This document shows, piece after piece, positions 1 to 64,000 of a stretch of 64,000 bases of DNA (position 1 is its first letter; each line of letters opens with the position of its first letter). The translations under genes were made by a program, and so were the position numbers. The notes beneath the pieces were generated by a model that was not told the DNA's origin, ran no database searches, and worked only from the letters and a program-made list of their open reading frames with translations. Source of the DNA: Geosiphon pyriformis uo1 (taxonomy: Eukaryota > Fungi > Glomeromycota); assembly GCA_016748015.1 (NCBI GenBank), contig JAAOMT010000039.1:15933-79932 (forward strand), given 5' to 3'.

Positions 1-1691
1 CCTATTTGTTTCTTCGATTTCGAAGATTTGGTTTTATAAAAGTAAAATTTTACAATTAAGGTGATAATGTATAAGAAAGTCATAATAAACTCTAATAGTT
101 AAAATCTCTTATGGATTTTGAAGGAATTATCTTTAGGTTCAGAGGATACCATTTATATTAAAATCGATAAATATGTAATATGTGCATCAATGTTTTTGAT
201 CCTGTGACTTCATTTATGAAAATATTTTCTCAATATTGAAAGTGTCATCAAAACGGTTTTATATAAAGAGAGCTAAAACCCTTATTTTCTACCAAGCAAG
301 CAGTAAATCGAGCGCCTATTTTGACTTTTTTACTAATGAAAAAACTTTAATTTTTATCGACACCGGAAATTCATTTCCCCAATCTGAATATCTTATTTCT
401 TTATTTTAATTTGCTAGTACTCATCTCCCTTATCTTTTATGAAGTACCACTATCACCATAGAATTTTCCCGTTTCGTATTTAATACTGCCCGAGTTCGAA
501 GAAATGATATTTGGATTCTTCCCAGGCGACAAAAATATCTTAGAGCACCATTTATTTGAGTATCACAACCAGAAAAATATTCAAAGACTTTAACAGTCGG
601 CTCCACTTTGATAGAGTAGAAAATTAGGACCAAAATCAGCTGTTTCTTGATCCCAAAATGTAACGTATATTGATTATGTTGTTATGTTTTTATTGAGACC
701 AAATACGCTAATCCGAAGTCTCCATCGATTGTGGCAAAAGATCAATAATCCACAAAATTCTCTTTTAATTCAAGCTTTTCAAGCATTCTAGGACCAGATA
801 TTGGTTTTATGTTTTCGTTGGAATAGGCTCTAAATGCAAATTGAATGTATAATAATATTTTATTGAAAGTCCTAGTCAAAATATAAATACATATTGTATA
901 TTAACTTACATAGCATTAAAAACAATCCATTCTATTTGAAAAATAGAAATTTGTCAACTTCTAAGGAAATGTTGGATAATTCTTGTTAACAATCATTGAT
1001 CACAACGACCGTTATATACATCCTTATAAAGTGTTATGCATTATCAATATAAAGTTAAATTAAGAAGATTTTATCTTTAAGTGTTATTTAATAAAAATCC
1101 TTGAATTAATGTTCCATTTCACGAAAATAGTTTGCTTTGTTGTTTAGTACGATAATTCACTAAGAGATAGTTAGAGTTAAAAATATCAACGTGATAATTT
1201 CTATTCATATCTCCATTCATATTGAGAAACTGTGGCATTAGGTGTTAACTTGATAAAGGATAATAATAACCATTAACATCACCCACATGCGCACATTCAT
1301 ATGAAAGTATGATTGTTCTATCTGGTTGAACCAATACTTTATCCATACTTGAACAATATCACTCAAAGTCAATTTCGTATACCGTTTGATTCATTGTTGG
1401 CGATATAGAACTCTTGGTATTGGATTAAAATAAGCTAAAAACACCCAAATTATTAAAAGGTAATAATTAAAACAAATGTTTAAAAAAAACTGCTTCATAT
1501 TCATTTTGAATTTTTTTACTATTCTCCCAAAGTTTTTAACCTCTTCAACATTCGGACCTTTCGTAGTGTAGGCGATGCGAGAATGCTAAAAAATGGATAA
1601 ATCACAATTATTAATCAAATAATCAAATAAATGTGTTATAATTAAAGTAATAATAATAAAATACAGTTAATTTAAATATAAATACAAACAT
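1..1691 (-). pseudogene. Degenerate N-terminal part of a Glomeromycotina-type secreted/membrane protein; probably continues past the window edge
   Basis: Minus-strand pieces read YLLVNY..S*NGTLIQ, FATIDGDFGLAYL, SIYVTFW..GPNFLLYQ and C..G..Y.C..ISFL. From memory these resemble motifs of the expanded Glomeromycotina membrane-protein family with long N-terminal ectodomains. There are several in-frame stops and frameshifts. Confidence 0.45.
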
Positions 1692-4159
1692 GAAATTTCC
1701 AAAAATTAATTTATCAAAAATAAATCTCCTAACTATATATACAATACTAGCTATGTGAACCTTCTCTTTTTATAATAATTTTATTCCCTATATCTTATTT
1801 AGGTTCATAAGAAGTGACATTTTATGCAGATATTTTCCCAATTCTTTTGTATTTGCTGTCAAAATATCTATTTTTATTTCTTATTTGTGGAAACTCAATT
1901 AAAAATGTAATATTCAACAAAAATATTTGTTTATCCTATTTCTCTAACCGAGAAACTAATTAAATTCTCTTTTGATTATATGTTCTATTTTCTACATGAA
2001 TTTAGTTACTTATATTATTTACCCATTTCGAAAATTTTTTTAATTCTATGATTAAAAATGTCAAAACAACTTGAAAAAGCAATCCAAACGAAAATAATAA
2101 AGACTTTCATTTCTAATTTTGATTTATCCTAAAAAAAGGTTGTTTCTTTGTCCCTCTGTTTGCATGCCTGAAATCTTCATTACTAAGAGCTTTCCACCAT
2201 CAACCAACCAACGAACCGAACAAATTGACTATTCAAAAAAAACTTGGGCTTGGAAAGATTTATGATCAGATAATCGTTGCCTACACAGATCGGTTATTAA
2301 CAACCAGTTTCGGATATGCTCACTTTATCATAATAAATAGTTTAAAAATTATTGATAGCCATGCAGCTATCATTTTATCAAACAGATAGAAGTAAATCTT
2401 AAAGTCTGTATTCCCAGCTTATTTTATTTCCTTTGACAAAAACCAATAACATCATATGCAATGATCTTACTATCTTATACACATCAACTAAGAAAAAAAG
2501 TGCTAAGAGCATCAGTACAAGCTGAAAATAGTATGATTATAGTTAGGACGAGTATAATTGTCCTATATAGTAAGTAATAAGTTTTTGACTTGAGAATTTT
2601 GAATCTTTCTATTTAATTATTTAATTTTGTAATTTCTCAATATGAATCCTCCAAATTTTTTTTAAATCAACCCTTTCATTAGAAGAATAATTTACAAGTC
2701 TAACCCTATTCGTAACCGACACCAAAAAACTAAAATTAATATGGCCCAATTACAATTTCTTTCTTTAGAAAACCCAACTTCATAAAACTCATTTTCTTGA
2801 GATGGGAGCAAAAACGAGGAAATGAACAGCAAAAGTCTTCATACAAGACAGCACCAAAATCGTAGCTTAATTTGGTGTTTTTTGATTATGATTAATTTTG
2901 AATAATTATTCGAGCTAAAAAATGTGAGTTCATGAAAAAATATGGATAATTAGCAATAGGTTTAAATAAAAATAAAATAGGATTTCATAGTTGATTTGAT
3001 TTCTAAAAAATAATTTAATTGTTTTTTAAAAACAATTTCACATTAAATGGTTAATACATCTAAATATTTTAAGCATGTAATGAAATTAAAAATAAATATC
3101 AAATTGATTTAGTAATTGTCAGAAATATTAATTTATTGATTGAAAAGAATGTGTGTGATTTTGAAAATTTTCTGAATTTAAATTTAATATACAAAGATAA
3201 CATAATATACATAAAAAATATTTTTAATTGAAAGCATTATATTTTTCATTCTTCTCAAATATCTTCTTTAATAAGCAAAAACAAATTAAAGTTTACTAAC
3301 TATACTTCTAAAATAGCAAATTGAAAATTTTATGCACAGTTAATTTATCTCTCAGAAACTGAAGGCTCTTATTCATCAACTTTTGATTCTAAATAAGAGT
3401 ATAGTGTCTTTTTGTTTTTGATTTTTAGTATCACCATTAAAAACAATATAAATATTAATAAAATTTAAAATTTAAAATAAAATTCACCTATATTTGCTAT
3501 TTTGAAATAATTTAAAATATTCACTAGCTGATTGTACTTATTTCGCTAATTTTTGATCTCTTTTACACTCTTTCAACAAAACTCTTGTTTTTATCAATTT
3601 AGCTTGATATTTTCTTCTAGAATGCCCAATTTCAAGTAATATTTTGTAAAATCTTAAGAAAAAGAGTAATAAACTATAAATTCGTGTTTTTGAAATGTTC
3701 TTGAATTTAATGAAATATAAATTTCAAAAATTAAAAACTATTTTCCCTAATCTTACTTATAAATATAATTTTCGAAATATTGAAATTAGGTAGAAGATTA
3801 CAAAAAATAAATTTCAAAAAATAGAATCGTATTAATTTATATTAAAACTATTTTCAAAAAAATTTTCAAAATCCTTTTCATTGATATTTGGCAAACAAAT
3901 TTTTGTATCAATAATATATTTACAGGAAAAATAAGAAACATAAAAAATTATTTGTTTTATTGTATATATTAAGTAACTACCACTTTTGTATAATTGTTTA
4001 TTGTGTAATTTAATTAAAAAACATTGTATTTTGCACTTTAGTTAACATTGTTACAGAAATCACGTTTGTCAAAGATGGATTGCTCACAAATTTACAAAAT
4101 ACATTAAAATAACAGCATTTAAAAATTAAAATACTCAAAAATCTATAAATAACCATTCA

Positions 4160-4690
4160 AGCTTACTAAATAAATCCCAGTACATATTCGTCTTCCAACT
4201 GAAAATCTATAATGATCTCGATTTTGATAGGAACCTTTCGCTGAAATGGCAAAACGTTCTTTTGAGTCCATAAATCGATCTGGATTGAAAATATTGTGGT
4301 TTTCATATCGATTCTTATCCGAGTTCAACGCATAAATATTCATAACACAATGCTTGTATTTTTTGGAATGTGATATCCATATATGTATCATCTTGTTCAA
4401 GATATTTAAAAACAGCTTGGACCTAGAAAAAACAGAAGTATCATTCATTATTTTTGAAAATCACAAAGTTAAGCAATATTAAAAAAATGTTTCAGAACTG
4501 GAGGAGCCCAACGAAGAATTTCTTTAATGAGCGATTGGATATATAGAAGGGAACTAAAGTTGGATGTGATTGGCAAACTTTTATGTCCAACTACTCTCTC
4601 TAATTCCTCATGAGCTTTTTGTTGAAACTCTGGATTATTGGCTAACTGTGCAATAAGTCAATATATATTAGATGCCACAGTTTCCTTTTT
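4160..4690 (-). pseudogene. Cytochrome P450 C-terminal fragment, pseudogenised
   Basis: ETVASNIY*LIAQLANNPEFQQKAHEELERVVG..IKEILRWAPP (ExxR motif), FNPDRF (PERF-like) and FSVGRRICTG (heme Cys motif). Contains a TGA at a position that is usually Trp, plus frame breaks. Confidence 0.9.
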
Positions 4691-5149
4691 TTTTATAAAA
4701 AATAATGGTTATAGCTCAATATTTTTTACAAAAGCAATTAAATTAATATAAGATGTTATTTAAAACATACTTTTCCTGCAAATAAAAAAGTTTCACACAG
4801 ATTAATCAAATAGAAAATTAAAATTCAAATGAACTTTGATAATTTTGGTCGAGCTTTTAAATTTCATTTGATTTTTCAATATGATAAGAATTCAAGAAAT
4901 TTTTTGATTATAAATATGATGTTTCCATTTTTTTAAAAAAAATTGTCACTTTATATAGAATTTATTGTACATATATATAATAAAACTTGAATATTCTATT
5001 TTTTAAAAAGTGCTTCATTAGTTTATATTTTACAATAAAAGTTTAAAAGGTATCAAATCATTGCCTCAATATTGGCTTGATATCAATATATGATAAACAG
5101 ATTTTTTAAAAAATTCAAAATGAAACTATTTATTTCTGTAATTATCTTT

Positions 5150-5560
5150 GAAGTCTCGTGCAATTACCGGTTTCACTTAGTATCGTCATAATCCTAAAGG
5201 GAAAAAAAGGAATAGGTTTGTTATTTAAGCAGAAAACTAAAATACATTTAGTAGCAATTATATGATTAATATAAATCTTGTTATATCAAATCAATAATCC
5301 CAAAATTCTTAAAATTAAAAAACTAAAATCTTTTATTACAAATCAATTATTCAGTTGCTGCTTACGTGATAGAGTTAAGGCAAGTTGGATCATTAGTTGT
5401 TTTGACAATATTTTGGACAAAACTTGGTTGACTAGTTGACTTGGTAAGTTTACTACTTTCTGCCAAAAATTTTTTTTGGGTAAAACTTGATTTAATAGCT
5501 GGCTTGGCAAGTTTGCTGGTTTCTCGAGCAGTTGCTGAATTATTTTGCAGGTGAGTTGAA
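5150..5560 (-). repeat. Degraded gene-like fragment; 5152-5375 is homologous to 16468-16730
   Basis: Shared blocks such as gtc(t/c)cgtgcaatta and ataaatcttgttatatcaaatcaataat. An internal ~60-bp imperfect repeat lies near 5410-5520. Confidence 0.6.
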
Positions 5561-7644
5561 ACGTTTTTTGTTAATTTTTGATCTAATTAAAAGATTTATA
5601 TTAATAACGTTATTTAAATAATCCGCTTTATTCATAGGATTCGTTTATATAGCTAAGCACATAAAATTTAAATATTTTCAATTAGATAGTATTTATTTAA
5701 AATACTATTTAGAATACCTGTGAAACATGGCAATGGATTTAACGAATTGAAAATCGAAAGAATTATAAAAGAAAAAAATTATCAAAAGATGCATCAAAAT
5801 CTTTAGACTTTTATTTATAAAAAATTTATTTTGAATCATTTTTAATCAAATTTTTGAAATTGCAAGTAAGTTTCTAGTTGAAGCTCTTTAAAAGCTTTTT
5901 TGATATTTAATTAGAATAAACGTTTAAGCAAGAGTGTTTTTTTTTTCAATTTTAAAGCTCTGTTTATATATGTGATTCCACCAAATATCTTTATTTTTTT
6001 ACTCTATTTCTTTGAAACTTATTTTAATCAAAATTTACTATTTCGAGCATAGGTTGAGATCGAAAATTGTGTTTAACAAGGGAACTAACATTGGTCTATT
6101 TACAAAATTATCACTTGGGCAAAATTAAAAAGTTGGTAATTGCTGTATATCAAAATTTAGAACAAAATCACATAGCATTATCTTCCCTTAATATAAACTG
6201 CCAGTTTTACTTTTCTAGTTCTACTAAACATTTAGTTTTTCATTAATATCCTAAATTTTCCACATAAAAATTCTTAAATGACGACGAGATTAAATACATT
6301 GCTCTTTTTACATGGTTCAATTATCAATAGTTTACAGACAGGTGGCACAAAATTTCAAAGATTTTCTCAAGATGGTAAAAAATTTCAAAGATTACAGTAA
6401 TATTAACAACCTTAAAATTATGCCTACGTGGTCACTTTTAATAAAAAGAGATTTGACTTTGTTTAATTTATTATTTAGTTAAAGAGCGACTTGAAGATTC
6501 GAAATGTATAACCTTATGGGTCGTTAAAAAGATCTTGCTAAAAACGAATGCTATACGGGGACGCATTATTGGACGGGGGCTACTTGTGTTAAAAATTGTC
6601 CTAAAATTATTATAATTAACCAAAAAATACTGATTATTTAAAAAGAAATAAATGATAGCTGTTGAAAATCTATGATTGATAAATGTTTTCAACGTCAAAT
6701 TATTCAGGAAATCAAAAATTTGATTCACCAAACTGAAAGCCACGACTTGGAGGAGGCAGTCTTTACTGGACGGAATACTAATCAATTAGAGACAACTCTT
6801 CAATTTATTAACTCGATGGTGAAATGGGTTAAAGAAGGTATAAAAAGAAAGGATTATGCCATCCATTGGTTTATGTTTTTTTATTTATTTAGTAATAAAG
6901 TTATAACGAAAAAAGTTACTTTTATTATGTATATATTGGGTAAAAAGAATTGTCATCTTTTTTATCTTGAAAAAATTAATGATAGACATTATTAAATATT
7001 GCAATCTGAATCGGGAAAAATTATGACTAGGAAAAAAAGCAAATTGAAATATCTGTATATAAATATTGGTTTTTTTTTTCCAGGTAAAAAATTTTATATT
7101 TGAGATTATCTATCAAATTATGCAATTTACAGACTACATTACTAAAGAACTTTTTTTTTAAAAATGGTTAATTTGTAAAAACTGTAATTTATAAATTTAT
7201 AACTGATTATAAATTTATAAATGATTATAAAATTACATATAAAATACAAGAAATATTAGGAATATCTGTGTCAAGGTAAACACTAGTCTTGATTAGCACA
7301 ATAAATGATTTAGGCATATCATAATTTATCATAACAAATAACAGTTTTGTTCCTGATCAGCCAAAAATCCAAGCATGCAAATGATAAAAATGAGTTTTTC
7401 TTATGTTTTCACAATATTTAGTTGATTTGTTTATAATTTGAATTTATTCTAGTACCGATGTATTTAACCTGCCATTAAAAACCTGAAAAGTTTAGAGATA
7501 TCGTTCAAGACAATTTTAATGATGCTTTTGGTTACAGCAAAAAAAATATTTTTTCTAATCCCTAGACATGAAGTGCAAAAAAATAGTCCACTTTTAGATT
7601 TAAAAAATTTCTTAAGGTTTTCTCAAAATGTTAATACAACTAAT

Positions 7645-9326
7645 ATGAAAATTGCTTTACAAAATAGTTTAAAATCTATTTTTAATATTTTTCTCTTTGT
7701 TATTATAGCGATATCATTATTTTTTTTTATAAAGATAATTTTCATCGAATATTTTCTAAATACTAGTTCAAGTGATCTTCAAAGTAAATCGACTTTAATA
7801 GAACGTCGGGTCAAGAAGCTAAATGGAAAATATACTTCAAAAAAACACAATTTCTCTGAAAATAATTTATTTCCCCAATTCTTTGAAAATGACACTCCCA
7901 GTTCTTTAAATAATAGTATTTTCTTAAACTATACAATTTTTAAAACTCTTAACTTTTATGATCGCTTTTCAAAACTCAAAAGAAGAGACTTTTTGAATAA
8001 CCGAGACTTCACATCCTCTCCAGAAATTTCAGGCTCTTCTCTAAACTCACTTCAGTTATCGGTAGGGCCAGGTGCAAACAGACGATTAATGGATGACAGA
8101 GTTATTGGGGATCAAAAAATGATTGAAAATTTTGCCCAATTCGCATTTTATGCGCAAGAAGCATATTGTTTGGATGAGAATAATGGAAAATATGGTCCTG
8201 GTTTTTGGGGTGAGTATTTCGTGAAAATTTTGAGAAAGTGTTTTTTAGAAATCTGAAATAGTAAAGTACAAAAGAAAGGTTCTTTCATTTTAGATATCAA
8301 TTGCAGCTGACTTTTTCATCATTTAAAAAATATCATTTTTATTGATTTCATTTCTCTCACTTCAATTACCTAACTCCTCACCAGCCTACGCATTTCAACC
8401 AGATAAACGTTATTCAAATTTATCCATCCAATCGAAACAAAAAAATACAAAAGTAATAGTCTACTTTCGTGGAAACCCCATCGATCCAGAAAACTTGGTT
8501 TTTCGACAAAATGCTTTTGCTAGTTATCCTGGCGTTTCTGGCTCTTTTGTTGATATTGAATTGTATACAAAATTTCAAAATGGAAGTCCGGAATTGATAG
8601 AAAGGATTGAAGCGTTAGTACCTGTTAATATTGATAATAAGTGTAGTATTTTTCTAACAGGGCATGGAGAGGGTGGTGGTAGGTTAATAGAAAATTTTAA
8701 TTCTTAATTTTTTCATCAATCCATTGAAGAAAATTACTCCACAACTAAATCAAATTTTAATCTCAGCATTCGCAGTATTCACTGCACTAAAACTTCATGA
8801 TACTCGACTCAAACGCTGTTCAATATTCACGTACACCTATGGAATGCCACGATTTGGTAGCTCAATTTTCGCGTCTCATATAATCGCCACCTTAACTCAA
8901 ATTTTCCGTATAACATATAGCAATGATAATATACCCAGGCTCCAAATAGCTTCTAATGATCCACTTGATACTTTTGAACATCCCCCGACTGAGTATTGGA
9001 TTAGTGATGGCTCTAATTGTCAGTGTAGAAATACTCCTACTCCAGAGTACCCTTTAAATCCTTATTACGTCTATGAATGTCCCCCAATTAGGTTTGGTCA
9101 TTATGAAAACCCGGTTGGTATATATTTTTTTAATGAAAATAAATTTATGGCAAAAAATTTAAAGTTTTATTCTAAAAATTAATTTTTAATTTTTAATTTT
9201 TAATTTTTTCATAAGGATTGTAATTTAGGAGAAGAGTGGCTCGATGATTCAATCGTTGCTCCATCACATAATGGACCTTATTTCGGATACTTAATGGGTG
9301 TATGTCCAAAACCCATATTTGGATAA
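7645..9326 (+). CDS. Class-3 lipase-like protein with N-terminal signal/anchor and a non-canonical nucleophile elbow (GHGEGG); 4 exons
   Basis: Exons ~7645-8209, 8385-8678, 8767-9113 and ~9216-9326 with GT-AG introns; the first two junctions are checked in frame. Motifs: AQEAYC, VIVYFRG, FLTGHGEGGAFA, YTYGMPRFG, RITYSNDNIPRL, FEHPPTEYW, HNGPYFG. Confidence 0.9.
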
Positions 9327-11029
9327 TTATTTTTGAGGAATTCTATATTTTGTAATTCATTTTTGTGAAATAATAAAGAATATTTAATTTATTTAAATGA
9401 ATTTTCATTTTTAGACTTGAATTTGGTTTTAGATATTTATTAAAATCTTTCTGACATTCTTATTTATATGATCATTTGTTTCGGAGAACTTTCAAAGATA
9501 ATTTTCAAAATTTTCAAAATCAAAACTAATCAATATGAAAACCTTCTTTTAATTTATAATATCACAATTCGAAAGATTTTAACGATGGAGATAGAATTTG
9601 AATTTTTTTTACGAAAACTGTTAATTTGAGTTTGTTTAATTTCTACTTGATCTAATTTTGCTCTTGTCAACATAAAAGCCGTTAGAATTTAAAATTCAAA
9701 TTTTTTTTTTTCAATTAAGATGTGGTAATAAATTTTTTTCTAATTCAAAATAATGAATTTTGAGATATAATTTATAAAAAAGTTTTTGTATGTGATCAGT
9801 TATTTAATAAAATAAAATAAAATAAAATTATATATTTTAAAACTATATTAAGTTCTTTTTAGTGTGATCTTTTCTTTTAACTCAATTACTAGAAAGTTAT
9901 GAGCAAAATATGGTACTATTGCTGCTAAAATTTGTGAAAGAACATGAAAAGTTTAGTTTTTATAATATATTATCGCTTGGCATTATATGAAGATTTAACA
10001 TAAAGAAATAAATCTTATCTTTAATAGAAACAATATTTTAACTCCCTAATTACCAAGTTTGAATTTAAGTTTGAGCAGCTCTAGATGAAAGGAATAATTT
10101 TGGTTTGGTAATCAAATGAACTTCAAGAAAAGACAGGATTATTAGATATCCGAATTTCAAATTTTTTTATACCAAATTTCAAAAGCACGAAGGAGTCGTC
10201 TGACAATTTAATTAAGTGGAACTTGATTTATCTAATTTTTTTATTGATCATGAGATTGGCACTGGTAAATAAAAGTTTTAAATTTTAAATTCAAATGAAA
10301 AAATGTGCAATTTGCTTTTGTTAAATAAATTTTTTAATGGAAATTTGATTTTAAATTAGTATACACAACTTTATCGGGAAATCATTGTAAATATGGTACC
10401 CTCTAGAGTTAAAATCGTATATATTTAAGATGTCGACATAAATTTGTCTGCCTATTGTATAACACATTCAAGCAATTTTTGTTTCCAAGATCATTATATA
10501 GATATTTATCTTTCACATGAATTATAATTTCTAAAATAAATTCAGTCTAACTAGTCTATTCTAGGTCTAATACTTTTACACATATATTTAAAAATTTATT
10601 ATATGATTCATATTTTATAAATTACTGTTTTCATACTGCTTTTAAGTATATTATATTGTCAATTTTATCAAAGAGATCTCTCAAAATTAAATTTAATTGT
10701 TTATTTTTTTCAATTTTAAAGGTGTAACATAATTTGAAATTTTAAATAAGATGTCAAAATAATTATAATTTTGCTTTTTTCTTTATAAAAGCTTTTATAA
10801 TACTCAAAATTAATATGATTTTTTTTAATGCTTAATTAAGAAATATTATATATTTTTAAAAAGTGGTATTTGTAATATTCTTGTAATTTTTAATTGTAAC
10901 ACTCTAAAAATAATTTGTAACAATAAGTTTAAACAATATAATTTATTGTAATGTTATCAACCTTTTTTAAAAGATTGGTTTTAATTAAACTTAACAATTT
11001 AATTCTGTGACTTATTTTATGAAACACAG

Positions 11030-11482
11030 TAATTGACAAAAATTTCTGGATTTTTTATGTTCATAAGCCTGCATAATTTTACAAATTTTAGCTTCATTTG
11101 AATAAAGTTTAAGGTTTTTAATTGTTTTAACTTGCTTGATTGGTCAGCTAACTCTTCAGATCTCGATCTAATTGAAAATTTGTGGGCTATTTTGAAACAG
11201 AGGTATAAAAAAGATTTAATATTTTGGATAAGTAATCATCATTAAATTGTAATTGATTTCAATCAATAATTAAAAAGATTGGAAGAGTTTAGATTTGAAT
11301 ATATTTTTATTTAGAGAATAACATTAAAGATCAATTAAAAGCTATTGAAAAATATGAACAAAAGATAGATTATTCGTTTTTTTATTGTTAGCTTTATATT
11401 AAATTTACGCTTGTTTAAATAAAATTTTATATGTTTTAACTTTGTGCATAAAAAAAATTAGGAAACTTTTGTCCACCACTTT
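11030..11482 (+). mobile_element. Tc1/mariner relic (3' part)
   Basis: WSANSSDLDLIENLWAILKQ is a degenerate SPDLNPIENLW. A right-TIR-like ggaaacttttgtccaccact sits at ~11461-11480. Confidence 0.7.
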
Positions 11483-12039
11483 AGGTATTCAAACCTCTCA
11501 TTGAAAAAAACATAAATTTTAATTTAAAATCAAAATTTTACAATAATTGATATATGCTGCAAATGTTCAAATTCTGAATTCTAAATATTTTCATACAAAA
11601 TTTTAACTTAACTAATGAATATTTTTATTGAAATTTTTCTACTGCTTAAATTGATGATTTATAAATAAATATTCATAAATTTTGTTATTATCTAATTTAA
11701 TATGTATTAAGCTTTTATTTCTTAAATATTGACTACTTGAATTTCTTAAATGGTTAACACTTATAAATTGTTAAATATAGTTATAAACGCGTGATATTAA
11801 TAACAATAGCGTTATATAAGAAATTTTGAGCTTTTTTAAGATCAAAATCAAAAATTTTTTTGTACATTACTTATCATAACTAATTATTCAAATAATAATA
11901 TTAAGAATGAATTTTAAAATTCTTTGGCTTAAATATTATAAAATATTCCCTTATTTTCTGATGAAACAGAATTTCTACTATTTCCAAATGCAATTAAATA
12001 TTGGTATAAAAGAAAAATGGCCAGTTTCGCCAAGACAAA

Positions 12040-12365
12040 AGATAATCTAAAGTTTTTTTCATGGGGGTTTTTTATGTCAGAAAAAGCTAGCTTATTTTGT
12101 TTTCGATGTATCATAGATGTTTAGTTTTATATAAAAATTTTGCAACAGCATGTTGGAAATACTTGGAAAGAAAATCCTAAGCATACAAGTCGAGTATCTC
12201 TAACGTTTCTTGCGGAAAATGTACTCGAAGTTATTGAGTAACTGCCACGCAGTTTGGATCTAAATCATATTGAAAATCTGTGGGGAATCATTAAGTGTAA
12301 AAGAGAAAAACGAATGCCACAAAAATAAATGATTCGGAATAATATATGGTTGAAGAATGAAAATG
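12040..12365 (+). mobile_element. Tc1/mariner transposase relic; same family as 62690-62950
   Basis: ENPKHTSR..FLAENV..PRSLDLNHIENLWGIIK..KRMPQ, with stops. Confidence 0.8.
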
Positions 12366-12633
12366 TTGGAATAAATAAAATCAGTTGCTTTTAGCCTTTC
12401 CAACAATATATAATAAGTATTATTGCTTTACTTCAAAAATACAACCTGTTTGATAAAAACAAATTATTATAAAGGTATTTAAGATTAATATTAATGGAAT
12501 AATACAGTTATATAATAATTAATATTTATTTATTGAAAAATAAATATTCATATCAAATCAAAATTATCCCTTAAAAATTGTTACAACTTGCTCTTCTAAT
12601 TTATTTTAAAAATTTACAAATAATGAAGAATAT

Positions 12634-13232
12634 TGTTATGATTGAAACTTACTTTTTAGTTTTTACTTATTTACTTAGCCATATTTAGTCACATGTATTA
12701 GCCACTGATGTCATTAGGTAGCCACCCTATTTTTAGATGTGATCACTTACTTGATCCCTTTTCGAGAGTATATAAGTGAGACTTCCCAAAGCCGTAGAAA
12801 AACATTCACACTCAGATCAAAATCATTCAAAGCAAAGATCAATACAACGATGTCAACTCTTTTATTTCTTTTTCACTATTTTTTTTCCCTTTTCTTTTCT
12901 TGATTTGTATAATTGTTAAGTTTTTGTGAAGTATATTGAATAAACATTTACTGAAAAGTACAACTGATACCTGATATTGAATTCTAAGCGTACTGATGTG
13001 AGGCATAGAATTATACCAGTGTGTTATCTTTTGTTGACAGTACAGACTATCCCTCTACCTTCAGATTCCTTTGTTACCTTTTAAAAAGAATAGCAACTGA
13101 GAATGATTTCGCACCTTGAATCCTTACTAATTCAATTTGCTCATTAAAGTTGAATTGCTCTTTGATTATTTTATTGCCATACAATAATACTCTCCCTTGC
13201 TATCTGTTAGCATGTTAAATCTGACCATAACA
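12634..13232 (+). mobile_element. Solo LTR (599 bp), probably Ty3/Gypsy-type
   Basis: Termini TGTTATG...CATAACA (TG..CA, 7-bp inverted repeat) with a 4-bp TSD ATAT on both sides (12630-12633 and 13233-13236). Internal TATATAAG at ~12770 and AATAAA at ~12939; higher GC than the flanks. Confidence 0.8.
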
Positions 13233-13909
13233 ATATAGTGAATATGTTCTAAAATTTTGTCCATTATAGCATAAAATTGTATAACATATGTTGTCTAATT
13301 TATAGATGGTAAATTACCCACAAAATTATTATGCCTTAAATGATTTTTTGAACCTAATTTTTTTCTTTACAAATAATTCATTTTTTTAGAAAAAATTAAA
13401 TATTCCATTTATAGTATAGGTAATCTGTTATATACTCATAAAATAATATAATTATAAATGATAATGCTTTTAATTTTACATTTTAATCAATACCAACTTA
13501 GAAAAAATATTAAGCCATTTAATACAAAAAAACTATCTATATAAATTAATTCAATATTTTATTCCTTAATTATTACAAATAAATAATTACACCTTTCCAA
13601 AAGTAACACCTGATTTTTGTTATAAAAATCTAGACTTCAACGATTATTCGTTAATAAAATACTTTTATGTAATTAATACTTTTTTTACAAGTTCAAAGAA
13701 AATGTCATTTAAAAAAGCTTCATAGAGTAACACTCAGTCAGAATATATTAACGCTTAAAATAAATGAAATAAAATTGCATATCCAATTCGATCTCTTTAT
13801 TGTGCTTAGAGCAATAAGCTATAGAAGACTCTTAGTACAAATTCCCAAATAGGAGCGCTATTTGATACAAACTAAAAACATAGATGATTGGATTATATGA
13901 TACGAAGTT

Positions 13910-15405
13910 TTACAATTTGATTATTTGAAAGACTTCATACTCCTCGACAGAGAAGTTTACTCTTTCATGTTCTGAATCAGGCATTATAGCGTGCTCATAA
14001 GAATTATCGCTTCGACAATAGCATCCAGACTTATTTTGAAAATCATCACCTCCCATTACAAGATTAGACTCGCCAAATTTAGGTCCATATTTAGAGGAAT
14101 AATTACCTCCATGTTCGACACTAAATTTGCTAAGTTTAGCATTTTCAGCTTTCCCATTTCCAAGGGAGAAAATAAAACTTCCATCTCCCTTTGATAAACG
14201 GCCACCAGAATGCCAAGATACTGGGTTATATCCGCCAATCAGTTGACCAGTTTCTTTCACTTTGATAACAGTGACTGTTGCTCGTTTATCATTACATAAT
14301 CGGTGAAAATCGGCTGGAGTGAATCCGTCTCGACTGCCTTGAAGTAACAAAGTAATTTTATATTCAAGTTGGTTTTGAAAAGGAGTATTCTCGTCTTTGT
14401 CCTCAATCCAGTGAAGAAGCTGTTTTAAATTATGTATTTCAAGAAGTTTTGTTCGTAATCGTAATGGCTGAGCGTCTACAGACGTTTGATGACTCCCCGG
14501 TACTAAATAATGATGTAAAAGATCCTCATATAAAGTTCCGGGCAAGATTTTTTCAAACGGTTTTACTTTGTAGTAGAAGTCAACGGAAGATATATGAAAG
14601 AAACGGATAAAAGGTAGAAATTCTTCAATTATCCCATTAAAGGCTTCAAAGTTTTCATCCGTCCAGTTAGAGATTTCTTTTATATCAATATTGTTAGCCA
14701 ATTTAGCAGCTCCCCATTCCACAACCTTTTCCCATATTTCAGCTTCTTGCAAATCAAAGAGATCTCTTTGTAGGAATGAAACTAAAGCACATTGATCAAG
14801 CGAGGTGAAATCTTGAGAGTTGAAGATCGCAGCTGGATTTCTAACAGCTATCTCGGTAAAGAAATCCTGTAGCTTTTTAAAGGATGGATACTTGTATGAT
14901 GTTTCACGTAAAGTGAGAAAATTTTCTTTCAACTCTTTTGCATGGTGTTCAATTAAGTAGTCTTCAAGGTGGTTAATGAGCTTTTCCAAAATGAGCTCTT
15001 CAGCGGCAACGATTAATTCTAAAATTTTAGGCACTTCGTATTTGTTAAGTTCTATTTCACCGCTATACATGTATCTAAACAAAAACCAAAAATATTAAAT
15101 ACTAGAAATAAAATACTAATAAATGTATATTGAACAAACTAAACTCACCGAAGTATCACCTCAAAAATTTGAGGAGAAATATTAGGTTCAGAAAAAAGAA
15201 TAATGCCATTTTCTCTTTGAACCAAATTACTAGAGAGAGCAGCGGCAAAATACGAGGATCTTGTTGCTAAGACCAACCCATGAGCGTGAAAAGTTATCGC
15301 ATTAGGTCCATTACCAACGGTAATTCTAACATCAGAACATTTTTGGTTATTCAATAGGCTCGCAAAATCGAAAGACAAATCGTGGAGGAGTTGTTGGGAT
15401 CCCAT
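13910..15405 (-). CDS. BTB/POZ-BACK-TLDc protein (copy 1, intact, 473 aa)
   Basis: Exons 15405-15149 and 15074-13910 join in frame across a GT-AG intron. BTB motifs FHAHGLVLATRSSYF and YMYSGEI; TLDc motifs LLLQGSRDGF, FHRLCNDK, IGGYNP, GPKFG and VEEYEVFQI. Confidence 0.93.
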
Positions 15406-17729
15406 GAATATCCAGAAAGCAGTAGCTGAAAGAAGATTATCTTTTGCCCACTTGCTTATGTTTACCTTTAAAAAAAATCAATGAGACACGTATTAGAATC
15501 TATGACGCAGTCTCTCATATCTTAATCTGCAATTGATTATCACCGATAACAAGATTTTAGTCTAATTTTTTTGATTTTATTTATAAATTAAAAATACATA
15601 TATAAAAAAACTGGATATAACATTCAGAAACAAAGTTAAAAAATTGAATAAATTTTTGTATTAGCTAAAAACTAATATGTCGATTTTTTAGAAATAGAAA
15701 TAAGAATTTTATGCATTATATTGTTCTAAACAAATAAATTTATTTAATAAAATAAGTCATTAATGTTGGAAATTTTACTTATTCTATTTTTAAAAGTAAT
15801 TATTAACTTGGTTATCACTTTAACTATTAATCAAATTGTCAGTTGTCGATTTGGTTATTTACAAATAAACTTAAATGCAATAATTAAATCATATCTTATT
15901 ACGAATTTAAAAATAATTAAAGTTTGTCAAAATTAAATAAGTTGAGTATAGTTTTTAAAATTTTTTTAATATGAAAATATTAATTTAACATAGTATTGTT
16001 TAAATTTTTTATATAAAACCTAATAATATTAAAATAATTAAACTTAAATAGATAGCTTAACATCAAAATTACTAAACTTATTATTATTACAATTTTAATA
16101 AACTTAAGAATGATTTTTATTATAACTTATTTTTAAAAATAATAATTTTTATTTTTTATATATAATTATAGCCCAAATATAATATACTGCAATAATTCAT
16201 ATATATATATAAAGTAAATATCATGCATCCATTTGTTTACATTTAATTGATAATTCAGATCTGTTAAGATTATTCTAAATTAAAACATTAGTATTTACAA
16301 TTATATTACTAATATATTTAAAAGTCTTATAGCTTTTAATAATTTGCAAAGTTTTACTTTGCCATTTGAAAGATGATAGTAGCAATAGTGATGAAAAAGT
16401 GGCTTCGCAATAGTAGTGACAACACTAGAAATGTTTTGATATACTACTTGACAATTTTCTTATGAGAGTCCCGTGCAATTATCAGTTTCATCTGGTATCG
16501 CCCTAATCCTAAGAAAAAGAAAGCAATGTGTTTTATTTATGCAAAAAACCAAAATATATATTATAGGAATTATATGACTAGCATAAATCTTGTTATATCA
16601 AATCAATAATTCCAAATTCTTCAAATTCAAAACCTAAATATTTTATAAATTGAATTCTTCATTTAAATATTTTTCTTATTCTATCAAATATAAAATCAAT
16701 TTTGCAGTTTTTACTTACAAGATGAGTCCTTAATCGATGCGAGATTATCTTGATTAAAAATTTGTTTGGTTGTTTTGAAAGCACCTTGCTTCTCTTTAAC
16801 TAAAGGTACTTTAGTCCAAGTAGTATACCAAAATATTTCTAGTGTTGTCACTACTATTGCGCAGCTGCTTTTTCATCACTACTGCTACTATCATCTTTCA
16901 AATGGCCAAGTAAAACTTTGCAAATTATTAAAAGCTATAAGACTTTTGAATATATTAGTAATATAATTGTAAATACTAGTGTTTTAATTTAGAATAATCT
17001 TAACAGATCTGAATTATCAATTACATGTAAACTATTTGGGCTATAATTATATATAAAAAATAACAATTATTATTTTTAAAAATAAGTTGTAATAAAAATT
17101 ATTCTTAAGTTTATTAAAATTGTAATAATAATAAGTTTAGTAATTTTGATTTTAAGCTATCTATTTAAGTTTAATTATTTTAATATTATTAGGTTTTATA
17201 TAAAAAATTTAACAATACTATGTTAAATTAATATTTTCATATTAACAAAATTTTGAAAACTATGCTCAACTTATTTAATTTTGACAAACTTTAATTATTT
17301 TAAAATTCATAATAAGATATAATTTAATTATTGCATTTAATTTTTTTTGTAAATTTTACAAATTAAATTATTATTCACCAAAAAATTAAAATAAATTTAT
17401 TTGTTTAGAACAATATAATGCATAAAATTCTTATTTCTATTTCTAAAAAATCGACATATTAGTTTTTAGCTAATACAAAAATTTTATTCAATTTTTTAAC
17501 TTTGTTTCTGAATGTTATATCCAGTTTTTTTATATATGTATTTTTAGTTTATAAATAAAATCAAAAAAATTAGACTAAAATCTTGTTATCGGTGATAATC
17601 AATTGCAGATTAAGATATGAGAGACTGCGTCACAGATTCTAATACGTGTCTCATTGATTTTTTTTAAAGGTAAACATAAGCAAGTGGGCAAAAGATAATC
17701 TTCTTTCAGCTACTGCTTTCTGGATATTC

Positions 17730-17749
17730 NNNNNNNNNNNNNNNNNNNN
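17730..17749. other. Assembly gap (20 N)
   Basis: Run of n starting exactly where the mirrored ATG of copy 2 would lie. Confidence 1.
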
Positions 17750-18485
17750 GAAGAGCTCATTTTGGAAAAGCTCATTAACCACCTTGAAGACTACTTAATT
17801 GAACACCATGCAAAAGAGTTGAAAGAAAATTTTCTCACTTTACGTGAAACATCATACAAGTATCCCTCCTTTAAAAAGCTACAGGATTTCTTTGCCAAAA
17901 TAGCTGTTAGAAATTCAGTTGCGGTCTTCAACTCTCAAGATTTCACTTCACTTGATCAATGTGCTTTAGTTTCATTTTTACAAAGAGATCTCTTTGATTT
18001 GCAAGAAGCTGAAACATGGGGAGCTGCTAAATTGGGTAGCAATATTCAGGTAGAAGAAAGCTTTAATTGGACAGATGAAAACTTTGAAGCCTTTAAGGAA
18101 ATAATTGAAGAATTTCTACCTTTAATCCGGTTCTTTCATATATCTTCTGTTGACTTCTACTATAAAGTAAAATCATTTGCAAAATATTTTACCCGAAACT
18201 TTATATGAGGATCTTGTACATCATTATTTACCAGGGAGTCATCAAACGTCTGTAGACGCTCAGCCATTACGATTACAAACAAAACTTCTTGAAATACATA
18301 ATTTAAAACAGCTTCTTCACTGGATTGAGGATAAAGACGAGAATACTTCTTTTCAAAACCAACTTGGATATAATATTACTTTGTTACTTTAAAACAGTCG
18401 AGACGGGTTCACTCCAGCTGATTTTCCCCGATTATGTGATAATAAAGGACCAACAGTCACTGTTATAAAAGTGAAAGGAACTAGT
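17750..18485 (+). pseudogene. BTB-BACK-TLDc copy 2 (5' part in the gap; frameshifted and 3'-truncated)
   Basis: Deletion of IWEKVVE, a frameshift near 18180, a stop at 18392 and loss of homology after VIKVKG. Confidence 0.88.
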
Positions 18486-20149
18486 GAATGAACATATAAA
18501 AATAGAAAATCTATAAATGGTATGTGTCTTATCATGGATTGTTACCTTGTGCATATACATGTATAATTATTTTAATCAATTTTGTGTTATTGTGCTATGC
18601 AACTTGGCTGTCAATTATTTAATATTGATAAAATTTATTATTTTTAAATTTTCAGGCCAACGAACTTGAATTGTATTCAAAAATGACTTTTAGTAGTAAT
18701 GAATAACCTTGAAATTATGTGTGCAAGGATAAAATATATTTCTGTAGGAAATATCAACTTAAAAAATGATCGATTAACTTTTTGGGAAAAATATTTTTCA
18801 ATAGATTTTTGTCCAATTGAAATAAATATGACATCTTTTTCAAGTAGTCTATCAGTGAAAAGATGTTTTTAAATTTTATTTTATAATATTTATATTAAAA
18901 AGTATCAAGTTTTTGCTGCGCGGCTTACGTGTAATAAATTCATTTCTTTTTTATAAGATTTTATTTAAAAGCTAGTTTCTCTAATTTTTACACATTTTTT
19001 GATTTAGAATATTGATCTAATTTTTGGTGATTTTAAAATAAAAATGTTCTTGATTTATTGAACAAAACTTTCAAAGCCTTGTTAAAACTACAGTTTCTAA
19101 ATCAGTTTTAAATCTTGAATCCAATTTAACTTGATTTATTCATAAAATCAGCAAAATACCATTTTTTTCTTGGTTAAATGCTTTTTTATAATCTAAGCCC
19201 ATCATATTTGAATATATTTTTTAGCCTAAATATTAAACTGACAATATATTCATTTTATATATTGAACCTGAATTAAATCTTAAAAATTGAAGTTTTCATC
19301 ATAAATAGATATTTTAGAATAACATAAATCTTTTAGGATTATTTAATATCTAATATTCATCAGAATTTAGCAAATAGGAAGTTAATGGATTGTTCTAAAA
19401 ATAAACTTTTTATAATCTGATTCATAAAAATCATTATAAGGATTGAATGAATAGCATGTTGATTGCTTAGCGATCATTTCTTGCTAATAAAGGAAAAACT
19501 CTTTTTATGCAAGATTTTATTGAAATAGTTAATAAACTGTTAAGCAGAATTACCTATTAATCTTTCAATCATGGTTCTGGATTGGGTTTGTTAGAATGAA
19601 TTATACAGCCATAAAAATAAAGATATTTTCAAGATAACCATGATTAAATCTTTGACGTCTCTTAATTCAAATTTTAAGTTTACTTTTTCAGATTATCTCT
19701 TCCATTTCCCGGTAGTTACCAAATACCATCGCCATTTATTTATATTAAATCTAAATTTACACTTTGAAGAGTGAACAGCTATAATCATGCGGAAACATGT
19801 AGAAGTGACTTTTCTAATGCCATTTAATGAATAACATGATAAAGAAAAAGATCTTGAAGCGTTTTATCGTTTAATATCTTCAAAAAGTGAACTCTAAGAA
19901 TTTTAAGTGAGCAATATGTTTATTTTTTTCCAAGTTCTAACTAATGTTCTTCAAAAAAAAGCTTCATATATTCAGAATGTTCTGATCATTAAAATAAATG
20001 AATATTACTTAATATCCATTCCACTATTTCCTATATACTTAGAGTAATAGGCTATAGAATACTTTGCTCGTGCAAATTTCTAAAATAAGAAGCCCTTTTC
20101 GATATAAACTTTAGAAAATATAAAAACTTAATTATTTGATTTATATGAA

Positions 20150-21459
20150 CTAAGTTTCATGTTTTCTAATTTGAAAAACTTCATACTCCTCGACAAGGAA
20201 GTTTACTTGTTCATTTTCTGAATTAGGCATTATCGCGTGCTCATAACATGTATCCTTTCCACAAGAGCATCCAGGCTTATTTTGAAAATCTTCACTTTTC
20301 ATTACAATACTAACCTCGCCAAATTTGGGTCCACCATTTCGGGCTATCAAAAGATCCATCCTCGGAAATAGATTTGCTAAATTTAGCATTTTCAGCTTTG
20401 CCATCTCCAAGGAAAAAAATAAAACTTCCTTTTCCATCCAACCAATCAACCCTAGAGTTCCACGATTGTGGGCTATAGCCGCCAATTAGCTGACCAGTTC
20501 TTTCACTTTTATTATACTTATTGTTGCTCCTTTATTATCGCATAATCGATGAAAATCCGTTGGAATGAATCCGTTTCGACTGCCTTGAAGTAACAATTTA
20601 AAATCATTTCTAAGCTGATCTTCAAAAGGAGTATTTTCGTCTTTGTCTTGAAATCTACATTATGCAATTGAAAAAGCATCGATTGAATATTTATTCGAAA
20701 ACGAAATGGCTGAGCGTCTACCGACATTTGACGACTCCCCGGTACCAAATAATGTTGTAAAAGATCCTCATATAAAGTTCCGGGTAAGGTTTTTTCAAAT
20801 GGTTTTACTTTGTAGTAGAAGTCAACGGAAGATATATGAAAGAACCGGATTCTCCTTAAAGGCTTCAAAGTTATCATCCGTCCAGTTAGAGATTTCTTTT
20901 ATATCAATCTTTTTAGCCAATTTAGCAGCTCTCATTCCACAACCTTTTCCCATATTTCAGCTTCTTGCAAATCAAAGAGATCTCTTTGTAAAAATGAAAC
21001 TAAAGCACATTGATCAAGTGAAGTGAAATCTTGAGAGTTGAAGACCGCAACTGAATTTCTAACAGCTATTTTGGCAAAGAAATCCTGTAGCTTTTTAAAG
21101 GAGGGATACTTGTATGATGTTTCACGTAAAGTGAGAAAATTTTCTTTCAACTCTTTTGCATGGTGTTCAATTAAGTAGTCTTCAAGGTGGTTAATGAGGT
21201 TTTCCAAAATGAGCTCTTCAGCGGCAACAATTAATTCTAAAATTTTAGACACTCCGTATTCGTCAAGATTTATTTCACCACTATACTAGAGAGAGCAGCG
21301 GCAAAATACGAGGATCTTGTTGCTAAGACCAACCCATGAGCATGAAAAGTTATCGTATTAGGTCCATCACCAGCGATAATTCTAACATCAGAACATTTTT
21401 GGTTTAAATAGGCTCCCAAAATCACGAGACAAATCGTGGAGGAGTTGTTGGGGCGCCAT
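20150..21459 (-). pseudogene. BTB-BACK-TLDc copy 3 (internal deletions, frameshifts)
   Basis: ATG at 21459 (MAPQQLLHD). A deletion fuses AALSS directly to YSGEI and removes the intron; several frameshifts follow. Ends ...EEYEVFQIRKHET*. Confidence 0.9.
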
Positions 21460-22544
21460 GAATGTTCAGAAAGCAGTAGCTGAAAGGTTCACTTGCTTAT
21501 GTCTACCTTGTGAATCGCGTGTAGCAGAATCTATGGCATAATTGATTATCAGAGAAATCTAGAAATATCGAGTTATGTAATAAGAGTGTCAAATCGATGT
21601 TAAATTTCATTTTGACAATATAAAGCCAATACTCAAGTTTCATTATACATGTACAATAAATTCTAGTATAAGTGGCATTTTTTTAAGAATGTGCAGTAGC
21701 TATTGGGAGCTAGAAAATCAAAAAAATGGTCAAACAGCGCTGAAGAATGTTTATGTCCTGTGTGCATTATATTTTACAATCCAAAAATTTCTCGAATTCT
21801 TATCATATGAAATGCTATTTAATATTTAATCCTAGAGGAAAATTATCAGATTCATTGAAAAATCAATTTTCAATTGATATCTGTAAGCATATTTTTGTTT
21901 CTATTCGCAAAAGGGTAAACTATTGTTGGAGAAAGTTTTGGAAACTTATCAAAGAAGAATTTCATATGCTTGTGATTAAGGATTCTAATAAATTTATGAT
22001 ATATTTTCCCAGAAAATTTTCTGCATTAAGAATTCCGCATGGTATGGCCTTTCACACCATGAAGAAATTTAAGTATTATACGAAAAATTTCTTTCGAACC
22101 CACGGAAAATTCTTAAAATTGAAGACTTCCACCCCAAAATATTTTCTTCATTTCAAAAATTGGGTAAAAGGCTTTTCTTTCGCATATTTTAGCTCTGTAT
22201 AAATTTTCATGATTATAACCCTCATTCTTTAGCAATCAAATTTTCACAGAGGTTTAGTATGATATGAAAAATTATAAACTTATTCTTATTTAAATCCCAC
22301 TTAGAATCCCCTATATTAGAAATCCATTATCTACGTCAACTCAAAATCAGAACCTTGTTGACGACTGATAAGCGAAAAGATTTATGATTTGGAAGATTGA
22401 ATGTATATAACAAATCTTAGAAGCAGATAAGGAATTTAAGAATAGAATTTTTTTGACCGAATTTATCACAACTAACGATATTCCTCTAATATTAAAATTA
22501 TGGATCACTAAAATTTCCTGGCTCCTAAACTCTCAACCTCTCAA

Positions 22545-23487
22545 TCATCCTAACAAAGGAGCCGACTCGCCTCGTCGACCACGAATCCAACCCTTCAGGA
22601 AAGGCGTAAAGGAATATATTAAGGTCACCAAACTTAACCAGAAAGCAGTGATCCTAAACCCATCATAATCCTGTTTGACGGAAATTCCATACAACACATA
22701 TGCAAGGACCAAAGAGCCAACAATATCTCCCTTTCCAGCAACGTCGATATAACTTAGCGCAGTGAATTCGATAAAAATCAATGCCCCTGCTACAACCACA
22801 CGGACCCAAATGGCTGGTTCTTGGCCTCTAACAGCATCTGGAATGAACGCGGCAAAGAAAGAAATGAGGAGAGATTCGATTACCCAAGCGTGATAGACTG
22901 AAAAGGGAGCATGGATGAATATTTTATCAGCCAGATTTTCTGCTGGGTATTCATTTCTGATGTTGTAATAAGCGTAGGAAACTTGGAGAGTAAGAACGAG
23001 AAGGAACAAGAAGGCGATGATAGTATTGCCTTGTGAAAAAGCGATGAGAGCACCAGAACTGAAAAGTGTGATGCCGATAAAATGAAATTTCACTCCATCT
23101 ACCACAGTATTTTCTGCCGACTCAAAGAATTGATAAATTATTAAACCACCGAAAAGGATGCTTGTTAAAATAGAAAGTGTGTAAAATACGAATGGAGCTG
23201 GGGTAATGTAGGTAAGTGGATTATAATCTTCTTCATCTCTCTGTAACATGGTTGAAGAAAACGACTGGATTAGTTATTTGAATATTCATTTGCAAATAGA
23301 CCTTTTCTACCTCAATAGTTAAAAAAATAAAAGTTTTCAAAGTAATAAAAAATTATGATTTTCCTAAAGAGAATTCTTTCTGTATTCCTACCGGCCATAA
23401 ACCAAAATATGCATGAAAATGAACAACAAGGTATATAACATAGCTCAACACATTTGCGATTTGCAATAGACGAAGTTGATTTGCCAT
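22545..23487 (-). CDS. Multi-pass membrane protein, DUF1774-like (271 aa, 2 exons)
   Basis: Exon 1 at 23487-23392 (MANQLRLLQIANVLSY..) joins exon 2 at 23264-22545 in frame. Motifs TYITPAPF and IFIHAPFSVYHAW; multiple hydrophobic helices; C-terminal ESAPLL. Confidence 0.8.
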
Positions 23488-24849
23488 CTTGCCAATGTCT
23501 TGCTTTCTTCAACAAAGGTAAATCGTGAGAATTTATATCAAGAACACAAAAGGTAGAAGAGGAGGTGAAAAGAATCCCCGTTGATCTTTCTTATGATCTT
23601 AAATATTCAGTCAGGATACCATCATTGTTGTTAGTTTAAGACGTACACACCTATATACGGCTTGCATATTCGAGTATTGAGATTGCTAGTGAAAACGGGT
23701 TTTAACAGGTAATTAGTTGATTGTGATTAATTTCTTTATCGGTGTGTTAGATTGGCGGAACTTCCTAGAGATGGAAATGATATGATTGTCAATTTTTAAT
23801 TTTTTCATGCAAAAAGCCCTAAATGAACTCAAAAACCAGCCTTTATTTATTACAAAGAGTTGGACAAGTACTTTGGGGAAAAGTTTCAAATTGCATTTAT
23901 GATAAAATAAAAGTAATTGGTCCAGAAGCATGTTAACGAGAAGAGCTCCTAAGGCAACAATGATATTTGGATCATACCAGCCCCCGAGAATAGAAAGTGG
24001 CTCAGAAAAGTCATCGTGCCACCCGAGAAAATTTAGATATCACGAGATAAAAAATAAAATCTTTCGTTAAAGATCTATTTTTGTACGATAATTGTGCCAT
24101 TATTTTGATTCTAATTCAGACACTTCAGTTTGCGAGTAATTCTGCCAATATCACATGATTTTGAAGATAGTCTTGGGTTTGATTTCAGACAAATTTACGT
24201 AGAAGCTTTTTCTCTCTATTTCTCTGTCTTATCTCATTACTAAACTTTCCAACGATCTAGGATGAAAGATGTGAAGCATTGAGCTGTTGTATCTGAGGAC
24301 ATGAGTTCAGCATTATTCATCCCAAAAAAAGTATTCTCAGTAGGTGATGAACCAGATGATGACTCTCTAGAATCACTCGTTTGGGCCTGGAGAGTTCTTA
24401 GTAAGGAGGGATGTGAAAGCATGTTTCAGAGAAAGTACATACTGTGTATTAGTAACACTTTGATTTCACTCTTCTCAATAACTTGTTTTTACTTTGTATT
24501 GTCGATTAATTTTGTATTTTCAGCCTCAAGTTCGAAAACTCGAATAATTTCCCATACGTCTCTACCGCGACTGTATTGTGGCGTTCGCTTTTTACATATA
24601 ATTATAGAAACAACTTGGAGTCTGAATTTACGTATCGTGAAAATTATGTATTGCTACGCAGGAATTTTTTTTGCTAATTTATTAAACTACGGGTCAGGAA
24701 GAGGATCTTCTATCTTCAAATCCCGTTAAGCATGTGTCAAATCTGAAAGAATCGATACCTTCATTGGAGATATTCAAGAGATTGAATGAAAAACATTATC
24801 TTTTATTGTTTAGTGACTTATGCAATTAAATAACTTAATACTTATCTTG

Positions 24850-25490
24850 TATTATTTCATCTTTGGGCAAAATGCCCATACTACCAAGCGGTGAACACGA
24901 TGTCTTTTTTGATTCTAAGGTATTCTGCATCTAGAGATCCTCGAGAAATTAAACTATTGGGAAACTGAACCCTCCCTAAAGAAGAAACTCTAAATTAATC
25001 ATTGAAATCTTTTTCTATGCAATCTTCATAATACATCCAACACACTCCACAACATTTTGAAATACTGCTCCCATTAATTTTAAGGCTCTCGCTCACGTGA
25101 ATGATGGAATCCCACATTCGAACACAATTACAGTCTAATTCCTTTTGTACAATTTTTTGAGACCTAGAATGAATAGTGTTTAGGAATACCTTACGTCCAG
25201 CGTTTTCTTCTGGAGTTACAAATTCCAAATTAATTCCCGATTATCATCTTTAGTGTCATTTATGTGGTTAACATAAGGCCTATTTTCTGAAGGTTGGCAT
25301 AATTAAAATATGAACACCAATTTTGGTACAAATACCATTAATTTTAAACTTCGTTCGTATATAGCCACTCTTTTTGCAGGCACTTAGTCTAAAAAATTCA
25401 CCTTTATTGTTCTTAATACGTCTGAATACGATCTTCCATTATAACTCTGTTATTTATAGTAACCTCATTTTTTAAATTCGCCATTCGGAT
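24850..25490 (-). pseudogene. Tandem NUMOD4/HNH/NUMOD1 endonuclease relic (giant-virus/phage-like architecture)
   Basis: SGYIRTKFKING..VHILI, RPYVNHINDTKDDNRE/NLEFVTPEENA (HNH), QKIVQKELD..WDSI..LKINGSSISKCCG (NUMOD1), then a second module FRVSSLGRVQ..HRVHRLVVWAFCPK. Frameshifted. Confidence 0.85.
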
Positions 25491-25762
25491 TACTATTAAA
25501 ATATTTTGCTCTAGGTATTATATGAAGACATTGCAAGGATGCATGGAAGAAATTATTGACCAAAGTCTCCCAAGTGCCACAATTAGAAAAATCACCAATC
25601 AAATTTATATCCTAAAGATACAGAAAATTGACAATATTAATTAAACCTAATTATCATTTTAAGACAAATGGTGCAACTATTCTTGTCAACTATTTCAATT
25701 AAAAAAAATTCCATTTAACCTTTGCCGGCATAACTTCTATCTTGTTAAAGGACACTCGAATT

Positions 25763-27250
25763 CTATTTCCTAAGTATTTGAAAAACTTCATACTCATGGA
25801 CGAAGAATTTCACCTCCTCATCTTCTGATCCAGGCATTATAACGTGCTGATAGGATGAATCCTTTTTACAAGAGCATCCTGGACTTTTTTGAAAATCATT
25901 ACAACGAAATTGAATACTATGATCACCAAAATTGGGACCATATCTTAAACTACCGTAAGGTCCACGTCCCCAACAAATTTGCTAAGTTCAGCATTTTCAA
26001 CTTTTCCATCGCCAAAAGAAAAAAGAAAACTTCCTTTTCCATCTATCCAACTGTCACGAGAATGCCAAAATTCTGGGTTATACCCTCCAATCAGTTGACC
26101 AGTTCCTTTCACTTTGATTATGGTAACTGTTGCTCCTTTGTTATCACATAACTGATGAAAATCGGCTGGAGTCAATCCGTCCTGACTGCCTCGAAGTAAC
26201 AAATTAAAATCATATCCAAGTTGGCTTTCAAAAGGAGTGTTTTTGGCTCTGCGCTGAATCCAGTGATCAAGCTGTCTTACATGGTTTATTCGAAGAAGCG
26301 CTGATGGAACACGTAATGGCTGAGCATCTTCTAAGTTTTGATGACTCCCCGGTACTAGATAATGGTGTAAAAGATCTTCATATAAAGTTCCGGGTAAAAT
26401 TTTTGCAAATGGTTTTACTTTGTAGTAGAAGTCAACAGAAGATATATGAAAGAACCGGGATTAAAGATAGCAGTTCTCCAATAGATTCCTTAAAGCCGTC
26501 AATGTTTTCATCGGTCCAGTTAAGAACATCTTCTATCTGAATGTTGTTTCCCAATGTGTCAACTCCCCATTCCATAATTTTTTCCCATATTTCTGATTCT
26601 TTCATATTAAGGTCATCCCGGGCTAAAATAGAGGTAAGAACATTTTGATCGAGGGAGGTGAAATCTTGTGAGTTGAAGATTACAGCTGGATTAATAGCAG
26701 CTATTTCGGTAAAGAAAGCTTGTAGCTTTTTAAAGGAGGGATGCTTATATGATGTCTCATGTGAAGTGAGAAAATTTTCTTTCAACTCTTCTTCATGTTG
26801 TTTAATTAGATAGTCTTCAAGGTGGCTAATTAGATCTTCCAAAATAAGCTCTTCAGCAGCAACAAGTAATTCTAGAATTATAGGCACTCCGTATTCGTCA
26901 AGTTCTATTTCACCATTGTATATGTATCTAGACAAAAATCAAAAAATATTAAATAGTAGAAATAAAATGAATAAATATATCCTAAGCAAACTAAACTCAC
27001 CGAAGTATCACCTCAAAATTTCGGGTGAAATATTAGGTATAGAAAAGATGATGGTATTTTCTTTTTCAATATAGTTACTAGACAGGGATGTAGCAAAATA
27101 CGAGGACCTTGTTGCTAAGATCAACAAATGAGCATGAAAAGTTTTGGTATTAGGTCCATCGCCAACGACAATTCTAACTGAGGCTATTTGATTATTCAAT
27201 ATGCTCCCGAAATCATAACACAAAGCCTGTAAGAGTTGCTGGGACGCCAT
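25763..27250 (-). pseudogene. BTB-BACK-TLDc copy 4 (full length, multiple frameshifts)
   Basis: A 1-bp deletion before the intron donor gives PEILR*. There is a 1-bp insertion at ~26458 and a short deletion at ~26290. Terminal HEYEVFQILRK*. Confidence 0.88.
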
Positions 27251-27452
27251 GAATGTCTAGAAAGCACAATTTCTAGGCTTTTATAATTCAAAATAGCCCA
27301 CTTGTTTATGTTTACCTTGGGAAAAGATCTGTGAGTCATCGGTAGTGGAATATATGGCGCAGTCTCTTATCTGGTAATATGCATTGATCATTACAGTTAA
27401 AGACATTTCTTCTATTAAGGATTAACATTCAAATCGTTTCGTTTAAAATATA

Positions 27453-28711
27453 CAGTCTGGTAAGAAAAAAATTGGAAATATAAAAATAATTACTATGTCT
27501 TAACTAATGTACCAAATTACATAAAACAACTTTTATCAGAAAGTCAAATACCATATAATTTTATTAAAAAAAATTAATAGGAAATTCTTTCACCATTTGT
27601 CTTAATTATCATTTCACAACACCGCCTCATTGATCCTACTAAACTAATTAAGGTAGATTCAGGAATATCTTGTCACTCTTCCCCCATAAATCTCTCTAAT
27701 TCACTACGATTTTGAGGCATTCTTTTTTCTACATTCTTTTTAACAATAACCCAAAGTTTTTCTATTGGGTTTAAGTCGAGACTATTAGATGGCCACCCCA
27801 ACAAATCAGTTGTATTCTCTGCAATAAACTCTTTGGCAAGCTTGCTAGTATGCTTGGGGTTATTATCTTGTAGGAATCGCCAATTATCCCCCAGCATTGC
27901 TCTAATTTCAGGTAAGTGGTTATGAAGAATATCTATATAAAATTGAGCATTCATTATTTAAACAAAACAGAATACACTAGTCTTTCCTTTTTCGTAGAAA
28001 CCCCCCCCCCCCCCATGCGAGAATTTTTGTTCGATCTTTAAGCATAGGACGAATTGGTCGAGTACCTTTATGCCAACATTTTACCGTGTTTTGAAAAAGT
28101 TGAAAAGATGTTTCGTCAGTAAAAACTGTTCTTTTCAATCGTCGTTCAAGTGTTTTTTATAATTAAGGTTGGATAAATGGTTTTGAATAGTAACATAAAA
28201 AACATTTATTCCCTTCTTAGCCAACTTTATTGCTAAATATCTAGACAAATCTGAGGAATCTCTACGAATAATTTGCCCTAATACTTTCAAAGAATTTCCA
28301 ATAATTTTTCTTGGCCGACCATTACCACTCGCATGCTTTATTGTTCCTTTTTTTTGAGTTTTTTGAGGATATTATAGATTGTAGAAAGGGGTATATTTGT
28401 TTTATTCTGTATTTCTTTCACCTTTCATATTTCTTGCTTCCAAAAATGTAATACGACTTGCCATTGCATTTTTTGCTTTGAAGTCGACATTTCAAAGACA
28501 AGTTTTAAAAAAAACTATTAGTTAATATGTGAGAAAATGTTTTTAGAGCTCAGCCACTTACCTAATATTCTGTTTCCATTTTTACCGTCACAAAACTTAC
28601 CAAAAATGGTTAAATCAAACGCAATCTTAGTAGATTCATATTTTTCCAAACACAAATCGCTTTATAATATTAATATTTGTTTCAAGAGTAATTAATTTAC
28701 ACAACAGACTG
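27453..28711 (-). mobile_element. Tc1-family DNA transposon, near full length, disrupted transposase
   Basis: TA-CAGTCTG...CAGACTG-TA termini. ATG at 28490; motifs GRPRK, VFTDETSF, QDNNPKH and WPSNSLDLNPIEKLW (DDE triad region). Frameshifts include a poly-C run. Confidence 0.9.
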
Positions 28712-29597
28712 TATGATATTAAAAGATAACTTTTTTTATATAAACAAAATTAAAGTGGTTGATTTTAAAAGAGCACCTTAACAATACTTGACAAGAGTAA
28801 GCCAAATAGATAGTTTTCGAAAAAAGTCATAACTTTAGCATATATCTATAAATTTTATTATAATGATAATTATTTACTAAAAAATAAAAGTAATTCGGCC
28901 TATGATATAAATCAACATTGTGTTGCTGAATATGACTTATATATAGTGTAATAAAAATCGTTAAGTGTTTTTATGGATTAAATATATAAGCTGATAATAA
29001 ATTTATGAACATTTAACAATTTTAAAAAATATGTGATTTCGAATGAATAAATTTTAGAAATTTATATACCATTAAATTAAATATCCAATATTAAATTTAT
29101 AAAAATCAAGTAATTGACAATTGAGGGCCAACAATTTATACGTACCTCCTTATCAGATGACCGTCAGATTTTTAAATGAACCCCTAACAGTTTAAGCAAA
29201 GATTCTTAAATGGTCCTGTTTACCTACAAATAGTTCCTTTGGCCATGTAGTTTAAAACTTGGTGCATCTAATCTTGATCAGAAAGATATAATTGAAAATG
29301 ATCCTTTTAACGAGGTTAAGTTTTTGATACTACTAAAGGCGATTCAATACAAAACAGGTTTTGAATTTTTGTGCAAAAAAATTTACACAGGAAAAAATTG
29401 CCAACTAAATTTAGAACAGCTCCAATTATAAAATGCCGTTTAAAAGATATCAACTGAACTATAAATCTACTAATTTATCTGGTTTGCAAGCCTTAAATAT
29501 TTACAAGATCTGAAATCAAAAATTTAACATTTCCGGATTATTTTTATATTCGCTGCCTATATTTAGGAAGATAGTTACCTTAACCTTCATACTATTT

Positions 29598-31364
29598 TCA
29601 ACTACGACTCGGTGACCTTGACGGTTTACTATTGCGTCGTTCGGCTGATCGTCCACGAGGGGGAGGTTCAAGGGCTAAAGGATTGTAAGATGTCTGATGT
29701 TGTGGTGATGAAGCGTGGTATAATGACATCGGATCAACATGACTTTGTTGAGCTGGAATAATAGGGGGGTATGATTCGGGACCTTGTAATTCGGCACCTT
29801 GCTGGTATCGTGGATATGATGGTGAGTAAAAACTTGGTTGAGATGGATATGAATCTGTTGTGGCGGTCGGGTAGGGTGGATATGGTTGTTCTTGAGGATA
29901 AAGTTGTTGGTATGATTGTGGTTGCGGAATTGGAAATGCTTGTTGGAATTGTTGAGAAGATGAATTTTGATGTTGCCATTGTTGCGGTGATTCTTGGTAT
30001 AATTCTTGCATTTGTGGCTGTTCCACTCGATGATGTGATTGTTGGATTGGCTGTTGTTGAGATTGCTGCTCAGGGTTTGAGTTTACTGAGGAGGGTCTAG
30101 TTCGTGGTCCACTAACAGCACCACTACCACTACCCTCAGACGAAAGTGAGTTTCCACGGCTTCGACCTTCAACTGATGGGGAAGGAGATTCACCACCTCT
30201 CCCTTTACGTAGCATACTACGCCGAAGTGATCCGGTTCCTTCACCAACACGTGCAGGTGATGATTCACGATCTTTTCGATAGATGCTTCTTTTAAGAGTG
30301 GTTGGAGTACGTTTCAAGGGACGTTCTACTATAGGATTATGCTCGATTTCATTTCCACCTAGGTCGATTTGTGTCATCGAAGCTGCCGATTCTTGAACTG
30401 ATTCAGTCGCATAAACGATACTATCGGTACTCTGATGATGTGAAACATTATCCAGACTTTCATGGTGAAGATCATATTCAGGGCTTGGCAAGTTTTGTTT
30501 AGATAATGTACTTTGTATCTGTGGTTGATGAGCGAGGATTCCACTTTCCATACTTTGATGATGTGAAATTGATTGTATCGGATTTTGATCTTCTGGAAAT
30601 CCACTAACATAAGCGTCCAATTTGGAAATATCAATTTGTCCAAAGGGTCCTTTTGTAGGTGTTGGAATCAAAATTGAATCCCGATTTGACATAATCTGTG
30701 CTCCGGTTGTATTTGTTTCAACATTCTCAGCATTAAAACTTGTAGTTTGGGCTACAAGAGAACCAGGTCGTGAGGATGGGCCTCGTGTTATAGTTGGGCT
30801 ATTGGTCGAGCGGCTTGTCGTGGTAGCTGAACGGCTCGATGAATTACTATAGGGTAGTTGATGATACAAATTGTCACTCGATTGTTGTATGCCTAGGATA
30901 TGATCCAAGGTTGCTGTAACATTTCCAGGTTTGGGGGGTTTTGATGAATTTCCCGCTGAGATTCGGTATCTACGAAGTCGATGACGTCTATAACATCCAA
31001 ATCCGAAGCTAACCACTAAAATCAAACCAATAATGCCAAGAACGATGCACACCAGATATGTAGCACCTGCTGATACGTTTTGTGTTGACTGAACTGTATC
31101 TGAACCAGTTGGTGGGTTAACTGCGGTAACAGCAGTTTTAGATGAAGTTCCAGTTGGTTTTATCGTAGATGATGTGGAAGGCATGGCTGTAGTGGAAGGT
31201 TTTGTTAAATTTTTGGCGCCATTATTATCAACTGAGTTATCGGAATTAGGGACATCATTTTCGTCATTTGAACTTGAATTATCGTTATTGTTGTTACTAT
31301 CAGAGCTTGATCCATTTGGAACACTATTGGGATTAAAATTTGAAGATAGTCGATTGGAACTCAT
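29598..31364 (-). CDS. Single-pass membrane protein: Ser/Thr/Asn-rich N-terminus, one TM helix, long Pro/Gln/Ser-rich tail (Mid2/mucin sensor-like)
   Basis: 588-aa ORF. TM segment YLVCIVLGIIGLILVVSFGFGCY is followed by basic RRHRLRR. Confidence 0.8.
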   Translation of the reverse strand: MSSNRLSSNFNPNSVPNGSSSDSNNNNDNSSSNDENDVPNSDNSVDNNGAKNLTKPSTTAMPSTSSTIKPTGTSSKTAVTAVNPPTGSDTVQSTQNVSAGATYLVCIVLGIIGLILVVSFGFGCYRRHRLRRYRISAGNSSKPPKPGNVTATLDHILGIQQSSDNLYHQLPYSNSSSRSATTTSRSTNSPTITRGPSSRPGSLVAQTTSFNAENVETNTTGAQIMSNRDSILIPTPTKGPFGQIDISKLDAYVSGFPEDQNPIQSISHHQSMESGILAHQPQIQSTLSKQNLPSPEYDLHHESLDNVSHHQSTDSIVYATESVQESAASMTQIDLGGNEIEHNPIVERPLKRTPTTLKRSIYRKDRESSPARVGEGTGSLRRSMLRKGRGGESPSPSVEGRSRGNSLSSEGSGSGAVSGPRTRPSSVNSNPEQQSQQQPIQQSHHRVEQPQMQELYQESPQQWQHQNSSSQQFQQAFPIPQPQSYQQLYPQEQPYPPYPTATTDSYPSQPSFYSPSYPRYQQGAELQGPESYPPIIPAQQSHVDPMSLYHASSPQHQTSYNPLALEPPPRGRSAERRNSKPSRSPSRS

Positions 31365-32222
31365 TGCTATAATGAGTATTCCTCTAAGAAAAAAGAGAAA
31401 TTACCAAAAAATGGAAATTCTCAAGGCGAACGAAATAAAACCGTTCAAAAGTAAATATTAAAAATTTTCAATTGTAAAAATCTATGACCATACAATTAAA
31501 TGAAAAACCAATTCAAAAGCGTAGGTTTTCATAATTATGATACCACTGAAAGCCGCGTACTAAATTACGATTTATCAAAATTGTGAGCCTAATATAAGTA
31601 GCTAATTAAATCGAAATAACTCAAATAACAACGAAGAGAAAATGCATACGACAGCACACCTCTAAAGGGGACTCTATGGGATCTTTTTTAGCTTAAGTTG
31701 ACAAAAAGACGAGGCTGTGTATAAAATTTCTTTGCCATATTTGCTTGTCAACACACGCGGTGCTTACTAGTTGTAAAGCCTCATATCTGGTTTGCATATT
31801 CTGAGTGGCAAGGTTTGTATGACAAATAGTGCTATTTATACAGGAAAGAGAATGATAAAATCGAGTTTCGTAATTTGATTTGGCTTGCAGGTACGATATA
31901 ATCGATATTTTTTGGACTATTTTCAAGCTTTAAATGCTAAATAAGGAAATTTTTTCACCTATAATACCGTTTCTCAGTTCATTAGATATTTCTTCTCTAC
32001 TGTGATGAAATTTCCTACGTGTAAATTTGTATGGAAAAATTCGAAGGAAAAAGTGAGTCAATCAAGAGGTAAAAATTACTTTAGATAAAAAAATTACAAG
32101 GAAAATATTTTATAAATTCTTTTTTTATTAATTTAAAGAAGGAAAATCAACATGAAATGAAGAAGAGAAATGTCTTACATCTACGCTAATATAATTTACA
32201 TATGAAGTTTGATTTTAAAATG

Positions 32223-32942
32223 TCACCCCTCAAACTCTGCATCAATTGGAGAACTAGGAGTTGGTGTCCCTTTTAAATGTGATGGGACAGGAATATCCGA
32301 TAAATCACGTCTTATACTTGGGGTTTTTACTTTTTTCCCGATTTTCACACCTTCTCCATTTTGTCCTTCTTTCTTCTCGGTTCGGTCGTCATTAGTATTT
32401 ACTTTCTTGTTATTCCAGTTAGCTGGATCCCCTTGCTCGAATTCAAACTCGTCAGGACTTTCTGACTGTTCATCATTGTAGCTTTTTCCTGGGTAATATG
32501 GTTGAAAATCTCGACCTCCTGGTGATGATACTACAACATATGGTGGCGCTTTTTCGTCTGCTGAAGTTTCATCGATGATATTTAAAAATTTGAGAGATCT
32601 AGAGCGAGGTAATTTTATTGCTATTTTTGCTTTCTGTCTTTTGCTGCGTATGAAGATAACGCATAAGGCTAAAACGGTTATCAAGCTTATTGATACTAAG
32701 ATACAAACTCGGATGAAGTCCTGTGTGGTCACGGTGGGATTTTTTTCGGAGTTTCGTATTATTGTCGAGGTAGCAAAGATTGAAATTGATGATGTTGAAC
32801 TTGGGTTTGTAAAACTAGTTATTAATTCTTTGTCAATAACTACCTTTGACAAATTTGCATCCCCAATTATTAGCTTAACACCAAAGAATAAGATCAAAAC
32901 AAGCAGACTTCTCCACCGCTTTTTGCCTAGAAAACCCATCAT
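32223..32942 (-). CDS. Type I membrane protein (signal peptide, S/T-rich ectodomain, one TM helix, PPY motif in tail)
   Basis: 239-aa ORF with two hydrophobic segments, a basic stop-transfer RSKRQKAK and APPYV. Confidence 0.75.
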   Translation of the reverse strand: MMGFLGKKRWRSLLVLILFFGVKLIIGDANLSKVVIDKELITSFTNPSSTSSISIFATSTIIRNSEKNPTVTTQDFIRVCILVSISLITVLALCVIFIRSKRQKAKIAIKLPRSRSLKFLNIIDETSADEKAPPYVVVSSPGGRDFQPYYPGKSYNDEQSESPDEFEFEQGDPANWNNKKVNTNDDRTEKKEGQNGEGVKIGKKVKTPSIRRDLSDIPVPSHLKGTPTPSSPIDAEFEG

Positions 32943-35012
32943 TGATCAAAATTGCTGGTGGTTAAAGTCAACTATTAATATCTACAAAATATCTGTCACT
33001 GCTATCCTTCATGAATTTAGAACTTGTGCTAATCCTTTCAATTTTTAATCGACTAACATCCAAGGCATCTTATACCAACAATTACCCATTTTGGGTGTCT
33101 CGTTGTACTACTCTTGTCATGAGGCGGTGGTAAGTAGATTAAGTCTTTCTTGTTAATAGGCTTGTCTTGCTCTTTCGTAAATTTCTTTGAGATTTGATAT
33201 GATAACCAAATTCAAGGTATTTCATGCGGGGTTATCTAAAAAATTTAACGCATATTTTTACCTGATCAAACGTGGCTTTCGCATGAAATTTTAGATTTTA
33301 CCAGACATGGCTATGCTTAAACATTGTTATTAAGCCATGTTGGCAATTTTCAAGAGTACAAAATTCTAAGCCTCATTTTTGGTAAGATATTTAAAACCAA
33401 CTGGATTGAGCAGACCAACTCAGTGAGATTATTGGAATCAGGATTTTGAGGTGGAAGATCATATAACATATGAATGAGATTTCAAAACTTGCCTTGCTAT
33501 TCTAAATTGGATTCCAGTGTAAGGAGTGGCCGTGACAGATATATGCCTATCCAGTATCATTAATGAGAGTCACAGTATCAACTCTTGATTACTTACAGTA
33601 ATTTTCTAATGTAGAAATCTATGAACTTTGGAGATTTATTAATCCTTAATTTCTCTTATGAACGTTCAATTAGGCAAATGGTTCCTTATAATAGAAAAAA
33701 TAATGGGATTTTCATAATGTTATGTGTATTTTATTTTGATAGCTTAGTGTTTCTCGAAAACAGAAAAGTCGAAAAAGTCATGACCAAATCTCATACTTTA
33801 AGCCCAATTCATTGAAGCCACATTTTAAACAGGGTAAATTTAGGGTTATAATAAAGGAGAAAATACGGGAGGTTCGTGACCCATCTCATTCAAACTGAAT
33901 TTTATGGGCTTTAAATATTTTTGATGAACATATTTTTTGTAGGATCCTGAAGGAAACGTAATGTAAATATATGCTTATAACCAAATGCTTGTCTAAATTA
34001 TTGTGTTTTAATTGTAGGTATATGAAGCCAAATTCTGGACAAATTTTTAGTTCTCAATAATTTTTCCAGAGAGATTTTTTCTTGTAAGATTAATTATAAA
34101 TGATTTTGGACTAATAAAAAACTTAATTGGAATATTAGAATTTTTATAATTTATTAGCATTATCATTGCTATTTGAGTTATTGAGAAGTTCAAAATAGAT
34201 ATAAACGGATATTTTGTTGAGAGCATATTATTTTTTATTGAAAGGAGGCGTGCGTGTAAATGAGATTAATGTCAATTAAAAATACCTGGTATTTTCCAGA
34301 GATTCAGAATCATCAAAGTGTACCGAGTTATGAATATTTGGTAAGAAAAAATTTGATCACAAAATTTAAAAAATTTCGAAATTTGTATTATAATCTACAT
34401 TCCAATTTTTATTTACTTTCAATTGTCATTCGTTTTCTCCTTATTATTATTATTATTATTACATTATAGTATAACTTTATTTGGTATTTTTTGGGATATA
34501 AACTTTCATTAAATTTGTTTACAAATAACTTTATTCTCACACGCACATATTAAAGTAACAAGAAAATACATTTGTCTAAGGTAAAATAATTATTCAATCA
34601 TTAGTGTAACAAATTGGAAAATTTTAGCTTCCAAAATAAAAGATTTGATTTTTTGTTAATCTTTTATGTTAATTATTGGGGTCAATGGAAAAAAGTGAAA
34701 ACTGAAATTTTCAGATACCAGATCATATAAATATTTGTTACGTTTATATAATATAAATGTTTTTTTTTTAAAAATAACATGATTTTCTTGTTTGCCTTGC
34801 ATTTTTTAAAAATTTAAAAGGAAAGATTTCATCGTTTCAAAATTAATTTAGAATTTACAAAATTTATTTCTAAACATATTTTTATAACAATTTAGTCACC
34901 AGGATTAGAATGCTTTGGATGGCAAATTTTCAATCTATAAAGATTTTCCACGCTTGAAACTAGCAGTTTATTAAATTATTAGACTACAAAACAAAGACTT
35001 CAGCAGATTATC

Positions 35013-36672
35013 TTATAAGATAGTCCTATTTCTCACCAATCTGGGACTTTTCAAAGATCCTGGTACCACTTGAAAGACTTCATAATCATCCACAAAGAAA
35101 TTTACTCTTCCATTTGCAGCTTCCTCTAAAACAGGAAACTCATATGAGTTTGATTTTTTACAATGACATCCAAGTGTTGTTTGGAAATTATCGCTACACA
35201 AAGCCAAATCATGGCCTTTACCAAAAATTGGACCGTAGGAGGATGAATACGCAATTCCATCACCAGATTGGAATCTACTGATTTTAGCGTTTCTTGTTCT
35301 TCCGTCTCCCAAAGAAAAAATAAAACTTTCATCACCTTTGATCCATGGGTTACGTGGATCCCAGCTGACAGGGTTATAACCACCAATCATATTTCCAGAT
35401 CCCTTGACTTTGATGACGATTATTGTGGCTCCTTTTTTATCGCACAGACGATGAAAATCAGCTGGCGTGAAGCCATCTCTACTGCCACGAAGTAAAAGTT
35501 TTAGCTCATATTGAGATGTGGCTCTCGGAGGTGTCATTTTATCATTTCCTTCGATCCAAGCACTTATTCTACGTATATGCTTTGCTTTCAATAGTGTGGA
35601 AACAGAATTAAATAAGGAAGGTAATAAAGAGATCCTTCCAACTGGCATTGTTTGAGTAGAGTTTCGTGTCGATGGTGGTATACTTTGAGATGGAGGAAAT
35701 GAAGGTGAGGGCGAAATTCGATTTATTATCACAGAATTTCGGATAGAGTTTCCATCAACCAAAAAGTGACGCAGCAATTGTTCATATAAAGCCGCTGGCA
35801 ATATCCTTGCATATGGTTTGACTTTGAAATAAAACTCATCAGAATCCATATTAAAAAATCGAATCAACGGAATCAACTGTTTTAATGTCATTTGCAAATC
35901 ACTAAAGTCTTTTTGAGACCACGTTTTAACATTTTCTTTGATCGAGGGATTCTGAGCAATACCCCATCGTAGTATATTTTCCCAAATATCGACTTCATCA
36001 ACATCCAAGTCATCTCTCTTTAGCATTTCTAATAAGGACGTTTCTTGGAATGATATGAAGTCATCAGATTTAAACAAGATGGTTGGAAAACCTGTTAACA
36101 AATCTTTACAATAGTCTTGAAGTTTAGTGAAGGATGCAAAGAGGTAGGCGGTTTGATGAACGGCGATAAAATTTTGTTGAAGTGATTTTGAATAGTTTTC
36201 AATTAAATGATCTTGAATATAGTCGATAATTTCTTCAAGAAAAAATTCATCTGCTGCCACTAGTATGTTAAAAACTGTGATTAAATCAAGCCCCTCCAAG
36301 GAGATATTGCCACTATACAGATATCTAAATAAAAAAATAGATCGTAAGTAGAGTTTAAAAATGATGAGATATAAAAATGAAATTTATAAAGAATTCTAAA
36401 TAATTAATATACTTTAAAATAATTTCAAAAGTTTTGGGTGCCATATTTGGCTTCTTTATAATATACAAATTATTCTCACGTTTCACCCAATCATTCTTTA
36501 ATGCAGCCGCAAAATAAGGTGATCTAGCAACCAGCACAGCCAAATGAGCTTGAAACGTTTTCTTGTTCTGTTCCTCGCCAACAGTAATAATTGCATCATA
36601 GAAAACGTTACTTTCTAACAACGAAGTCAAATCTTGAGATAAATTAGCGAAAAAATTTTGATTTGGTGCCAT
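35013..36672 (-). CDS. BTB-BACK-TLDc protein (copy 5, intact, divergent, 523 aa)
   Basis: Exons 36672-36413 and 36324-35013 join in frame; intron at the same position as in the other copies. Extra Pro/Ser-rich linker before TLDc. Confidence 0.93.
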
Positions 36673-38229
36673 TATTTATCAATATTTCGTTATTGATATT
36701 TGCAGTTTTAGGGATTGAGTATTTCAATTTTCAAATAGTTGTGGAGTCTAGCTTCGAAGTATGTGTGAAATCAAGAAGATGGAAGGGCTTGTTTTGATTT
36801 TCAATTTTTTTTTGAAACATATTTGATTTATATAACTTTCGGCGATATAGTTTTTTATTTGCTTTAGGTAAAAAAAATATTATACTGTTTGGCTCTCTTC
36901 CTATCATTAAGTTGTGCAAATGACTATTTGGTTATAATGAATCGTTATCACACACTTAAAGATTGTACTACATTGGTGAAATGAAATTTAATATCATCTC
37001 GGGAAGCTCGCATTTGAATATTCTAAATGTAAATATTTTCAATTTTGCGAATTTTGAGCACTTCTAAAATTCTTTTCATGTGTGTTAAGTTCCTTTTATA
37101 GAATAAAATTTTTTTAATGCCAAAGCTTATAATTCTCACAGTATATATACAAATACAAATAAACTGAAATTAAAGAAAATTCAAATATCTTTAAATTTCA
37201 GTTCAGAGATGAGATTTTAAAAAAGTATTTCAAAGTGCAAATTGTTTCATTAATTTTTTTTCTAAACTTGAAGATTTTATCTGACCGTTGGCATGATAAA
37301 TTATGTAGTCTTTACCGAATATATTCTAAAAGAAAAGTTTTTCCATCATTTAAAAATGTCGGGTCTTTGCAAGCCGCAAATTTAATTTCACTTAATAGTC
37401 TAAACCATTCTTGAATCATTTCTTGTTTAATTTCCAATTTAAGAATTATTTGATTTGTGAAAAATTTGTTTCTTGATGAATTTTAATCAAGCTGAAACTG
37501 TTTGCTATAATCAGTTTTGGTTTTGTTTCCGAAATGTTTCGAAAACAATGTTCCACATGGTTCTAGATAGGAATTACATTTTTCACACACCCTGATTGCC
37601 ATGGGGTTTAACAAAGATGATCTACAGTCAAACTTATGTTTTCGAAATTTTTACGTAAGAGTAAATTTATGAGTATGGAAATTTTTTTATTTCAAGTTGA
37701 AATTCCTATATTCATTTTTTTACTTTCCCAGTATTAAGTATATGACGTTCAGAAAATTATTATATATATGCGGCAAAGAGTTGTACCAAGTCAGTTAAAT
37801 TTTTATCCCCTTGAATGAATTGTTGTATTGCTAAGAATCTGACTGATAAGTCTAGAAGATTCTTATAGATGATTAACTTTTGTGTATGAATGCAGGCACT
37901 ATTTTATATCGAGCATTTAGAAATTAAATTTTATCGAATTCCAAGATTTTAATAAAAAAGAACTTAATACAGTAGTTAAAGAACATCGGGATACTCATGG
38001 TAGACACTTATATTGGTATGGATCTTCCAACGAAATATTATATCTCAATGTTTACAACCTTGAAACTCTCGCAATAATAACCTTAATGTGAACTTGAACA
38101 TTAAAAAGTTTTTTCAATGAAAAGGAACTTTGTATTCTCTAAAAATTGCTAAAAAATTTATCTTTATATATCTTAAAATTTATATTTCAAATTTCAAGAA
38201 GCGTGTAACAATGATTAAATGTAAATGTG

Positions 38230-38605
38230 CATTTAAAAGTCACAAACACTTATTGTTATCAAAGTAAAGGAGGTCGACTGATTGACAGCTAGTACACAAG
38301 AACCTTGGCATTCTCGGGGTGATTGGATAGAGAGAAAAAGAATTTTTATTTTTCCCTTGGAGATAGAAAGCTGAATGTGATAAACTTGAAAATTTTTGTT
38401 AGCGGATATGGACTATATGGTTACTCTAATTTGGCTCGTATAGTATTATAATAAAAGATGATAATTTTTAAAATAGCCTAGATGCTCTTGTCGAAAGGAT
38501 AAATTTTACAAACATTTTATAATGACTGGTTTAGAAAATTAAATAGTAGACTTCTTTGTGGAGGAGTATAAAGTATTTCAAATAATTAAAATAAAAAACT
38601 TAGTT
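38230..38605 (+). pseudogene. Degenerate TLDc 3' fragment
   Basis: IVIKVK..PWHSRGDWI..FFVEEYKVFQIIK. The following 38630-38790 matches the 3' flank of copy 1 (13740-13880, reverse complement). Confidence 0.8.
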
Positions 38606-39132
38606 TCACATAATTCAATCAGCTATGTTTTTAGTTTGTTTCAAATAGCGCCCCTAATTTGGAAATTTGTACTAAGAGTCTTCTATAGTTTATTACTCTA
38701 AGCATAATAAAAGGACTAAATTGGATATGTAATTTTATTTCATTTATTTTAATAGTTAGCAAGTTCTGAGAGAATTTTATTCTATGAAGTTATTTTTGAA
38801 GAATATTTTCTTAAAATTGTAGAAAAAAAAGGATTGCTTACATAAAAGTATTTTTTTGGTTCTTAGACATATTTATAAAATTTTATATAAGTTTTTTACA
38901 TTAAATCGGTAAAAGTTCAAACCAATGTAAGCTTTATAAGGGAGACCTCTGGAAATAATTCACAATTCAAATTTCAATTTATTAATTACTATTAATAATT
39001 GTGAAATATGATACAATTTGGACAATTTTCAAACAATTAGTTTGGATAATTCCAAACTCAACTATTTAATAATTCAAAGAACAATTGAATTACAGCCAAT
39101 AAAATCTTTTCACCATTATAAATAATTTCAAA

Positions 39133-39270
39133 ATGGCTTTAACTTACAAGCTTTGTATCACAATTTCGGGTATTTTTTGAACACTCAGAATTTCTTTAAT
39201 GTTAGGATTATGGTTGGCATCTAATACCAAAAATTTTCGTGCTCATTCGCAAATTTTAGCAGCAAGATCG
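39133..39270 (+). pseudogene. Degenerate BTB exon-1 fragment
   Basis: atggc..caagctttgtatcacaatttcgg..aattttcgtgctcattcgcaaattttagcagcaagatc matches the exon-1 segment FHAHSxILAARS. Confidence 0.75.
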
Positions 39271-39813
39271 CAAAAGAAGCTCGAGATATTTAATTTTAAC
39301 AAAAAATAACTAGAAATATAATTTTTTATTTAGAAAGTAGAAAGTAGAAAATACATTCTTTTTTTTGAATTGTTTCAAATATTTTTAGTAAATATTGAAA
39401 TATTAGAGCTTTAAAAAAAATCTATTGTATTAAATTAAAATTTAATTAAACGTTATATTATTTTTTAAAATCGATAATTTATAAATTTCTTTATGTTAAA
39501 TTTGCAAAAAATGAAGTAAAAGGGATGTTAAAATTTAGCTTTTCAAATTTTAAGCAGTTGAACTAGTCTAATAAAATTTTTTAAAATAATTTAGGTCACG
39601 TTAGAGCTTTAACAAGTTAGAAAATTTTATTAGATAACACAGCTACCAATTTTTTAGGTAAATCGGATTCTTGTCTGCATTTTATATACACCCCTACAAT
39701 AAATATCTATAACCAGTCACGTATTATGTGTCAGCAAGAAAATGAGTTAACTACTATAATGATGAATTCAGATCAGAACAGATAAAAGATTCCGCCATAA
39801 ATTCCACTACTAG

Positions 39814-39914
39814 TGACTCACAGATCTTTTCACAAGGTAAACATAAACAAGTGGGCGCAACGTAACTAGCTTTAAGCTGCTGAATTATAAAAACCTAAGA
39901 ATTTTGCTTCTTAG
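39814..39914 (+). promoter_or_regulatory. Conserved upstream block of BTB-TLDc genes: TGACTCA site plus probable 5'-UTR intron (39837-39914)
   Basis: AAG|GTAAAC...TTCTTAG|ATATTCATG. The aaggta(a/g)acataa.caagtg block recurs upstream of copies 1-4. TGACTCA also occurs at 27332-27338 on the minus strand. Confidence 0.55.
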
Positions 39915-39920
39915 ATATTC

Positions 39921-41417
39921 ATGGCGTCTCAACAACTCTCCCACGCTTTATCTCACGATTTAACGAGCTTATTGAATAATGAAATATTCTCTGATGTTAA
40001 GATTATCGTTGGTGATGGTCTTAATAATAAAACTTTTCACGGTCATTCGCCGATTTTAGCAGCAAGATCCTCTTATTTTGATGTAGCACTCTCTAATAAT
40101 TGGGTTAAAAGAGAAAATAAAACCATTATCTTCTCTAAGCCTAATATTTCACCACAAATGTTTGAGGTGATACTTCGGTAAGTTTAGTTTGCTTAAAATA
40201 TACTTGCTAATATTTTATTCATACATTTTATTATTGTTTTATCTAGATATTTGTATAGTGGTGAAATATCTCTTAAGGAATACGGAGTACCTAAAATATT
40301 AGAATTGCTTATTATCGCTGATGAGCTCATTTTGGAAAATCTAATTAACCACCTGGAAAGCTATCTAATTGAAAATCATGCCAAAGAGCTAGAAGAAAAC
40401 TTTGCCTCTTTGTATGAAATATCATTTATGCATGATTCGTTCAAAAAGCTGCAAGAATTCTGCACACAAATAGCAGCTAAAAGTCCAGCTATAATCTTCA
40501 GATCCCAAGATTTCACCTCCTTAAGTAAGAATTTTCTTTCCTCAATTTTGTCCCGCGATGACTTTATTATGGAAGAAATAGAAATATGGAAAAAGATTGT
40601 GGAATGCGGAGTTGCTAAATTGGGTAACAATATTAAGTTAGAAGAGATTCTTAACTGGACAGATGAGAATTTTAACGCCTTTAAGGAAATAATTGAAGGA
40701 TTTCTACCTTTAATCCGGTTCTTTCACATATCTTCTGTTGACTTCTATCACAAAGTAAAACCATTTGCGAGAATTTTACCCAGAACTTTATATGAAGATC
40801 TTTTACATCATTATCTAGTACCGGATAGTCATCAAAAGTCTGTAGATGCTCAACCATTACGATCAAATGTTGATTCAAAGCTTCTTCAGTTGCATAATGT
40901 GAGGCAGCTTGACCACTGGATCCAGGGCAAAGATAAAAATACTCCTTTTCAAAGCCAACTTGGAAATAACTTTAATTTGTTACTTCGAGGCAGTCGAGAC
41001 GGATTTACCCCATACGATTTTCATCGATTATGTGATTACAAAGGATCCACAATTAGTGTTATCAAAGTGAAAGTAACTGGTCAACTGATTGGCGGGTATA
41101 ACCCACAATCTTGGTCTTCTCGTGGAAAATGGTTAAATGGAAAGGGAAGTTTTATTTTTTCCCTTGGAGATGGCAAAGTTGAAAATGCTAAACTTAGCAA
41201 ATCTGTTAAAGAAAACGGACCTTTTGATAGCTCAATCCGTGGACCCGAATTTGGCATGTATAGTATTGTAATGAAAAGTAAAGATTTTCAAAATAACCCT
41301 GGATGCAATTGTAGAAAGGATTCATCATATGAGTACGCGATAATGCCTGATTCAGAAAATAAACAAGTAGACTTCTTTGTCGAGGAGTATGAAGTTTTTC
41401 AAATAAGAAAACTTTAA
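39921..41417 (+). CDS. BTB-BACK-TLDc protein (copy 6, intact, 475 aa)
   Basis: Exons 39921-40177 and 40247-41417 join in frame; full BTB and TLDc motifs. Confidence 0.93.
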
Positions 41418-44400
41418 ACTTAGTTTATACAATCAGTCAATTGAATCTTTATATTTCTAAAGTTTATAACAAATGGGACCCCCTTCATTGGATATTTACA
41501 CCAAAAGAGTCTTCAATAGCCTATTGCTCCAATCTCTACAATAAAGACACAGAATTAGATATGAAATATTATTTCGTATCCTGAATAGGTGTTACTTTAT
41601 GCAGTCTATTTTTTTAAAAAAATTTTAGAGATTATAACTATTCCTCTTTAAAACTTTTTCTTATAGAGTTTACCTTTTGAAAGTCAGTCATTTAGGTATT
41701 TTATCACAAGCTAAAAGCATAAAACGCTTAAAAAAAATTTTGTCGTTATTCAATTAGCTAAATAGCCTTAGAAAAGTCAGTTTTACACATTTGCGCTTGC
41801 TTATAGTTCTCTACTATTTAAAAGCGTAATTTTAGATTGAATAAAAATAAGTGGCGGCGACATTTAGTAATTTCTGGGAAATGGCGATGGAAAAGAATAA
41901 ATATTAAAAAGAAAACTTAAAACATAGAATCAAAAGACTTGACGTATAGGATTTCAATTATCTTAACTATGTATTTTTTATAGCTGCATAATTATTCTAG
42001 TAAGTCAATCGAGAACCGTGATTAAAAGCTTAATAGGCAATTCTGCTAAATCAAAATTTATTAAAGATTTTATTAAAATCTTTGCAATAAAAAAAGGTTC
42101 TTCTTTACAATTGTTTTTATTAACTAAAAGTATAATAAGTTTATTGAACAATTATTCTAGAATAATCTTTTAAATTCTTTACTTGTTAAATTCCGATGAA
42201 ATATTAAATATTACAAGAATCTTGAAAGTTTATACCAATTTTAAGATTAAACTAAGATTCAATTCAGGTGTATATAAAATAAATGTATTGTCAGTTTAAC
42301 ATTTTAAACCAAAAATATATTCAATAATGATTATAATAAAGCATTCAAACAAGCAAAAAACGGTTCAAAAATTTTTATTCAATTAATAAACGAAAAATTA
42401 GTTCAATATTCCAAATAAGCAAATGGGGTAAAAATTAAATTACGGAAAAAGGTATATGATAGGAAAACCAAGGGAAACTCGTTGAAATTGAACGTTTTAA
42501 AAGTTTATTCGGTCATTTATAGTTTTCAAAATGAGGGAATATATTAACTGTTAATAAAGAAATACAAAAGTCACATCGCAAAACTTTCAATGAGTTAATA
42601 ATTTTTATGATGAAACCTCAAGCCTTTGTGATTCAAAAACATCTCTTTAATGATAGAACACTTAAAAAATATATCGTTTGAACAATAAATTATTTAAAAA
42701 AATTGTTACTTAAGAATCGATCATTTTTTTTAGGTTGATATTTCTTACAACGTTCGATTTCCAGTATCACTCCTTTCTTTAAGCTCAACTCATCAAACAA
42801 TTTAATGAAGGCTTATAATGATATATTCAGCTATTTTTTTATATAATTTCAATCGTTTATTCAGAATATAAATTAATATTAATTGTTTGAAACAGTTTGA
42901 ATATCACTTTTAGATTTTTCCTAAATTCTTTACTTCATTTTATAAAGTTTTATGTTTTATTGACTTTTGATAAAACTAAATATTAGTGTATAAGTAATAT
43001 ATAAAAATAAGATAATGAAATTAAATAAAAAATTAAAAAGATTTTCTCTTGTTTACTTTATTTATTCATAAAAATCCTTTATATTCAATATCGTTTCGCT
43101 GCCTTTTTTTGATCAATGTTATTTAAATATTTTTAATTACCATAAATTAAAGAAAATTAATTTTTAATATTTCAACTTTGTTATATCAATGATTTAGAGG
43201 GTTTAATATCTTTATTCAAAATTTTTAAATGATACATTTGCTGTAAAGAATTTTCAGTCGCAATTTAAATTTAAACTCAAATGTAAGTTAAAAAGAAATG
43301 TAAGTGTTTGAAAAGAAAAACCAAAGTTAATAAGGCAAATACAATTAACAAATTTTTTTCATATTAACGAATAATATGTACTTAATGATGAAAGAATATG
43401 TTTATAATTCAGAGTTATACAATATAGTGTTTATATGATTTTTAAGTTTAGATATAACAAAATATTCATTAATAATTTTTAAATTTAACAAGTTTCATTA
43501 TATTTAGTAAATAATCATTGTAAAAAGCATTGTTCCTTTTAAAGTTCTAATTTGGATGATTAAACTTGAGTAATAAAAAGGAAAGAGGTTACTGATTGAT
43601 CCAAAAATAGTAGACCATTTTTTAAAATATTGAGAGATTATTTAAAGAAAAAAAGGAATTATATTTATAAATTCTAACTTCAAATGAAAAATAAGTGAAA
43701 TGGAAAATATCATAATTTAAAGATTAATTCAAGTTTCGGAAAAGTGGAATTATCCTAAAAAATTAAGAAGAAAAGCTTGAAATCTTTGCAAAATTATATT
43801 TTTTGCTTTAAAAAAGAATAGTAATTATTTTAAATTGAAAATTTTCATTAAAAAAGATGCAACTAAAATCATCGATACTAAAATCAAGTTTATGCTTGTA
43901 TCTTTACACATATAAAATTTTTATTTTTTCTGTCTTTTGTTATCATCACGATGATGAGTATTTTAAATAATGTCTATTTAAAAGTATGATTATTTAAATT
44001 TCAAAAATTTATCTTATAACCAGAAAAGCAGTATAAATCTTAGTTTATTTTTCAAAATTACAAAATTTTAATGTTCTGTTTATATATCACTGAAAATTTG
44101 AAAATATTAGATATCTTTTAAAAATTAATTTCTCCTAATCTAAAAGCAAAATGGTATGCAAGATATAGTAATACCAATGCAAATCTTTAAAATATTAAGA
44201 GCCTAAAAATAAATCTTTTATACTGAAAAGAATAGTGATATTTCACTAAAGGTTTTATTAAATAAAAAACTATATATCTTAAATAATGTCGAGTAAAAGC
44301 TATTAATGAGCATTTTTTATATTGGATCCTAAATATATATTTGGGGATTTTTAATTAAAGTCATTTTCAATACAAGGAACCAAAATTATTTTAATGTTTT

Positions 44401-44763
44401 TTCTATACAAATAGTATTTAAAAATACGAATTTCACATAAGAAATTTTAAAATTTTCATGCAAAAGAATTTTTTATTTTTCTTAATTTTTAAAGTTTCCT
44501 TCATTATTTCCTTGATTTATCATTTATAAGGATAGATTTTAAAAAAGACCATAATATTTAACCATTATATATTAAGATTATTAATTTATATGAAGAAATT
44601 AGACATAGTATTCTCTAGATATTAATCGTCTTTTTTTTGTCATATATTTGATTTAGCCAATGGCACATCCTGCAACGTGAATTGATTTACATGCAAGTAT
44701 ATGGATGATGAATGTAAAGTTATAAATTTTTATAAAATATAAATAAAAAAGCTTATTAACATA

Positions 44764-45089
44764 GAGTCTGGGACAAAAAAAATGGAAATTATTATTTTTT
44801 AAAGATAAAAAATTTAATTATAAAATATATTACAAGTATTTTTTCAATTTTATATATATAAATAATTATTAAAAAATGGAATTTTTTTTTAGAAAAAGTT
44901 ATAAGTAAAAAAGTCATCATATTATTTTTATTAATTGTATAATCAATAATTATTAGACTTTAATAAAAATATAATTGTATATTATTAAGAAGCTTATAAA
45001 TAAGTTTACTTAATAATATTTATTAAAATAATTTGGAATATTTTTTTAAAAAATTCTATTTAGATTTCCATTTTTTTTGTCCCAGACTG
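44764..45089. mobile_element. Tc1-derived MITE (326 bp)
   Basis: TA-(g)AGTCTGGGACAAAAAAAATGGAAAT ... ATTTCCATTTTTTTTGTCCCAGACTG-TA. The TIR resembles the 27453 end of the Tc1 element. Confidence 0.88.
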
Positions 45090-46618
45090 TAATAGCTTAG
45101 CCAATCAAATAATGCAAATCGTACAATACATTTTATTTTGAAAAACTAGCAATTTCGTTTAATTAATAAAAATTCATAATTTTAAAAAAACTCAAAATGA
45201 TTAATTTGTTGCAAAAAGCATTATGATATTAGAAAAATCAAAAAAAATAAAGAAATAAATAGTACTCTTTTTTAATTATTTTACCAAAATTTCCAAAAAC
45301 TTTAAAAGTTCTTATCAAGCAGAATTTAAATAATATTTATGATTATAATAAAACAGCTTTTTAATGAAAATTAAAATCATATAAGTTTTTTATAATATTT
45401 TATTGTTGATACAAAAAAAAAACAGAGTTATAATTCTTTTGTATTATAAAGTTACAAAAATTTTAAAAATTACTTTCTTTTTTATTTACAATACAATGTT
45501 TTAATATATATATATATATAGCTACTTCTCTGTATATTGTTATTCAAATAATACTACATGGATGCAATCAAAAATTTTTTACATTTATTACAAAAATTTA
45601 AAATTTAAATACAAAATTCTACCAAACTATTTTATTATTGTTGAGTAATATATATTCGAAAAAAAAACCCAATTATGTAATCCTAAATTTAATTAATTAT
45701 TTGTAAATTAATTATTTGGCACAAATAATAAAAATATTGTAAGTAAAATATTAAAATGGCTAATAATGTGTAAAAAGTACGTAAATTGTTTTTAATATAA
45801 AACATATAAGTATTGAATATATTTAAATAGTGATTGGATCGCACCATATGCAATGAAAAAAAGTAATAATAACTTTTTTTGTATTGGTAAATTTGATAAT
45901 AATAGTATAAATTTATTATCAAATTTATAAAAATCTAATAAAAAATATACTATTATATTATTAATAACTTCCAATTAATGAATTTCTATTTGCTAAAAAT
46001 ATTGTAAAATTGATTTTATTTTACAAATTAGAATTTTACTATTTAATAAAAAATTTATTGAAACTGTTGATAATGTAAAATATTTTAAAAATTTTACAAA
46101 TTGAAAATATTGAAAATATTGTAACCATTCTTATTCATTGAAATTTAAATCAAAAATATAATTCACCAATATCCATATTATAAAAAATGAAACAATAATT
46201 TTAACTCATATTATGATTTTTAAGTTCAAAAATATGCAAAAAAATGTTTTTTTTATTAAAAACAATTTTTTAAATAAAATTATTTAAATTAAATGTGTTA
46301 TTTTTTTTCAATTTGCAATTATTGATTGTTTTAATTTTTTTTAACACATATTATTAATTTTTAAACCGTTTTTTTATAAAAACTTGATTATTATTTTTAA
46401 AAAAATAATTTTAGATTTACTTTTTAAATATTCAACAAAAAAATTATTAAACCCAAAGTAAAATAATAATAATAATAATAATAATAATAGATGTTTTTAA
46501 AAAACAGTTAACATTATTTTAATTTATAATACTTAAAAAATATACTATAACTTATTAAATTTACATTAGCTATATATAATATTAACCAAGTTTGTGCTAA
46601 AGAATTGGTATTAAGCTA

Positions 46619-47203
46619 CAGAGGGTGTCCAAAAGTTTCCGAACAAGATTTTATTTAACAATAATATTTATTTTTTTATAAAATAAAACAAAATAAACAA
46701 CACATTTATAATTTTATAGTAATTTTCTAAATTTTTCCATTAAGTGTTACTAAACGTTTAAGTCGGCGATATTTTTGGTGAGTAAATAAACGTGGACGTC
46801 CTGAACGAGGTCTTGAATCAATTGAACCAGTTTCTTTAAATCGTTTTATTGTATCCGAAACTGTTGTCAAGCTGCAATTGACTATGTTGGCAATATCACA
46901 ATATTTCTTGCCATGCTGTTGTAATAAGCATATAGTTTTATGTTGAGCAATCATTAATTCTTTTTTTGCTCCCATTTCGTTTTAATAAAAACGACGAAAA
47001 AATCTTATATGCGCGTTACATTTCATTTTTATAAAAAAAACGAGTATGAATAAAATCGATTATGCGCGTCGCGAAAAAACATTATACACGCGTGTTTAAA
47101 AAATAAAAAACGCGTAATTAAATAATTAACTAACTTAATTTAGTAATAAACTCGTGCTTTTCTAATTATTCAAGCATGTTCGGAAACTTTTGGACACCCT
47201 CTG
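46619..47203 (-). mobile_element. Tc1 internal-deletion derivative (585 bp) retaining the DNA-binding ORF 46975-46727
   Basis: Perfect 27-bp TIRs CAGAGGGTGTCCAAAAGTTTCCGAACA with a TA TSD. The 82-aa ORF has an HTH (YCDIANIVNCSLTTVSDTIKRFKETG) and SGRPR. Confidence 0.93.
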
Positions 47204-50200
47204 TATATTGAAAATATAAAAATATGCTAAATCAATAACAGATAAGATTATAAAATTTCTCAAGTTATTTTTAAATTTTTACAAAAACAGAATTTGAATT
47301 TTTATTAAAAAAAAATTAATATATAATGAAGATCTGAAAATTATAAATTGTATTTAAAGTAATAATATTAAAAAAGTCTTATTATCAAATTCTATAACCT
47401 TAATATTAGGTAAGAATTTATTTTCAAGTATTATTTTTGTTTAATAGAATAAATAGTATATATTAAGAACATAGTTAGTTTAGTTTAATATTGTTTTAAC
47501 ATAATTTATATAACTGGTTATGTATAAAAATACATGATACATTTTTATAGTTATCTAAACTATAACTAAAATAAATAAAAGAACTTTATTTTTGTTAAAA
47601 CATAATATATAAAAATTACAACTAATTATAATATAAGCAAGTAATCTAAAAAATAATATTTTAATTAAATTTAATATTATTGAAAAAACCAATAATTTTT
47701 TGTTTTGTTTTGTCGAAGATGTCGTTCAACCATTGACTATTTTTATATTTAAATATTTCTTTTTTATTAAAATAATATTTTAATAAATTATAATAATGTT
47801 ATATTTGCCAGCTATTTTTAAATTATTTAAATAATTGTAATAAACAAAAAATAGAGTAATTTAATTATTCAATTTTTTAATAATTTGAACAATAAATTTG
47901 TTTTAATAATTTTTTGTACTTATTATTATTTTTTTCTGTTTTTATAAACAAAAGTATTGTTAATAAAAATTAATATTATATTAAACTTTATAATGTTAAA
48001 GCATTATAAAAAATGCACACCATTTAATAAATAAAATGCTTTTGCAATGCAGACAAAAACACTGAACTTAAACTACTATGAAAACCATTGAAGCAAAAAA
48101 TATTGAAATGAAAGTAGAAACATACTTTAAAAATGTTCCGTTTGATTGAAATGCAATTCCAAAAAAGATTGTGATGTCTAAACCAATAGCGATATTCAAC
48201 TCATTCTGAGCAAATAGAAAGCTTTCTTTAAACTGCGGTAGTTTTGTCTGAATTGTTTTTCTAGGAGATGAAATTTTAGCCCAAAATCTTGATACGATAT
48301 AGAAGTGACAACAGATATGCTCTAAATGAATTACTATTGTTTTGAAATCCATATTTGCACATTTAAGGTGATTCATTTTTTTCAATGTTAAATTGTCCTC
48401 GGCTCTGTTATGAAACTGAACTTTTTCTGAATATCTATTTGGGAACAAGCATGATTCTACTCTGTAGGTTGTCCTTTATCTGTTATGGTTGAAGGGATGA
48501 TTGCTCAGTTTCTGTTATGGATTGACAAGTCATGTCGCTTGTATTTTACAAGAAATAATAGCCAGATTTCTAGAATTGTGCATCCGACCTTGTTTTCCGG
48601 GAAGTTCATCTAACAATCAACCCCTGCAATAAACATTGAATTTTTATTTGATTTACAATATTGGATATTTGTTCTTTAATTTCACTAAAGCGAGAGATAA
48701 AAATCTTTTGAATTGATCAATTATGCAAAGGGAAATCAATTATACTGATTAGAATATTTGAATCTCTTTCTGACGAAAACTTGCAAATATAAAGGAAGTT
48801 GATACTTGGGTAAACAATTTACTTTAAAAAAGTGAACCTTCGCTTGTGATTCAAGACCTTTGTAATATTTCCATATTTGTAAGCAGTGGCAAACCAATTC
48901 TATGGTGTGTTTCAGCCCCCATTCTTGGTTCATACAAATGGAAATTTCCATACAAGGATGAGAAGGGCAGTTTATCAGAATATAAAAAGCTCGAGGTAAA
49001 CCATCCAATTCATGAATTCGAACGATTTGATTTTCAAGTTCTAACATTACAATACAGACTTACTGACACACAGTATTCCCTTTTTTTCTAGAGCCCCCAG
49101 CACATCCGTCGGATTATTTCAAAGATCCAAGGGGCAGCAGGCACGTTCAGATTACATAACGGTTCACGAATTCCCCATAAACAAACCAAAACTGGCATAT
49201 TTATTTTTCTGCCTTTGGTCTTGTTTTCTAAGTCTCCCTGGTTCCGGTTTTTTGGTGATCGGAAATTAAAAGATGCATCGGCGATCAACATAGCACCTGA
49301 TAATGACATTTCATAAATTGACATTCTAGAAAAGACCTGGGCGATCAACTAACAAGTTCGCACGGCAAATTTCTGAGTCCAACCTTAAAACGACAAGTAC
49401 TCAATGGATTTTAAGATTTCTGAGCAATTGAAAATGACCGATTTTGAAGAAGACGCAAAGTAATACCAATTATGCATTGTTACACGATGACGGAGAAACC
49501 TATTCTTTGAAATTTATGCACAATAATCATTCGACTTTGATGATCTCTATCCAAGATTGAATTTGAGGCTGAAATAGTTAAATGGCAACTTAGAATTCAT
49601 CGATAGAATAAAAAAAATGCTTCTCAGATTGCCATCTTTTCTGAAAATCTCTCCAACCCGAATGTGCTTAATTGATTGTGCGAAAATTTTTAGCCATCTT
49701 GAGTTGCTAGTGAAATTATCACCGATGAACGAAATCCTGCAATCCCAACCTGAAGTTATAATCGGGATTTGCTATTGTTTTTACCGACCTACAACGCCGA
49801 TTTTTAGTCAGCTCATTCTTGATCCTCGGTATTATCACTACATTTGGAGCTGCATGTATCGCGTTCGACGATCGTTATTATCAATTCTAATAAGTGCGTG
49901 TTTTGACCATCATGAAAAAAATTAAGCACTGAAAATCTTTTCTTTCTATCTTGTTTCTATTATAAAATTTCGATATTCTTGGTCACATGATAACTCATTG
50001 ATCATGTAGAAATTTTAACGAGGATCAGAAATTACATCTAATTTTACGATCTTCGAACGCAAAAACTGCAGGTTGATCGAAACCGTGATAATAATAAACA
50101 GGGTACTTTTAAAATTTTAACACTTTTCCTTTTTTCAACAGATCTCACATCAAAAACCTTGGAAGACAAAGAAGACTACCAAGAGAAACACTGGCATTAA

Positions 50201-50244
50201 TTACCTTTAAATCAGCACCCACAACTTAACATATTTATTATACA

Positions 50245-51903
50245 ATGTTCAGGCTATTTTCACTCTTTGCGCACCGAAGTCATGATGACAATACTTCAAT
50301 AAGGACACCCCCCGAGAATCCATTAAGGCTTATATTACCTGCAGAATGTCTGCAAGAAGTTTTCAAATATTACGAAAATGACCCACATACACTTCGTTCT
50401 TGCTTATTAGTTGACCGTTATTGGTGTCAAAACGCTGTCGCAGTGCTTTACCGAAATCCGTTCGAGATCATACGCGAACCATCAGCCAAACTTATCCTCA
50501 CTTTTCTCAGCTTTCTTGACGATGATGTGAAAATAAAACTAGAAGAAAATGGTCTTGAACTCTCTTCTATGTTCACAAAAACTTCAATGCTAAACTATGC
50601 CGCGGTTTTAAGGACACTTTCGTATAAAGCAATCTACGATTGTGTTTTAAAAATTGTACCGCGCAACCATCCAAAATTTACACGACAATGGATGCGCGAA
50701 AAGTTTTGTCGAGTAGTGGTTGAAGAGCTTTGCAAATATTTTACCTTAAATTGCTTAATGTTGAATGAATTATCTTTCGACACAAAGAACATGACATTTT
50801 ATCCACCTGAAGTAAAAATAAAGTTTCCCGCACATCCAGGCGCCGGATTATTACTGCATCAGATTCGAAAATTCTCTTGTGGTGGAAAATACGACAAGGG
50901 TAATTTAATGAAAACCATGTCAAGAGTATGTAGAGATTTGCATACTCTCGAGTTGAATTTCAGTAGCCACGACATGTATGATCCGAAAAATGGTGATAGG
51001 ACAGAGACCAATCAGATGGGTGCTTTGATTCTAGCACAAAGAAGGCTTCAAAAATTTGTCATAAGAGGATCTTATTGTTTTTTATCGGATTTAATGCCAG
51101 CACTCGCCTCCCAATCTTCCTCGTTAACACATGTGGAATTTATACAAGTACTTTTCCAAAATTCGGACCCACTTGAAGTGGTTGCTTTATGTCAAAACTT
51201 GGAGACACTCATTTTCGATGATTGTAAATCCCTCACAAATGAGACATTGGCACCTCTGGCGAGAACTTCGTTTACTCGTCTCAGAAAATTAATTTTTAAA
51301 AATGCTCATCGCCGAGAGCTTCATAATTTGATCCCAGTAATTGAAAATACCAATGGAAGCCTTAGAGAAGTTCGATTCAGGCGACGAGAATTCCGCAATT
51401 CAGTTGTACGAGGCATACCAGATATGCCTCCAATAATTATGGAAACTGTGGCAAAGTCATGTCCGAAATTAATCACATTTGAGGGGCATATTGAGCAAGA
51501 AACAATGAGACCTTTAGTTTTACTTTTGGAAAATTGTTTAAGACTTAAAAGGTTGGCAATTTCTGTTGAAAGTCAATTCAATGAATTTTTCCGATCAAAA
51601 ATTGCTCTGCTCCTCCCAGTTACATTGTGTCATCTGACTATATCTTGGATGGGAAATTTTTCTGCAAGTGAATTGGACATATTCTTAAGGAATTGCCGTG
51701 TACCATTGGAGATTTTACAACTCACTACCTCTAGTCTGATCGATGATCAATTTCTCATAGCCATCATGCACTATGCAAGACGTACTGGTTCTCTCAAACG
51801 ATTAGCTTTATCACGTAATGCTCAAGTGACTGAAGAGGGAATCGAAAAAGCCCTTGCTGTGATTAACTCCGTTACAAAAACTGGCGAATATACAGAATGG
51901 TAA
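50245..51903 (+). CDS. F-box / RNI-like LRR protein (552 aa)
   Basis: F-box LPAECLQEVFKY..LRSCLLVDRYWC..LYRNPF followed by LxxLxL repeats. Single exon. Confidence 0.9.
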   Translation: MFRLFSLFAHRSHDDNTSIRTPPENPLRLILPAECLQEVFKYYENDPHTLRSCLLVDRYWCQNAVAVLYRNPFEIIREPSAKLILTFLSFLDDDVKIKLEENGLELSSMFTKTSMLNYAAVLRTLSYKAIYDCVLKIVPRNHPKFTRQWMREKFCRVVVEELCKYFTLNCLMLNELSFDTKNMTFYPPEVKIKFPAHPGAGLLLHQIRKFSCGGKYDKGNLMKTMSRVCRDLHTLELNFSSHDMYDPKNGDRTETNQMGALILAQRRLQKFVIRGSYCFLSDLMPALASQSSSLTHVEFIQVLFQNSDPLEVVALCQNLETLIFDDCKSLTNETLAPLARTSFTRLRKLIFKNAHRRELHNLIPVIENTNGSLREVRFRRREFRNSVVRGIPDMPPIIMETVAKSCPKLITFEGHIEQETMRPLVLLLENCLRLKRLAISVESQFNEFFRSKIALLLPVTLCHLTISWMGNFSASELDIFLRNCRVPLEILQLTTSSLIDDQFLIAIMHYARRTGSLKRLALSRNAQVTEEGIEKALAVINSVTKTGEYTEW

Positions 51904-52607
51904 TATGGCCTACCATGGTTGAAGTGTCGCCAAAAAATACCTCCATTTACTATTAATTCATTATTACTGTACAATATCGACAATTTCTCTCTCACCTCTT
52001 GTCGAATAATCCACTTAATTTTGACGTTTTGACGCGTCTTCTTATATATCTTCCCCACTTCCCCTTCTTTCAAACTATTATAAAAATAAATTACTTTTAT
52101 TATTTTGATAACTTACTTGGATAGAAATGACATTATCTTTTATAAAGTATTATAGTCTTTGTAAATTCCTCAGTCCTATGATAGTCGTTAATGTACGACG
52201 TCAAACAATTGGTCTTAGATTTCGCAAACTTTAATATTATCCGATCATCTTACCCATCATCATGACATTTATCATACAACTAGAAATCATAATTCAAAGC
52301 ATAAATTCATATCTTATTTTAGCATTTTAAAAAAAACCAAAATTGACGACAAAAAGCAAATAAATCGTATCTCAGTTAGAATACACTATTCGTCGTGCAC
52401 TCTAACCTTTAAAAGCGTCGATCGTTGTTTTTGACTACTGAAAACATTAAGGGTGCCTATGTTTACGATTAAAGATTATTTGTTACATTTGGAAATGACA
52501 TTCATCAACTTTTTTGCTATTGATCGATTTCCTTTTCCGGTTTGATCGATTTGCAGATATTGTATTTTCTAAAAATAAATAAGCATTTATAATTTGAAAT
52601 AACTCAG

Positions 52608-52890
52608 TGGATAGATTGTAACATAAATAATAGAAAATATTAAGCATTGCTTTAATTATTATTTCTTGCATGGTCAGGTTTTATTAAGCAATGCCTAAAA
52701 AGAATCTCTATTTATCATAATTCCACAATTCCAGCAGTTGTACATGTTGAGCTCTCTAATTTTTTAGATAATAGATATTTTTGATTTCTCAGTTTTGATG
52801 ATTAAATATTGTTAAAAGCAATAATATGCCCAACAAAAGTATTTTTAAACAGCTTTTTAAATGATTTTCTTTGTCTTGCAATTTATCCTG
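52608..52890 (-). mobile_element. Second, more decayed 3'-end relic of the IS607/Fanzor2 element
   Basis: Colinear homology with 58066-58375 (gcaataatatgcccaacaaa, tgtcttgcaatt, cacaattcc.gc.gttgtaca, ggat.gattgtaaca). Confidence 0.8.
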
Positions 52891-54687
52891 TTTTTTTTTT
52901 GCATTGAGGAGTGCGCCCCAACTACCACCTAATAAAATATGAAACTCGTTAATTTATCATGTTTAATATTTTAAACAATAATATTCAATTAACAAATAAA
53001 AATATGTAAATATGTAAATTTACTTTGCGAATATAAAATAATATTATATTATATATATAATTAAGATTTTTACATAATTAACTATATAAATAAAATATTT
53101 TAAAGTCGTAAAAAAATATCATTAATTTATTCTTTATTTAAAAATAATCAAATGTTTTTTGAATATTCTTTTAAATTAAAATCAATTTTATTTTATTTGT
53201 ATTTCTTAAAATTAAAAGAATAGACAGTGGAAGGATCACACTTTGTTAAAGCAATAAAATAAAAATATTTAATTACAAAAGTAAGAAACTTACTTTTGTA
53301 ATTATTAATGCTGACAGAGAATGACACATGATAGGAGCAGCTAACGTGTGACCAGCCATCGGTGCGATTTTTAAATAAATAAGTATTTAAAATAATTAAT
53401 TTTTCTGTTAGTAAAATTGAAAAAATACCAATTAAAACATTAAATTATAACAGTTTAGCATTTTTTATTAACAATTACAAAACTAGTTTTCTATTTTCAA
53501 AAAATTAACAAATGCAATTTTTAAAATTAATAAAATTAATAAAATTGCTTATTAAATTGTTTTTATGTTACAATTTTTTGAATATCTTATATTACTTTTA
53601 CATTATTATTATTTTGCTATTTGTTAACATATTATTTTAATTTATAACAATATAAAAAATGTATAACTATTAAAATTAATTTTTCTATTATTTATAGTTA
53701 AATTTTACTAATAATAATAAATTTTTACAAAAGTTTTTTTAAATAAATTATTTTTGTATAATTTTGTTAAATTAAAATTAAAAATTAGAGAGATGTTTTT
53801 ATCAAATTGTAAGGCTATAAGTTTGGATCACTTAAGTTTTTTTTGTGTTTTTTATAATAATAACTAAAGCAATAATAAGAAAAAGCCAAAACAACCAAGA
53901 AACAATCTTTTTTTTTTTCTTAATATTAAAGTTAATTTTTATAAAATATTTTTATTATTATTTTAAAACTTGGTTTTTTTACATATTATTGGTTTTTTTT
54001 ATTTGCATTAATTATAATGTTTAATTCTTTTTTATCTATAAATAATAATTTTTTATTTTTAAATAATAACAATAATAATAATATATTTGTTAAGTAAATA
54101 TGTATTAGTATTTGGTTATATTATTTAATATATACAATTTTAATTAATTATTACTAATTTTAAAAACAAACAAACAATGTTTTTGCATGTGTTTTTATTA
54201 TTATTTAACCAAAAAATTGAATTAATAAAATAAATATAAAAAGTTTGTTTTTGGTATTTAATTTAATTCATTTAAGTAATTAATAATGTAATATTTTTAT
54301 AATTAATATATAATACTTAAATTGTATAAAAATAGTTGGTGGTTAAATAGTATTTGTTTTAATATTACAAAAATAAATAAATAATAATAATTAATTGTTT
54401 TTATCTAATTTTTAAAAATATTAATAAAATTTAAACTTTGCAAAAAAATTATTATCGATTGAACTACACTTTGTTAAAGCAATGAAAAAAAATTATCATA
54501 ATAATAAGTTTTTAAATGAATCAAAAATACAATTTTAATTAAAAATATTATTATTGTTATATTTTATATTTAATTTGAATAATAATTAAAATATTATAAT
54601 ATATTACATATTTTTTAATTTATATAATGTATTTTAACTTTTAACAAAATAAAAAATATCTTGTATAAAACCATTCAAAAATTTCAA

Positions 54688-54807
54688 TTAAAAATATTAA
54701 AAAACATAAAAGTCTTTTCCAATTAAAAATTAAGACGCTATTTAAAAATATTAAAAAACATAAAAGTCTTTTCCAATTAAAAATTAAGACGCTATTTAAA
54801 AATATTA
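54688..54807. repeat. Exact 54-bp tandem duplication plus 12-bp partial copy
   Basis: Unit ttaaaaatattaaaaaacataaaagtcttttccaattaaaaattaagacgctat x2. Confidence 0.9.
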
Positions 54808-55207
54808 TTAGATTTAAATATTATAGTTTTGAAATTGAAGTAATTGATAAAAAAAACAATAATATATATTATTATTTAAAATTAGAATTATCAAAAAAAC
54901 TGATTTTTTAATATTATTAGTTCAGTTATTCTTGGACTTTCTCATATTAGCTATTTAATCAATGATTATTGCTCATCACGCACAGGAGTAAACATTTAAT
55001 TCCACAGATTATGGGATTTAGAGTCGTGTCCGTCTAGGTTTCACAAAATAATAACTCAAACAACCGTCTTGCCCAAGACAATCAAACATTTTCTTTAGGC
55101 GTCAGAAAAGGTAATAAGATACTTGAAACCCTGTTTAATCACAAGAGATTCTTTAAATAATTAACCCCCATGCCGTTTCGTTTCATGGTTCAATTAAATC
55201 TTTTGAG

Positions 55208-56574
55208 ATGAGTTTCTTGCGAAGTCAATCAAACTCTGCTACCCCCATTCAAACCACCACTTCCTTTTTACGCCGTAGCGGTAACGCACGCAATAACACA
55301 CTCACGGAGGAAGATGTATCGGAACGGGACGCTGAGGGTGAAAGACAACCAAAGCCACAGTTCAACTCTGAATGTTTTCGTAGGATGGAGTTGATGATTG
55401 AATTGTTAGTAGCAATTTTTTATGGTTACTATAGTTGACCAAAGTACGTTAATTAACTTCATCCCATTTTAACTAAACCTTTATGTGCGAATCTAGCACA
55501 AATCTTCGTAACCCAAGGCACTGTCCAAGTGGGGTTTATGTCATGCCAGCCGCTGATAACTTTCATAGTGAGTCTAGGGGATAGTGGGATATCTTTACGA
55601 TTTTTTTATATTAATATTGTTTCTTATTCATGCAATAGTGTGGTTCGGCGTCATTTTTGTCCACAAAGGATACTATAAAAATGGAGTATTTAAATTTCGT
55701 ATAATTATTCCCAATGAATATCCTTTGTCATCGAAAAATTTTTCATTCTTTGACCTGAGAATTGTACTTTCAACCTATAATTTCATTCCTTAACCCTAAA
55801 TATGTTTCTTTCATTACATACCCGGAAAAGCGACCTACTGTGTCCTTCATCGACAGTGATCTATTCCATCCACTGATTGATCCCAACACCGGCGCTTTTT
55901 CGTTGGCCCAGGAGTTTAGAGATTGGGCCCCGCACAAATATTACATTTTCCATATTCTTCATTATATCAAAAAGTCATTCAAGAAAATGGTGCTAGATAA
56001 TTTAGTCGAAAAGCATTGCCTCAATAAGAAGGCTTTCAGCACGTTTGTATATCAAAAATATTTAAATCTTCAAGAAATTTAGCGAGAGAACGACTAATTC
56101 CAGTTTCTAAATCTTTAGTTATCGTGATGAAATATATACATTCGACAAAATGGCAAAACAATGTGCCAATCTCTCAATTTCTGGAACCAAATTATATGAA
56201 AATCACATCGAGTCAAATGATGCAAGCTCCAAGAATGATTCAAACCCCATTCGTTTTACAAAGCTGGAGGGCGAGGATTTTCGTAAGCCGAAATTTATTG
56301 CATTTGTTTCTTTTTGCAACAGAATTTTTATTTACTGGTTTTCTTATCCTGATAATTTAATAGAGCTATTGGAAGAGCTTAAGAAGACTTATCTTGTAAC
56401 CCCGGTAATATATTTAATGCAATTCTTTGTTTTCAGTCAAAGCTAGCTGTGATGAAGTCACAAAAACTTACCGAATGGTCAATGTTCATTAAATCATAGG
56501 TGTCACCTGAGAAGGATAAGGAAAGGCTTACTCTTCCGTCAAGAAGGAGTTACTCTACTAATTCGATTCTTTGA
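55208..56574 (+). CDS. AKTIP: AKT-interacting protein / FTS (ubiquitin E2-variant of the FTS-Hook-FHIP complex), 7 exons
   Basis: Spliced product ELMIEF..CPSGVYVMP..WFGVIFVHKGYYKNGVFKFRIIIPNEYPEKRPTVSF..LFHPLIDPNTG..DW.P..IFHILHYIKKSF. The UBC fold has no catalytic Cys after the HP motif. Confidence 0.88.
55718..55817 (+). other. U12-type (minor spliceosome) AT-AC intron
   Basis: 5' splice site ATATCCTTT, branch site TTCCTTAAC (55786-55794), 3' splice site TAC. Removal gives GA|A TAC CCG = E-Y-P and joins the two ORF frames. Confidence 0.92.
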
Positions 56575-58065
56575 GGATGAACGCTTTTAAAAACAAGTTC
56601 TTTTTATTTATAACATCGTACATGTATCTTCTATTCTTTGATCTTTCTTGAGTACAATAATTTTGTAATATAAAATAAATAAATTGAAATCTCCCAACTT
56701 TTAAGGCATTTTCGCAATTTCTCCTGTTAGCATGCTTTTAGTGTCAAATCCCATTTGAGAAATTGTGCTCGTTGATTAGATTCATTTTATCCAATGATGC
56801 CTATTGATTGTAAAGATCAAAGTCTACTCTTACAAGATTAAATTAAAAATTATGCGATCAATATGAATGAATAAGCGTAGAAAATTATTAGTGTGAGTTG
56901 TAACTCTGAAAATCCAAAAAAAATACCCGCGACGCAACGCGCAGCACGACGTCTTGTCCTTTAAGAGTTTATTAGAAATTTTCAAAAAGAGCTAGCAGCG
57001 CGTGACTTGTCCTCCCAACATCAGGGCTTATTTCGAACTACACTCTCCTTTCTCCATGGCCTTTTCCAAAATGACAAGGCCATATTTTGATAAAACTTCA
57101 ACACTGATGCCACAAAGTTCATCAGGAGTTTCACTACGAATGGTTATACTCGATTCCTCATTTTAATCCGCTTACCAAGGCTTATTTGAAATCATTGCTT
57201 AATTCAGTGAATACTTTCAGTTTTTCCATGTTAACCCAGAATCCGTCCAATAATGAACTGTCAAGTGGTGTGAGAAACAAAAATCGATGAAGCCCCATTC
57301 ACCTTTGACGCTTATACTCCAGACAAAACAATTAAACCCGAGGATGCGAGTTCAGTAGATCAATTTTTAATGACGGAAATATTGGCACAGTCGATCCATA
57401 ACTAATACGGCAAATTTGGTCAATCTTTCACTTTCTGATGCCTTGAAAAACATCACAATCGGGATCATTTGAAAATTGGAATATAATTGTTTTTTATATA
57501 CATCCAGCCTTTTTCTAAAAAACATTAGTATTATTTAAATGTTTTTTCGAGCAGTTGAAAAGATCACTTGTTAACACCAAATTCATTCTAAAGATATATT
57601 TTAATTTGCAATTCTGTAACTTAGCAGCTTGGAAGAATAAATCATTCAAGGTTTTAGCTAAAATACTGCAGAATAAACAATTATTAAACATATATATATT
57701 AATTGATATTGCTATTTTTTTATAATTTGATTCATTAAAATAAAATAAAAAATATAATGCAATTATTGGCAATATTTTACAAATTTATTTTCAAACTACA
57801 TAATAGCTTATTTATTTTATATTTTTGATAACAAGTAAAACAATTAAGACTTTCTATTATAATTGCTTTTCTTATTTTTAGTTTTGATAATTTTTTTTAC
57901 TTTTTTTTCAAGTAATATCTCTTTCCTTTTTATTAACACCTTATTTTTAAAACACCCAACAATTTATTTAAACCAGGTTTTTAACAATAAAAATTGGGAT
58001 TATCAAAATTCTTAGAAATTTGACTTTTAAAATTTCTTATTAAAGCTCAAATAATAGTTTAACAT

Positions 58066-58145
58066 CGGATGGATTGTAACACATCAATAATAGGCAATAC
58101 TAAGTATTACTATGTAACGCCTATTATTTCCTGTATGGTCACCGT
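58066..58145 (-). ncRNA. Putative Fanzor omegaRNA scaffold (3' part) / element right end
   Basis: Lies immediately after the Fanzor ORF. Perfect 10-bp stem AATAATAGGC/GCCTATTATT (58086-58095 and 58119-58128). Conserved in the relic at 52608-52677, where homology stops at ...TGTTACAATCYATCCR. Confidence 0.6.
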
Positions 58146-59170
58146 AGGATCCCCCGAGCGCCACTTTCATCTCTATATTTAACAATCACACAATTCCGGC
58201 TGTTGTACACTTTGGACCCTCCAATTCTTTGATATCTAAGCTTCGTTCTGGATAATAACACGGATCCCCAATTCCTCGGCCTTGATGATCAGACGTTGTC
58301 AAAAGCGATAATATGCCCAACAAAGCATTTTACGAACCATTTTTCGTGTAATATTTGTTGTCTTGCAATTCACCATGTCCAACACTGTAAAAGGAAAAAT
58401 GACAATGGCGTCGAATTCACGGGTAAAGAATCCAATTGATTTCAGGTGAACTTCACTTTGCAAATGTATAACTTTTCACCGCATCTGAAAAATTACATTT
58501 CCAGTAGCCGGGCCATTTTATTCTTACGTTTTGAGGAGGATACTAATAACTTATCCTTTTGGAAGATGAGATAGTCCAAGTAATTACAAATGCAAACTAT
58601 AAATCCAATAGAACGTTCACCAATCTTGCCTACATCTTTCGTGGGAGAGTACCATATAAAAGGTATACGGATGCCGTGATAAATGGAGACTGCATGAAAG
58701 ATCCATCCGCTTGGGTTTCGCGGAGCTGTTTTTGTATCTCGTATACCTAGGTAAACTTCCACACGTTAGTTTTGCGAGAGTAGGCTAGCTTGTTATCTGA
58801 CATTATCTTGGAAAACCGGTCACCTATTATTATTCCTCTTTTTTTTCGAAAATGAAGAGGCCACAAAGCGTGCTTGCCATTATCCAGAATGGTAATAGGC
58901 TTGTAACTATGTGTGGTAAGCACCGACGGATTATGGAGATGAGTGATATAAAACCTGCTCCATGTGGATTTGAAAAATTTTGCGTACGAATTGTCATTGT
59001 TTATCGCTGATCTTTTCGAGATCGAAATGATCGAGTGTGCTGATAAAAACGTTTGTCCCTTTTTGGTTCAGGTTTGAATTTTGCTAATTTATATTACGCC
59101 TAATCAGTAATCAATGCTTCATCGAAGCAAAATACCGAAATACACAACAGTTCACATGAACTTGCGCTTG
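58139..59170 (-). pseudogene. Fanzor2 / TnpB-family RNA-guided nuclease
   Basis: SFRSRKD, VSIYHGIRIPFIWYSP (from VSIDPG; RuvC-I), LQSEVHLK..FFTREFDAIVIFPF.VLDMV, RKMLCWAYYRF*QRL, VIIQNEA*ISK (shifted RuvC Glu), IGGSKVYN..NC and RDESGARGI (RuvC-III). Confidence 0.9.
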
Positions 59171-59184
59171 CCCCATTTTGGAGT

Positions 59185-59560
59185 TTCTTGTCTTCGTGTT
59201 CATTAGCTCTCCTTCCCTGTAGTAGCAAATAAAAACTATATTGATGGCAAGAATATCTTGTGAAAGATGTATTGGAAGAGGTCGAAGGCAAAGCGGCAAA
59301 GCCTATCGCGATGGGTGATCACAATTTCCGAGACCATTGCGCGGCTTCTTTCTTCCAATAGGATCTTTAAGCCCTAATCGTTTGAAATTGATACCTGACC
59401 CGAGATCGCTGAGGAGTTCTTAGGTTGGAAATCGAGAGAGGAGGAGTTGTTTTTGTCGCTCGAGATCCTGTTTTTGCTTGTACTAGGCGTAGAAGTAAAG
59501 TTTCTTGGTGGTATCAGCATTTTGAGAAGTTTGTTCAGGAAAGGAGTATTTATTTTCGCG
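59185..59560 (-). pseudogene. IS607-family TnpA serine recombinase
   Basis: YFYA..KQKQDLERQKQLL..FP..ELLSDLGSGINFKRLGL..VSEIVITHRDRLCRFAFDLFQYIF..QDILAINIVF..GRRA. The catalytic RVSS appears deleted. Confidence 0.9.
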
Positions 59561-60042
59561 GTCAAGCATTACTAAGCAGGTTATTGGTATTTTTATTGAT
59601 GGCATTATTAAGCAAATCTTTCATCAGTTAGAATGTCTTTTAGATTTTCCTAATGTATCATTGATTGGTGCTACCAAACCCAGCCAATCCACAATAAGGA
59701 TGATGACATCTAAGCGGGAGTGTAATGTGACGCAACAGTTGACATAGGTTATAAACAGAGCATAGGATTGGTCCGCGGCACAAGAAGAGAGACAAATACT
59801 CAACTTATGTGTTTTAGACCTTATCATTTCTATTATAAAATCATCTCAATTCACACCCTCTGATCCTCGACGTTCCAAGGTTCACAACTAGCGAACACAA
59901 GGCGCTTTTGAGAAACTGGTTTCTTTCCTCCTTGGACAAAAGGCCACACTTCGAGCAGATTATTTATCATTCCTTTAATCTCAAACATCTTAACTATCCT
60001 TCTATAAAGTTACCTAGCTAAAGCGTAAAAATTTTCACAACA

Positions 60043-61510
60043 ATGTCAGTTGACCTCGAACCTCCAAATCAACTCTCGTTTACTCGTATGTATGAAGTTC
60101 GATTGCTACCGAGACATATGTATATTTTGGTTTAGAGTACTTCAGATCAAGACTTTGTCGATATTTCTTTCACCTGATCCTGTACATCCAATGGTCAAAT
60201 TATTTTTTGTGCTAAATTCTCTTTAATTTTAGGGCCTTTTACACAAACTGTTAAAGAGTGTCTCACCGTGAGTAATCCTAATCATGAGCCTGTCGCTTTT
60301 AAGGTTAAGACAACTGCTCCAAAACAGTATTGCGTAAGGCCAAATTCCGGAAGGATTGAAGCTGGTCAAAGTGTTACAGTCCAAGGTAATTTCTATAGGG
60401 CGTCATCTACTTTTATATGTGTCAATTTATTATCTATGAAATTCTGGTATTGCAATAAATGTTATTTAAACTGTTTCCTTACTATTCTTAAATTTCATTT
60501 ACAATAGTTGTTCTTCAGCCCATGAAAGAAGATCCACCTCTCGACTATAAATGTAAAGACAAGTTTTTAGTGCAGAGTGTTGCTATCACGCCTGATCGGG
60601 AGACTTTAACTTTGCCTGAATTGGTTAGAAATAATATATACCTTAATAAGGTCATTGCCACATATTTCCTTTGATTAATCATAAAATTTTTACAGTGGGC
60701 CATAACGGAAAGACAATCAAAAGAGCTGATCAAAGAAAATAAAATTCGATGCATTTACCTTCCACCCCTTGCACCGAGTTTCCTTAATCATACTGCCGTT
60801 CAACCTTCTTCTTTACCATCTGGCTTCAATCCACCACCCTCACCGACCGAGCAATTTAGTGTTCCTGCCACCAGTATAGCTTCTGATTCAATGGTATATA
60901 TCATTCAAAATGTTTATAGCCTGCTTTAGAAAAACATACCCTTTAAAAGTGGTTTGTTTCTGCAATTTCTTTTTCACAGGCCAATTCCCCTGTTGATCGG
61001 CTGACGCACTCAAATTATTCCACAGTCAAGGAAAGTTCTGCTTCACCATTTGAAAAAAATCCGATTTCAAACGTTGAGCGCTCTTCAGCTCCAATGAACG
61101 TCACCAATGGGAATGATCATAATCAAATCCCCCCAACACCAACTTTTGTAGGCACATTCCCGAAAGATGAGAAAGAACACCATTTCAGATCCAAAAATAC
61201 CTACATCAGTGATGCTTCATCTGGCGTTGATGATGAAGCTACTCGTTTACGACGTCAATTAAATGAGGCACAAGAAGAAATAAAACGCCTCAATCATGTA
61301 GTTGAAAATTACAAGCAAGAATTGGATACTGCCCGTATGAGGCAGCGTAAGAGTGAGGAGGTCGCTGAAAAAGCTGGTAGAAATAGTTCTTCGGCTAATG
61401 CTGGTTTTGCTGTCCGAACACAAGAAAAAATTCCCGAAGGATATTATCCATTTGAATTTATTGTGGGTGCAGCTGTGGCCGCCTTTTTGTTTGGAGTTAT
61501 GTTTTTCTAA
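60043..61510 (+). CDS. SCS2: VAP/Scs2-family ER membrane protein (MSP domain, coiled coil, C-terminal TM), 5 exons
   Basis: [54 protein letters not shown]; C-terminal coiled coil and tail anchor; GT-AG introns. Confidence 0.93.
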
Positions 61511-62689
61511 ACTAAGGTCGCTTAAAACAATGATGGGGAACAAATTTCAGGTACTTGGTTTTCCTTCTTGTTCTTTCGTATATGAGATTTGATTTATTTA
61601 TCGCTTCTAAAGATATCTTTTCCTTTGAGTTTCCCATAATTAATTGAACCTAATAATTTCATATTATTTCTAAGTAGGTAAATTCTATTTCTCACGAACA
61701 TTGGATATATGAATCGCTAGTCCTGAAACCTAGATATACAAAACTGAATCCCTGGGTTTTCTTCCTTACTTTCTCTTCATCTTTCTCATCACACATTATC
61801 ACGATGGCATGATTGCTTTGGACTTTCTGCTGATTAGTAATCTTAGCCTGTTAGAAATTAGGACGGGGTCTGGAATGTCTCTGCCTATGATCATTTTTGC
61901 TCCCTGGCTATAAACATTTTAAAAACTTTATTTTTGAAACCTTTTTAACATAATAGCATCCTCTCCCGCCTCTAATGCTGGTGTAGAAATTATATCGTAT
62001 AAAGGTTTAAATTACGTTGGACCTATATTCAATCCAGCTTTAATGTTTTATATGATATTCTTAACCATATATATTCACCTTTTTTCTCAAGCTGTTATAT
62101 TTCGCTTCAATCTTTTGTATTATTAGAAGTAACAGCAAGATTTCATTCTTTAAGTCTATCGAAGTTTTAGCCAAGTATTTAAAAAGCGGGGAATCTGCCG
62201 CGCCGAATTTGAGTGATGTATGATAGAATTTTAACAAGTTGATAACTTGTAACATTGGCTGGCTGAGCAATCACGGATAAAAACCATTCAAATAATTCTG
62301 TTTTTGAATCGATTAAAAAGTTAATAACTAAAATTTTTATTATCAATTGTATACGATTAAAATCAAAAAATCAAAAAATAATAACAATAATAAATTATTA
62401 TGAAAATGTTTAATTCAATATTTTATTTAAATTAATGATTATTATTATATCTAAAAAAATTCAAAATATTTTATTTTTACATTTTAATATTATAAAATTA
62501 AAAATTAATTAAACATTAAAATTAATTAACAGATTAGTGAATAGAATAATTCTATTTTGGAAACCTATGAAAATACATGTATTAGAAAAGATATTATTTT
62601 CGATTAGAATGATTTATATTTATTAAAGTCAAACCTTTTTCCAGCAAAAGCCTTCTTTTTACTAGATTCAAATTTATTTTGATCAGCTA

Positions 62690-62950
62690 TAGTTTACAAA
62701 TGATCCTGATGAAATAGAAGATTCCAAAAACCAAAAGATCATGAAAATTTTTTGCATCGTATGAAAAGAAAAACTAGCTCGTTTTGTTTTGACGTATCAT
62801 AGATGCTGAGTGTTATGTTGAAATTTTGCAACAGCATGTTGGAAAGTTAATGGAATAGTTGGGAAAAAGTGACGCTTTCAAAAAGATAACAATCTCAAGA
62901 AAACAAGTCGAGTCGCTAGAAAATGTCCCTGAAGTTATTGACTAACTGCA
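62690..62950 (+). mobile_element. Tc1/mariner transposase relic
   Basis: Homologous to 12040-12250 (tatcatagatg..aaattttgcaacagcatgttggaaa..acaagtcgagt); reads RFQKDNNLKKTSR. Confidence 0.75.
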
Positions 62951-64000
62951 AAATATGGTTTATCAATTCAGTTAGTTGAATTATCGAATATATCAATATA
63001 TTAATCATATGATTCCGTGCGATCTTCGTGAAACATATAAAACCAGCCTATATTTTGAATTTGGAGGTAGAAAATCTATCAAAAGATTTCGCAAACGGGA
63101 GCACTTTTAAAGTTACCCTAGCGAAGATTATTGTATTCCATCGACTAACACTTCATTTGTAGATTGGAATTTTTGAAGAAGACATTTTTAGCCCCAGGTT
63201 GTTTATAATGGAATTCGGATCACAAAAGTTTAAAAATAATGTTTTTCTAATAGTTGAGATCATTATATATTTGAAGTCTATTTTAAATTTTCACTGTAAT
63301 TAAATTCAGAAATCCAAAAAGTAAATTAAAAAATTGATACAAATTTGCATTCAAAGTGGTTTCTTATTTTTCAGCATTATTTTGTGCAACGCTTTGAAAT
63401 GAGAAAGTTAAAAAAAAATTTGGAATTTGGAATTAGATCGTAAATTTGCAAAAATTTATTTCAGAAAACACTGTTTTTACCCCCTGGAATTAGAGTATAA
63501 AATCTTGAAGATATTTCTACCATTTTTTTTTTGCAATCGAACAGATAAACCTTGCAAGAGAAAATTGAAATACTAAAAAATAAAAATTTATTGCAATATT
63601 TATTACTAAGGACAAATTTGTTCAATTAAAAGGTAACTTTTATATCCTGAATACTAAAAAAATATAGGCAAGATTTTTGCTCTTAAGATAGAAAAAATTG
63701 CCCAAAATTTTTATATTTTTTAATAGATGTATACGATTCGTTAAAAGAAATGCCGAGCAATCTTGCGGGTTCTTCAATTCTCGCAATAAGAATTTCTTGA
63801 GACCTTGAATACAAATTGGCTTCCATGATCATAAATTGGCCTCTTGATATGTAAATGGAATTTGAAAGTTGTCTTCTAATACAATTTTATAATAAATAAT
63901 GATGCAAATATTTGGCTTTTCCTGTATAAAAGCCCGCAACAAAATTAAACAATCACAAACATAGCAAAATGGGAAATTAAAGGTATTTTTGAATTAACAA

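Follow-up and report, generated by a model that had tools for sequence, protein, structure and literature searches.

The question raised by positions 58045-58145 of the window (the whole 64,000-nucleotide stretch of Geosiphon pyriformis uo1 DNA analysed here) is whether the conserved non-coding sequence behind a Fanzor stop codon represents a transposon end, a guide RNA scaffold, or both. The genome is AT-rich and comprises 128 Mb in 792 contigs, with BTB/BACK-TLDc genes among its content. BTB/BACK-TLDc paralogs, at least five in number, are scattered between 13.7 and 41.6 kb of the window (for example at 13910-15082, 35013-36299 and 40251-41417); they are partly decayed and 70-90% alike, a picture typical of glomeromycete expansions. 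An F-box-like ORF is located at 50245-51903.

Right end, identity and relatives of the element

The original prediction had let a Fanzor element terminate here on its right side, with homology between two copies stopping abruptly, and this was borne out by 34 genomic copies together with TnpA and Fanzor2 matches. Positions 52609-52765 and 58067-58230 were aligned by blastn at 68% identity (E 4e-6), and identity drops directly after ...ACAATCCATCCG (58066) and ...ACAATCTATCCA (52608). When 34 distinct right ends of the genome were collected and aligned, 0.7-2.0 bits per column were observed up to the final G and 0.05-0.6 bits beyond it, and homology past the CCG was absent across these ends. 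The last 22 nt gave 63 matches in the genome as compared to 0 for a control pattern. The same sharp right end recurs in the genome's second Fanzor2 family, at approximately 20 metagenome loci, in Cetraspora pellucida and in the intact element L140/L141. In the copies L025/L050 (G000 C600:221794-222436) and L142:3068, an internal inversion sets the right end opposite the ORF tail.

Positions 58045-58145 are the right end and adjoining flank of a dead IS607EU copy, composed of a MerR/serine-recombinase TnpA and an overlapping Fanzor2 (Table 1). Internal deletions have left a shorter element than the 2.2-2.6 kb found in intact relatives. The Fanzor2 pseudogene, the N-terminal frame of which overlaps tnpA, carries many stops and frameshifts and has YHG in place of the RuvC-I motif DPG, and the TnpA pseudogene is without its HTH part. 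Among sister pieces of the element, PF07282 and PF12323 were detected, the best solved-structure match was ApmFz2 (9B0L), TnpA structures of ISC1926, ISC1904 and IS1535 were matched, and one piece showed 100% identity to NCBI G9A89_022644 of G. pyriformis; PF00239 is also present in the genome. Fanzor2-type RuvC motifs are found in the intact relative P0226 at 443 (DPG), 588 (NEAY), 596/613 (CxxC) and 621 (DRD). The element has no TIR, its ends not being inverted repeats; the left junction reads (R)CCG followed by the element start ATGAAAAG, and on the right the element closes with ...ATCCG. TIR, Helitron and Fanzor1 identities were ruled out by the ends and the protein motifs, and a ghost element of the Fanzor1/SpuFz1 type was rejected on the absence of a TIR, the presence of TnpA and the Fanzor2 motifs. 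In a six-frame search that ignored introns no intact Fanzor2 was found in the genome, and the family appears dead in G. pyriformis because all 68 PF07282 matches sit in frames of 183 aa or less.

Table 1. Features of the 58-kb element, its flanks and the second copy (positions in the window)
Feature	Position	Strand	Basis or remark
Decayed IS607-type element (TnpA + Fanzor2), 1559 bp	58066..59624	-	ends set by other copies; tblastn with intact relatives
Fanzor2 pseudogene	58139..59514	-	tblastn of P0226 residues 17-631
IS607 TnpA serine-recombinase pseudogene	59147..59530	-	tblastn with intact TnpA of L140, E 2e-13
Cryptic intron, 77 nt, GT..AG, ACTAAC branch-like site	58747..58823	-	skipped in two RNA runs, kept in DNA run
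Hairpin A 5' arm, surviving, codons Ala-Arg-Gly-Ile	58150..58159	-	alignments, folds
33-nt deletion junction	58149..58150	-	alignment to family majority sequence
Fanzor2 stop codon TGA, within hairpin C 3' arm	58139..58141	-	
Hairpin D, long 3' hairpin (stem of the original prediction)	58086..58128	-	folds, covariation
Terminal right-end motif CAATCCATCCG, ends TCCG	58066..58076	-	alignments of copies and relatives
UCCAUC, 3' strand of long-range (pseudoknot-like) pairing	58073-58068	-	complementarity, alignments
Host flank in guide position, unique to 58-kb copy	58045..58065	-	copy comparison
Left junction ACTG, CpG-decayed ACCG	59625..59628	-	comparison with other left ends
Second copy, 5'-truncated tail of ~285 nt	52608..52891	-	blastn, alignment

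Relatives with 55-86% identity were obtained by profile search and by scanning metagenomes. They come from soil metagenomes, Cetraspora pellucida and Diversispora epigaea, and the intact ones carry Fanzor2 ORFs of 643-685 aa, some on giant-virus-like contigs. L140:4390-6597, on a gene-dense contig, is an intact 2.2-kb IS607EU element in which a 241-aa TnpA (MerR and Resolvase above cut-off) overlaps a 646-aa Fanzor2. The same contig carries P11_C and DUF5901 genes, which are typical of giant viruses and mark it as giant-virus-like. In a quick tree the Geosiphon pieces form one group (SH-aLRT 95) with proteins of Cetraspora and of soil metagenomes, and their neighbours are Diversispora and intact virus-like ORFs, L140 among them; as the tree contained no cyanobacterial rows, it does not test deep origin. 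Neither IMG/VR viral contigs nor GTDB genomes yielded relatives with the protein and DNA patterns used, so that the Nostoc endosymbiont and other bacteria are not supported as the source of a recent transfer.

The proposed omegaRNA scaffold and its long-range pairing

Covariation analysis supports three hairpins in fungal and soil-metagenome relatives, and structural conservation was thereby confirmed. The proposed scaffold of 75 nt does contain the 3' hairpin of a conserved omegaRNA-type scaffold, but constitutes only the 3' part of approximately 127 nt; nor does the conserved RNA-like region start at the stop codon, as had been supposed, since in the family it starts some 50 nt further upstream, inside the ORF. 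We model the omegaRNA scaffold as approximately 127 nt overlapping the last 17 or so codons, with a predicted 5' limit at about -127 in intact copies, at the 5' arm of hairpin A; at the family level it ends exactly at the transposon end and is followed by variable flank. In the relatives, two-sided changes were observed at 5 of the 10 pairs of hairpin A (codons ARGIFLRA, 96% paired), at 2 of 3 counted pairs of hairpin C and at 4 of 7 counted outer pairs of hairpin D. For the model overall 93.5% of cells are paired, with 9 two-sided pairs (0/500 shuffles) and 33-57% in slid controls, though the sequences are kin, so that the shuffle controls overstate significance and these figures are not probabilities. 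Fold z ranged from -2.9 to -5.8 across six lineages. An Rfam search of 57900-58400 gave no match, and a bacterial promoter/terminator scan was uninformative, the host being a fungus.

The relatives keep two near-unchanged blocks, 83-119 nt apart, namely the codons TTG CTT GAT GGA GCC and the terminal CAATCCATCCG, while between and before these blocks the sequence varies and pairing is kept. All five codons are unchanged in 19-20 of the 20 relatives, as compared to the 2-5 codons used for conserved residues upstream, and the near-invariant GAUGGA corresponds to Asp-Gly codons that are fixed at synonymous sites. GAUGGA is complementary to the terminal UCCAUC, a pairing which RNAalifold recovered unprompted and which forms the closing helix in single-sequence folds. 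It is kept in 96% of cells, albeit without two-sided changes, as the strands are nearly invariant and therefore offer no covariation of their own. We infer from the model that this pairing resembles the TnpB/Fanzor2 pseudoknot. The second Fanzor2 family of the genome (L094:305-428, G000 C404; L095, L084) ends GARGIFLRALLNGCIKFE; its RNA module is a duplicated old ORF tail with a GAUGGA block approximately 210 nt past the stop, terminates in the same CAATCCATCCG and has a fold z of -5.8.

The stem that had been described in both window copies is a perfect 10 bp at 58 kb, where AATAATAGGC (58128-58119) pairs with GCCTATTATT (58095-58086), or 11 bp counting G-U, with a fold z of -3.5; in the 52-kb copy, however, it is only 7-8 bp, with a z of 0.0 against shuffles. 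The ORF end of the family majority sequence is GARGIFLRALLDGALVLQ-stop, with 33 nt missing from the 58-kb copy. Lost in this deletion were hairpin A's 3' arm, the GCUUGAUGGAGC hairpin with the putative pseudoknot loop and the beginning of hairpin C; of the scaffold, only the 3' ~84 nt plus one arm are retained. In the 52-kb copy the loop has changed from GATGGAG to AATAAAA and the terminus reads TATCCA. Judged by sequence, neither copy would be able to make a full omegaRNA, the loop being deleted at 58 kb and mutated at 52 kb, and with the nuclease also broken both are best described as fossils. The guides originally quoted are true flanks of the two copies (58065-58045 and 52607-52589), but would have served as guides only when the copies were intact, their pairing now being lost or mutated; no target of the guide of the 58-kb copy was found in the genome.

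Left junctions, predicted target motif and transcription

Left ends were collected by pattern (43), of which 38 were in register. In 26 of the 38, the three bases directly ahead of ATGAAAAG match CCG with at most one mismatch (chance 0.064 each), and CpG decay accounts for most of the differences. At position -4 of those 26 junctions we observed A17 G7 C2 T0, i.e. a purine in 24 of 26 (p 7e-6), and this purine is probably host-derived because its A:G ratio follows the flank background. Six metagenome elements start at ACCG, whereas right ends are TCCG. The idea that the terminal CCG echoes the target motif thus holds insofar as CCG recurs at the left junctions, but RCCG is more likely than CCG to be that motif. 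With a TAM of CCG alone, the guide of each copy would match that copy's own right junction perfectly, a situation which RCCG versus TCCG would avoid, and the junctions suggest that the target motif may be an RCCG which is distinct from the element's own TCCG right end and so avoids self-cutting. No empty sites were found in the genome or the fetched loci (four weak matches as compared to two for a control).

Of three sequencing runs two are RNA, because the neighbouring gene is spliced in them, and the third is DNA. Assembled long-RNA contigs cover 58070-59563 but not 57300-58069, ending at 58070 (X1) and 58170 (X3). The dead element is transcribed in the sense (minus) direction, because the contigs cover it and skip a minus-strand GT..AG segment. 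No contig of the two long-RNA runs covers the guide flank; contigs of this kind reveal neither small RNAs nor RNA ends. In run X1, loose ends at 59563 (-) and 59816 (+) resemble a template-switch adapter. Divergent transcript starts approximately 250 nt apart are suggested, the dead element being transcribed on the minus strand and a spliced gene on the plus strand, with the 59563 call resting on 9 matching letters. This plus-strand gene beside the element has introns within 60085-60979 and, by its motif, is presumably a VAP/MSP-domain gene.

Interpretation and comparison with known systems

The reading in which we place considerable confidence is that of a dead IS607EU/Fanzor2 copy whose ancestor had an omegaRNA scaffold of approximately 127 nt, inserted at RCCG and was spared from its own nuclease by TCCG. 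The ancestral TnpA would have inserted the element at RCCG, leaving CCG at both junctions as the copies show, through a recombination chemistry presumed from IS607. A 3'-end transcript would have yielded the omegaRNA, with a structure supported by covariation: hairpin A, GCUUGAUGGAGC with the GAUGGA:UCCAUC pairing, and hairpins C and D. Some 15-20 nt of flank behind the scaffold would have acted as guide after putative processing and binding, Fanzor2 would have cut the empty site RCCG plus guide and in doing so may have promoted re-insertion, and the element's own right junction would have been spared because it reads TCCG, by analogy to GGG and CGG in ISXfa1.

It could alternatively be supposed that a 75-nt scaffold lies wholly after the stop codon, as in SpuFz1, and still functions in the window copies with the quoted guides. 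The 3' hairpin is indeed well conserved and stable alone, the omegaRNA scaffold of the Fanzor1 protein SpuFz1 likewise measures 75 nt (PMC10432273) and the element is transcribed. Against this, the protein is of the Fanzor2/IS607 type and not Fanzor1, hairpin A, which covaries, and the fixed GAUGGA are both located before the stop, the second family retained its GAUGGA block after the coding role of that block had ended, and the longest open frame on any PF07282 match is only 183 aa, and we regard this reading as quite unlikely. A slightly smaller probability is given to a conserved end that is a DNA signal only, consisting of TnpA binding sites and a recombination core with hairpins and complementarity as by-products. 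TnpA-binding repeats are a feature of IS607 ends, words resembling GCTTAGTAATGCT are present close to both ends of the element, and recombination alone predicts that the terminal motif be conserved; two-sided pair changes in three hairpins of unrelated sequence, and fixed synonymous codons complementary to the terminus, are however hard to explain by binding of double-stranded DNA.

The least probable reading, for which we see a very slight chance, is that the right ends of dead copies have been kept and transcribed as trans guides for a Fanzor2 encoded elsewhere, for example in a virus. Transcription of the 58-kb copy would fit, as would the last 75 nt being 88% like the majority sequence as compared to 78% for the upstream ORF, but the copies were gathered by a match to this end and its conservation is subject to that ascertainment. 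Both strands of the putative pseudoknot are intact in only 3 of the 34 genomic ends, and the 58-kb copy is devoid of the loop and has a guide without a target in the genome. The preferred reading remains the dead IS607EU/Fanzor2 copy.

Among the closest known systems are the eukaryotic IS607 elements with Fanzor2 (IS607EU), for example that of ApmFz2 from Acanthamoeba polyphaga mimivirus (PDB 9B0L), which has a pseudoknot and a 205-nt scaffold (PMC11832414, PMC10530073). In common with ApmFz2/IS607EU, the Geosiphon family has a MerR/serine-recombinase TnpA overlapping the Fanzor2 ORF, a DPG RuvC-I motif and a Glu six residues before the zinc finger, a structured 3' RNA whose 5' part is predicted to pair with guide-adjacent nucleotides, and a G/C-rich motif at the element start. 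It differs in its scaffold of approximately 127 nt, which overlaps the ORF end, and in its motif RCCG (as compared to 205 nt and GGG), as well as in its glomeromycete host, its intact relatives of 643-685 aa and the fact that all Geosiphon copies are dead. In the bacterial IS607 TnpB of ISXfa1, with a 144-nt scaffold, a 5' apical loop forms a pseudoknot with guide-flanking nucleotides and GGG versus CGG prevents self-cutting (Yoon et al., 10.1101/2023.08.09.552727). The predicted architecture of three to four stem-loops plus a pseudoknot is similar, and here too the two junctions have a common core and differ at one upstream base, which would be RCCG versus TCCG; by this analogy our data suggest that the self-avoidance rule of ISXfa1 may hold in eukaryotic IS607 elements. 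For NlovFz2, a Fanzor2 of Naegleria lovaniensis, a 5'-CCG TAM was reported (PMC10432273), as compared to the 4-nt RCCG to which the Geosiphon junctions point, a comparison at the level of the motif. As in SpuFz1, a conserved non-coding block after the stop is followed by variable flank; unlike Spu-1, which has TIRs and no pseudoknot, the Geosiphon element has TnpA, no TIR and a terminus predicted to pair with an upstream coding loop.

Fanzor2 in fungi is already known. The part of the Saito et al. 2023 supplement that was available shows that Fz2-like genes of glomeromycete fungi had already been mined, as it includes a Glomeromycota Fanzor entry, Gigaspora margarita CAG8578432.1, uncharacterised there, with a similar RuvC-I region (AIDPGIRT..WYS..KG.G); Geosiphon and Diversispora are absent from that portion of the supplement text. 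No literature on Fanzor2/IS607 elements in arbuscular mycorrhizal fungi (AMF) was found, including by combining Fanzor2/IS607 with Rhizophagus, and Fanzor and IS607 are unmentioned in an AMF transposable element survey (PMC11952901).

As a locus the element is inert, a fossil, and what it offers is a map: from dozens of copies and relatives come the element ends, an omegaRNA model backed by covariation and a prediction of the target motif. More tentatively, the elements of glomeromycetes and giant-virus-like contigs may constitute an uncharacterised Fanzor2 clade with a compact scaffold of approximately 127 nt, a loop embedded in Leu-Asp-Gly-Ala codons and a 4-nt RCCG TAM as opposed to TCCG at its own end, and if this is true that TAM would exceed the 3 nt of the TAMs reported for Fanzor2. 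IS607EU elements are hereby extended to arbuscular mycorrhizal fungi, where surveys of transposable elements omit them, and the mapped fungal Fanzor2 clade has intact members, which makes it a directly testable compact RNA-guided nuclease.
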